The notes under the pieces are model-generated. The model worked only from the letters and a program-made list of their open reading frames with translations. It did not search any database and was not told where the DNA came from. Positions 1 through 46,196 of a stretch of DNA of 46,196 nucleotides are shown here, piece after piece. Made by a program: the position numbers and the translations under genes. The stretch's first letter is position 1; the number at the start of each line of letters is the position of its first letter. This DNA comes from Planctomycetota bacterium. Its GTDB lineage: Bacteria; Planctomycetota; GCA-002687715; DRQF01. The stretch spans positions 1 through 46,196 of the forward strand of contig JAZGFI010000027.1 in the NCBI GenBank assembly GCA_036479435.1, written 5' to 3'.

Positions 1-178
1 GGCATGGCGCTGGGGGCCTGCCGAAACCGGCAAACGCAGGCTGCGCCCAAGCGATGGCTTCGCCATCACTCGGGGCCCCGCAGCTGAGAAGAGAGGCCGA
101 AGTGGAAAGTACAGAAGAGAAGTTACACCACCCCATTCTGAGTGATCCCCTCGTGATGGGCAAATGTATGGTGCGCCC

Positions 179-210
179 TTGACAATGGTCGCTCGATTGG
201 CGTTTAATAT
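179..210 (+). promoter_or_regulatory. putative sigma-70 promoter for the lipoprotein islet
   Basis: Perfect TTGACA at 179-184; TTTAAT at 203-208 (18-nt spacer) or TAATAT at 205-210; about 50 nt upstream of ATG 258. Confidence 0.4.
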
Positions 211-257
211 CTCGGCGTAGCGAGTGGCGATCTGCAACAGGCGAAAGAGTAGACCAA

Positions 258-773
258 ATGCCGAGAGTATTCGCAGGGTTGTTGTGCATATTGACTCTTG
301 GATCTTGCGTGATCCCGATTTCATCTGGACCCAGTGAGACTACTCATATAGTGCTTGGGTTTGGCGTCGTCAAAGTAGCTGAGAGTGATGATGTCGTTGT
401 CACCGACAGCTACGTCTTGGGCGCTCACATTCAGGATGCACCTACCGCACAAGTCGGGCTTGGCTTTTCATCAAGGCTTCAAACTGCAATTAGCGGCAAC
501 AATGCCTTGGTTGAAGTGGCTAAGAAAGACGGAAACCTCACAATTAGAACTATATTTTTTTCAGAGAAGAAGGATGGACTCTATGAAAGTCAGATTCGCA
601 AGACGGCGGCAAGATCGTGCATGGGTGTTTGCCCTTGTTGTGGTTTTCCTGTGGATGCCAGCGGGGTGCGCAGCCAACCGCCACGCAGTGATTGCTTCTA
701 CGGGAACCACCATCGGACTGGAAGTAAGCCAAAATCCGACGAACCAGATCCCGGAAGCGAAGTTAGGCTATAA
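258..773 (+). CDS. hypothetical lipoprotein; probably truly ends at TGA 584-586 (frameshift in T7 run at 555-561)
   Basis: Signal peptide with lipobox LGSC and beta-rich first ~100 aa; the remaining tail overlaps the next gene by ~190 nt and looks non-coding. Confidence 0.6.
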   Translation: MPRVFAGLLCILTLGSCVIPISSGPSETTHIVLGFGVVKVAESDDVVVTDSYVLGAHIQDAPTAQVGLGFSSRLQTAISGNNALVEVAKKDGNLTIRTIFFSEKKDGLYESQIRKTAARSCMGVCPCCGFPVDASGVRSQPPRSDCFYGNHHRTGSKPKSDEPDPGSEVRL

Positions 774-1254
774 CCGCGCCGAGTTTGCCTATGTGCCTAC
801 GAATCGTTCAACGAATGCAGATCCAGGCCGCGTTGGAGAGGGAGCTAAGGACTCTGCAAACGTCTTGATGGAGCTGAAGTACTCAAACATCTTCGGGGGC
901 GACGGCTCTGGAATTTATCAACGGCTCGCGGTCGGAGACATTGCTGTAAAACAGCCCGGAGCGACGCTAATGTTCCTACGAGACGTCCAGGGAACGGTAG
1001 GCTCGAACGCGGCGCCGGCCGTGGTAGCTGCGTTGGAAGGCGTTGAGGTTCTTGAGACAAACCAGGACCTCGTCGAGTTGGCGCGACAATTCAGCAAATC
1101 CACGACCACGGAGCAAGGAAACTGGGATGCGGCCGCCAAGAAACTGGGGTTTGATGGATTCGGTGGCTTTCTCACGAAGCCATCAAAAGAACAGATTGAA
1201 TCTATGAAGAAAGAACTCGTCAAGTCTAAGCTAATTGCAAAGCAAGGATCATAG
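583..1254 (+). CDS. hypothetical lipoprotein (start 574 or 583, not 385)
   Basis: Basic N-region, hydrophobic H-region, lipobox PAGC; purine-rich AGAAGAAGGA upstream. Confidence 0.75.
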   Translation: MKVRFARRRQDRAWVFALVVVFLWMPAGCAANRHAVIASTGTTIGLEVSQNPTNQIPEAKLGYNRAEFAYVPTNRSTNADPGRVGEGAKDSANVLMELKYSNIFGGDGSGIYQRLAVGDIAVKQPGATLMFLRDVQGTVGSNAAPAVVAALEGVEVLETNQDLVELARQFSKSTTTEQGNWDAAAKKLGFDGFGGFLTKPSKEQIESMKKELVKSKLIAKQGS

Positions 1255-1258
1255 AGCC

Positions 1259-1438
1259 ATGGCATCAAACACATCGCCAATCAACACCCAAACCAAGGTC
1301 AAGAAGATCAAAATCGACAAGAACTTGGCAAAAAACATATCGGGAGGTGCCGATATCATGGGCGCCAAGGGCTATCTATTGCGCTCTTCATTCACGTTGG
1401 ATGACAAGGTTATTTTGATCTTCCAAAGAACCCGATAG
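1259..1438 (+). CDS. small basic hypothetical protein (59 aa)
   Basis: ATG 5 nt after the upstream stop; protein-like C-terminus GYLLRSSFTLDDKVILIFQR. Confidence 0.6.
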   Translation: MASNTSPINTQTKVKKIKIDKNLAKNISGGADIMGAKGYLLRSSFTLDDKVILIFQRTR

Positions 1439-1557
1439 GCGATAGAAGGTCGAGATCAATCGTTTTTTAGGTGCCGCTTAACCTCCTGATGCCAGCGGCA
1501 AGGAGGCATTGCAGCGTACCGCGGCTCTCAACCAACAATAGTTGAACCCGGCAAGCT

Positions 1558-2349
1558 CTACTGGAGTTTCTTGAAGGCTAAGAGCGCCGTGTCGAGGGCG
1601 GCGTCTTCGGCGGGGACCTTGCGGTCCTTGGCTACGAAGTTGCCGTGGGGGCGTTCGGCGAACACCGTGCAGATGGCGCCGACGCGGTAGTCTTTGAGGG
1701 CGGCCATGGTCAACAAGGCGCTCGTTTCCATCTCGAGGTTCTTGACGTTCATGGCGGCCAGTTCGTCGATGAGGTTGGGGAAGCGGGGGGTGAAGCCGGA
1801 ATCCTGGCGGCACTGGGCCCCGTAGAAGCCGGGGGCGGTGGCGGTGATGCCGAGGTGATGGCGCTTGCCCAGTTCGACCGCGGCATCGCGGAGGGCGGCG
1901 ACGACTTCGAAGTGAGCGACGGCCGGATAGCCCTCGTGGACGAAGTAGGTGGTCGTGTTTTCTAAGCGGACAGCGCCGGTGGAGATTACGAGGTCTTCGA
2001 GTCGCATGTAGTCTTGGAGGCCACCGCAAGTTCCCACTCGAATGAGAATTGGGTTCTCAACAATTTGGGACAGCTCGACCATCGCGATTTCGGTGTTGTC
2101 GGCACCCATGCCGGTCGCCATGACCGAAATTTCCATCCCCTGGTAAGTGCCAGTGAAAGTGACGTACTCGCGGTTGCGCTTTTCGGTGCGGATCGAGCCT
2201 TCGTCGAAACGTTTGGCTAGTCTTTCGGCCCGAGCGGCGTCGCCCACCGTGAGGATGTTGGTGGCCAGTTCGCCGGGGGCAAGCCCGATGTGATATTGAC
2301 GACCGGTGGTGTCTTCGACGCGATCGGCCGATTTGAATTCGTTGCTCAA
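1558..2349 (-). CDS. udp: uridine phosphorylase (PNP/UDP family)
   Basis: YHIGL...VGD..R, REYVTFTG, IRVGTCG, GAVRLENTT, FYGAQCR and NLEMET motifs; TTG start overlaps deoC stop. Confidence 0.88.
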   Translation of the reverse strand: MSNEFKSADRVEDTTGRQYHIGLAPGELATNILTVGDAARAERLAKRFDEGSIRTEKRNREYVTFTGTYQGMEISVMATGMGADNTEIAMVELSQIVENPILIRVGTCGGLQDYMRLEDLVISTGAVRLENTTTYFVHEGYPAVAHFEVVAALRDAAVELGKRHHLGITATAPGFYGAQCRQDSGFTPRFPNLIDELAAMNVKNLEMETSALLTMAALKDYRVGAICTVFAERPHGNFVAKDRKVPAEDAALDTALLAFKKLQ

Positions 2350-3089
2350 GCTGAAAACTCCTTCATGATCGCAAGGCCCGAACTGGTGCCGATGCGCGTG
2401 GCTCCGGCCTGCACCATTTCGACGAGAGTCTCGAAATCGCGGATGCCGCCCGAAGCCTTGACGCCCAAGCGGTCGCCGACGACGCGGCGCATGCTAGAGA
2501 CGGCCTCGATCGTAGCCCCGCCGGGGCCAAAGCCCGTCGAAGTCTTGACGAAATCGGCGCCAGCGTCCATCGCGAGGCGGCAGGCGCGCTCGACACTCTC
2601 GAGGTCCCAGTAAGCCGTTTCCAAGATGACTTTGACGAGGTGACCGGGCTCGCGCTCGGCGACCACGGCGGCGATCTCGTCTTGGACCGCCGCTTGATCG
2701 CCCGCCGCGAAGCGTCCCAAGCTCATCACCATGTCGAGCTCGGAGGCGCCTTGCTCTTGGGCGAGGCGCGCCGCGGTGGCTTTCGTGGCGGAAAGGTCGG
2801 CGCCGTGCGGAAAACCAATCACCGTAGCGACCGCCGTCGACGAGCCCTCAAGTCGTAGATGAGCTCTCGCCACCCAAACCGGGGATACACAAACCGCGGC
2901 AAAATCATGTTCGAGGGCTTCATCGCAGAGGCGGTCGATTTCGTCCGGCATAGCGCAGGGCGCAAGATGAGTGTGGTCGATCAGACGATTGGGCTCAGCA
3001 ACTTCGCTGGCTTCGATCGGACTTCCCAAGGGGTCGGTCAATTTCAACTCCTCACAAGACTGTAAAGCCGGACGGGCGTCATCTATCAT
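2346..3089 (-). CDS. deoC: deoxyribose-phosphate aldolase
   Basis: IDHT, ATVIGFPHG, ELDMV, VKVILET, ADFVKTSTGF, VKASGGIR, RIGTSS. Confidence 0.96.
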   Translation of the reverse strand: MIDDARPALQSCEELKLTDPLGSPIEASEVAEPNRLIDHTHLAPCAMPDEIDRLCDEALEHDFAAVCVSPVWVARAHLRLEGSSTAVATVIGFPHGADLSATKATAARLAQEQGASELDMVMSLGRFAAGDQAAVQDEIAAVVAEREPGHLVKVILETAYWDLESVERACRLAMDAGADFVKTSTGFGPGGATIEAVSSMRRVVGDRLGVKASGGIRDFETLVEMVQAGATRIGTSSGLAIMKEFSA

Positions 3090-3184
3090 AACGCCGCGAC
3101 GAACAAGAGAAGCGGTGTTTTCGCATCCGAGTACGAGCAGATTGGCTCCGCGGCCGCTCTTGAGGGAAGACCAGGACTCAATAA

Positions 3185-4165
3185 ATGCCCGACATGCTGC
3201 GACGTTTCTTCGCCAGCTTGGCTCCTTTTGCCGCCCCCCTCCTCTTTTTGGCCATGCTAGTTGATTTCGGCTTGTCCCGCTGCCTTGCCTTTTTGAGGCG
3301 AATCGACCTTGGCGAACGTTGGGAGAAGCTGACGGAGTTCCAGTCGAGTTGGGGGCCTTTTTTCGAACAGGTCCTGCTCATGACCGCAGGCTTGGCCCTC
3401 GTGCTCTTGGTGCCGGGTCTGTTGCGCACCCGACGAAGCCTCAAATCGGGCCTTTACCGACTTCTTTGTCTCGGCTCTTTATTGATGCTCGGATTGAGTG
3501 TGCTCCGCCAAGCTTTGGGCGGCCATCAACTCTTGGCCGCTCAAGACCTGTTGCTACTGATCGGCTTCGCCATTTCGGCAACTCTCATTCTCGCCGCTAG
3601 AAAGACCGGCCGCGAAAGTCTGCTGGTGATCGTCATCATCATGGCCACGAGCCTGCCGCAGCTTTGGCGACTTTGTTTTGACCTCGCCGGCGCCGAAGTC
3701 CCGGAGGGGGGAGCTTTAGATGGGCTGCGCGGCTTCGCCGACGGCGCGGTCTTGATCGCCATGGCCTCCCTTACTTTGATCTCGGTCTTGCACCGCAACT
3801 TTCGCGCGCTCGCCATCGCCGCGGTAGTCTCAGCGCCCTTTGCTTGGGTGGCCTTCAGCTACTTCGAACCGCTACGCCAAGTCCTTTCCCCGGTCACCGG
3901 TATCTGGCTCAGCGCTTTCCCCGACGCCATCGTCGGCATCTTGTTGTCTTTGGGATGCGTGGGGGGGCTCGCCTTGTGGATCGGCGCTTTTGGCAAAAAG
4001 GGCTCAGCCTCTTTGGCCCTGGGGCTGACCCTCATTTTCTTGGCGGGTTTCCTTACGGTTGAGAGTCGACATTTCTTGGCGTTGTGGGCGGGCCTTGTCA
4101 TCTGCGCCCGTTGGGCTGAAGACGGCAGCGACGCCGCCGCGCGAATTCACAAGCTGTTTGAGTAA
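3185..4165 (+). CDS. hypothetical polytopic membrane protein
   Basis: 326-aa ORF with roughly 9-10 hydrophobic segments; fills the gap between flanking genes. Confidence 0.7.
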   Translation: MPDMLRRFFASLAPFAAPLLFLAMLVDFGLSRCLAFLRRIDLGERWEKLTEFQSSWGPFFEQVLLMTAGLALVLLVPGLLRTRRSLKSGLYRLLCLGSLLMLGLSVLRQALGGHQLLAAQDLLLLIGFAISATLILAARKTGRESLLVIVIIMATSLPQLWRLCFDLAGAEVPEGGALDGLRGFADGAVLIAMASLTLISVLHRNFRALAIAAVVSAPFAWVAFSYFEPLRQVLSPVTGIWLSAFPDAIVGILLSLGCVGGLALWIGAFGKKGSASLALGLTLIFLAGFLTVESRHFLALWAGLVICARWAEDGSDAAARIHKLFE

Positions 4166-4187
4166 GTCGGGGCGAGCTAACGTTCGG

Positions 4188-4643
4188 CTAGGACGGAAAG
4201 GCGTCGCCGGCGGCATCCAGCAGGTCTGTTACGTCTTCGACTTGGTCCAGCACGTTAGAGGTGACCAAGAACTCGCACTCGCTTTTGATGGCCAAAATCA
4301 TCGCGTCGCTCGCGCGCGAATCGAGCCGGAGAACTTGGCGCTCGCCTTCACTCGAACCGCGAAATTCTTGACTCAAAAAGACCGTCGCGCAAAACGTGTT
4401 GTCGACGATGCTCGAGATGACCACCTGGTCAACGCGGATGTCGAAGCCGCCAATGATGTTCATCAGCAAGTCGTGAGCTAAAGGACGGCGGGGTTTACTG
4501 TCTTTGAGATCGCGGTAAATCGTGAAGGCTTCGGCATGGCCCACGAAGATCAAAAAGACCTTGCTGGCGGTCTTCACGACCACGGCAAATTCTTCGCTAG
4601 TTGAGGCGATGACGCGTATGACGCGGGCTGGTGTGAGTTCCAT
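4188..4643 (-). CDS. bifunctional nuclease (DUF151/BFN) domain protein
   Basis: IFVGHAEA, PRRPLAHDLL, DNTFCAT, LDSRASDAMILA motifs. Confidence 0.88.
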   Translation of the reverse strand: MELTPARVIRVIASTSEEFAVVVKTASKVFLIFVGHAEAFTIYRDLKDSKPRRPLAHDLLMNIIGGFDIRVDQVVISSIVDNTFCATVFLSQEFRGSSEGERQVLRLDSRASDAMILAIKSECEFLVTSNVLDQVEDVTDLLDAAGDAFPS

Positions 4644-4689
4644 GTTTCGACCCCCATGAACATCCGGGATCTTACTCGATGAACGGCTC

Positions 4690-5853
4690 TTATGTATTCA
4701 CTCGACGAACGTGGTTCCACGCGGCCAAAGTCTGCTCGATCGCAAAGTCGATGTCGGACTCGCTATGGCCCGGAGCCAGCGAAAACCGGACCGCCCCGTG
4801 GATGTAGTCGTTTGGCACCCCCATGCCGAGCAACACCGGCGATGGACCGGGATCAGAAGCGCTGCAGGCACTGCCACTCGAGACGTCGATGCCTTTTTGA
4901 GAGAGAGTCAGAACGATAGCGATGCCTTCAATGCCGTGGAAACAAACATTGAGCGTATTCTCGATGCGCGGCGCGCCGCCGCCGTTTACCAGAAGCTTTT
5001 CTCCTGCGGCTTGAACGCCACTTTGCAATCCAAGCTGAAGACGGTCTCGCTGGCGACCAATCTCGACGGCGTGAGCGGCCCACTGTTGATGCGAGTAGTC
5101 GAGGGCCACCGCCATTCCAACCACACTGGCCAAGTTCTCGGTGCCGGATCGTTTGCCACCCTCTTGGTGTCCGCCCCAAAACAGGGGGCGGATTCGGGTG
5201 CCACGCCGGACAATAAGACCGCCGACTCCTTTAGAGGCACCGAACTTGTGGCCCCCGAAAGACAAAAGATCAATGGGGTGATCCCGCATTAGCTGGGGCT
5301 CTTTGCCCGCAAGCTGAACGGCATCAACGTGAAAGGGGACTCCTTTTGATCGAGCCAATTCACCGATCACATCGATGTCGAAGCGAACCCCGGTTTCGTT
5401 GTTGGCCCCGATCAAAGAAAGCAGAGCCGTATCATCGTTGAGAGCCGCCGCGACGCTACCCGGGTCCAGAACTCCGTCGCCATCCACCGGCAGCCGCAGG
5501 ACCTCGTAGCCCTCGCGCTCGAGTCGGTCCACGATGTCGAGACTCACCGGGTGCTCTGTCACCGACGTCACAATGCGCATCTTGCCGGGACGCGACGCCA
5601 AGACGCCACGAATCGCCCAGTTGATGGACTCCGTCGCCCCGCTCGTAAAAGTGAGTTCAGCGGGCCTGGCGCCGAAGGTCGCTGCGATCTGGGCTCGCGC
5701 GTTTTCTAAGGCCACCCTCGCGTGCTCGCCGGGTTCATGTCGACTTGAGGGATTCGCGGAGAGCTCGCGAAAAAACGGCATCATGGCCTCAATGGCGACT
5801 TCGGGCATCGGGCTGGTCGCGTTGTGGTCGAGATAAAGTCGAGCGCGCGTCAT
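4690..5853 (-). CDS. iscS: cysteine desulfurase, NifS/IscS family
   Basis: YLDHNATSP, FTSGATES, ANNETG, HVDAVQ, GHKFG (PLP Lys), SGSAC (catalytic Cys). Confidence 0.93.
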   Translation of the reverse strand: MTRARLYLDHNATSPMPEVAIEAMMPFFRELSANPSSRHEPGEHARVALENARAQIAATFGARPAELTFTSGATESINWAIRGVLASRPGKMRIVTSVTEHPVSLDIVDRLEREGYEVLRLPVDGDGVLDPGSVAAALNDDTALLSLIGANNETGVRFDIDVIGELARSKGVPFHVDAVQLAGKEPQLMRDHPIDLLSFGGHKFGASKGVGGLIVRRGTRIRPLFWGGHQEGGKRSGTENLASVVGMAVALDYSHQQWAAHAVEIGRQRDRLQLGLQSGVQAAGEKLLVNGGGAPRIENTLNVCFHGIEGIAIVLTLSQKGIDVSSGSACSASDPGPSPVLLGMGVPNDYIHGAVRFSLAPGHSESDIDFAIEQTLAAWNHVRRVNT

Positions 5854-6092
5854 CCGCCGAACAGCCTCTTCAGCGCCTCAAATACTCCGCCGGCTTTACG
5901 GCTCGCAGCTGCTTCCGCAAGGAGAGTTTCGATCTCAGGGTGGCAGCTCTTGCAACCCGTGCCGGCATCACAAGCTTCCATGACCTGCTCGATGCGCCGC
6001 GCCTTGATGTCCGAGATGCACTCGCGCACCCGACCGTAATTCACGTTACGGCAGTAGCAGAGCATCTTCGTGTCGGGACTTTTTTCACTCAT
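5850..6092 (-). CDS. BFD-like [2Fe-2S] protein
   Basis: CYC...AGTGCKSC motif; ATGA overlap with the desulfurase; start likely MSEKSP at 6092. Confidence 0.85.
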   Translation of the reverse strand: MSEKSPDTKMLCYCRNVNYGRVRECISDIKARRIEQVMEACDAGTGCKSCHPEIETLLAEAAASRKAGGVFEALKRLFGG

Positions 6093-6126
6093 GAGCTGGC
6101 AGGGTAACACAGGAACAAGCGCATTC

Positions 6127-7245
6127 TCACCGGGCCAATGAGCTCGAAAGACGAATCAAAAAAGACGCTACGAACTGGCAAAGCATGACGGGCGGCCAAC
6201 TTGCTGCGGGCGGAGATTCCGCGATCTTGGCCGAGGATGAACTGGAAGCGCCGGAAATCATCTCGAAGGTACGCCGAGGGGCCGCGAACGCCGTCGCTCG
6301 GGTCTTAATCGGGCCGTCCGAACGAGCCGCGATAACGCGCAGCAAGGGCACCTGTTCTTGCTTCAGTGCTTGCCTCAGTTCGCTAGAAATCTGCCGGCCG
6401 CCGCGATCAAAAGCAACGGCCCGCCATCCCGGGCCCGCAAGGTCCGGCCCCACGGACGCCGCCGCGCGACTGAACAAGTCTTGCCCCTCGCGACCGTCAA
6501 ACACCAAGACTAGTTGTTTCCGGCTGAGTTTCTCAGGCCACTGCGTGCCGATATCGACAACGCCCCAAAGCTGCTCGTCTTTTCTGCGAATGGCCTCCAA
6601 AAACTCAAATCCCTCCGCAGAGCCAAACACCCAGACAAACTCTAAGGTCGGCCAAAGCCTTCGAACCTCACTGCCCTTGGAAAAATTGGCGACAAAAGAC
6701 CGCGCGAGCTCCACCATCGCCGCCTGGGCGGTGAGAAGGTAGACGGATTCTGAAGAGTGTGCGGGCTGTGTTTGACCGTAGGTGATGACAAACTTCGCCG
6801 CCGGTCTTTCGCCTTCGATCCTCAGTACAACGAGCTGCGATCCGTCGTCAAGGCCTTGAGTCCTAAGAGTGACGCGCTCGCTGACAAAAGTTTGCCGAAT
6901 GGTCTTTGACTTCAAGGTGAGGTTTTCGAGCAGCTCATAGAGCGCTGCTGCCATCTCGGGCGCATCGGGAGTCAGCCTTCTCTCGGCCGCGGCTTGCTCG
7001 AGGATGAGAGCTCGCTCTTTGACGCGCGGCGAAAACACCTGCACCGCCGCGAGACCCTCCGCGGTCAAGTTTGCTTTGGGGTCGAGCCGAAAAGTCGAAG
7101 CCGCAAGCAAAGCGTCGCCTGAGGAATTTTGCGTGGAGGGCGGCCCACATCCAAGGCACAGCAGGATGGTGGCCACAAGCAGCAAAGAACTCGGCATCAA
7201 CGGCTGGCCATCGCCAAAAACTCGGACGCAAAACGCGAACTGCAT
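6127..7245 (-). CDS. hypothetical lipoprotein with a degenerate M28 peptidase-like core
   Basis: Signal with lipobox-like LGC (start likely MPSS at 7197); segments AAMVELARSF, TLEFVWVFGSAEG and GVVDIG follow the M28 layout without metal ligands. Confidence 0.55.
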   Translation of the reverse strand: MQFAFCVRVFGDGQPLMPSSLLLVATILLCLGCGPPSTQNSSGDALLAASTFRLDPKANLTAEGLAAVQVFSPRVKERALILEQAAAERRLTPDAPEMAAALYELLENLTLKSKTIRQTFVSERVTLRTQGLDDGSQLVVLRIEGERPAAKFVITYGQTQPAHSSESVYLLTAQAAMVELARSFVANFSKGSEVRRLWPTLEFVWVFGSAEGFEFLEAIRRKDEQLWGVVDIGTQWPEKLSRKQLVLVFDGREGQDLFSRAAASVGPDLAGPGWRAVAFDRGGRQISSELRQALKQEQVPLLRVIAARSDGPIKTRATAFAAPRRTFEMISGASSSSSAKIAESPPAASWPPVMLCQFVASFLIRLSSSLAR

Positions 7246-7322
7246 GAATCACTCTATTCCATCAAGAACCAGAAGACACGAGCCTCATCCGGGCGCATGA
7301 CTCGCTGTCGTCTTCAAAGACT

Positions 7323-9131
7323 CTAAACGGGAGCGGCGAAACGCGTGAGCAAAAACTTGCCGTCGGGATGGGCCCGCAGGCCCAATGCCTGTTGATCGAG
7401 GTCTCTAAGGGCCCGCTGCATGCCGCCGCTGCGCTCGGCGGCGGCGAAAAGCGCAATGCGGTTCCAGTGGGCGACAGGGTTCGATGGACGTTCGGCGATC
7501 AAGGTCTCCAAGGCCGCGAGGGCCTCTTCGGACTCACCCGCCAAGGCTTGGGCCGTTGCCAAAGCCAAGCGAAGTTCCCAGGACAAGGGTCTGCGTTGAG
7601 CATCGCCGGCGCCACTTGCCGCCGCGAGCCAACTTCGAGCCTCGGCGATATCGCCCGTTTCAAGCATCAAGGCCGCCGCCGCCAGACGCGCACCGTCGTC
7701 AGCCCGGTCACCCTCAGCTTCACCTTCGGGAGCGGCCGAAACCACCGCTCGGTAGCGCGTCAAAGCCGCAGCCGTGGAGCTGACGCCCTCGAGGGCTCGC
7801 GCCAACATGAGTTGAGCGGCCTCGCGCCGTTGCCACTGAGCGGCGGCCTGGCGGCCAGCCGCGAGTTTTCCAATTTCGCAGTTCGCGTTGAACTCCTCGA
7901 GAATCCGGCGCTCATCCTCAAGCTCTTGCGGACGCCGTGGCCTTGGAGCTTGAGTGGAGAAACTCAAAGCTAAGGGAATGTCACCAAAAGCACCGAGGTC
8001 GCTGAGGCCAAGCTCCAATCGACGCAAAGGACGATGCTTGAGCGCGGGGTCGAAGCCGAGTTCTTTCAGCGCCGAACTGCGAACCACGAGCGCCGACGGT
8101 GCGAGCCCGCCGCGTTCGATCAGCCCCGCGGTGCGTGAGACTTCGTGACCACTGAGCCCAGGTGTTAAGCCGCGGGCTTGTCCCTGATCGTCTACGGCCA
8201 GTACCCGCGATGCGGCGGCCACCCAATCTTCGCGGTGAGCTAAGGCGGCCGCAACGATGCCGATGTGATTGGGAACGAGACGTTCACGACCCTCGTAGAA
8301 CACGCAAAGATCGGTTTCGATGTGTTTCACCGCCTCGGCGTAAGCGGCACCTCGCCCCAGCCCACCGGTCTTCAACAAAGCCGGCTGCGACTCTGCGTAG
8401 GCGGCCAGTCCCCACAGATCTTCTGGCACGGGGTCCTCGCCAACATTCGGATCGGCGTCATCTAAAATCAACACTAATGCGGGCGGCGTGTTCTGACGGA
8501 ACAGCAAGTCCACGACTAAAGGGTTCACTTCGTCGGGATTACCGCGCGCGTAAACGACGGCGGTCACCGAAGCGGCATCATGGCTTGCAAACGCAGGCTC
8601 GCGCCCGGGAGCGTGGCGACGGCCCCAGCCCTGCACGCGATCGGACGAGGAATCTGATAGCCAGCGAAACTCATCAAGAACAGATTCAAGAACTCGCATC
8701 AATTTTCGCTTGGCATTCGACTCCATTTCGGTGTCGATCAAGAACACGCCGTCGTGGACGAGACGAACGATCTGCAATTCGATCTGGGCCAAGAGCTCAC
8801 CTTCGGGAGGCGGGCCCAAGACGACGAGGCTCGCCAGCGCGCCTTCGCTGCGCGACTTGGCGCGTTTGCGACGACGTTTCGCCTCTCGATTGGAGAGCGC
8901 TTCCTCTACGACCCGTGGGTCTAAGCGTCTAATGGGCGCCGCGATGAGGTCGCCAATCTCCTCTTCGAGTGCCATCACCACCGGCTTCGTCGCCAAAAGC
9001 TGAAGCTCCGATGCCGAAGCTGCAATTACTGGCAATAGGTCGCGACGCTGGGTGCCGATGACCACCGTGGGGCCAAATACTTCGCCCATGATGATGGGCA
9101 ACAGCGGCAAGTCATTCGTGTTTGGTTTCAT
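7323..9131 (-). CDS. degenerate GT2-like domain plus C-terminal TPR-like helices
   Basis: VTAVVYARG, LVLILDDAD, GRGAAYAEAV, DLCVFYEGRE; TPR-like ERPSNPVAHWNR; ATG 9131 overlaps the ABC gene TGA. Confidence 0.65.
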   Translation of the reverse strand: MKPNTNDLPLLPIIMGEVFGPTVVIGTQRRDLLPVIAASASELQLLATKPVVMALEEEIGDLIAAPIRRLDPRVVEEALSNREAKRRRKRAKSRSEGALASLVVLGPPPEGELLAQIELQIVRLVHDGVFLIDTEMESNAKRKLMRVLESVLDEFRWLSDSSSDRVQGWGRRHAPGREPAFASHDAASVTAVVYARGNPDEVNPLVVDLLFRQNTPPALVLILDDADPNVGEDPVPEDLWGLAAYAESQPALLKTGGLGRGAAYAEAVKHIETDLCVFYEGRERLVPNHIGIVAAALAHREDWVAAASRVLAVDDQGQARGLTPGLSGHEVSRTAGLIERGGLAPSALVVRSSALKELGFDPALKHRPLRRLELGLSDLGAFGDIPLALSFSTQAPRPRRPQELEDERRILEEFNANCEIGKLAAGRQAAAQWQRREAAQLMLARALEGVSSTAAALTRYRAVVSAAPEGEAEGDRADDGARLAAAALMLETGDIAEARSWLAAASGAGDAQRRPLSWELRLALATAQALAGESEEALAALETLIAERPSNPVAHWNRIALFAAAERSGGMQRALRDLDQQALGLRAHPDGKFLLTRFAAPV

Positions 9132-10867
9132 TCTTCTCTCGCCAACTGGGCGTAGGCGGGGCATTCCGCTAATAACTGGGCATGACTACCTTCGGCGACG
9201 ATGCGAGCGTCGTCAAGAAACAGCACGCGATCGAGTCGCGCCATCGTAGGCAGCCGATGAGTGATGAGGATAACGGTTCGACCGCGCATAAGCTCGTCCA
9301 TCGCCGACGCAATTTGATCCTCGGATTCCCAATCGAGATGGGAAGTGGCCTCGTCGAGGATGAGAATCTTGGGATTCCGCAGAAAAGCCCGCGCCATCGA
9401 AATCCGCTGTTTTTCGCCGCCCGAAAGCCTGGTACCGCGGGGGCCGATCATCGTATCGAGCCCCTCGCGAAGTCGATCCAGCAAGGGGTCAGCCCCGGTC
9501 AACTTGAGCGCCGCCAAAAGATCAGCCTCGCTCGCATCGGGGGCCGCGAACAATAAGTTATCGCGCAAACTTCGATGAAACAAAAAGGGCTCTTGAGACA
9601 CGAGGCCGACTTGACGGAGATAATCACCTCGTGACAATTTCGCGAGGTCTTCGCCATCGATGAGGACCTGACCTTCGAGTGGCCGCAACAGACGGAGCAT
9701 CAGATCGACGAGCGTCGACTTACCGCTGCCGCTCCGGCCCGCGATGCCGACTCGCTCCCCGGCGGCAATCGCAAACGAGACTTCTTTGAGGACCGGATGA
9801 TTCGCCTCGTAGGCGAAGCTGAGATTACTCGCCGCCACCGCACCTTTGATCTCGTGCGCATCGGCTGAGGAGAAATCATCGGCACTGTCTTCGGCGGGAA
9901 GGTCGAGATATTCAAAAACACGATCGACACTGACCATGGCACGCTGCACTTGCAAATAGAGCGCAGTCAGTCCTTGCAATGGTCCGTGGACGCGTGTTTG
10001 CAGCATCGAAAAAGCAATCAAGTCGCCCAGTTCGAGTTGGCCCGCGATCACGCGGCGGCCACCCTCAAGAAACACGGCGATCGCGGCCGCTGTTACCAAT
10101 AACCGCGGTAAGCCCCCGCCAAGGGCCGTCACCTTGAACAGGGAAAGAACCCGGCCTTTCAACTCGCCCTGCAAGCCTGAGAACGACTTTGCCTCGCTAT
10201 GCAGAGCGCCGCTCGCGCGGACGGTTTTCATCCCCTCCAAATTCTCGACGAGGAAGGTCCCGAGTTTCTCATTCGAGTCGCGAATGTCGCGGGTGCGACT
10301 CATGACTAGCTTTCTAAAGCCTCGCGCCACCAAAAACGACAAGGGAAATGCGAGACAAGAAATGGCCGTCAGCACCGGGCTGTAGTGAATCAATAAGAAC
10401 AAGGTACCGACGATCGTGAACAACGAGGTCACGAGAGCCGGCAGGGCTCCCGTGGCTACCGTTTCGATCTCGGCGAGATCGCGATTCATGCGGGTGAGGA
10501 CTTCGCCAATCTTAGTGCGCGTGAAAAAGGACAGAGCCACGCGCTGCAAGTGCCCAAAAAACGCAGACCGCATCCGAATCAAAACCCTGGTCGCCACGAT
10601 CGTCGCTTGCAAGCCCTGGGCATAGCGAACCGCGAACGCGACCACCGCATTGACGCCAACCGCGACGGCGATCCACAACAAAACGGACGAGTTGAAAGGC
10701 GGCGCCAGCGCGTCGTCTATCAGTTTTTCGGTCAGAACCGGCGCCAGCAGCCCGCTCGCCGCCCCCAGCAAGCTAAGGAAGATGATGATGGCCAAACGAC
10801 CGCGCTCTGGAGCCACAAAGGACCAGATGCGACGGCGGCGTTCAGGCGTCAGGACGGGGGCGCTCAG
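9128..10867 (-). CDS. ABC exporter, fused TMD-NBD (MsbA/MdlB type)
   Basis: Six-TM N-half, Walker A GRSGSGKST, LSGGEKQR, ILILDEATS, H-loop ITHR; start GTG 10816 or CTG 10867. Confidence 0.93.
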   Translation of the reverse strand: MSAPVLTPERRRRIWSFVAPERGRLAIIIFLSLLGAASGLLAPVLTEKLIDDALAPPFNSSVLLWIAVAVGVNAVVAFAVRYAQGLQATIVATRVLIRMRSAFFGHLQRVALSFFTRTKIGEVLTRMNRDLAEIETVATGALPALVTSLFTIVGTLFLLIHYSPVLTAISCLAFPLSFLVARGFRKLVMSRTRDIRDSNEKLGTFLVENLEGMKTVRASGALHSEAKSFSGLQGELKGRVLSLFKVTALGGGLPRLLVTAAAIAVFLEGGRRVIAGQLELGDLIAFSMLQTRVHGPLQGLTALYLQVQRAMVSVDRVFEYLDLPAEDSADDFSSADAHEIKGAVAASNLSFAYEANHPVLKEVSFAIAAGERVGIAGRSGSGKSTLVDLMLRLLRPLEGQVLIDGEDLAKLSRGDYLRQVGLVSQEPFLFHRSLRDNLLFAAPDASEADLLAALKLTGADPLLDRLREGLDTMIGPRGTRLSGGEKQRISMARAFLRNPKILILDEATSHLDWESEDQIASAMDELMRGRTVILITHRLPTMARLDRVLFLDDARIVAEGSHAQLLAECPAYAQLAREE

Positions 10868-10905
10868 TTCACTCGCTCCGAGATGTTCGGGTCAGGCTGT
10901 GACCA

Positions 10906-11706
10906 TCAAAACACAAAAGCAAGGATCGCCATCACCAACAAATAGGGTGAAAAGATCCAGAAGCGACCGTGCTCAAGGAGCCGGATAAGCAAAAGCAGCG
11001 CCCCGACTCCGCTGACGAAGGCCACAATAAGGCCCACGATGAGCACGCTCGGCGCGCCCGCCTTGCCGGAGCTGATGTGGCCGAGCTCGAGGATGACGGC
11101 ACCGACGATGGCGGGGATCGCCATCATGAAAGAAAACCGCCCAGCCGCTTCGCGCTCCATGCCCGCGTGAAGTCCGGCAACAATGGTGCTGCCCGATCGC
11201 GAGACGCCGGGCAAAAGGGCGAGGACCTGGGCAAAACCCATGGCGAGAGCGCTGGAAACTCGAGGTTCGTCGCTTCTTTTTTTCAAAAACAAAGTCGAAG
11301 CGAGGAGTAAGGCGGTGAGCAACAAAGTCCAGGGGACGATGCTCGGGGAGGCGAAGGCGCGATCAACTGCACTCTTTAGGAACAAACCGGCGAGAACCGT
11401 GGGCAAAGTTGCCAGCCCCACCAAAACTGCCAGCCTAAAAGACGCGTCTTCGGCGTAGTTGGATTTCCAGCGCGAGGGTGCCAAAAACTTCGGCAGCGAG
11501 CGCATGATGTCTAGGACAATGCCGCGGTAAACCAAAAGTACGGCGAGCAAAGTGCCGACATGGACCACGACTTCAAAACTAAGCGCGGTTTCCGTTTCCA
11601 AACCGAGCCAACGCTTAGCCAATACCAGGTGTCCCGAGGAACTAACCGGAAGAAACTCCGTGAGACCTTGCACGACACCTAAAAGCGCCGCTTCGCCAAG
11701 ATTCAA
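10906..11706 (-). CDS. uppP: undecaprenyl-diphosphate phosphatase
   Basis: GVVQGLTEFLPVSSSGHL and PGVSRSGSTI signatures. Confidence 0.96.
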   Translation of the reverse strand: MNLGEAALLGVVQGLTEFLPVSSSGHLVLAKRWLGLETETALSFEVVVHVGTLLAVLLVYRGIVLDIMRSLPKFLAPSRWKSNYAEDASFRLAVLVGLATLPTVLAGLFLKSAVDRAFASPSIVPWTLLLTALLLASTLFLKKRSDEPRVSSALAMGFAQVLALLPGVSRSGSTIVAGLHAGMEREAAGRFSFMMAIPAIVGAVILELGHISSGKAGAPSVLIVGLIVAFVSGVGALLLLIRLLEHGRFWIFSPYLLVMAILAFVF

Positions 11707-12941
11707 CAGCAGCCCTCGTCAGTGCAGCAGGCGCCGGATTCCGTGATCGACTGCAACTGGGCCGCGATGTCAGCGGGCAAGTCGCGACCGCCACCTGGGG
11801 TCCCGCAATCAAAGGGAATCTTCTTCGCGGGATCTTCGAGCGCCGGTGTCACCAAAAAGTGGCCGACGTAGGGTTTTTGTTGCAACAGCTCCGCTGTTTT
11901 TTGACACACCGGCGTCCACAGCCCGCGTTGAAATACATGTCCGTCGTCGTCGCGGATTTCGCTGAAGGGCCCCTCGTAAAGGGCTTGGCGATAAGTTTCG
12001 TAGCAGGGGCCCTGTTTGCCTTTTTGCGCCAAGATCGTGACGGAGAAAAAGTTGATGCCGCCCACGGTCTTCCAAAAGCTGCTCTTCGCCTCCTGCATGC
12101 CGTGGAAGCCGGCGCGCTCGAAGACTTGGTGAAACTCGTGGCGTTGAAAGGCGCCCGACAGACAACCCGTCCACAGGTCATCGTCTTGTTTCATGTCCTC
12201 GGGGATCGGACGATCCGCGACGATGTCCGAGATAGCGACGCCGCCGCCTTTTTTTACCACGCGGAAAATCTCGCGGAAGAGCTGGCGTTTGCGCTCGTCG
12301 TCGACCAAGTTCAAAACACAGTTTGAGACCACCAAGTCAACTGACTCACTGGCGACCAGGGGCTTGGCGAGTTTTGTTTCGAGCGCCTCAAGGTCGTCAT
12401 AAGTTTCGAGAGGCTGGGTCTCGATGAGCTCAAGCAACTGCGAACGGTCGATCTTCAGGTTTTCGATGTGGCCGCAACGAAATTCAACGTTGGGATCGGT
12501 AAAACCGAGATTCGACATGACTTCGGGGATGGCGGCGCTCGATTTCTCGAGCATCTGTGGAGTTTTGTCGATCCCGATGACGCGGCCTTTGGGACCGACT
12601 TTTTTGGCGATCATGAAGCAATGCTTGCCGGAGCCACTGCCAAGGTCGAGAACGGTTTGGCCGTCTTCGGCAAAGACGGTCGGGTCGCCGCAGCCGTAGT
12701 CGATGTCGAGGATTTCTTTCGGGATGTGGCTCAAGGCTGCCGGGTCGTAGCTTACCGGGCAGCAGAGTTCGGCCTCTGAAGCCTCGGCCGCGGCCCCGTA
12801 GCGATCGACGGTGGCGTCTTCTTCGGCCAAAAGCGCGAGGATTTCGCGGCGAAAGGCGTTGAGACGCGCCAAGCGGCTCTCATCTTGGGAAGAAAAGTCA
12901 CGCAGACGCCGAAGACCAGCGGTCAAAGTTGAGGAGTTCAT
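11703..12941 (-). CDS. arsM: arsenite S-adenosylmethionine methyltransferase-like protein (ArsM/AS3MT family)
   Basis: LCCPVSY, YGCGDP, VLDLGSGSG, VVSNCVLNL, WTGCLSGA, C-terminal CC pairs; start likely MNSS at 12941. Confidence 0.75.
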   Translation of the reverse strand: MNSSTLTAGLRRLRDFSSQDESRLARLNAFRREILALLAEEDATVDRYGAAAEASEAELCCPVSYDPAALSHIPKEILDIDYGCGDPTVFAEDGQTVLDLGSGSGKHCFMIAKKVGPKGRVIGIDKTPQMLEKSSAAIPEVMSNLGFTDPNVEFRCGHIENLKIDRSQLLELIETQPLETYDDLEALETKLAKPLVASESVDLVVSNCVLNLVDDERKRQLFREIFRVVKKGGGVAISDIVADRPIPEDMKQDDDLWTGCLSGAFQRHEFHQVFERAGFHGMQEAKSSFWKTVGGINFFSVTILAQKGKQGPCYETYRQALYEGPFSEIRDDDGHVFQRGLWTPVCQKTAELLQQKPYVGHFLVTPALEDPAKKIPFDCGTPGGGRDLPADIAAQLQSITESGACCTDEGCC

Positions 12942-13057
12942 AGCAATCTCGACATTCTCTCGGTTGGGTTGAGACGATAACATGCCCGGCCACGAGCTCT
13001 ATTTCAGCTCTTTGAACTGTCATTTGGTCCCCCACCCCGTTCCCGGAGGTTTTCTCA

Positions 13058-14443
13058 ATGTCCGCCCCCATGCCCAAGGCAGCGCTCGACAACATTCTCG
13101 GCGCTGTCGGCAACACTCCGATTGTTCGCTTGAATCGGGTCATTGACGGGGCCCGGACCCCGATCTACGCCAAATGCGAGTTCATGAATCCCGGCGGATC
13201 GGTGAAAGACCGCATCGGACTCGCCATCATCGAGGACGCAGAGAAAAGAGGCAAAATCCGCCCCGGCGGCACGATCGTTGAGGCGACCTCCGGCAATACG
13301 GGGGTGGGCTTGGCTTTGGCGGCGGCCAACAAGGGCTACCGCTGCGTCTTCACCATCCCCGACAAAATGAGCGTCGAGAAAGTACGGCTGCTGAAGGCCT
13401 TCGGGGCCGAGGTCATCGTGACGCCAACCGTCGAGCCGACTCATCCCGAGTATTACGTCAAAGTCGCCCAGGATATCGTGGCTAAGACCCCGAATTCTTA
13501 CTTCGCCAACCAGTTCTACAATCAGGTCAACACCGAAGCTCACGTCAAGACAACCGGGCCGGAGATCTGGGAGCAGATGGAAGGCCGCCTCGATGTCTTG
13601 GTCGGTGGGCTCGGCACCGGCGGCACGATGAGTGGTTGCAGCAAGTTCCTTAAGGGGAAAAATCCGAAGCTACGCGTTGTGGGGGCTGATCCGGTGGGAT
13701 CGCTCTACAAAGGATTCAAAGAGACCGGGGTCTTGGGCGAGGGTGGGCTCTATAAGGTCGAGGGGATCGGCAACGACAAGATTCCCGAGACCGCCTGGCT
13801 CGACTATATCGACGAGTTTCGCCTGGTCAGCGACAAGCAGAGCTTCCTCATGGCGCGACGCTTAACCCGCGAGGAAGGGCTTTTTGCCGGCGGCAGCTCG
13901 GGGACCGCGGTCAAAGTCGCCGTCGATTTGGCCCGAGAAATCGACGACCCCGACAAAATCATCTTGGTCTTTTTGCCCAGCACCGGTGAACGCTACCTCT
14001 CGAAAGTTCACAACGACGAGTGGATGCGGGAGAACCGCTTTTTGGACGAGCCCGCGACGCATGTTCGGGATCTGCTCCAAGAGAAATCCGCGGCGGTTCG
14101 CGAGCTGATTTGCTGCCCTTCCGACACGTCGATCAAAAAGGCCCTGGCCTTGATGGCGAGTCACAACATCTCACAGATTCCCGTCATCGACCACGGAGAA
14201 TGCGTGGGATCGCTGCGTGAGTCCGATCTCATGAGCGCCGTGTTGGAGCAGGAATCCGACCTTGAGTCGCCGGTTCGCGACGTCATCGAGCCACCCTTCC
14301 CCGTGATTGCGGCGAACGAGAACCTTGATTACGTGATGCGTTTGCTCGGGCGGGAAAACTCAGCGCTCTTGGTGAGGACGCCCGGAGGCGAGTTGACGGG
14401 AATCATCACCCGCTACGACGTGATTCAGAGCATGTCGCGCTGA
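13058..14443 (+). CDS. cbs: cystathionine beta-synthase with C-terminal CBS domain pair
   Basis: VGNTP, KCEFMNPGGSVKDR, EATSGNTG, GTGGT, YKVEGIG, GGSSG, RYLSK, then two CBS repeats; SD GGAGG. Confidence 0.92.
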   Translation: MSAPMPKAALDNILGAVGNTPIVRLNRVIDGARTPIYAKCEFMNPGGSVKDRIGLAIIEDAEKRGKIRPGGTIVEATSGNTGVGLALAAANKGYRCVFTIPDKMSVEKVRLLKAFGAEVIVTPTVEPTHPEYYVKVAQDIVAKTPNSYFANQFYNQVNTEAHVKTTGPEIWEQMEGRLDVLVGGLGTGGTMSGCSKFLKGKNPKLRVVGADPVGSLYKGFKETGVLGEGGLYKVEGIGNDKIPETAWLDYIDEFRLVSDKQSFLMARRLTREEGLFAGGSSGTAVKVAVDLAREIDDPDKIILVFLPSTGERYLSKVHNDEWMRENRFLDEPATHVRDLLQEKSAAVRELICCPSDTSIKKALALMASHNISQIPVIDHGECVGSLRESDLMSAVLEQESDLESPVRDVIEPPFPVIAANENLDYVMRLLGRENSALLVRTPGGELTGIITRYDVIQSMSR

Positions 14444-14476
14444 ATCTTTCGGTTTGATGCTTCGTCGAGTCGACAG

Positions 14477-14510
14477 GGCCGAGTGAGCTTTTCATCAAGC
14501 ACACTCGGCC
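14477..14510. terminator. hairpin between convergent cbs and ihf/hu genes
   Basis: GGCCGAGTG-A-GCTT / AAGC-A-CACTCGGCC stem; no strong U-tract. Confidence 0.5.
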
Positions 14511-14535
14511 TCGCCCTGAACGGAGCAACTCCGAC

Positions 14536-14955
14536 TCAGGAATCTGCGCCAGCGCTGTATTCCGAAGCGCCACCGAAGGTTGTGGGCGGCGGTGCGGCAG
14601 GAGTCGCCGGCGGTAGCTCCGTGTTCGAAGAAGTCTCAGGTGCCACGGGCTGAGGATTGACCGCCTCGTCGTGAGCTTGCACCCGCTCTTTCATCAGGCG
14701 GCCGGCCTTGAAGTGAACGACCGACTTGCTTGGCACATCCACACGCACACCCGTTCTGGGGTTACGCGCCTTCCGCGCGGCACGCGTCTTGATCTCGAAG
14801 ACCCCGAACTCGCGAAACTCGAGGCGATTGCCTTGCGATAGCTCGTCGATGATCTCGTCGATGAACGATTGAATGATCCGTTTGATCACGACCTTTTTGA
14901 GTCCGGTCTTTTCGGAGATCCGATAGGCCAGCTCTTTTTTCGTCACGGTTGCCAT
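14536..14955 (-). CDS. ihfB: HU/integration host factor family DNA-binding protein with Pro-rich tail
   Basis: TKKEL, RLEFREFGVFE, RAARKARNPRTG, VHFKAG; SD AGGAGG. Confidence 0.88.
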   Translation of the reverse strand: MATVTKKELAYRISEKTGLKKVVIKRIIQSFIDEIIDELSQGNRLEFREFGVFEIKTRAARKARNPRTGVRVDVPSKSVVHFKAGRLMKERVQAHDEAVNPQPVAPETSSNTELPPATPAAPPPTTFGGASEYSAGADS

Positions 14956-15047
14956 TTGCCACCTCCTGCAGTGTCGCGATTCCGGGGCGCTCCCCTTTAA
15001 CGCGGGCCCAAGACGGTAGAAGTCTGTAAGCCCTTACTGTGAAGGGC

Positions 15048-15077
15048 AATATACACCACCTTTTGGCAGTCGTTCAA
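15048..15077 (-). promoter_or_regulatory. putative sigma-70 promoter of ihf/hu
   Basis: Minus strand TTGAAC-N18-TATATT in an AT-rich intergenic region. Confidence 0.35.
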
Positions 15078-15219
15078 TTCCCTTGGAAAAAATGCTGCGG
15101 AGGGGTCAAAGGGTCTTTATTTATTAACTTACTTTGCAGCAACATATTAGGCGCGTTTTTCTTAGTTTTCGAACGTCCAGCCAGCTATTATTGACGCTAA
15201 ACATTTGCGCGATATTCCC

Positions 15220-15801
15220 TTAGGAGAGAATTCGAGCCTCGGCTCGGCCCAGGGTCGCGAGGGCCGCGGCGGAGTCTTGTTGCCCCAGAAGCTCCTCGCG
15301 AAAAGGTGCATCGGTGAACATGCGGATAGCCGAACCTAAAAGCTCGACGTGGCGTTTTTTGCCGCTGTCAGTGTCGGGAAACAGTACGAGCAAGACGAAG
15401 TGGACGGGGGCCCCGTCCAAGGCCTCAAACTCCAACCCGCCCGGGTGCACCATCAAGGCCCCCCGAGCTTCAAAATCACCGGTCAACATGCCGTGAGGCA
15501 GCGCAATGCCCGCTTCAAGGCCGGTGCTGAGTTGGCGCTCTCGGTCTAAGACCGCCTTGGCCCAAGATGCGGGCGCCCCGGGCAGGCCGCAGGGAAGCCT
15601 CATGAGGTCCACCAGGAACCGGATCGCCTCCCATTTATCGAATGGTGGCGACCCCAGTGCGATCCGATGGTGTTCAAGGACTTGGCTGACGAGCACGGCT
15701 TCTCCGGAAAAGATCGACGCCCCCCCTTCCCTTTCCGGGCTCCGCAACTTATCACAAAGCCTTGTGAGAGATCGATTTTCCGTCGCTTTGTCTTCGGACA
15801 T
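15220..15801 (-). CDS. PTS EIIA (Ntr/Fru-type) domain protein; start uncertain
   Basis: VLDRERQLSTGLEAGIALPHG (phospho-His), LEFEALDGAPVHFVLL. Confidence 0.85.
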   Translation of the reverse strand: MSEDKATENRSLTRLCDKLRSPEREGGASIFSGEAVLVSQVLEHHRIALGSPPFDKWEAIRFLVDLMRLPCGLPGAPASWAKAVLDRERQLSTGLEAGIALPHGMLTGDFEARGALMVHPGGLEFEALDGAPVHFVLLVLFPDTDSGKKRHVELLGSAIRMFTDAPFREELLGQQDSAAALATLGRAEARILS

Positions 15802-16145
15802 GCGCGACGCTGGGAACGAAGCCAACTTGGGGGTCATAACACCGGCCCGCAGGGCGGGTTTGGCCAAGGGTGAGCAAGGACTTCGAAACTCCATTTTTGG
15901 AGTGGGGCTGGCCACTCATTTCGACCGATCAACAAAGATGAGGATCTGCATCTTCATGCGGTCCTCGGCCTCGAAATCCGGGCTCAAGGCTCGGAGAATA
16001 GATCGAAGCAAGCGGAATATCGCGCCATCCGGGACGTCGTAGCGTTTCGGTCAGCAAGGTCTCGAAACTGGTTCAGCTTCGGACCGCAGGAATAAATGAG
16101 TCTCCGCCGCGCGGCGGGGATCGAGGGAAGACGCGGAGTTCTTCA

Positions 16146-18533
16146 ATGAAATCGCAGGCACATTTTGCCGTGGCAGTGGCGCTTTTGGTTTTGGGGGCTT
16201 TTGTTCCACTGGCCAAGGCGCAGGACGAAAAAGAGCCCATCATCAAAAAGGACGAGAAGTCTCAGGAGTTCACCATCAGCTTCGGCAAAGATGGAGTGGC
16301 TTTTGAGGACTTCGTGGAAACGGCCGCGAGGCAGATGGGCATTGCCTTCGTCTTTGACGCGCGCCGCGTCAGCAACAAAAAGCTGAACATGATCGGTAAA
16401 AAGGTCGTGAAAGAAGAGGACCTCTTCGCCTTTTACCAGACTCTCTTCTTCGCACACGACCTCGCGGTGATCAGCTTGGGCCCTCCCGAAGCGGAAGTGT
16501 TGTTGATTGAAGACATCAAGACCTCGCAGCTTCTGAAGCAACGCGCGGTTTTCGTCGACATCAAAGAGCTTGAAAGGCGTCGCCGCAATGTCGGAGAAGT
16601 GGTCGCTACGACGATTCAGTTGAAGCACATTCCGGTAGATAAAGCTCAGGCCGCGCTTACCCAGATCATCCAAGAGCACCGCGCGGGCTTTGTGCAGAAA
16701 ATCGAAGAATCCAACTCGCTGCTGATTACGAACTTCGCCCCGACGGTGTGGACGATGTACGAGATCATCCAAGCCATGGACGTCGAGGTTGAAGAAAACC
16801 AGCTGATTTTTGAAAAACTGGCGCTCGAATACCACGTGGCGGAAGACCTTGCGGCCACCATCGAAGAACTCATCGAAGCGCGCGCTGAGATCACGTCGAG
16901 TGGTTCGGGAGCCCGCAACGCCCGTAACCGCAACCGCAGCTCTTCCTCCGCAGGCCAAACCCCCGCCCCGAAGATCATTCCCGACGGCCGCAACAACACC
17001 TTGCTCGTCTACGCGGTCCCGGAGTACATGGAAGAAATCCGCATGCTCGTGGCGAGCCTCGATACCGCGATCACCGAGGCCAACAGCAACATCCACATCT
17101 ACGAGCTGAAGAACACGAACGCCGAAGACATCGAGGACGTCCTCTCCGATCTCTTGTCCCAGGGCGGGGGCCGCAGCGTGCGTCCCTCGGGCGGGGGCGG
17201 CAACACTCGCGGCAATACCGCGGGACGCGGCGCGACCAATCAAAACGATCCGGACGCCGTCAACATTGTCGCCGACCCAAACACCAACTCGCTGCTCATC
17301 ACCGCCACTCGGGCGCGTTACGAAGAGATTTCGGACATCATCGCGAAACTCGACAAGCGCCGACCGCAAGTCTTGGTGCAATGCGCCATCGTCGAGCTGA
17401 GCACGAACGACATCGAAAACATCGGGGTTGAGATCGCGCAGGTCGAAGGTGGCGGTGCCGAAACTCGCTTCTTTGGCGGTTCGGCTTTTGGTTTGTCGAC
17501 CATCGATACCTTGACGAACATCAACGGCGGTGGCGACACCGGTGGCGACGGCGGCGGAGACGGCGGCGGCGGCGCCGGCGGCTCGTCTAGCAATTTCTTT
17601 GACGACTTGGTTCGCATTCCGAACCTCGGCGGCCAAGGACTGACGGCAGGAATCTTCAGCAACTTCGTCGACGTGCCGTTTTTAATTCGACTCTTCGAAG
17701 AAACGCGACGCGGCAACTTGGTCTCTGTTCCATCAATCTTAGTGAACGACAACCAAGAGGCTCACATCTCAGTTGGCAACGAAATCCCCACGACCACGGT
17801 CAACCAGGGGCAGTTTAGCGACCAGAGCTCTTTCGGCGGTTACCAAGAGGCCAACCTTGAGTTGAGCATTTCGCCTCACATCTCAAACGACGAGTACCTT
17901 CGCTTGGACATCTTCCTGAGCGTGGTGGCCTTCGACGGCGCCCAGACCGACCCCGCGATCCCGCCTCCCCGCACCACGCGTGAGCTGCAGACCCAGATCA
18001 CCGTGCCCAACCGGCGCACGGTCGTCATCGGCGGCCTCACCAACGACAACTTCCGCGAGACCGTCTCGGGAATTCCGTACTTGAGCGACATCCCCTTGAT
18101 TGGGTGGCTGTTCGAGAACACGGCTCAGTCGCACGAACAACGCACCTTGTACGTCTTCATCACTCCGACCATCTTGTCAGAGTTCGAAGGGCTCGAGCGC
18201 CTGTCCTACGAACGCAAGTTGCAGATCGCGAAACTTGACGGACAGATCCACCTGGTCGATCCGAACTTCCGCGAGATCAAGATCGACGATGATGAGGTCA
18301 GCATCGAGGAACTGGAGTCGTCCGGCAACTTCGACATGCCGCGTTATCGACCGTCTTCGCCCCTGCGTGGCACTTTGCCGGCGCAAGACGCGAACAAGTT
18401 GCCAATGCGTCCTAACTTCACCAAGCCCAAGCCCGAGGCGGGAGCCGAAAAGGCAAAAGCCAGTGACGCGAGTCGCTTAAGCGGGTTCGGACGGCGCCTG
18501 GCGGGAAGCTCGCCTCAGCGGTCGGGCAACTAA
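16146..18533 (+). CDS. gspD: type II secretion secretin
   Basis: Signal peptide, N-domain repeats (DGRNNTLLV, ADPNTNSLLI), LDKRRPQVLVQ, VVIGGL, IPYLSDIPLIGWLF, LYVFITPTI. Confidence 0.93.
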   Translation: MKSQAHFAVAVALLVLGAFVPLAKAQDEKEPIIKKDEKSQEFTISFGKDGVAFEDFVETAARQMGIAFVFDARRVSNKKLNMIGKKVVKEEDLFAFYQTLFFAHDLAVISLGPPEAEVLLIEDIKTSQLLKQRAVFVDIKELERRRRNVGEVVATTIQLKHIPVDKAQAALTQIIQEHRAGFVQKIEESNSLLITNFAPTVWTMYEIIQAMDVEVEENQLIFEKLALEYHVAEDLAATIEELIEARAEITSSGSGARNARNRNRSSSSAGQTPAPKIIPDGRNNTLLVYAVPEYMEEIRMLVASLDTAITEANSNIHIYELKNTNAEDIEDVLSDLLSQGGGRSVRPSGGGGNTRGNTAGRGATNQNDPDAVNIVADPNTNSLLITATRARYEEISDIIAKLDKRRPQVLVQCAIVELSTNDIENIGVEIAQVEGGGAETRFFGGSAFGLSTIDTLTNINGGGDTGGDGGGDGGGGAGGSSSNFFDDLVRIPNLGGQGLTAGIFSNFVDVPFLIRLFEETRRGNLVSVPSILVNDNQEAHISVGNEIPTTTVNQGQFSDQSSFGGYQEANLELSISPHISNDEYLRLDIFLSVVAFDGAQTDPAIPPPRTTRELQTQITVPNRRTVVIGGLTNDNFRETVSGIPYLSDIPLIGWLFENTAQSHEQRTLYVFITPTILSEFEGLERLSYERKLQIAKLDGQIHLVDPNFREIKIDDDEVSIEELESSGNFDMPRYRPSSPLRGTLPAQDANKLPMRPNFTKPKPEAGAEKAKASDASRLSGFGRRLAGSSPQRSGN

Positions 18534-18588
18534 CTAGTGACAAGGCCAGGTTCGCGGGCTTAGTCCCCGAACGAGCGGCGTAAACAAA

Positions 18589-18626
18589 AGGAGAGCCATC
18601 CGCTGAGTACAGCGGGTGGCCCTCCT
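18589..18626 (+). promoter_or_regulatory. strong intercistronic stem-loop between gspD and gspE
   Basis: AGGAG-A-GCCATCCGCTG / AGTA loop / CAGCGGGTGGC-C-CTCCT. Confidence 0.5.
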
Positions 18627-18647
18627 CATGAAAGGAGTCTTTGATCC

Positions 18648-20357
18648 GTGCGGACACAAATTCTTGAGATCATCGAGCAGTCGGGGAAAATCGACGACCG
18701 TACGCTCCAAGATTGCATACGCATGGAGCGGGAAACCGGCCAATCGCTGGACAAGATCATCCAGCGACGCGGCTTGCTCACCGAAGAGGCCTTTAACGAG
18801 CTCTACGGCAAATCCACCGGCATCAGCTTCATCGAGTTGCTGAAAGACGTCAGCGTTCCCGAAGTCTTTATCGATCGAGTGCCACAGCAGTTTGCCCGCA
18901 ACTACACCTTGGTCGGCATCGAATCCGACGGCTCGACGATAAAAGTAGCGACTTGCAACCCGCTCGATGTCTACCCCTTGGACGACCTCGCCTCGATTCT
19001 CGATCTCGAAGTCGAGCCTGTCTTGGCGCCGCGATCTGAGATCACGACGCTGATCAACCGCGCCTACCGCGACAAAGCAGACGTTGTCGACGAGGTCATC
19101 GACGACCTTGAAGACCCGGATTACGACGAAATAGCGAGCATGGTCTCCGACTCGGAAGACCTGCTCAACGTCGCCAACCGCGCCCCGATTATTCGCCTGG
19201 TCAACATGATCTTGTTCCAGGCTCTCAAGATGCGCGCCTCGGATGTCCACATTCAGCCCTACGAGGACAAAGTCCAGATTCGGTACCGGATTGACGGCGT
19301 GCTGTACGATATGGAATCGCCGCCGAAAAGCGTCCATGAAGCCATCGTGTCTCGCGTCAAAGTCATGGCGAAGATGGACATCGCCGAGCGCCGCATTCCC
19401 CAGGATGGCCGCGCGTCGATCAAGATCGGCGACTCAGAAGTTGACGTCCGTATTTCATCGGTGCCGACCAACTACGGCGAGCGCATTGTGATGCGCATTC
19501 TCGACAAAAGCCAAGGCATCTTCAATCTCGACCAACTGGGACTGAACAAAGATCAACGCGAGTTGATGGACCAAGTGGTGCAGCTATCGCACGGCGTGAT
19601 CTTCGTCACCGGCCCAACGGGTTCGGGTAAGTCAACGACGCTCTACTCGATTTTGAATCAGATCAACTCTCAAGACAAAAACGTCATCACGATTGAAGAT
19701 CCGATCGAGTATCACCTCGCTGGCATTAGCCAGATTCAGGTCAGCAACAAAAAGGGCCTGACCTTCGCGGCCGGGCTTCGATCTTTGTTGCGCCAAGACC
19801 CTGACATCATGATGGTCGGGGAAGTTCGCGATGAGGAGACGGCGCGCATTACCATCCAAGCTGCCCTCACCGGTCACTTGGTATTTTCAACTTTGCACAC
19901 CAATGACGCCGCCAGCGCCGTGTCGCGAATGTTGGATATCGGTCTAGAACCTTATCTCGTCGCTTCTTCGTTGGTCATGATTATCGCGCAGCGCCTCGTG
20001 CGCCGCGTTTGCCCGGACTGCAAAGAACTCGTTACGCCGGATCATGCGCAGCTTCGCGACATGACCAGTCTCGGCATTACGACTAGCGACTTGCCGAATG
20101 GCAAACTGTCGCTCGGCCGCGGCTGCGACATGTGCTTCAACACCGGCTACACTGGACGGATCGCCATTTACGAAATGCTGCCTATCGTCGAAGATGCCAA
20201 AGAACTGATCGTCGAACGAGCCAGCGCCAGCAAGATCAAGATAGCTGCCCAAAAGCGCGGCATGAAGACACTCCGCCAGGACGGCATCACGAAGATCATT
20301 GCGGGAACAACTTCGGTTGACGAGATCCTTCGCGTGACGCAGATGGACATCGAATAA
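18648..20357 (+). CDS. gspE: type II secretion ATPase
   Basis: RASDVHIQP, ERRIPQDG, GPTGSGKSTT, TIEDPIEY, LRQDPDIMMVGEVRD, STLHTND, CxxC...CxxC; GTG start with SD AAAGGAG. Confidence 0.95.
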   Translation: MRTQILEIIEQSGKIDDRTLQDCIRMERETGQSLDKIIQRRGLLTEEAFNELYGKSTGISFIELLKDVSVPEVFIDRVPQQFARNYTLVGIESDGSTIKVATCNPLDVYPLDDLASILDLEVEPVLAPRSEITTLINRAYRDKADVVDEVIDDLEDPDYDEIASMVSDSEDLLNVANRAPIIRLVNMILFQALKMRASDVHIQPYEDKVQIRYRIDGVLYDMESPPKSVHEAIVSRVKVMAKMDIAERRIPQDGRASIKIGDSEVDVRISSVPTNYGERIVMRILDKSQGIFNLDQLGLNKDQRELMDQVVQLSHGVIFVTGPTGSGKSTTLYSILNQINSQDKNVITIEDPIEYHLAGISQIQVSNKKGLTFAAGLRSLLRQDPDIMMVGEVRDEETARITIQAALTGHLVFSTLHTNDAASAVSRMLDIGLEPYLVASSLVMIIAQRLVRRVCPDCKELVTPDHAQLRDMTSLGITTSDLPNGKLSLGRGCDMCFNTGYTGRIAIYEMLPIVEDAKELIVERASASKIKIAAQKRGMKTLRQDGITKIIAGTTSVDEILRVTQMDIE

Positions 20358-20361
20358 CGCC

Positions 20362-21573
20362 ATGCCGATTTTCGAGTACCGAGCCTACGACGAAAGTGGC
20401 AATACGCGAGCGGGCATTGTCGATGCTGACACCGCAGCGGCCGCGCGTCTCAAACTTCGGGCGGATCGAGTTCACGTTTTTGAGATTGAAGAGCTTAAAG
20501 AAGGCAAGGGCTCAGGCTCGACGCGCAAGTTTCGCCTGAAGCGCAATGCCGTCGGCGAGCTCGCCATCGTCACCCGACAATTCGCGACGCTGCTCAATGC
20601 GGGGATTCCGGTCGTCGATGCCTTGAAGGCGCTCATCGACCAAGTCGAAAGTCGCGACATGGAGCAGGTCTTTCGCGACGTGCGGGAAAAAGTCACTCAA
20701 GGACTGACGATCGGAGAGGCGATCGGAAACCACCCGACGTTTTTTAGCGAGCTCTACATCAACATGGTCAAGGCCGGCGAGGCTTCGGGCAACCTCGATG
20801 AGATCATGAAGCGCCTCGCCGATTACCTGCAGAAACAAAACCGGGTCCGCAACAAAGTTAGTGCGGCGATGGCCTACCCCATCATCATGATTGCGGTTGG
20901 CGTCATCGTGGTATCGGTCTTGCTCACAGTCGTCGTGCCGAAAATTCAAAACATCTTCCGCGAAACGGACCGGACCTTGCCCGGCATCACCAAGCTGCTG
21001 ATCTTCATGTCGGAGTTCATGCTCAGTTGGTGGTGGGCGCTCGGGACAGTCGCAATTGGTGGATTCATCTTGTTCAAGGTCTGGGCGCGCTCTGAAAAGG
21101 GCTCGATGCGCTGGCATACGATTTTGATGAAAATTCCGGTGTTCGGCATCCTCTACCGCAAGCAGGCCATCGCGCGCTTTGCGACCACGATGGCCACTTT
21201 GCTCCGATCGGGCCTTCCGGTCCTGCAATGCCTCACCATCGTGCAGAATGTCGTTCAGAATAAACTCATGGCGAAGGCCGTGGGCGACATCCACGATTCC
21301 ATCCTCGAGGGCACCGACATCGCAACACCACTGGCCAAGACGGGAATCTTTCCGCCAATGGTGGGTTATATGGTCGCAACCGGCGAACAGTCTGGACAGT
21401 TGGAGGAGATCCTTTTTAAGGTCTCCGAGGCCTACGATGAAGAGGTCGACGTCGCGACGCAAAAGATGACATCGATGATGGAACCTCTTATCATTGTGAT
21501 ACTTGCGGTCGTCGTTGGGTTTATCGTACTCGCGATCGTGATCCCGATGATCCAGATGAGTGGGCTTCAATAA
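20362..21573 (+). CDS. gspF: type II secretion inner membrane platform protein
   Basis: TRQFATLLNAGIP, AGEASGNL, AMAYP, GEQSGQLE, EPLII. Confidence 0.95.
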   Translation: MPIFEYRAYDESGNTRAGIVDADTAAAARLKLRADRVHVFEIEELKEGKGSGSTRKFRLKRNAVGELAIVTRQFATLLNAGIPVVDALKALIDQVESRDMEQVFRDVREKVTQGLTIGEAIGNHPTFFSELYINMVKAGEASGNLDEIMKRLADYLQKQNRVRNKVSAAMAYPIIMIAVGVIVVSVLLTVVVPKIQNIFRETDRTLPGITKLLIFMSEFMLSWWWALGTVAIGGFILFKVWARSEKGSMRWHTILMKIPVFGILYRKQAIARFATTMATLLRSGLPVLQCLTIVQNVVQNKLMAKAVGDIHDSILEGTDIATPLAKTGIFPPMVGYMVATGEQSGQLEEILFKVSEAYDEEVDVATQKMTSMMEPLIIVILAVVVGFIVLAIVIPMIQMSGLQ

Positions 21574-21877
21574 GCCCGGGATGCGGCCCGCGTTGGGATC
21601 AATCTTTGACGCGGGAACGATTTCTGCCGGATTCTCTAGGAATCCGAGGCAAAATGGAGCGTCAAAGGAGCCCTGGCTCGCCCCTCAAGGCGAAAAAAGG
21701 CGGCTCCGCGAGGTCACTCACGAGAAACGCTCGTGAGACGAAACACAAAGGGCACTTGGGCCCACCATCCCCAAAGGACGAAATAATCCCATGCGAAGCA
21801 TTCATGTCCAAAGCACTCAGGATCAGAGCATTCTTAGCGAAAACAGCCATGACGGGCGCCCACAGAGCCGAAGCAAC

Positions 21878-22279
21878 ATGAAGAACCGGGCCGCCGGCTT
21901 TACCTTGATCGAACTCATGGTCGTCATCGTGATCCTCGGCCTCTTGGCAGGATTTGGCGCGGTGCAGTTTTTCGGTTCTTTGGCCGACTCCAAAGTCAAT
22001 GTCGCCAAAGGTCTGTGCAACGAAATCGAAAAATCGATTGGCGAGTACACCATCCGCAAGAGCGTCACGCCCTCAGAAGACGAGATCCTCGACATCATGC
22101 TGGAAGATCGAGTCCTCAAAAAGAACAAGATGACCGATCCCTGGGGCGAGCTCTACTTCGTCAAGATCAATGAGCACAACGAGTACATGGTGTTCTCCCG
22201 AGGCAAAGACAAGACCGAAGGCACCGAAGACGATATTGGATCGGCGGGGCTCGTGTCTGAAACCAGCGAAGACTTCTAG
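21878..22279 (+). CDS. gspG: major pseudopilin
   Basis: Class III signal G|FTLIELMVVIVILGLLA, DPWG motif, SRGKDKTEGTEDDI; start likely ATG 21878. Confidence 0.88.
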   Translation: MKNRAAGFTLIELMVVIVILGLLAGFGAVQFFGSLADSKVNVAKGLCNEIEKSIGEYTIRKSVTPSEDEILDIMLEDRVLKKNKMTDPWGELYFVKINEHNEYMVFSRGKDKTEGTEDDIGSAGLVSETSEDF

Positions 22280-22309
22280 GCCTTAATTATTGCCGTCAAA
22301 GACCAAACC

Positions 22310-22936
22310 ATGATGAACCGCCGCCAAAACTCGAACGCCGCCGCAGGCTTTACCCTGATCGAACTGATGATCGTCATTTTGATCATTGGCATCGCGGCGG
22401 GTTATGGCGCGGTGAACTACGGCGGCATGACCGAAGAGCAGCAATTGAACTCCACGGTCAGAGAGTTTGTGGGCGAGTATCGCAGGTTGCGCGCCTTTGC
22501 CGCTAAAGAGCGGCGCGAGTGTTGGCTTGAGTTCAACATTCAAGACGGTGAGTACCGCGTCACGATCTACCCCCTCCGCGACGAAGTAGGCAACTTCATC
22601 GATGCCAATGGCGAGATCATTCCCGACGACGAGGTCTCGGATCGCATCGACGATCAGCCCTACCGACGGATTGAGAGAAAAGTTTTCATCAAAGACATTC
22701 AGGCGCCGGGACCCGACGGCAACGAGAAGTTTGACGCCGACTATTGGCTGAAGTTTCGCGAAGACGGAACCATCCCCCACCACATCGTTCACTTCGAAAC
22801 CCAGGGCGGTATCGAGGTTTCATTGATTGTGGATGAGATTACCGGGACGGTTTCGGTCGCCGAAGGCTACGTCGAAGTCTACAGCCCGCAGGAAGAGGAT
22901 TTTGAAAGCCTCGCGGGTGAGAGTGCCGATCGATGA
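22310..22936 (+). CDS. gspH: minor pseudopilin (GspH/FimT-like)
   Basis: G|FTLIELMIVILII; KFREDGT; C-terminal VDEITGTVSV. Confidence 0.78.
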   Translation: MMNRRQNSNAAAGFTLIELMIVILIIGIAAGYGAVNYGGMTEEQQLNSTVREFVGEYRRLRAFAAKERRECWLEFNIQDGEYRVTIYPLRDEVGNFIDANGEIIPDDEVSDRIDDQPYRRIERKVFIKDIQAPGPDGNEKFDADYWLKFREDGTIPHHIVHFETQGGIEVSLIVDEITGTVSVAEGYVEVYSPQEEDFESLAGESADR

Positions 22937-22976
22937 TGCCAAGAGCTGGGTCTAAGAGAACTAGGAGCCGTCGCAC

Positions 22977-23747
22977 ATGATAACCATCGCAACGAAAAAT
23001 CCTGGCGGACAAGCTGGGCTCACTCTCATGGAAGTGTTGGTCGCACTGTTGATTCTTTCAACTTGTGCACTACCGCTTTTGATTGCGCTTGGAGACGCCC
23101 AAAGCCAGATCGCACGCTCGAAACACCGGCGCACGATGAAACAACTCTTGGAGTACAAGCTCTCGCACATTCTCTTGGACCGCCCTGCCGAAGGTGAAGA
23201 TCCGATCTACGTTGAGGCAGCGGAAGGTAACTTTGGCGAGGACTTCTCCAACGACCCCGACAAGGCCTACTGGTTTGACGAAAGCCTCTACTTCTACAAC
23301 TACCGCATCGACTCCGAAGAGATTGACCTCGGCAGTGCGGGAGGTTTGACCGGCGACGAAGAAGAGGAAGCGCAAAAACAACGCGATCGCGAGCGAGATG
23401 ATGCTGGAGGCAATCCCTTTGGCGGCGCTGAGGCCGAAGAGCAAGAAGAAGACCTCAGCCAACTGAGATACCGCGTCACGCTCACGATCGAGTACTTGCC
23501 CGGTAACGCGAACTTCGCGCAACACATGTCCATTGTGACCTATGTCCGTCACCCGCACCAAAGCGAAGCCATGAGCGGTCCCGACGCCCGCGGCGGCGGG
23601 CCCGGAGGACCCGGCGGACTGGGTGGCGCAGACGGTGATCCAAGCGGGCAAGATGGAGCGCAGCCCGGGGCGGGGTCGAACCTAACCGGGGGTGGCGGAT
23701 CGACGAGTACGGTAACCGGGACCTCCCCGGTAAGAGAGAGACGCTAA
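22977..23747 (+). CDS. gspI: minor pseudopilin (GspI/PilV-like) with acidic insert and Gly-rich tail
   Basis: G|LTLMEVLVALLIL; YRVTLTIEY; position in cluster. Confidence 0.68.
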   Translation: MITIATKNPGGQAGLTLMEVLVALLILSTCALPLLIALGDAQSQIARSKHRRTMKQLLEYKLSHILLDRPAEGEDPIYVEAAEGNFGEDFSNDPDKAYWFDESLYFYNYRIDSEEIDLGSAGGLTGDEEEEAQKQRDRERDDAGGNPFGGAEAEEQEEDLSQLRYRVTLTIEYLPGNANFAQHMSIVTYVRHPHQSEAMSGPDARGGGPGGPGGLGGADGDPSGQDGAQPGAGSNLTGGGGSTSTVTGTSPVRERR

Positions 23748-24934
23748 TGGCTCCATTGAAGCCCACAACATCGATCCAAGCCTCAAGTCGAGGCTTTACG
23801 CTCATCGAGGTCATGGTCGCTATCATGGTCACCGGTATTCTTTTCACCGGTTTCTTCTCGATCATCCGCACCGCCATCAACATGCAGCTCATGGTGCGCG
23901 AGTTCAGCGACGCCGAGCGGATGGGGCCAGCGATCCTCTCCCAGATCTCCGAAGACCTCCGCAACGCCTACTTTTATAACCTCGAGAACAACGATTGCTT
24001 TGAAGGCAAAAAGATCGAACGCGGCAACGACTCGCGCATGGACCAGATCCATTTTCTGACGACCCGCACTTCGCTCGTGGCGGATGAAGCCATCCCCAGT
24101 AACGCTGATTTGGACATTGGCCGCGGCAGTCCGCTGAGCGAGGTCAGCTACATGCTGCGCGAGTCCAAAAACGGCTACTTCGAGCTGTGCCGCCGCGAGC
24201 AGCCCTTCATCGATGAGCATCCCTTCAAGGGCGGTTATTTCCGCCTGATCTGCGACCGCATCTTGAGTTTCAAAGTCCAATACACCGGCTGGGACTTCGG
24301 AGAGAGCGACGACTCCCCTTTCGGCGACAACGACCGTGGCCGCGACAATACCGACACTCCTAGTTCTGGCAGTGCTGGAAGCGCGGGTTCAAACGGCAGC
24401 AATGGCGCCATCGCCGGAGCCAACGGCAAAGGCAACGGCAACGGCAACGAAGAAAACGAAAACGGCGACAACGAGGACGAAAACGGCGAGTTGGTCTGGG
24501 AGGACGACTGGTCGGCCCGCGACCGCGGCTCAATGCCCGTTGCCGTCAAGATCGAACTCGTCCTCTCGCCCGATGTCGATCCCGCGGTCATGCGACGCAT
24601 GACTCACGATGGCCGTGACGGCGAACTAGAAAAGTCCTACCTGCACATCATCCTCTTGCCTCAGTACCGCGAAGATCCCGAATCAACGCGCGCAACTTCG
24701 AGCTGGCAAGGCAACGTCGCCGAACCCCAAGCAGGCACCACCGGAGTCGCGGGTGGCCTCAACGGCCGCGGGGCCCGCGGCGGAGGAGCCAACGGTCAAC
24801 GCGGAGCTCGTGGAGACCAAAATGGACGCGGCAACGGCAACCGAGGCAACACCGGCACCAACATCCTCGGCGGCAGCCGCGGCAACAACGGCGGAAACAA
24901 CCGCCTCGCCGACATCCTCCGCGGCGGCGGCTAA
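23747..24934 (+). CDS. gspJ: minor pseudopilin (GspJ-like) with Gly/Asn/Arg-rich regions
   Basis: G|FTLIEVMVAI, ISEDLRNA, EVSY, W..DW...MPVAVKIEL; TAATG coupling to the upstream gene. Confidence 0.78.
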   Translation: MAPLKPTTSIQASSRGFTLIEVMVAIMVTGILFTGFFSIIRTAINMQLMVREFSDAERMGPAILSQISEDLRNAYFYNLENNDCFEGKKIERGNDSRMDQIHFLTTRTSLVADEAIPSNADLDIGRGSPLSEVSYMLRESKNGYFELCRREQPFIDEHPFKGGYFRLICDRILSFKVQYTGWDFGESDDSPFGDNDRGRDNTDTPSSGSAGSAGSNGSNGAIAGANGKGNGNGNEENENGDNEDENGELVWEDDWSARDRGSMPVAVKIELVLSPDVDPAVMRRMTHDGRDGELEKSYLHIILLPQYREDPESTRATSSWQGNVAEPQAGTTGVAGGLNGRGARGGGANGQRGARGDQNGRGNGNRGNTGTNILGGSRGNNGGNNRLADILRGGG

Positions 24935-25025
24935 CCTGCTATACGGCGTCAGACTAAATTCTCCCGCTTTTTTAGGCCAGGCCTAAAAAAGCGGGAGAAT
25001 TTAGTCTGACGCCGTATAGCAGGTT
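24933..25025. repeat. perfect 93-bp palindrome (46-bp arms, 1-nt centre); REP/MITE-like, may also act as bidirectional terminator
   Basis: AACCTGCTATACGGCGTCAGACTAAATTCTCCCGCTTTTTTAGGCC-A-GGCCTAAAAAAGCGGGAGAATTTAGTCTGACGCCGTATAGCAGGTT, checked base by base. Confidence 0.95.
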
Positions 25026-26296
25026 TATTTTGGTTCGAGGATTTCTTGGCCGCCCATGTAGGGCTGAAGGGCTTGGGGAATCTTGATGGAGCCGTCTTTT
25101 TGTTGGTGGTTTTCCAACAGGGGGATCAACACTCGGGGCGAGGCAATGACCGTGTTGTTGAGGGTGTGGCAAAAGCGAACTTTGCCCTCGGAATCGCGGT
25201 AGCGTAGATCGAGGCGGCGCGCTTGGAACTCGTAGAAGCGGCTTGCGCTGTGGGTTTCCGAGTAGCTTTGGCGCGAGGGCATCCAGGTTTCGATATCGAA
25301 CTTTTGCACCTGCCCCGCCCCGAGATCACCGCCACAGACATTGACAACGCGGTAGGGCAATTCGAGCTTTTGAAGCACGGCTTCGGCGTTGTTGAGGATT
25401 TCCTCGTGAAGCACCTTCGATTGCTCTTCGTCGTTGGGCGCCAACACGACCTGTTCAATCTTTTGAAACTGGTGAATCCGGTAAAGGCCCTTCGTGTCGC
25501 GACCAGCGGCTCCCGCTTCACGGCGATAGCAGTTTGACCACCCACAAACTTTGATGGGCAAGTCCGCTTCGTCGAGAATCTCGCCGCGGTGGAATGCCGT
25601 CAAGGGGACTTCGGAGGTACCAATGAGGTAAAGATCATCACGTTCGGTGCAGTAGGCCTGATCCTCGCCGCCAGGGAAATACCCGGTGCCGGTCATGGTC
25701 TCGTGCCGCACAAGGTTGGGGACGATCATCGGGGTGTAACCGCGCTCGACCATGTAGTCTAGGGCCATTCGCAGGACCGAGAACTCCAGCAAGCAGGCGG
25801 CGTTGCGCAAAAAGTAAGTGCGGCTGCCAGCAATCTTTGAGGCGCGCTCGAACTCCAGCATGTCGTGAAGCTCGCCAAGCTCAAGATGTGACTTCGGTTC
25901 AAAGTCGAACTTCGGCAACTCGCCGTTGCTGCGCAACTCGACGTTCTCGGTGTCATCAGCGCCGTCGGGTACTTCGGGAGCCGGCAAGTTGGGCACCTGC
26001 AACATCAGCGCATGCAGTTGCTGCTCGATCTCCTTTGACGAAGACACCAGAGCCTTTTGCTCGTCACCAAGCGCCTTCATGGCCGCGATCGTTTGCTTTT
26101 TCGCGTCTCCATCAAGCTTAGGAATCTCCTTCGTCTTAGCATTCTGCTCGGCCTTTTTGGATTCGGCGTCGAACTTGATGCGCCGGATCTCGGCGTCGAG
26201 TTCGAGAATCCGATCCACGTCGCAGGCAATACGTTTCTTTGAGGCCCCGGCTTTCACCAGTTCCGCATGTTGACGAATGAACTTCAGATCCAGCAT
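25025..26296 (-). CDS. serS: serine--tRNA ligase
   Basis: MLDLKFIR, N-terminal coiled coil, LYLIGTSEVPL, CYRREAG, GLYRIHQFQKIE, HTLNNT. Confidence 0.97.
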   Translation of the reverse strand: MLDLKFIRQHAELVKAGASKKRIACDVDRILELDAEIRRIKFDAESKKAEQNAKTKEIPKLDGDAKKQTIAAMKALGDEQKALVSSSKEIEQQLHALMLQVPNLPAPEVPDGADDTENVELRSNGELPKFDFEPKSHLELGELHDMLEFERASKIAGSRTYFLRNAACLLEFSVLRMALDYMVERGYTPMIVPNLVRHETMTGTGYFPGGEDQAYCTERDDLYLIGTSEVPLTAFHRGEILDEADLPIKVCGWSNCYRREAGAAGRDTKGLYRIHQFQKIEQVVLAPNDEEQSKVLHEEILNNAEAVLQKLELPYRVVNVCGGDLGAGQVQKFDIETWMPSRQSYSETHSASRFYEFQARRLDLRYRDSEGKVRFCHTLNNTVIASPRVLIPLLENHQQKDGSIKIPQALQPYMGGQEILEPK

Positions 26297-26314
26297 GTTC
26301 GCTCCTCGGTCGAC

Positions 26315-27130
26315 CTATTCGGTCGTCACGCTTTTTGGTTTCGCCCGGGCTCGGGCGAGGAATTCTGTCATTCCCTGCTCTTCCAAGGCACCCAGTCGAA
26401 ACTGAATGCGATCTTGGAGATAGGCGATCGCAACCCCGCGATCGACCGCCAAGGGCTCGGCAAAGGCATCGACAATGTCGGGCAATTGCTTCAGACCTTG
26501 CTCCAGGGCGGCACGAAATCGCTCGGGCAGCCAAGGATGGCGATTCAACAGGTCTTCCTTCAAGCCCCAGACCGCAAAAACAAATGGGAATCCCGTCTGA
26601 CGGCGCCAAGCCTCGGCGAGGTCGATCCGCTCAAAACCTGGGGGGGCAGCGAGACCAAGGGCTCGATCCCCGATCACGAGCACACCATCGGCCCTTGCCT
26701 CATCGCCCGAAAATGCCTCTGTGGGGTTCGCAGAGCGGTAGTGAATCCGGCGGGGGTCGACACCCTCAAAATCCTCGAGGAAGATCCTCGTCAGCATCTG
26801 AGAGCTTCGGGAGCAAGGGTCTAAGCGCAAATCTAAGCGTAGGTCAGGTGAGGCCTGAGCCGCCGTCAGCGCGCCCTTTCGCAGGTAGAGAAAGACACTG
26901 TCCACCGCGCCCCGAGCCGCGATACAAAGGCCTGGAAGGTAGCTCAGAGACTCATCCTCGAGCAAGGTGACGCAGGGCACGAGCCCTAAGTCTGCCCTTT
27001 GATCCAATAGCTTTCGCGCCACCTCCGCGGGAGGGCAAGGATCTAGCTGTAGGCGCGAGTCGGACTCAAGGTCGGCAATCAAAGGCCGCGCATTGAGATA
27101 GGAGACGGCGGCGACGCGAAGCGGGCGCAT
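26315..27130 (-). CDS. mqnA: chorismate dehydratase (futalosine menaquinone pathway)
   Basis: VSYLNARPL, GAVDSV, SRSS, LVIGDRAL, DLAEAWRRQTGFPFVFAVW; start likely ATG 27130. Confidence 0.9.
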   Translation of the reverse strand: MRPLRVAAVSYLNARPLIADLESDSRLQLDPCPPAEVARKLLDQRADLGLVPCVTLLEDESLSYLPGLCIAARGAVDSVFLYLRKGALTAAQASPDLRLDLRLDPCSRSSQMLTRIFLEDFEGVDPRRIHYRSANPTEAFSGDEARADGVLVIGDRALGLAAPPGFERIDLAEAWRRQTGFPFVFAVWGLKEDLLNRHPWLPERFRAALEQGLKQLPDIVDAFAEPLAVDRGVAIAYLQDRIQFRLGALEEQGMTEFLARARAKPKSVTTE

Positions 27131-27178
27131 AGCTCGGCTCGGAACTCCGAATTCGGGTGATGACAGGAAGGAAAGAAC

Positions 27179-27217
27179 AAGAACCCTCGCCGCCAAAAAC
27201 TAGCGACAAGGGTTCTT
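27179..27217 (-). terminator. rho-independent terminator after the large secreted protein gene
   Basis: AAGAACCCT...AGGGTTCTT stem with T-rich tracts on both strands. Confidence 0.6.
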
Positions 27218-27239
27218 TTTGAAAGCTATCGACAGGGCC

Positions 27240-29390
27240 TTATTGAACCTTGATCCACAGTGACGTCATCATTCCCAGGATGGGATGGTCGAAAGTCAGT
27301 TGCCCCACCAAAGGCCCGCGCGGCGGGTTCCTGAGACGGGCATCGCCGGGGAAAAAGACCTTGATAGCGTCAAGATCGCCGACCGGCCCCTTCATCGTGA
27401 CGGATCCCGCCCTTTTACCCTGCTCGTTTTCCTTTCGGAACGTCACCGTAGGCAAGATACGCCCCATCGTGAAGTTGAAGTACTCTTCGCCTGAGGCACC
27501 GAAGACCTGGATTGATTTGCCCTCAACCAAGACGGCCTTGCCTTGGCGCTCCATGCTCGCGGCGAGACGAAAACCGTTTTCACCGGCCCCAAGGTGCCAG
27601 GTGTTGATGCGCCCGCCCTTTACATCGAAAGCCTTTGAAGTTCCTCGACCAATGAGGATCGTCTTCTCGTTCTTACCCTTCTTACCGACGAAAATCGCGC
27701 CGCGGTGAACGGAAAGCTTGGTGACCGGCACCCACATGATCTTGTCTTTGGCCGCCATCACATCGACGAAGAAATCCGAGTTCTCGGCATCGCCCTTCGC
27801 GACCAAAAATTCCGGCACAACTTTCCCATTCGCTGAGAACACAACCCGCAAAGGCGCAAGATCTCCGTCGTAAGGGCGCGTGCGAACCGCAGTGCCGTTC
27901 TTCACGACTCGGAACTCGTAGGGATAAAGGTGGCCTTCGTCTTCAAGGTAGACGTAGCGTCCGTAGGGCACGACGCGCATGTTCTTGCCCTTACCGATGA
28001 TGACCGTGTCTTCACCGGGGTTGTTGAACTTGCCATTGGCATTGGTGTCGACAACCGTCACCAGCTGGCCGCGGACTTTGCCGGTGATGCCAGCGGTTCC
28101 CTTGAAGAACAGGGACAAGCCTTCATCAACATTGAAGTTGAAGGGAGTGCCCATGATGGTGAGCTTGCCGGGCTGTTGCTTGACTTGGATGGTCTGTTGA
28201 AGAACAGATCCATCATCATTCTTCAATTTCCACTTCAGTTGCGTGTACTTGCCAATCTTGAGCTTGGTCTTCTTTGGCCTCTTCTTCGATCCCTCGCCGT
28301 CGAGATCGACGTGGAAGTTGCCATCGTAGGACACCTTGCCCCCGGGGATGGGAGCGAAATCGACGGGGTCCTCGTCTTTCTTGATGAATATCCGATTCAC
28401 GAACGGTTCCCAGTGAGGGTTGCCGCTCCGCACCGCGCCGAAATACCAAGGGTAGCGGACTTTCTTGACGATGACGGATTTGAACTTCGTGTCGATGACC
28501 CAGTCGTAAACGGCCTTAGTCTTGGGCGGCGTCAGCGAGATCGGCGTCGTGTTGTCCTTGCTGCCTTTTCTTCCCTTGGCACCGTCACCGCCAGCGGGGA
28601 TCTCAACCACAAGGCTGTCGTCGATGGCCTTTTGATGGGCCAACCGAGCCTCTGCGAGCGGCAAGTCAATCCTGATCTTGTCGAGGTGCTTGATCTTATC
28701 GTAGGTGTCGTAGTTGACGAGGTGCCCGTCTGCCTGTTGGGCGTAGTTCTTGAAGTCGTGCTCTTCACCAATCTCTTTGGCGATCTTCGCGTAGTAGGCC
28801 GAGGCGAAGAAATCGGTGAGGCGATCATAGCTGTAATACATGCGTCCGCAGGCAGCACCCGCGTAGTAGTAGTCGCCGAGCTCCGTAGCGAGAAGGTGAA
28901 CCTTCCCGAAATTCACGAGTGCTTCGCGCCTCTTATCGTCGTCGCCTTCTTTGTCTGCGATCTGTTCGGCTTGGAATCCTGCGTCGTAGAAATCGGCGTA
29001 CTCCAAGCGCTTGACGAGCTGTTCGTCCGTGAGTTTGGCAAACCACTTGTAGCGATTTGCTAGGCTATCGCGACGATGCGCGAGTTTGTAAGTGAGGCCA
29101 AGCTGCCTGAAGACGTTGTCGAAGCTCGCCCTTTCCGCGGGATCACCTTTGGCTTTCGCGTTCTGCGCAATACGTCGCTCCATGGTTGCGGCCGCGCGTT
29201 CCGCGTAATCCGCGTTGTCTTGCACCAGCTTTTTGAGGCCGGTGTAGTCTTCGGAGTTAACCGCCTTGATGACATCGTTGACGTACTTCGCCAGGCCTTG
29301 AGCACCGGCGTTCGCCGCCAGGCCGGACAGCAAGAGCGCGATGAGAGGGGCAAGGGCCCAGGAGGTGACGCCAAAGGCTCGGGTTTTCAT
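27240..29390 (-). CDS. large secreted hypothetical protein (~716 aa)
   Basis: Sec signal ending AGA|Q from ATG 29390; helical N-half, Lys-rich beta C-half, DTNANG motif. Confidence 0.8.
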   Translation of the reverse strand: MKTRAFGVTSWALAPLIALLLSGLAANAGAQGLAKYVNDVIKAVNSEDYTGLKKLVQDNADYAERAAATMERRIAQNAKAKGDPAERASFDNVFRQLGLTYKLAHRRDSLANRYKWFAKLTDEQLVKRLEYADFYDAGFQAEQIADKEGDDDKRREALVNFGKVHLLATELGDYYYAGAACGRMYYSYDRLTDFFASAYYAKIAKEIGEEHDFKNYAQQADGHLVNYDTYDKIKHLDKIRIDLPLAEARLAHQKAIDDSLVVEIPAGGDGAKGRKGSKDNTTPISLTPPKTKAVYDWVIDTKFKSVIVKKVRYPWYFGAVRSGNPHWEPFVNRIFIKKDEDPVDFAPIPGGKVSYDGNFHVDLDGEGSKKRPKKTKLKIGKYTQLKWKLKNDDGSVLQQTIQVKQQPGKLTIMGTPFNFNVDEGLSLFFKGTAGITGKVRGQLVTVVDTNANGKFNNPGEDTVIIGKGKNMRVVPYGRYVYLEDEGHLYPYEFRVVKNGTAVRTRPYDGDLAPLRVVFSANGKVVPEFLVAKGDAENSDFFVDVMAAKDKIMWVPVTKLSVHRGAIFVGKKGKNEKTILIGRGTSKAFDVKGGRINTWHLGAGENGFRLAASMERQGKAVLVEGKSIQVFGASGEEYFNFTMGRILPTVTFRKENEQGKRAGSVTMKGPVGDLDAIKVFFPGDARLRNPPRGPLVGQLTFDHPILGMMTSLWIKVQ

Positions 29391-29614
29391 GAAGGTGTCC
29401 TCAGTCGTTCTTGTCTGTCGTTCGCCCAATTGGGCCCTGCTGATGAGACGAGTCTTCGCCTCTATCTGATACTGAATGCGAAGCGGGACGTTTGATGGGG
29501 AGCCGAAGGGAAATCCCCGGCCCCATCCACAGCTCGTCCTCGCCAAGTACTACAACCCCTTGGTGGGGAAGGACATTCTACAAAAGAGCTCGGATCAGCG
29601 AATCGCCTTTTGGA

Positions 29615-31222
29615 TTACGCAATTCTCTGCTCTTTTGGTCCACAATATCGCGAAATCAGGGCTTCCGCGGCCCGCCAGCCGTCAACGGCCGCACTGACGA
29701 TCCCGCCGGCGTAGCCAGCGCCTTCTCCTACCGGGTAGAGGCCGCAAGCGTCTTTCGCCTGAAGGTCCACCGGATCCCGCAGAATCCGCACCGGAGCGGA
29801 CGATCGCATCTCAGGGCCACAAATGATCGCCTCCGGCGAAAGATAGCCCGGCATTTGTCGATCAAAGGCGAAAAGGCCCTGACGAATCAGATCGGTCAAC
29901 CAAGGGGCGGCGAGTTCGTCCATGACCACCGGACGCTGCCCCGAACGGCAGCTCGTGTCAGGCACGTCTTTGGAGGGCTTTTGGTCCATGAAGTCGAGGA
30001 GTCGCTGCGTCGGGAGTTCGAAACCCGCGCCGGATTTCTCGGCCGCGATCTTTTCATAGCGCTCTTGGTAGAGAATGCCTGCCAGCGGGTCATCGCTGCC
30101 AAACTCTGAGGGCTCAAGCGTCGTGACGACACCGGAGTTAGCGAAGCCGGTGTCTTTTTTGGAGTAACTCATGCCGTTGGTGTTGTAGTGCTCGTGGTCG
30201 TGGATGGCCGGGATGATCTCGCCGCCGGGGCACATACAAAAAGAATACACCCCGCGGCCTTCAACCTGCGCCACCAAACGATAATCAGCGGGGCCCATGC
30301 GCTTAGCCACCGAGGCCTTACTGTAAATGACTTCATCGACGTAGGTTTGCGGGTGTTCGATACGAAAACCCAGTTGGAAGGGCTTTTGTTCGAGGCGAAA
30401 TTCGTCGCGCTGCAGGCTTCGGTAAAGATCCCGCGCACTATGTCCCGGAGCCAAGATCACCGCTTGGGCGGGGACATCCCCGACGCTGGTTTCCAGTCGC
30501 TCGACTTGGCCGTTGCGGCGCAAGATGCGGTCGACGCGCGTGTCGTAAAGGAACTCGCCGCCCAACTCTTCGACTTCGCGACGCAAGCGGCCGACGACGG
30601 CACGCACGCGGTCCGAGCCCAAATGAGGCCGATAAAAATAGCCGACGAGATCGTAGCCGGATTTCGTCCGAAACTCCTCCAGCACCATGGCGACGCGCGG
30701 GTCTTTTCCGCGCGAGGTCAGCTTGCCGTCGCTAAAAGTCCCAGCACCGCCCTCGCCGAAAAGGTAGTTGCTTTCGAGCAACAGCCCGTTTTCGCGGTGA
30801 AAGCGCTCGATCTGCCCGACCCGATGGTTCATCCGCGAACCGCGTTCGATCACGCGAGGTCGGTAGCCCGCGCGTGCCAACACCAAGGCCGCGAATAGTC
30901 CCGCCGGGCCCGCGCCGATGACCACCGGGCGGTGCTCCAAGGGTTGATCACCGGATTGCGGTGACGAGTAGACGGGGGTTTCGACAAATCGGACCTTGCG
31001 GCCCCTCGGAAAACGCTTCGGAGCTTTGGCGTGCGGAGCTAAGTGGAGGTCGAAGGTGCAAACGAAGACCGGGGGGCGCCGGCGCTTGTCAACCGACTGT
31101 CGGACTAACTCGATGGAACTAACATCGCTCGCCTCTAAGCCCGCGTGCTGCAGAGCGCGCTGAGCCAAGGCACGCTCGTCGCCGTCCAGCGGCATCCTCA
31201 TTTCGGTAACGCGTAAGGGCAT
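29615..31222 (-). CDS. uncharacterized FAD-dependent oxidoreductase (COG2509-like)
   Basis: VVIGAGPAGL, FGEGGAGTFSDGKL, HLGSD, APGHSARD, FCMCPGG, GEGAGYAGGIVSAAVDG. Confidence 0.9.
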   Translation of the reverse strand: MPLRVTEMRMPLDGDERALAQRALQHAGLEASDVSSIELVRQSVDKRRRPPVFVCTFDLHLAPHAKAPKRFPRGRKVRFVETPVYSSPQSGDQPLEHRPVVIGAGPAGLFAALVLARAGYRPRVIERGSRMNHRVGQIERFHRENGLLLESNYLFGEGGAGTFSDGKLTSRGKDPRVAMVLEEFRTKSGYDLVGYFYRPHLGSDRVRAVVGRLRREVEELGGEFLYDTRVDRILRRNGQVERLETSVGDVPAQAVILAPGHSARDLYRSLQRDEFRLEQKPFQLGFRIEHPQTYVDEVIYSKASVAKRMGPADYRLVAQVEGRGVYSFCMCPGGEIIPAIHDHEHYNTNGMSYSKKDTGFANSGVVTTLEPSEFGSDDPLAGILYQERYEKIAAEKSGAGFELPTQRLLDFMDQKPSKDVPDTSCRSGQRPVVMDELAAPWLTDLIRQGLFAFDRQMPGYLSPEAIICGPEMRSSAPVRILRDPVDLQAKDACGLYPVGEGAGYAGGIVSAAVDGWRAAEALISRYCGPKEQRIA

Positions 31223-31259
31223 GGAGAGCCTTTGTGGTCGGAGTCGGTCGCCGAGCGCC

Positions 31260-32099
31260 CTACTTGCGGCCGCCTTTTAGTTTTTCGCTTTGGGCAAGCA
31301 GGAACTCACGCTCGCGGGAGCTGAGGGCATCCATCCCCTCGTCTTTGATTTTCTCAAGGACGCGGTCGAGTTCGTATTTCTCGTCCACTGTCTTTTGCTG
31401 CGTGGCTTCACGCCGCGATCGCTCGCGCTGCACTTTGGACGCTTCGAGATACACTTCGAAACGCGGCCAGCCATAGCCATACAAAAAACCGCCGAGCGCG
31501 CCCGCGAGGTGCACGCTGTGCGCGGTACGATCGGCACCTTGGTAGGCGAGAACCGATAGGATGTCGATCCCCACCATGACCGCGGCCAAAACCCAACAGC
31601 GCATCTGCAAAGTGCCGAAGAACAGAATCTGCATCATTGGGAAACGCGAGCCCAGCAAGGCTACGAGACCCATCGCGGCACCACTGGCGCCGAGCGATCG
31701 AAGCGGACCACCGGTAATGATCGCTTCCGCAAAGAGGCCAAAGGAAGCGAAAACTGCGAGGCCGAGGTAGATGTAGAGGAATTGCCGACTACCGAAAGCA
31801 CTCTCGATGAAACGCCCGATGAAAAACACCATCAGCATGTTCATCAGGACGTGCCCGGGACCACCGTGCAAAAAAGCCGAGGTCAACCAGCGCCAAACCT
31901 CAAGGGGGCGATCCGTGTCGAGCCAAAACGCCTCGTTGACTTGGTTTGTTCCCTCACCGAAAACGCCGCCGCCAAACAACCAAATCAGCGCCGAAATACC
32001 GATGGTAATGCCGACAATCCACAAAGTGGCAACCGGACGGTCCGAACGCGGGGCGTAACGCCCCCCATCGTCATCGTATCGTCGGTCCTGCCAACTCAT
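31260..32099 (-). CDS. rhomboid family intramembrane serine protease
   Basis: WR..TSAFLH, H..MNM, GASG (Ser), HLAGALGG (His); C-terminal LDRVLEKI..EG...LS..ERE extension. Confidence 0.92.
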   Translation of the reverse strand: MSWQDRRYDDDGGRYAPRSDRPVATLWIVGITIGISALIWLFGGGVFGEGTNQVNEAFWLDTDRPLEVWRWLTSAFLHGGPGHVLMNMLMVFFIGRFIESAFGSRQFLYIYLGLAVFASFGLFAEAIITGGPLRSLGASGAAMGLVALLGSRFPMMQILFFGTLQMRCWVLAAVMVGIDILSVLAYQGADRTAHSVHLAGALGGFLYGYGWPRFEVYLEASKVQRERSRREATQQKTVDEKYELDRVLEKIKDEGMDALSSREREFLLAQSEKLKGGRK

Positions 32100-32152
32100 T
32101 TCGTTCTTCGCGTCTCCTTGGATGCGGCGCCGCCCATCTGATCTTCAGGGGC

Positions 32153-32743
32153 TCAGTGGGCCCCGCTTGCGTCTTTTTCGCTGACCGCAGCGTCACCGAT
32201 GTTATCGGCAGCGTAGCACGCTTCCTTCAGCACGCCGATGAAAGGCAGATTTCGGTACTTGTCGGCGTAGTCGAGCCCATAGCCGACGACAAACTGATCT
32301 TCGACCTCAAATCCGATGTAGTCGGCCTTCATTTCAACGATGCGTCGGGCTTTTTTGTTCAGCAAGACACAGGTGCGGACATCCTCTGCCCCCCGCGCTT
32401 TGAGCTGGGCGCAAACCCGGTGCAGGGTGCGGCCCGTGTCGAGGATGTCATCGAGAATCAAAAGACGCTTACCCCGGTAGTCAAGTTGGGGGAATACCTT
32501 GATATCCACGGTGCCCGACGAAGTGGTGGCCAGGCCATAGCTCGAGGCTTGAATGAAGTCGATATCGAGATGAATCGGAATATGGCGCATCAAGTCGCTG
32601 ATAAACACGACGCCGCCCTTTAGCAAAGCCATCAGCACCAACTGATCACCCTGATAGTCGCGCGCGATTTCGGCGCCCAGGGTGGCCAAGCGGCTGCGGA
32701 TGAGCTCCTCGCCAAATAGGACTTCTTTGATGTCGTCGTGCAT
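32153..32743 (-). CDS. hpt: hypoxanthine phosphoribosyltransferase
   Basis: LLKGG, ASSYG, LILDDILDTGRTL, FVVGYGLDYADKYRNLPFI; start ATG 32743 with SD GAGG. Confidence 0.95.
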   Translation of the reverse strand: MHDDIKEVLFGEELIRSRLATLGAEIARDYQGDQLVLMALLKGGVVFISDLMRHIPIHLDIDFIQASSYGLATTSSGTVDIKVFPQLDYRGKRLLILDDILDTGRTLHRVCAQLKARGAEDVRTCVLLNKKARRIVEMKADYIGFEVEDQFVVGYGLDYADKYRNLPFIGVLKEACYAADNIGDAAVSEKDASGAH

Positions 32744-33009
32744 GGAGTTCCTCAGTAGCTGCCCCCAATCCCCAGGGGTCCGCCGATCATAACAGGCCAA
32801 ATCGTCACCAAAGGAGGGGTGCATCACAGATTCTTTGTGCCGCAGCGGGCTAGGCCCGAGGTTTTCGCCAAAGAGGCCTTCGGCGATCTTTCGGGGGGCG
32901 TTTCCAGCATCGCCGCCAGCGACTATCATGCCGAGACCTCGCGGCGCATCGACTCGCGACTATGAAGTCGCAATCCGATCCCTTTTCTCCAGTCATACGG
33001 GAGCCAGAA

Positions 33010-33870
33010 GTGGCGCAAATCATCGACGGCAAAGCAATTGCGGATGCCATCAAAGGCGAAGTCATGCTGGGAGTTGCGGCCCTGGGAGGAAAGCCTCCCT
33101 GTGTGGTGGCCGTTCAGGTCGGCGAAGATTCGTCCAGCGCCGCCTACGTTCGAAGCCAGGCTCGCCAGGCGCAAAAAGTCGGAATTCTGCACCGGCTCGA
33201 CCAACTGCCCGCGACCGCGTCGGAAACCGAACTTCGAGAAAAGCTCATTACCCTCAATGCCGACCCCGATGTCCACGCCGTCATGCTGCAAATGCCACTG
33301 CCAAGGGGGCTCGACGGACGACGAGCCCGAAGCTGGATCTCCGCAGAAAAAGACGTCGAAGCCGTGACCGAGACCGCAGCGGGTCGATTGGTCGCGGGTA
33401 CCCATACCACGGCACCTTGCACCGCCTTGGCGGCGATGTCTTGCTTGGTGTCGGCGGCGAAGGATCTCAGCGGCCTCGATGTCGCCGTGGTCGGCCGATC
33501 AGAGATTGTCGGCCGGCCTCTCGGTCTCTTGCTCCTCCACGCCAATGCCACCGTCACGCTTTGCCATAGCCGCACGAAAAACCTCGGCGCAAAGCTGAAA
33601 GCCGTCGATGCCGTGATCGTTGCGGTGGGCAAACCTGGGCTCATCACCGCCGACATGGTTCGCGAAGATGCCATCGTCATTGACGTCGGTACGAACTGGG
33701 TTGAGGACGCCAGCGAAAAGAAAGGCGGCCACCTCGTCGGCGATGTCGCCTTTGAAGAAGTGTCGCAGAAAGTCGCGCAGATCACGCCAGTGCCCGGAGG
33801 TGTGGGGCCGGTTACAGTTGCGATCTTGTTGCGAAATGTCCTGGAGTTGGCGCGCAAGCAACGCCAGTGA
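33010..33870 (+). CDS. folD: methylenetetrahydrofolate dehydrogenase/cyclohydrolase
   Basis: IIDGKAIA, LQMPLP, EKDVE, PCT, VVGRSEIVGRP, IDVG, LVGDV, ITPVPGGVGPVT; start likely GTG 33010. Confidence 0.95.
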   Translation: MAQIIDGKAIADAIKGEVMLGVAALGGKPPCVVAVQVGEDSSSAAYVRSQARQAQKVGILHRLDQLPATASETELREKLITLNADPDVHAVMLQMPLPRGLDGRRARSWISAEKDVEAVTETAAGRLVAGTHTTAPCTALAAMSCLVSAAKDLSGLDVAVVGRSEIVGRPLGLLLLHANATVTLCHSRTKNLGAKLKAVDAVIVAVGKPGLITADMVREDAIVIDVGTNWVEDASEKKGGHLVGDVAFEEVSQKVAQITPVPGGVGPVTVAILLRNVLELARKQRQ

Positions 33871-34022
33871 GGGCGAGCTGATCAAGTTCTGACCGGCGCT
33901 GGCTTAAGGTAGCGTGGGCTCGGGCCTTGAGACGTCCTTGCGGCATTCTTGGCAAATTTGGATTGGCAATCTAGCGCCTCCATAAATTCACTGTTTTGGA
34001 GCGTCTTTTTCTGAGTCGTTAG

Positions 34023-34442
34023 TCACACGTCTTGCCATGGGTTAACGACGTCGCAGGCATCTTTGAAGTGTTTGACGTTTCGCGTAGCCACCAGCGCCTT
34101 GCGAACTCGTGCAATCCCCGCAATTTGAACATCGCGGATTTCGGCGGATTTCCCCTGAGATTGAAGTGCAGCAGCGATTGCACCGGCAGCCATTGCTGCT
34201 GGTGTATCGAATGGCAAGATCCTGCCACCCAAATCGTCTTCAATCATGCCCAGTAGAGCCTTCTCGAGCCGTTTTCTACGCTTCCCAACGGGTAAGAGCT
34301 GCAATCCGTTTTCGATCTCGAAGATGGTTATCGCCGTGGTCCAGACAGATCCCGCTGGCTGTCGATTAAGCCAAGTCACCACGGCTTCGGACGGCTCTGG
34401 CTGCATGATTTCAGAGATCACGTTTGAATCGAGGATGATCAA
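34023..34442 (-). CDS. vapC: PIN-domain toxin (VapC/FitB)
   Basis: MIILDSNVISE, ITIFEI..G, ILPFD, D.QIAGIA, ATRNVKHF, NPW. Confidence 0.95.
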   Translation of the reverse strand: MIILDSNVISEIMQPEPSEAVVTWLNRQPAGSVWTTAITIFEIENGLQLLPVGKRRKRLEKALLGMIEDDLGGRILPFDTPAAMAAGAIAAALQSQGKSAEIRDVQIAGIARVRKALVATRNVKHFKDACDVVNPWQDV

Positions 34443-34690
34443 CGGTCGAAGTCAACGGGCCGCGCCGGATGCCCCCGAAGTTCTTTGATTTCGCCTTCAA
34501 GACCACAACCACGGAAGCGTTCGATGAGGCGAGTGCCCAAGTTCCCTTGCGGTTCTGTCTCCGCTCTTAGCGCGGCTTCACGAAGGATCTCACGAACCTC
34601 TTCTTCCATGCTGCGACCATGCTCAGCAGCAAGGGCGCGGAGCTTGTCGCGGATATCATCTTCTAAGTTGCGTACGATTAGCTGTGCCAT
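34439..34690 (-). CDS. fitA: ribbon-helix-helix antitoxin (FitA family)
   Basis: MAQLIVRNLEDD..KLR..AAEHGRSMEEEVREIL; overlaps toxin start. Confidence 0.9.
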   Translation of the reverse strand: MAQLIVRNLEDDIRDKLRALAAEHGRSMEEEVREILREAALRAETEPQGNLGTRLIERFRGCGLEGEIKELRGHPARPVDFDR

Positions 34691-34727
34691 GATATCAATG
34701 ATAGCACGTTGTTTGCTTGCAAGTCAA
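34690..34727 (-). promoter_or_regulatory. fitAB promoter and operator
   Basis: TTGACT-N18-TATCAT with extended TG; inverted repeat TGCTATCA-T-TGATATCA at 34690-34706. Confidence 0.75.
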
Positions 34728-34980
34728 GCGTTCGGATTCTCAAGCGCCTTCATCAAGAGCTTCCATGCGACTTCGTTAAAGGCCTTGCCAGCAAGTGATT
34801 TCAAGCGACCAAGTAACTTCTTTTTTACCGTCTCCGGAAATTCGGCCGTATCGATCTTTGCTTCCATGACCGCGCGAAGAGTTTCGGCTTCGAAGCGCGC
34901 GATCACGGTGCGGCGAATGGCATCGAGGCCACCATCATCCTCAAGGAAATCGAGGCCCACTTCGGTGATGCTGGCGGAGT
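34724..34980 (-). pseudogene. 5'-truncated remnant of a hypothetical protein gene
   Basis: Protein-like SASITEVGLDFLEDDGGL...LRAVMEAKI; in-frame stop ~15 codons upstream of GTG 34960 and no SD. Confidence 0.45.
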
Positions 34981-35120
34981 TTGAGGCCCGGATGATGCAG
35001 GACTACCACGACCGGCTTGAACAAGACCGGGATCGCGAACAGGACTGAACGAGAATGGGATGTGTCGATGACTTCACGCCCGGACGAGCTGGAATGCCCC
35101 GGCGCTTTACTAGCTGGCGG

Positions 35121-36107
35121 CTAACGCCGGCGCTTCAGCACAAACCCAGCAATCTCACCCAAGACCGCTCCCCAGGCCGGATCGACGCATTTGCGCACGG
35201 CGGCCAAAGAATCTTCGATCATCTCTTCGGCGCGCGCGAACGATGATTCAAGGGCACCGGTCTCCTGCAACCACTGCGTGATCTCACCTCGGTCTTCCAC
35301 GCTGGGGTTGGTGGCGCGGATGGTCGCTTCGACTTTCGCCCGCCGTTCGGCGTCCAAACTCCCCAGCAAGCGAATGAGCGGCAAGGTCATCTTGCCGTTG
35401 ACGACATCACTTCCGAGCGATTTGCCGACGACGGCTTCGTCCCCGGACACATCCAAACAATCGTCGATCACCTGAAAGGCCGTGCCCAGGCTCATCCCGA
35501 AATCCGAAAACGCCTGCACGGTTTTTTCATCCGCGCCGCCGAGTTCCGCCGCTGCTTCGCAACCGGCGGAGTAAAGAGCGGCGGTCTTGCGCTGGATAAT
35601 GGACTCGTAGGTCGCTTCATCGACGGTGGGATCGCCGCAGAGTTGGTTTTGGTGAATCTCGCCCTCGCACAACAAGCTGACCGCACCCGTCAGCCGGTCG
35701 ATGGCGCGGGGGCTTCCGATCGAGACCAAAAGGCGAATGGCGCGAGCAAAAATGATGTCGCCGAGCAGGATCGCGTCTTTGTCGTTCCATGCGGCATTCA
35801 CCGATGCCGCGTTGCGACGCATGGTGGCGCGATCCAAGACGTCGTCGTGGACCAGCGTCGCGAGGTGGATCATCTCCACGACCGCGCCGAGTTTGACATG
35901 ACCTTCGTCGGCGCCGCCGCAGATGTGCCCGATCAAGAAAACGAGGGCCGGACGCAGTCGTTTTCCCGAATATTTCCGGGCGTAGGACAGCATGTCGTGG
36001 ACGTGGGGGGTGTCGGAACGAAAATGCTCCGCGAGTAGATGGTCGAGCTCCGCCAACTGTGGCTTGACCAACTCGTAGCTTTGCTCGAGTCCCGCGCTCG
36101 GGGTCAT
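35121..36107 (-). CDS. ispB: polyprenyl diphosphate synthase
   Basis: GKRLRP, EMIHLATLVHDDVLD, RR, LGD, KTA, AFQVIDDCLD, GK..G.D...GKMTLP. Confidence 0.92.
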   Translation of the reverse strand: MTPSAGLEQSYELVKPQLAELDHLLAEHFRSDTPHVHDMLSYARKYSGKRLRPALVFLIGHICGGADEGHVKLGAVVEMIHLATLVHDDVLDRATMRRNAASVNAAWNDKDAILLGDIIFARAIRLLVSIGSPRAIDRLTGAVSLLCEGEIHQNQLCGDPTVDEATYESIIQRKTAALYSAGCEAAAELGGADEKTVQAFSDFGMSLGTAFQVIDDCLDVSGDEAVVGKSLGSDVVNGKMTLPLIRLLGSLDAERRAKVEATIRATNPSVEDRGEITQWLQETGALESSFARAEEMIEDSLAAVRKCVDPAWGAVLGEIAGFVLKRRR

Positions 36108-36169
36108 CGATCTAAAATCCTATAAGTGCTCGACTTAGAACATTGGACACCCGGGCCGAGTCCAAAACG

Positions 36170-36832
36170 TTAACAGGGCTCAAAACCATCGTCAACGTCC
36201 GGCGTCAACTCCCGGTCCGCTGACGCCGCGAAGCTCCGTTTTGCCTCTTCGTAGGTCTCGGAATGGTTGAGGTTTTCCAGCAGGTTTCCACCCCGTTGTT
36301 CGACGAGGGGAACGGCATCTAAGGCGAGACAACGCGCGGGATCAGCCCAACCCAAAAGGCGGTTGTTGCCACTTTCGATCGCAGCCAATATCGGCCCGTA
36401 CGCGTCGGGCCCCAAAGCTTGCGGGAGTGAATAGCGCCCGCGTTCGCCTTTTAAGATCACCTGGTCGCAGCCCAAGTGTGCCTGCCCGGCCGCGACGAGC
36501 CGCTGAAGAACCTCGTGATCCAAAAATGGCATGTCACAAGGCACAATGACGAGCCACTCGGAATCAGCCACGCGGCGCAAGGATTCGAATCCAGCGAGAG
36601 GCCCGGCATCTAAGTAGCGGTCCGGGCATTTTTCGAAGACGTCCAGCGAGGGTGGCAGGTGGCGGCCCTCGGCGGCGCTGATCAAGATGGTCGTCGAAGG
36701 GCCCGCGCAGCGACGGATCACCTGCTCGATCATCGTGGCATCACCGAGAGGGAGCCAGGCCTTGTCGCGCTCCATGCGCTTACTGAGACCGGCGGCCAAG
36801 ACTCCCAGACTGAAATCAGGACTGTTTGGCAT
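36170..36832 (-). CDS. mobA: molybdenum cofactor guanylyltransferase
   Basis: VLAAGLSKRMERDKA, GPLAG, PCDMPF, NLN; start likely ATG 36832. Confidence 0.88.
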   Translation of the reverse strand: MPNSPDFSLGVLAAGLSKRMERDKAWLPLGDATMIEQVIRRCAGPSTTILISAAEGRHLPPSLDVFEKCPDRYLDAGPLAGFESLRRVADSEWLVIVPCDMPFLDHEVLQRLVAAGQAHLGCDQVILKGERGRYSLPQALGPDAYGPILAAIESGNNRLLGWADPARCLALDAVPLVEQRGGNLLENLNHSETYEEAKRSFAASADRELTPDVDDGFEPC

Positions 36833-37061
36833 CGTCAGAGGGCGATGAGTCCGGACCGCGGCGTTGTTGCACGCGAATCTCGATAGTCTGAAGGGGTTTT
36901 TGGCCCGGGTCGCGGAGGCCTTCGACCATGCCCACAATGCTGCCGCCGATGACGTCGTGTAAAAATGCCTTCAAGGGGAGCCGCTGGCCATCAATGGAGA
37001 GCTCGACTTTGATCTTCGGGCCATCTGAATCGGGGCGGGGGCTCTCCTCGGCGGAGCCCAA
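36816..37061 (-). CDS. small protein resembling the C-terminal extension of long MobB proteins
   Basis: VELSIDGQRLPLKAFLHDVIGGSIVGMVEGL..IEIRV; tightly packed between tatA and mobA. Confidence 0.6.
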   Translation of the reverse strand: MGSAEESPRPDSDGPKIKVELSIDGQRLPLKAFLHDVIGGSIVGMVEGLRDPGQKPLQTIEIRVQQRRGPDSSPSDDAKQS

Positions 37062-37062
37062 C

Positions 37063-37329
37063 TTACTTTTCCTCGCTCCCGGTCAAGCGTTTTTCAGCAT
37101 CGCTGTCGTCCTTCGGCTTGGCATTGATGCCCTGCTTGAACTCTGTGACCGACTGGCCGAGACTGCGGGCCAAACCGGGGAGTTTTTTGCCGCCGAACAG
37201 CAGTAAGGCGACGCCGCCAATCACGGCCCACTCAATGCCGCCGCCGAAGCCAAAGCCGAAGAATGTCGAGCTCGCGAAGGGGATAAATTGGGCGGTCACG
37301 TCGTGCACCTCGAAAAGATTAGAACTCAA
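37063..37329 (-). CDS. tatA: twin-arginine translocase TatA/E (start uncertain)
   Basis: EW.VI..VALLLFGGKKLPGLARSLGQSVTEFKQG. Confidence 0.92.
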   Translation of the reverse strand: MSSNLFEVHDVTAQFIPFASSTFFGFGFGGGIEWAVIGGVALLLFGGKKLPGLARSLGQSVTEFKQGINAKPKDDSDAEKRLTGSEEK

Positions 37330-37464
37330 GACTGAGTAGCCTCAGGGCTGAGGGGGCTCAGGACTCGCAAAGCTCGCGAAAAAAGAGCCCCAGCACCCTG
37401 ATTTTGCGCGGAGCATCGCATGAGGACAAGTGCCAAGCTCTTGACACATTTTAATAAGCTTGCC

Positions 37465-38760
37465 CTAAACCCTTTGAATATCGGCCCCTAAGGCCCGCAA
37501 TCGCTCGTCAATCGCCGCATATCCACGGTCGATCTGGCGGATGTTCTGAATCACGCTTTCACCGTCTGCGGCCAAGGCGGCCATCAAGATCGCCATCCCC
37601 GCCCGGATGTCGGGGCTTGAGATGGTCGCGCCGTGCAAGCGGGCCGGCCCCACGACGACGGCGCGATGGGGATCGCAGAGAACAATCTTGGCTCCCATCC
37701 CCACCAAACGATCCACGAAGAACATCCGGCTCTCGAAGAGTTTTTCGTGCAAGAGCACGGTGCCTTTGGCCTGAGTCGCCACCACGAGCGCGATCGACAA
37801 CAAGTCGGCCGGAAATCCCGGCCAGGGGGCATCGTCGATTTTGGGAATGGCATCGTGAACGTCGGAGCTCACAGTCAGGTCTTGGTTGCCTGGCACGAGC
37901 AGGGAGTTGCCTTCGATCTCGGTGTGCACCCCAAGGCGTTTGAAGACCATGCCGATCATCCGCAAGTCTTCGGCGCGCACCGGTTCGATACGCAGCTCAC
38001 CTTTGGTGATCGCGGCCAAGCCAATCAACGATCCGATTTCGATGTGATCCGGCCCAATCTCGTGAGTCGTGCCGCTGAGTTCTTCAACGCCCTCAATCTC
38101 GAGCATGTTCGTGCCGATTCCGCGGATTTTGGCTCCCATCCCTTCGAGCATGCGGCACAGACCTTGGACATGGGGCTCCGACGCAGCGTTGGCGATACGC
38201 GTGGTTCCGTCGGCCGTCACGGCTGCCATCACCGCGTTCTCGGTGGCCATGACGCTGGCCTCGTCGAGAAAAACATCGGCGGCGACAAAACGCCCATCGA
38301 GCGACATGAGGTATTCAGCCTCGTCGACCTGGATCTTGGCCCCCAAAGCGCGCAGGGCGAGCAAATGCGTGTCGATGCGGCGGCGGCCGATCTTGTCGCC
38401 TCCGGGGCGCGGCAATCGGCAGGCGCCCTGGCGCGCGAGGAGCGGCGCCGAGAACAAAAAAGAGCCGCGGATCTCTTGAGCCATCACCGATTCAGGAGAC
38501 GCGCGATCGAGGCGCGCGGGATCGATGGTGACCCGACCCTCTCCGACTCTCCCCACTTCCGCGCCCAACTGAGACGCAATGTCGAGTTGAATGCCGACAT
38601 CGACGATATCCGGGACGTTGTCGAGGATGACGGGCCCGTGCGCGAGCAGAGCGCCAGCCACCACCGGCAAAGCTTCGTTCTTGTTGCCCGAGGGGCGAAA
38701 AACCCCCTGGATTGGACGCCCGCCGCGAACCCGAAAACACTCAGACTTTGTCGTATCCAT
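37465..38760 (-). CDS. murA: UDP-N-acetylglucosamine 1-carboxyvinyltransferase
   Basis: [57 protein letters not shown]. Confidence 0.96.
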
Positions 38761-38859
38761 GGCAATCCCTTCCCGCGGCGTCTAGTCCGCAATCCTACCA
38801 CCCTCACATGACCATCATGGGGAAAACACCAAGTCTCTTGGGTCTCCGGCTTCGGCATA

Positions 38860-39597
38860 ATGAGGACTGAGGAGACCACGACCATGCCCTTTGCCGTTCG
38901 AACCATCTGCAACCTATCCCTGATTTTGGCTCTCGCTGCCTGCGCAAGCCCTCCCGCTGCCATCGAGCTAACGGATCCCGCGCAATCCCTGGTCGTCAAA
39001 GATCCCATGCCCCTGGGCGAAGTGAACGACATCCGCCTTGAGTCTCAGGACGTCGGAAATCTTCGCGTCTCGATCAACGTGCGCCGTCAGGCTTTCGGTG
39101 ACATCAGTTATGACTGGCTGCGCCTGCGCTTTGAAAACCTCAGCGGCGAAGAACTCATCATCGCTCCCGAGATCGAGGCGATCGACGCCGACAACACCGT
39201 CGTCCCCATCGTTACCCGCGATGTGGCCACCCGCACCCTCGGTGCTTACGGCCGCGACGGCGATCGCGGCACCGACCAAGTCGTCAACGGTTCAACGCGA
39301 GCCGCCAGTACGGCCGCCGCCTTTTCAGGTTTCGGAATCGGCGCCTTAGCTCTGGGCCTCCTCGGCCCGGCGGCCTCCGCCACGATGGGCTCGGCCAGCA
39401 GCGGCGAGGCTTTCGCCAATTGGGTCTCGACTCACTGGCTACTGCCCGAGTACGCCCTCCCCGCCGAGGGCTCCGCCCTCGGCCTCGTAGCTCTTCCCGG
39501 TCCGCGCCCTTTACCCCTGCGCATCACCGTCCGCGCCGACGACCGCACCTACATCTTCAAAACCCTCGCGACTCTCCCCACCCCTCGAACGCGCTAA
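38860..39597 (+). CDS. hypothetical lipoprotein
   Basis: Lipobox LAAC; beta-rich core with a Gly/Ala-rich hydrophobic insert. Confidence 0.7.
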   Translation: MRTEETTTMPFAVRTICNLSLILALAACASPPAAIELTDPAQSLVVKDPMPLGEVNDIRLESQDVGNLRVSINVRRQAFGDISYDWLRLRFENLSGEELIIAPEIEAIDADNTVVPIVTRDVATRTLGAYGRDGDRGTDQVVNGSTRAASTAAAFSGFGIGALALGLLGPAASATMGSASSGEAFANWVSTHWLLPEYALPAEGSALGLVALPGPRPLPLRITVRADDRTYIFKTLATLPTPRTR

Positions 39598-39604
39598 CCT
39601 GCCA

Positions 39605-39694
39605 GTTCGCGGTAGGGACCTCGGTTACCCGCACAGATCCCAGCGAGCGGAATTATCGCACTGGGCTCCTGCCTTAGGTAATGACGCACAGGCG
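39605..39694 (-). mobile_element. group II intron 3' remnant (IEP C-terminus, D5, partially deleted D6)
   Basis: Minus strand: CGC CTG TGC GTC ATT ACC TAA (RLCVIT*), GGCAG-GAGCCCAGTGCGATAATTCCGCTCGCTGGGATC (D5, AGC triad; 39668-39636), TGTGCGGG-TAACCGAGGTCCCTACCGCGAAC. Confidence 0.85.
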
Positions 39695-39785
39695 TAATTG
39701 ACTAAGCGTCTGCGCCATAGGTCCGGCGACTGTGGCGCTGTGGCAAAAAATTTAGAAAGAAGACGTTGACGCGGGAAGGAAAGGG

Positions 39786-40163
39786 ATGGCGAGTTGGAAG
39801 ATCGTCGACAGCGTGGCAAACGCTCAATTTCTAGGTGCGCTAACCGTGGACTTCAACGCCCCGGGCGGCACCACCCAAAGCGAAGATCTCTATGAAGCCG
39901 ACTACCCCAGCGATCCGCCCTACGAGTACGGCCCCAACACCATCACCTTCACTGGGGTGAGCAACACGACGACTCAGTTTTTGCTGGTCCGGATCTACTG
40001 CGTCGACGACGAGACCGGCGTCCATACCTTGATTGGAGTCGCGGGAATCAGCCCGATGACTACCCTGAGTTTCCCTCGCATCACCGTTTCTTGCCCGGAG
40101 CATTCCCATCTGAAAGTCACCGTGCAGCCACAGTTCGGAAGTGAAACGACCGTGCTCCAGTAG
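39786..40163 (+). CDS. hypothetical protein (125 aa, Thr/Val-rich, beta-rich)
   Basis: SD-like GGAAGGAAAGGG, GC3-biased codons, downstream hairpin. Confidence 0.65.
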   Translation: MASWKIVDSVANAQFLGALTVDFNAPGGTTQSEDLYEADYPSDPPYEYGPNTITFTGVSNTTTQFLLVRIYCVDDETGVHTLIGVAGISPMTTLSFPRITVSCPEHSHLKVTVQPQFGSETTVLQ

Positions 40164-40199
40164 GTTCTTGGGCCTGATTCTTCGAACGGCCAAGACCTA
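40161..40199 (+). terminator. hairpin after the 125-aa ORF
   Basis: TAGG-T-TCTTGG-GCC ... GGC-CAAGA-CCTA imperfect stem. Confidence 0.4.
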
Positions 40200-40372
40200 A
40201 AAAGCGAGCTTCGAAACCGCCAGGGTCTCGGGGCTTGCTCTATTACGGCAAGAGTCCGGGGATGAAGGTTTAGCGGACGATGAAAAAGAAATTTCAGAAA
40301 GGCTGGCAGCCGCGGACGATTTTCTGCGCCAAGGGGATGACAGACAATTGGACCCTAAGCAGGATTCGACTC

Positions 40373-41185
40373 ATGAAACGCTTCTTCATTCTCGCCTACG
40401 GCCTCAGCGCCTATGTTTTTACGCTCTGGACGATTCTTTACCTGACCGGCTTTGTGACCGGCATCGTTGTCCCGCGAACGATTGACGAGGCTCCCCTTCA
40501 ATCGGGACCCTGGGCTTGGGGCATTAACATCGGCTTGATCGGGATTTTTGCCGTGCAGCACATGATCATGGCCCGCGAAGGCTTTAAGGTTCGGCTTAGA
40601 AAGCTAATTCCGGCGGCGGCCGAGCGATCGACCTTTGTGCTGATCACCTGCCTGATCTTGAACCTGATCTTTCTGCAGTGGCGCGCGATGCCCTACGTCG
40701 TTTGGAGCATCGACAGCCCGACGCTGACCTGGTGCCTGCGAGCGCTTTCGCTTTCGGGTTGGGGGCTCGTTCTTCTTGCGACCTTCCTGATCAACCACTT
40801 TGAGCTCTTCGGGGTAGAGCAAGTTTGGAAGAACTTCAGGAACTCAAAGCCGGTCGCGAAGCGCTTCATGACGCCGTCGCTCTATCGACTCACGCGGCAT
40901 CCGATGTACCTGGGGTTTTTCATCGCCTTTTGGACCACGCCGAGCATGAGCCTTGGGCACCTGCTGTTCGCGGGGTTGTTCACGGCCTGGGTGCTCTTTG
41001 AAATCGTGATGTTTGAAGAACCGGATCTCGTGAAAGACTTTGGGATTAAGTATCGGCGATACCAGGCGACGGTGCGCATGATCCTGCCGATTCCGGTTCG
41101 GCGCGATCAAAACGCGACGGTGGCGAGCGAGTGTAGCGGGTGGTCTTGCGAAGGCAGCTCTCAAACGATGAACACGCTTGATTAG
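40373..41185 (+). CDS. mddA: methanethiol S-methyltransferase (ICMT-like membrane methyltransferase)
   Basis: YG..AY, VVPRTID, FAVQHMIMAR..FK, AERSTFVL, QWR, TFLINHFELFG, TP.LY...RHPMYLGF.IAFW.TP.M..GHLLFA, EEPDL; start ATG 40373. Confidence 0.85.
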   Translation: MKRFFILAYGLSAYVFTLWTILYLTGFVTGIVVPRTIDEAPLQSGPWAWGINIGLIGIFAVQHMIMAREGFKVRLRKLIPAAAERSTFVLITCLILNLIFLQWRAMPYVVWSIDSPTLTWCLRALSLSGWGLVLLATFLINHFELFGVEQVWKNFRNSKPVAKRFMTPSLYRLTRHPMYLGFFIAFWTTPSMSLGHLLFAGLFTAWVLFEIVMFEEPDLVKDFGIKYRRYQATVRMILPIPVRRDQNATVASECSGWSCEGSSQTMNTLD

Positions 41186-41248
41186 CTGCGGTGCGAGCGC
41201 TGAGAATCTGTGGCCTTGTGTCGAACACAAGACCACAGGTCCTCAGCT

Positions 41249-43933
41249 TTATGGAGTCTTCGAAGCCTGAAGGACCTTGAGCTTTTCTTCCCAGGTCGCA
41301 AGAGCCCTGGGCTTTGCTTGCTCGCGATAGAAGTCTCGGATGAGGACGGCGTAGGAATTCAACTTTTTCAAGTTGTTGGGGAAGGCCGCTTCGGCCAGGG
41401 AAAAGGCCTTCAGAAAACTTGCCTCGGCCTCCGCCACCCGCTTCAAGCCCAGAAGGCATCGGGCACGGGCTCGATGAATCTTGGGAATTGAGCGATGCTC
41501 TCTGGGTAGCTTGTTGGGCGCCAACTTCAACATGCGCTCTGCGATGCTCAGACCTTCTTCGAAGTACCCCAATTCCCACTTCAGGCTGGCGACTTGCGTC
41601 CAGACCGCAATGCAGTTTGCATGCGCGGGATCGAGCCGTTGGGAAAGCCCCGTCGCGGCTTCTTCCAGGACTCGCATCGCCTCCGGCTTTTGCCCGGCTC
41701 GGATGAGGTTGACGCCGAGGTTATTCAGCAGGGTCAAAGATCTGAGGTTGGGCTTACCGTTTTTGCCGACCGCGATTTTCAGGGCTTCCCGAATCATGCG
41801 CACGGCTTTTTCCGGCTGGGCGGCATCGCCGTAGACCATCGCCAAGTTGTTCATGCTGATGACGAGGCTGGGATGACCGGCGGGAAGGATGCGCTTCTTG
41901 ATTTCGAGCAATCGACGAAACTTGTCAATCGCGTCGTCACGTCGACCCAGGGCAGAATAGCTCAAGGCCAGGTTGTTGATGGTCGCCATGGTACGGGGGT
42001 GGATTTCGCGCAAGGTGGACAGCTGGATGGTCAGCACCTCTTCAAGCAGCTCGACGGCCTCAGCGTCGCGATCCAGCTTTGACAAGGCGGTGGCGACGCT
42101 GTTGCGGCTCGACACGCTGTCTTGGTGATTCTCACCGAGTACGGTGCTGCGGCGTTGGAGGATCTCTTTTTGGAGGTCATAGGCCTGCTGGTATCGCCCC
42201 ATCGAAAACAAGGCGACGCCGAGGTTGGATTGCGCCTCGAGAGTTTTGGGGTCGTCTTTGCCCAGCGCCTTTTTGCGCTGAGCGGCAATCCTGGCGAAGA
42301 GGATGCGCGCGGGTTCAAACTCACTTTGCAAAACCAGCACTTGGCCCAAAGCCGACTCGGCGTTTTGCCGAAGGCGATGAGGCTCTGGGAGGTGCTCCCC
42401 CGCGAGCTGGACGGCTCTGTCGAGTTGCTGCCTCGCCTCCGTGCCCAAGGCGATGCTGAGGTAAGCGTGCCCGATCATCGTGCGCAGCTGGATCTCGACT
42501 TCCGGCTCGCTCGGCCGGTCGTCGTCCAAACTGCTGTTGGCCCTGGCCAACATCTTGCGCAGCAAAGTTGTATCCGCCCCTCGAGCGATGGCGGGATCGA
42601 GACCCGAAAGCATCTGCTCGGCGAAGCTCGCGACCGACTCAAACTTTGTCAGCTGTTTTTCAGCCTCCCGACGCAATTGACGTTCGCTTTTGGCCGCAAC
42701 ATAGCTGAAGATCGCCGTGGCGACCAAAGCGATCAGGACGGCGGATAGCGACGCGAAGGCCACGCGGTTGCGGCCAATGAGTTTTTTTAGGCGGTAAATA
42801 CGACTGGGGGGCCCGGCGTCCACCGCCTTGCCGTCCAGGTGCCTTTGCAGATCCGAGGCAAGCGCGGCGGCCGAGTGGTAGCGGCGCTCGCGATCCTTTT
42901 CCATGGCCTTGCCGATGATCCAATCAAGATCACCCTTGAGCCGTCGCGACAAGCGAGCCTTGGTGGCCGCCACTCCTTCTTCGCGCATCACCCGAAGCGA
43001 AGGCTTTGTGGGCCCCTCGTCGCGAATCACCTTTTCCAAGGCCAACGGTGAGAGGTTTTGCAGTCGGCCACCGCCAAAAGGCAAGACGCCAGTGAGCAGC
43101 GTGTAGATCAGACCGCCCAGTGAATAGACGTCTGTTTTTGTGTCGACGTCTTGCTCGCCGAAGGAGACCTGCTCCGGAGACATGAACTGAGGCGTGCCGA
43201 CGATCTCATTCGCCAAGGTCAGCGCGCTGGTGTCCGTGAGGTTTCCTCGCACGGCTTTGGCCAGGCCAAAGTCGATCACCTTCGGGACCGCCTTGCCGTC
43301 GATCTCGGTGACGATGACGTTAGAAGGCTTGATGTCGCGGTGAATGACACTCTTTTCGTGGGCGTGCTGCACGGCCATGCAGACGTCGATGATAAGGCGG
43401 CAACGGTCTTCTAAAGACAGATTGCGATCGGTCACGTAGTCTGAGATTCGCTGACCCGGCACAAACTCAAGCACAAAGTACGGGAGGCCGTCGGGAGTCG
43501 AGCCGACGTCTAGGACCGACGCGATGTTGGGGTGTTTCATCCTCTCTAGCGCGCGGCGCTCGGCCTCGAAACGCGCGATCACGCCGCTGGATGCCATCCC
43601 GGGCCGAATGACCTTGATCGCGACCTGCGCGCGAATTGGTGTTTCCTGTTGGGCCAGGTACACCACGCCAAAACCGCCCTGCCCCAGCTTTTTGATGATG
43701 CGCCGCCCCCCGATGTCTTCAGGGGCCATCTCGACAAAGTCGCGAAGTCTGGGGGCGTTTTGGCGGATGTCTCCTAAGAAGTCGCCCGCTTCGCCGTGAC
43801 TGCGCATCAACCTCGTGACGAGATTCAGCGTCTCCAGCGAGCCCTCACATTGCTTGGCGACAAAGTCGGCGCGGTCGGATTCCGGAAGCTCGATCGCTTC
43901 CAAAAAGATCTCTTTCGGGGTTAATGGGGTCAA
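41249..43933 (-). CDS. membrane Ser/Thr protein kinase with C-terminal TPR repeats
   Basis: LGQGGFGVVY, VAIKVI, HRDIKPSN, VIDFGLAK, GTPQFMSPEQ, TM helix, LGxxHPxT-type TPRs; TTG 43933 overlaps sigma factor stop. Confidence 0.93.
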   Translation of the reverse strand: MTPLTPKEIFLEAIELPESDRADFVAKQCEGSLETLNLVTRLMRSHGEAGDFLGDIRQNAPRLRDFVEMAPEDIGGRRIIKKLGQGGFGVVYLAQQETPIRAQVAIKVIRPGMASSGVIARFEAERRALERMKHPNIASVLDVGSTPDGLPYFVLEFVPGQRISDYVTDRNLSLEDRCRLIIDVCMAVQHAHEKSVIHRDIKPSNVIVTEIDGKAVPKVIDFGLAKAVRGNLTDTSALTLANEIVGTPQFMSPEQVSFGEQDVDTKTDVYSLGGLIYTLLTGVLPFGGGRLQNLSPLALEKVIRDEGPTKPSLRVMREEGVAATKARLSRRLKGDLDWIIGKAMEKDRERRYHSAAALASDLQRHLDGKAVDAGPPSRIYRLKKLIGRNRVAFASLSAVLIALVATAIFSYVAAKSERQLRREAEKQLTKFESVASFAEQMLSGLDPAIARGADTTLLRKMLARANSSLDDDRPSEPEVEIQLRTMIGHAYLSIALGTEARQQLDRAVQLAGEHLPEPHRLRQNAESALGQVLVLQSEFEPARILFARIAAQRKKALGKDDPKTLEAQSNLGVALFSMGRYQQAYDLQKEILQRRSTVLGENHQDSVSSRNSVATALSKLDRDAEAVELLEEVLTIQLSTLREIHPRTMATINNLALSYSALGRRDDAIDKFRRLLEIKKRILPAGHPSLVISMNNLAMVYGDAAQPEKAVRMIREALKIAVGKNGKPNLRSLTLLNNLGVNLIRAGQKPEAMRVLEEAATGLSQRLDPAHANCIAVWTQVASLKWELGYFEEGLSIAERMLKLAPNKLPREHRSIPKIHRARARCLLGLKRVAEAEASFLKAFSLAEAAFPNNLKKLNSYAVLIRDFYREQAKPRALATWEEKLKVLQASKTP

Positions 43934-44508
43934 GAGGCTTCGCCAGCTTCTGGGGAGAGAAGAGAGAATAGCCGGGCCTTTGCAAAGGCCCACTCTCGGG
44001 CGACAGAACGTTCAGAGACCTCCATCGTCGCGGCAATCTCCGAAACATCCAAGCCCCCGAAAAAGCGCAGATGAACGACTTCGGCGGCCGAGGGGTCTTC
44101 GGTCTTGAGGATGGTCAAGGCTTCGTCCAACTCAATCAGGCCTTCGGCGTCGTAGTCCGTGGCGAGATCGAGCACGTCGATCGCCGCCTTACGGCGGCCG
44201 CCGCCGCGCTTTGTGCTTTTCTTCTTCCTCGCATGGTCGATGAGGATTCGCCGCATGGCTTCGGCCGCCGCGCGGAAGAAATGACCGCGATCGCTCCAGC
44301 TTTGATCGCCATCGCCCAAGACTCGGGCAAAGGCGTCGTGAACCAGCGCCGTTGCCTGAAGCGAGTGCCCGGGATCTTCACGACTCATCCGCCGCTGCGC
44401 GATGGCCTTGAGCTCGGCGTAGACGAGCTCGAGAAGCTCCCCGGCGGCGGCCGAGTTTTGGTCAAAGCCTCGCAGCACGCGCGTGATGTCGTCGCCTCGC
44501 TCAGGCAT
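43930..44508 (-). CDS. ECF sigma factor, TIGR02999 (kinase-associated) type
   Basis: DITRVL, LVYAELKAIA, HSLQATALVHDA, HFFRAAAEAMRRILIDHAR, KRGG, LRFFGGL, REWAFAKARL. Confidence 0.93.
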   Translation of the reverse strand: MPERGDDITRVLRGFDQNSAAAGELLELVYAELKAIAQRRMSREDPGHSLQATALVHDAFARVLGDGDQSWSDRGHFFRAAAEAMRRILIDHARKKKSTKRGGGRRKAAIDVLDLATDYDAEGLIELDEALTILKTEDPSAAEVVHLRFFGGLDVSEIAATMEVSERSVAREWAFAKARLFSLLSPEAGEAS

Positions 44509-44627
44509 GTGTCAGGGCTCCGGGCCAATCCGTGGATTTCATATCAGATTCACGAGCCACAATGATGACCTGCATCACAATGCCTGTCCAGACAGTGGGC
44601 TTAAGGACAATTCTCGCCTTCCGACGA

Positions 44628-46055
44628 TCATTGGCTCTTGCTGATCCCAAGCTTCTTCATCCGCGAACGCAGAGTGTTGGGGTGAAGATCGAGGATGAGG
44701 GCGGCGCCATGCTCGCCCGCGATTCGCCAAGAAGTTTGGCCCAAGACACTCAGGATGTGCTCGCGCTCGACTTGCTCGAGGGATCGGCGATCCTTTGCTG
44801 CGGCGAGCTCGGTTTCGAGTTTGGCCGCCGCAGGATTCTTGGCTGGCTCTCGGCCGGCGAAGGAGGCATCGAGCTGAAGGATGCCCTTGGCCGAGAGGAT
44901 GACGGCGCGCTCGATGATGTTTTGTAGTTCGCGGATGTTGCCGGGCCAATCGTAGCCCTGCAGGGCGGCTTGCACGGATTCCGGAATGGTCTCAATGGAT
45001 TTCGAGAGCTTCTTCGCAAACTTGTGCACGAAGTGGCTGATGAGCTGGGGGAGATCGTCGCGGCGATGACGCAGGGCCGCGATGGTGAGGGGGAAGACGT
45101 TGAGGCGATAGAAAAGGTCGTCGCGAAACTCCCCGGCCTCGATCATCTGTGCGAGGTCGCGATGCGTGGCGGCGACGATGCGGATGTCGGTCTTAATGGT
45201 GCGCGAGCCGCCTAAGCGCTCGAACTCTCCCTCTTGGATGACCCGTAGGAGCTTGGCTTGAAGCTCGAGGGGAAGCTCGCCGATTTCGTCGAGGAAAATC
45301 GTGCCGCCTTCGGCCAACTCAAAGCGGCCCTGGCGCTGAGACGTCGCGCCGGTGAAGGCCCCCTTTTCGTGACCGAAGAGCTCACTTTCGATCAGGTTGG
45401 AAGGCAGCGCGGCGCAGTTGACTTTGACCAAAGGGCGTTCGCTGCGCGCACTGAGATTGTGGATGGCGCGGGCGAAGAGCTCTTTGCCCACGCCGGTTTC
45501 GCCGAGGATGAGCACGGTGGCGTCGGTCGTGGCGACTTGCTCGACGAGGCGCTTGGCCTGAACCATCGCCGGGCTTTCACCGATGATCTCCTCGAAGTTT
45601 TGACTGAGCTTGATCTCTTGGCGCAGATAGAGGTTTTCGGCCTGGAGCCGTTCCTTCAAGCGCTCGACCTCCGCGTAGGCCTGGCGCAGGGCTTCTTCGC
45701 GGCGTTTGCGATCGGAGATGTCGCTGAAGGTGACGACGGCGCCGACGAGCTCGCCCTTGTCGTTGCGGACGGGTGTGCTCGAATACTCGACGGGGATGGC
45801 GCTGCCGTCCTTTTTCCAAAAGACCTCGTTGTCGACGCGGTGCACGGCGCCGTCATGGAAGGCGGCGTAAATCGGGCAGGCATGTTTGGGGTAGGGACTG
45901 CCGTTGGCTCGGGTGTGATGGGTGAGCACGTGCTGGGGCTTGCCGATGAGCTCGTCGGCCTCCCAACCGAGCATCGCGACGGCGGCCGGATTGACGAAGG
46001 TCGTTCGCCCTTCTTTATCGAGGCCGTAGATGCCTTCGCCGGCCGAGCTGAGGAT
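44628..46055 (-). CDS. PAS-domain sigma-54 activator (FhlA/NifA-like, Fis HTH), 5' end disrupted
   Basis: [39 protein letters not shown]-terminal HTH; PAS frame open upstream of ATG 45974 ([13 protein letters not shown]) until TGA at 46062-46064. Confidence 0.88.
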
Positions 46056-46074
46056 ATGGCGTCAGAATTTAGTC
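46055..46074. repeat. collapsed copy of the 24933-25025 palindrome motif (3' exon of the intron)
   Basis: Minus strand GACTAAATTC-TGACGCCATA = 24952-24961 fused to 25007-25016 (one mismatch). Confidence 0.75.
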
Positions 46075-46196
46075 GTCGGGTAGACCAGGGAGATTTTTCT
46101 CCCCAGCCCCCCACAGATCCGGACGTGCGCGATTGACGCATCCGGCTCCTCGTTAGACGGGTTCGCTAAGTGATGAGGACCGAGTGGACTGCCCGC
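46075..46196 (-). mobile_element. group II intron 3' end (continues beyond the window)
   Basis: D5 GAGCCGGATGCGTCAATCGCGCACGTCCGGATC (46148-46116), D6 GGGGGCTGGGGAGAAAAATCTCCCTGGTCTACCC with bulged A, terminal GAC. Confidence 0.93.
46166..46195 (-). CDS. C-terminal tail of a probable intron-encoded reverse transcriptase/maturase (partial)
   Basis: Reads RAVHSVLIT* and stops just before D5, where En-minus IEPs end; only 9 codons visible. Confidence 0.55.
   Translation of the reverse strand, partial: RAVHSVLIT

What the first reader, a model, noticed from the sequence alone, without database searches (positions are those of the whole stretch)
46055..46196. Candidate new system: group II intron homing into a REP/MITE-like palindrome family
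Seen: the intron ends ...CTACCCGAC and its 3' exon begins GACTAAATTC-TGACGCCATA. GACTAAATTC is exactly what follows TATACGGCGTCA in each arm of the palindrome 21 kb away, and TGACGCCRTA is that palindrome's outer arm. Predicted empty site: a hairpin TAYGGCGTCA^GACTAAATTCTGACGCCATA. Established: IIC introns target terminator or attC hairpins and other introns target IS elements; this D5 has the AGC triad and full length of non-IIC introns. Inference: a IIB-type intron uses a dispersed palindromic repeat as a multi-copy target, with 24933-25025 offering two unoccupied sites.
Basis: partly seen in the sequence, partly recalled or inferred. Interest (0 to 1): 0.85.

Follow-up and report, generated by a model that had tools for sequence, protein, structure and literature searches.

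The report
Group II intron homing into transposase-linked repeats
A self-splicing mobile intron has copied itself about 15 times into one exact spot of a small repeat scattered behind genes in this bacterial genome, and a second, unrelated intron uses the same repeat, so the repeat serves as a safe landing pad for such introns.

Summary
The window is a whole contig that ends inside a 2031-nt group II intron on the minus strand. The draft genome holds 14 intron 3' ends and 15 intron 5' ends.

- **Target:** 13 of 15 5' exons end in the repeat head (..TAYACGGNGTCA). Ten of 14 3' exons, the window's truncated one included, continue with the repeat body (GACTAAATTC...).
- **Pairing:** EBS1 (UGACGC) pairs with GCGUCA and EBS3 (C288) pairs with G+1. 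Both covary with the exons in 14 related introns. No EBS2 partner was found.
- **The repeat:** it is the terminal inverted repeat of a RAYT-like Y1 (IS200-type) transposase gene. Its 93-nt perfect doublets are REPIN/MITE-like. A single arm does not fold, so it fits TIR-type rather than classical REP.
- **The hairpin is not needed:** single arms are used too, and a sister intron in another Planctomycetota genome sits in a non-palindromic copy.
- **Intron type:** IIB-like, probably IIE/IIF-like, without an endonuclease domain, and not IIC.
- **Second intron:** a different intron (40% IEP identity) targets the same repeat head 9 bp away on the other strand.

The window copy's own 5' exon and the proposed mini-hairpin empty site remain unresolved. 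This is a new variant of known intron behaviour.

The parts
46075..46196 (-). Last 122 nt of group II intron A (end of domain 4, D5, D6, 3' splice site ...CUACCCGAC). The contig breaks inside the multi-copy intron.
   Evidence: Rfam RF00029 at 46150..46075. These 122 nt are 100% identical to 13 other contig ends or interior sites. The full copy is G000:C135:664-2694, 2031 nt.
46055..46074 (-). 3' exon of the window copy: GACTAAATTC (repeat body next to the insertion site) joined directly to TGACGCCATA (outer part of the opposite arm). It is a truncated derivative of the palindromic doublet.
   Evidence: This 20-mer occurs only here in the genome.
44628..46061 (-). Sigma-54-dependent activator ORF (PAS, AAA+, HTH_8) that directly abuts the repeat remnant. 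The frame is open from 46061, but an in-frame TGA precedes it and the first start codon is at 45974, so the gene looks 5'-disrupted.
   Evidence: Pfam: Sigma54_activat 254 bits, PAS 54.6 bits from residue 1, HTH_8. ORF list.
24933..25025 (.). Intact 93-nt palindromic doublet of the family-1 repeat (REPIN/MITE-like). It exactly fills the gap between two convergent ORFs. It carries two free intron-A sites (+ strand between 24951 and 24952; - strand between 25007 and 25006) and two free intron-B sites (9 bp further out, on the opposite strand in each arm).
   Evidence: Intron-B site inferred.

Best explanation
Intron A is a 2031-nt, IIB-like (probably IIE/IIF-like) group II intron. Its protein has reverse transcriptase and maturase domains but no endonuclease domain. 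It retrohomes site-specifically into the 'head' of a dispersed repeat family (..CTATACGGCGTCA^GACTAAATTCTCCCGC..).

Shown:
- The repeat is the terminal inverted repeat of a RAYT-like Y1 transposase gene.
- Its transposase-less doublets are perfect ~93-nt palindromes that sit directly behind stop codons.
- The intron RNA pairs its EBS1 loop (UGACGC, intron 223-228) with the last six exon bases (GCGUCA).
- EBS3 (C288) pairs with the first 3'-exon base (G).
- About a quarter of family-1 arms are occupied, never both arms of one doublet.
- The flanking arms differ from copy to copy while the intron ends are identical. The copies therefore arose by separate insertions into pre-existing repeats.

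Inferred:
- Lacking an endonuclease, the intron inserts into transiently single-stranded DNA at replication forks and is primed by nascent DNA.
- Sitting in sense just downstream of genes, it is transcribed by read-through and splices out of the 3' UTR, restoring the repeat. Insertions should therefore cost the host little, and the repeat family supplies dozens of fresh targets.
- Something beyond EBS1/EBS3 (protein contacts or an unrecognised pairing with positions -7 to -12) gives the preference for family 1.
For: Intron identity:
- RF00029 and RF02005 (144.7 bits) match.
- TIGR04416 scores 341 bits against a cut-off of 300.
- RVT_1 is the only Pfam hit, so no HNH domain.
- The intron starts GUGCG and ends AC.

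Copies: 14 3' ends and 15 5' ends, all 100% identical over 58-127 nt.

Target:
- 13 of 15 5' exons carry the family-1 head, and 12 of 14 3' exons carry a family-1-like body.
- 41 intact arms exist, 8 of them opposite an occupied arm.
- Family 1 is occupied in 13 of 54 arms, against 1 of 36 for family 2, which shares GCGTCA^GAC (Fisher p 0.007).

Pairing across 15 introns (visible):
- Exon positions -1, -2, -4, -5 and -6 pair with intron 223, 224, 226, 227 and 228 in 11, 14, 15, 12 and 11 of 15.
- Exon +1 pairs with intron 288 in 15 of 15, with 4 pair types.

Repeat and transposase:
- The C289 ORF scores Y1_Tnp 31.5 bits against a cut-off of 23, and REP_Tyr_transpos E 2.7e-16. Inverted family-1 arms flank it.
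- The same layout occurs in G031.

Sister intron L002 (73% IEP identity) has the same 5' exon ..CTGTACGGCGTCA directly after a stop codon.

Independent insertions: at least 5 different 5' heads and at least 3 loop variants flank identical intron ends.
Against: - No EBS2-IBS2 pairing could be found for G000 or L002. The discrimination between family 1 and family 2, and against the 833 GCGTCAG sites in the genome, is therefore unexplained.
- Mobility, splicing and expression are inferred from sequence only.
- The genome is a 299-contig draft. Copy number comes from junction counts, and 5'/3' partners are mostly unassigned.
- The bias toward 'sense, just behind a gene' is only a trend: 11 of 15 occupied sites against 26 of 41 free arms.
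- The GC-skew hint of a strand bias is weak. Skew is positive on the intron strand in 11 of 15 contigs with a 5' junction and 11 of 14 with a 3' junction, and skew correlates with ORF strand bias at only rho 0.26.
- The transposase matches lie below NCBIfam's curated cut-off (59.8 and 74.1 bits against 80).
- A single arm does not fold, so the repeat is not a classical REP.
Confidence: 0.87

Rival explanations
1. The intron is passive cargo. One repeat doublet that had acquired an intron was then spread as a 2.1-kb composite element by the Y1 transposase, so the association reflects transposition of the repeat and not intron homing.
For: The intron ends are 100% identical in all copies. The repeats belong to a transposase-linked, presumably mobile family.
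Against: The repeat sequence touching the intron differs between copies. The 5' heads read CTATACGG, TTGTACGG, TCATACGG, TCGTACGG, TCATGCGG and GTTATACGG, and the inner loops read TCAAA, TCAGA and TCTGA. Copies also sit in single arms, in a family-2 repeat (C18/C144) and in a non-repeat site (C135) that keep only the EBS1/EBS3-matching bases. EBS1 and EBS3 fit the site and covary in relatives.
Confidence: 0.05
2. The intron recognises the hairpin structure itself, as IIC introns recognise terminator or attC stem-loops, and the sequence match is secondary.
For: Nine of 14 3' exons continue into a full palindrome, and the window copy into a truncated one. The intron lacks an endonuclease domain, as IIC introns do. 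No EBS2 was found.
Against: Insertion is inside the 5' arm, not after a stem-loop. In a folded hairpin IBS1 would be sequestered by a sequence identical to EBS1. Non-palindromic arms are occupied (C55, C249), and L002's site has no hairpin. Occupancy is 13 of 54 family-1 arms overall, and both doublet arms and single arms are among the occupied ones. A split of that rate between the two kinds was tallied by eye from the listing, not computed. EBS1 is a full 6 bp, and D5 has the full stem length of non-IIC introns with a 5-nt loop.
Confidence: 0.05
3. The association is an accident of a few bases. The intron targets GCGTCA^G anywhere, and the repeat is simply the commonest carrier of that heptamer.
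For: A non-repeat site (C135, GTGTCA^A) and a family-2 site are also occupied.
Against: GCGTCAG occurs 833 times and GCGTCAGAC 91 times in the assembly, yet 13 of 15 insertions are in the 54 family-1 arms. Family 2, with 36 arms carrying GCGTCA^GAC, has one insertion.
Confidence: 0.03

Closest known systems
Bacterial class C (IIC) group II introns that insert after intrinsic terminators or into attC sites
   Same: An endonuclease-less intron that multiplies in intergenic palindromic DNA just downstream of genes, in sense orientation, with many near-identical copies.
   Different: IIC introns insert after a stem-loop that they recognise as structure, with a short IBS1 and no EBS2. They have a reduced ribozyme and a shorter D5 (recalled, and as summarised in PMC3753933 passages). 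Here the insertion is inside one arm and is defined by a 6-bp EBS1 pairing plus EBS3. Single arms are also used, and the ribozyme is IIB-like.
RmInt1 and relatives (class D, Sinorhizobium meliloti), which home into insertion sequence ISRm2011-2
   Same: An endonuclease-less IIB-type intron whose natural home is another multi-copy mobile element (abstract of PMC1802570 in the listing).
   Different: The target here is the non-coding terminal repeat of a Y1/HUH transposase and its transposase-less doublets, not an IS with a DDE transposase. Class D membership was not tested.
REP-targeting insertion sequences (ISPpu9, ISPpu10, ISPsy8, ISPa11, IS1397) and the P. putida KT2440 group II intron (2 of 9 copies REP-associated)
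   Same: Extragenic repeat families used as landing sites by other mobile elements. The table in Tobes and Pareja 2006 (PMC1525189, passage seen) already lists a group II intron with a weak REP association.
   Different: Those elements are DNA transposons, and the P. putida intron association is 22%. Here 13 of 15 copies are at one exact base of the repeat, with demonstrable RNA-DNA pairing, and two different introns share the repeat.
REPIN-RAYT systems (Bertels and Rainey 2011; Nunvar 2010) and TIRtrons/TIRYT (Di Nocera 2013, PMC3733652)
   Same: A Y1/HUH transposase gene flanked by inverted copies of a repeat that is also dispersed, often as inverted doublets, downstream of genes (sections 6 and 16 read).
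   Different: A single arm is not a 20-40 nt hairpin. The transposase is about 330 aa with a long C-terminal extension and scores below NCBIfam's RAYT cut-off. It fits the 'TIR-associated' type better than classical GTAG REPs. The head contains CGTC, but membership in the CGTC families was not tested.
Group IIE / IIF introns (Nagy et al. 2013, PMC3753933)
   Same: A small IIB-like ribozyme (about 660 nt without the ORF), a 5-nt D5 loop, and an IEP without an endonuclease domain. In that paper the EBS2-IBS2 pairing was dispensable for splicing (passages).
   Different: No phylogenetic placement was done. The other defining features (alpha' position, extra D1d3 bulge) were not examined.

Membership tests
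Mobile group II intron | Domain 5/6 and domain 1-4 ribozyme structure | tested here: met
   RF00029 at 42.9 bits (gathering score 40). RF02005 at 144.7 bits (gathering score 49).
Mobile group II intron | Intron-encoded reverse transcriptase/maturase in domain 4 | tested here: met
   TIGR04416 at 341 bits against a cut-off of 300. RVT_1 at 121 bits. YADD is present in the translation.
Mobile group II intron | EBS1-IBS1 pairing with the 5' exon | tested here: met
   UGACGC (223-228) pairs with GCGUCA. It covaries with the exon in 11-15 of 15 introns at 5 of the 6 positions.
IIB-type (not IIA) | EBS3-IBS3 pair with the first 3'-exon base | tested here: met
   Intron position 288 pairs with exon +1 in 15 of 15 introns, with 4 pair types.
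IIB-type | EBS2-IBS2 pairing | tested here: inconclusive
   Relatives show 4-5 bp complements from the internal loop around 194-205 (manual reading). No column reaches more than 12 of 15, and G000 and L002 have no partner for -7..-13.
IIC class | Insertion directly after a terminator/attC stem-loop; reduced D5; short EBS1 | tested here: not met
   The site lies inside the 5' arm, single arms are used, EBS1 is 6 bp, and D5 has full stem length.
IIE/IIF lineages | 5-nt D5 loop, small IIB-like ribozyme, IEP without En domain | tested here: met
   D5 loop is CAAUC. The ribozyme is about 660 nt. Pfam gives only RVT_1. Criteria taken from PMC3753933 passages.
IIE/IIF lineages | Phylogenetic placement of the IEP within class E or F | not tested
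   No reference class sequences were at hand. Solved RTs of the IIC, ML and CL classes are all about equally distant (119-156 bits).
REP/REPIN-RAYT system | Y1/HUH transposase gene flanked by inverted copies of the dispersed repeat | tested here: met
   The C289 ORF is flanked by family-1 arms at 21239(+) and 22391(-). The same layout occurs in G031:C208.
REP/REPIN-RAYT system | Transposase passes the curated RAYT model | tested here: inconclusive
   NF047646 scores 59.8 and 74.1 bits (76.7 and 62 in the genome scan) against a cut-off of 80. Pfam Y1_Tnp scores 31.5 and 22.4 against 23.
REP/REPIN-RAYT system | Each repeat unit is itself a short imperfect palindrome (hairpin) | tested here: not met
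   A single arm folds at -1.9 kcal/mol, z +1.0. Only the doublet is a hairpin. It fits TIR-type repeats (TIRtron) better.
Intrinsic terminator | GC-rich stem followed by a T run | tested here: not met
   0 terminator-like sites in 24600-25400.

The most novel reading that the evidence does not exclude
The repeat head may be a three-way hub. A Y1/HUH transposase and two unrelated endonuclease-less introns all act on the same ~20 bases of single-stranded DNA. The boldest reading not excluded is functional coupling. In one direction, the introns exploit the single-stranded or nicked state that the transposase or the palindrome creates at replication forks, as a substitute for their missing endonuclease. 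In the other direction, they act as hyperparasites that split the repeat head from its body and so disable the repeat's mobilisation. Unchecked earlier notes of this scan report intron-in-REP cases in several other genomes. Together with these, REP-type repeats could be a general, so far unnamed, target class for bacterial group II introns.
Probability: 0.12. Interest if true: 0.8.

Novelty: new variant of a known kind. Interest (0 to 1): 0.58.

Why it matters
Bacterial group II introns survive by finding harmless, renewable targets. Terminators, attC sites and IS elements are the known ones. This case adds transposase-linked extragenic repeats (REPIN/TIR type) as a precise, base-pair-defined target, and two different introns use it in one genome.

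It gives a natural example of a retroelement nested in the non-autonomous repeats of a DNA transposon. It also gives a clean set of occupied and empty sites (13 against 41) for studying target rules of IIE/IIF-like introns whose EBS2 role is unclear.

There is a practical warning for genome assembly and annotation: these introns break contigs exactly at such repeats.

Tried and rejected
- **EBS2.** Direct motif search, a 5-mer complement scan over a 13-intron alignment and a column-wise covariation scan found no convincing partner for exon -7..-13 in G000 or L002. The conserved loop CUGUGUCACUGAG looked complementary at first. It is invariant among relatives with unrelated exons, so I rejected it as EBS2.
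- **5' exon of the window copy.** DNA folding of all 15 x 14 exon pairings ranks C94 first for C27, but only -10.4 against -9.9 kcal/mol, which is not decisive. C94's neighbouring gene gave no synteny clue.
- **Empty-site allele or ortholog.** The best matches among 8 family-level relatives cover only the AAA+ part of the sigma-54 activator at 50% identity or less. An exact 25-mer from the 3' exon found 0 metagenome contigs.
- **More junctions in metagenomes.** The pattern RTACGGCGTCAGTGCGCYRG gave 12 hits. None continues as an intron, so all are chance.
- **The repeat outside this genome.** The 26-mer was found in 0 of 30 related genomes. A related head occurs in G031 only.
- **REP targeting in the sister genome.** G031 has one full copy, in a repeat, and two short 3' fragments in non-repeat DNA.
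- **IIC-like structure recognition, cargo transport and the terminator reading** were considered and rejected (see rivals).
- **Strand bias.** GC skew and ORF orientation gave only a weak trend.
- **Class assignment by solved RT structures** was uninformative.
- **Literature.** Five full-text searches found no paper describing a group II intron specialised for REP/REPIN/RAYT repeats. The only co-mention is one table row in PMC1525189. Subscription journals are not covered, and supplements were not read.
Full report
**What is at the coordinates.**

The window is an entire contig (G000:C27) of a 299-contig, 5.47-Mb draft genome. On its minus strand Rfam finds group II intron domains 5-6 at 46150..46075 (42.9 bits, gathering score 40). 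The intron ends ...CUACCCGAC at 46075, and the contig stops 122 nt into the intron. The 3' exon reads GACTAAATTC TGACGCCATA and then runs into a PAS/sigma-54-activator ORF.

At 24933-25025 there is a perfect 46+1+46-nt palindrome. Its DNA fold is -57.4 kcal/mol, z -17.6. It exactly fills the gap between two convergent ORFs. In each arm TATACGGCGTCA is followed by GACTAAATTC.

**Genome-wide mapping.**

The terminal 122 nt of the intron occur at 100% identity at 14 places, 13 of them at contig ends. C135 holds a complete copy: 2031 nt, GUGCG...GAC, with a 455-aa ORF.

3' exons:
- 9 of 14 begin GAC[TC][TA]AATTCTCCCG.
- The window copy is a truncated tenth case.
- Two are diverged family-1-like bodies (C62, C55).
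- One is a second repeat family (C144), and one is unrelated DNA (C135).
- Nine continue into the opposite arm of a palindrome.

5' exons: all 15 end in GTCA, 12 in GCGTCA, and 12 in ACGG[C/T/A]GTCA. Thirteen carry a family-1 head, one carries family 2 (C18), and one is unrelated (C135).

The prediction 'the 5' exon ends ...GGCGTCA before GUGYG' therefore holds for the family, whichever contig is the window's partner. Which one it is stays open. C94 fits best, but only marginally.

**Free sites.**

- The uninterrupted site TACGGCGTCA^GACTAAATTCTCCCGC occurs 41 times at up to 4 mismatches. At up to 3 mismatches it occurs 39 times, against 0 for the reversed control, and in 0 of 30 related genomes.
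- Eight of the 41 free arms are the partner arm of an occupied doublet.
- No 3' exon runs into a second intron, so no doublet is seen occupied in both arms.
- Non-palindromic single arms are occupied as well (C55, C249).

**Separate insertions, not cargo.**

The intron ends are identical, but the touching repeat sequence differs. There are at least five 5' head variants and at least three inner-loop variants. One copy is in family 2 and one is in non-repeat DNA that keeps only G[CT]GTCA^[GA]AC. This is the pattern of repeated retrohoming plus rare ectopic events. It is not the pattern of a single composite unit being transposed.

**How the site is read.**

I aligned domain 1 of this intron with 14 relatives that have unrelated exons.
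- The loop at intron 223-228 (UGACGC) changes in step with the last six exon bases. Pairing holds in 11, 14, 15, 12 and 11 of 15 introns for -1, -2, -4, -5 and -6 and is visible by eye.
- Intron position 288 pairs with the first 3'-exon base in 15 of 15 introns with four pair types. This is an EBS3-IBS3 pair, a IIB/IIC trait.
- No EBS2 partner for -7..-13 was found in this intron or its sister.
- Specificity clearly exceeds EBS1+EBS3. GCGTCAG occurs 833 times. A second repeat family has 35 free arms carrying GCGTCA^GAC (TTCGCGTCA^GACGATTTTCAC) but only one insertion, against 13 of 54 for family 1 (Fisher p 0.007).

**What kind of intron.**

- The IEP passes TIGR04416 (341 against 300 bits).
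- RVT_1 is its only Pfam hit, and it ends 16 nt before D5, so it has no endonuclease domain.
- D1-D4 matches RF02005.
- D5 has full stem length with a 5-nt loop. It also has a G.A opposite the triad G that is conserved across the clade.
- The ribozyme is about 660 nt.
- Passages of Nagy et al. 2013 (PMC3753933) give the 5-nt D5 loop and the small IIB-like ribozyme as features of the IIE/IIF lineages. That paper also reports EBS2-IBS2 as dispensable for splicing.
- Solved RTs of the IIC, ML and CL classes are equally distant.

I therefore call it IIB-like, probably IIE/IIF-like, and not IIC. No phylogeny was done.

**What the repeat is.**

The closest IEP relative (L002, 73% identity, a Planctomycetota MAG) has the 5' exon ...TAG CTGTACGGCGTCA and a non-palindromic 3' exon GTCAATTTCTCGCCACC. 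That genome (G031) holds a related repeat, TACGGCGTCAG[TC]CAnnTTCTC, with 20 hits against 1 for the control. On its contig C208, two inverted copies flank a 335-aa ORF with HUH and Tyr motifs.

G000 has exactly two homologues.
- The one on C289 scores Y1_Tnp 31.5 bits against a cut-off of 23, and REP_Tyr_transpos 59.8 bits, E 2.7e-16, below the cut-off of 80. Inverted family-1 arms flank it with heads outward.
- The one on C144 is flanked by a third, related repeat.

The dispersed palindromes are therefore transposase-less doublets of this element's terminal repeats. They are REPIN- or MITE-like. A single arm has no hairpin of its own. The family thus fits the 'TIRtron/TIRYT' type of Di Nocera et al. 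2013 (PMC3733652, sections 6 and 16 read) better than classical REPs. The head conserved between the two genomes and between families 1 and 2 (..CGTCAG.C) is exactly what the intron reads.

**Position relative to genes.**

- In 26 of 41 free arms and 11 of 15 occupied sites, a same-strand ORF of at least 100 aa ends within 80 nt upstream. Among those 26 free arms the median distance from the stop codon to TACGG is about 9.5 nt, so the repeat abuts the stop codon.
- Intron copies are thus mostly in sense just behind a gene. This is a trend, not a significant excess.
- GC skew is positive on the intron strand for 11 of 15 contigs with a 5' junction and 11 of 14 with a 3' junction. Skew is only weakly informative here (rho 0.26).
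- Read-through expression, harmless splicing from 3' UTRs and fork-dependent priming are inferences from the known biology of endonuclease-less introns.

**A second intron on the same repeat.**

The genome encodes at least five distinct full-length IEPs. One of them (intron B, C24; RF02005 at 166.6 bits) has an IEP 40% identical to that of intron A.
- Three 5' junctions read ...GAATTTAGTCTGAC[G/T]CCGT|.
- Four 3' junctions read |A[TC]A[GA]C[AC]GGTT.
- It therefore inserts into the bottom strand of the same head, between CTAT and ACGG, 9 bp from intron A's site.
- By homology, its EBS1-position loop (ACGGUG) and EBS3-position base (U) fit CGCCGU and A+1.

Two unrelated introns have converged on one repeat head.

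**The window copy.**

- Its 3' exon is a unique truncated derivative: head-proximal GACTAAATTC joined to the outer TGACGCCATA. This 20-mer occurs only here, and no free mini-hairpin of this form exists elsewhere.
- The repeat similarity stops at ...CCATAT.
- The adjoining sigma-54 activator frame has its PAS domain starting at residue 1 but no start codon before 45974.
- The gene therefore looks disrupted by the repeat/intron insertion or by a later deletion.
- If C94 is the partner, removing 32 nt of repeat would give ATG AGG ATC CTC..., that is [10 protein letters not shown]... This is a suggestive reading by inspection and is unproven.

**Literature and earlier notes.**

- Five full-text searches found no description of a group II intron specialised for REP/REPIN/RAYT-type repeats. 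The nearest is a table row in Tobes and Pareja 2006 giving a P. putida group II intron as REP-associated in 2 of 9 copies.
- Sonbol and Siam 2021 (abstract and section 12) report IIB introns next to attC-like hairpins.
- Earlier unchecked notes of this scan report intron-in-REP cases in other genomes, one with a related IEP. I did not test them. They suggest the behaviour recurs.

**Verdict.**

The feature is real and strongly supported as repeat-targeted retrohoming. It is a new variant of known group II intron target specialisation, not a new kind of system.

Noticed in passing
G000:C24:1-1947 (minus), with junctions on C172, C194, C185, C211, C237, C247: A second, different group II intron (IEP 40% identical to intron A; RF02005 at 166.6 bits) is inserted in the same repeat family. 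It sits on the opposite strand, 9 bp further out (..GACGCCGT^ATAGCAGG..). There are three 5' and four 3' junctions. It starts GAUGCG instead of GUGCG.
   Followed up: partly
window 39606-39700 (minus): A 5'-truncated fragment of intron B (end of the IEP ORF, D5, and D6 with a small deletion), followed by CTGGCAGGTTAG, the outer end of a repeat arm. It is below Rfam's gathering score.
   Followed up: partly
G000, 35 sites (e.g. C18:54580, C66:11504); C144:44100-45486: Two further related repeat families. Family 2 is AAACCC..TTCGCGTCAGACGATTTTCACTACCCTTT (35 free arms, mostly single). A third type, CGCCGTCGCTTTTCGGTACCACCCT, flanks the second RAYT-like gene on C144.
   Followed up: partly
window 24926-25034 and the 26 free arms: The outer end of the repeat (TAA ACC[TG]GCTA..) abuts or overlaps the stop codon of the upstream gene. 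The median distance from stop codon to TACGG is about 9.5 nt. This suggests either a TAA/TTA-containing insertion target or that the repeat supplies the stop codon.
   Followed up: no
intron A D5 (window 46104-46143, minus) and relatives L002-L059: In D5 the G of the AGC triad faces an A (G.A) instead of the usual G.U. This holds in all 12 aligned members of the clade.
   Followed up: no
G000 contigs C57, C159, C191, C24, C135 (plus fragments on C84, C26, C253 and others): The genome carries at least five distinct full-length group II intron RT genes and several fragments, an unusually rich intron load.
   Followed up: no
G000:C135:471-558: An ~88-nt sequence 100 nt upstream of the full intron copy recurs at 94-96% identity near the ends of more than 30 contigs. 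It is probably the end of a high-copy insertion sequence. An IS3-type transposase pair lies at C135:4469-5934.
   Followed up: no
G000: C93 end / C58 end, C82 end, C263 end, C130:4426-4560: Partial tandem duplications of the repeat head or of the whole arm lie next to intron junctions (e.g. the head repeated twice before the intron). These might mark tandem intron copies or repeat-cluster formation.
   Followed up: no
L023 (Halomonas MAG) 2904 onward; L038/L055 (Tundrisphaera lichenicola): In L023 the 3' exon of a related intron is the 5' end of another copy of the same intron (tandem or nested introns). In Tundrisphaera, two copies have similar repeat-like 5' exons (AACCAAAAA.CAA.TCTGAC) and repetitive 3' exons.
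   Followed up: no
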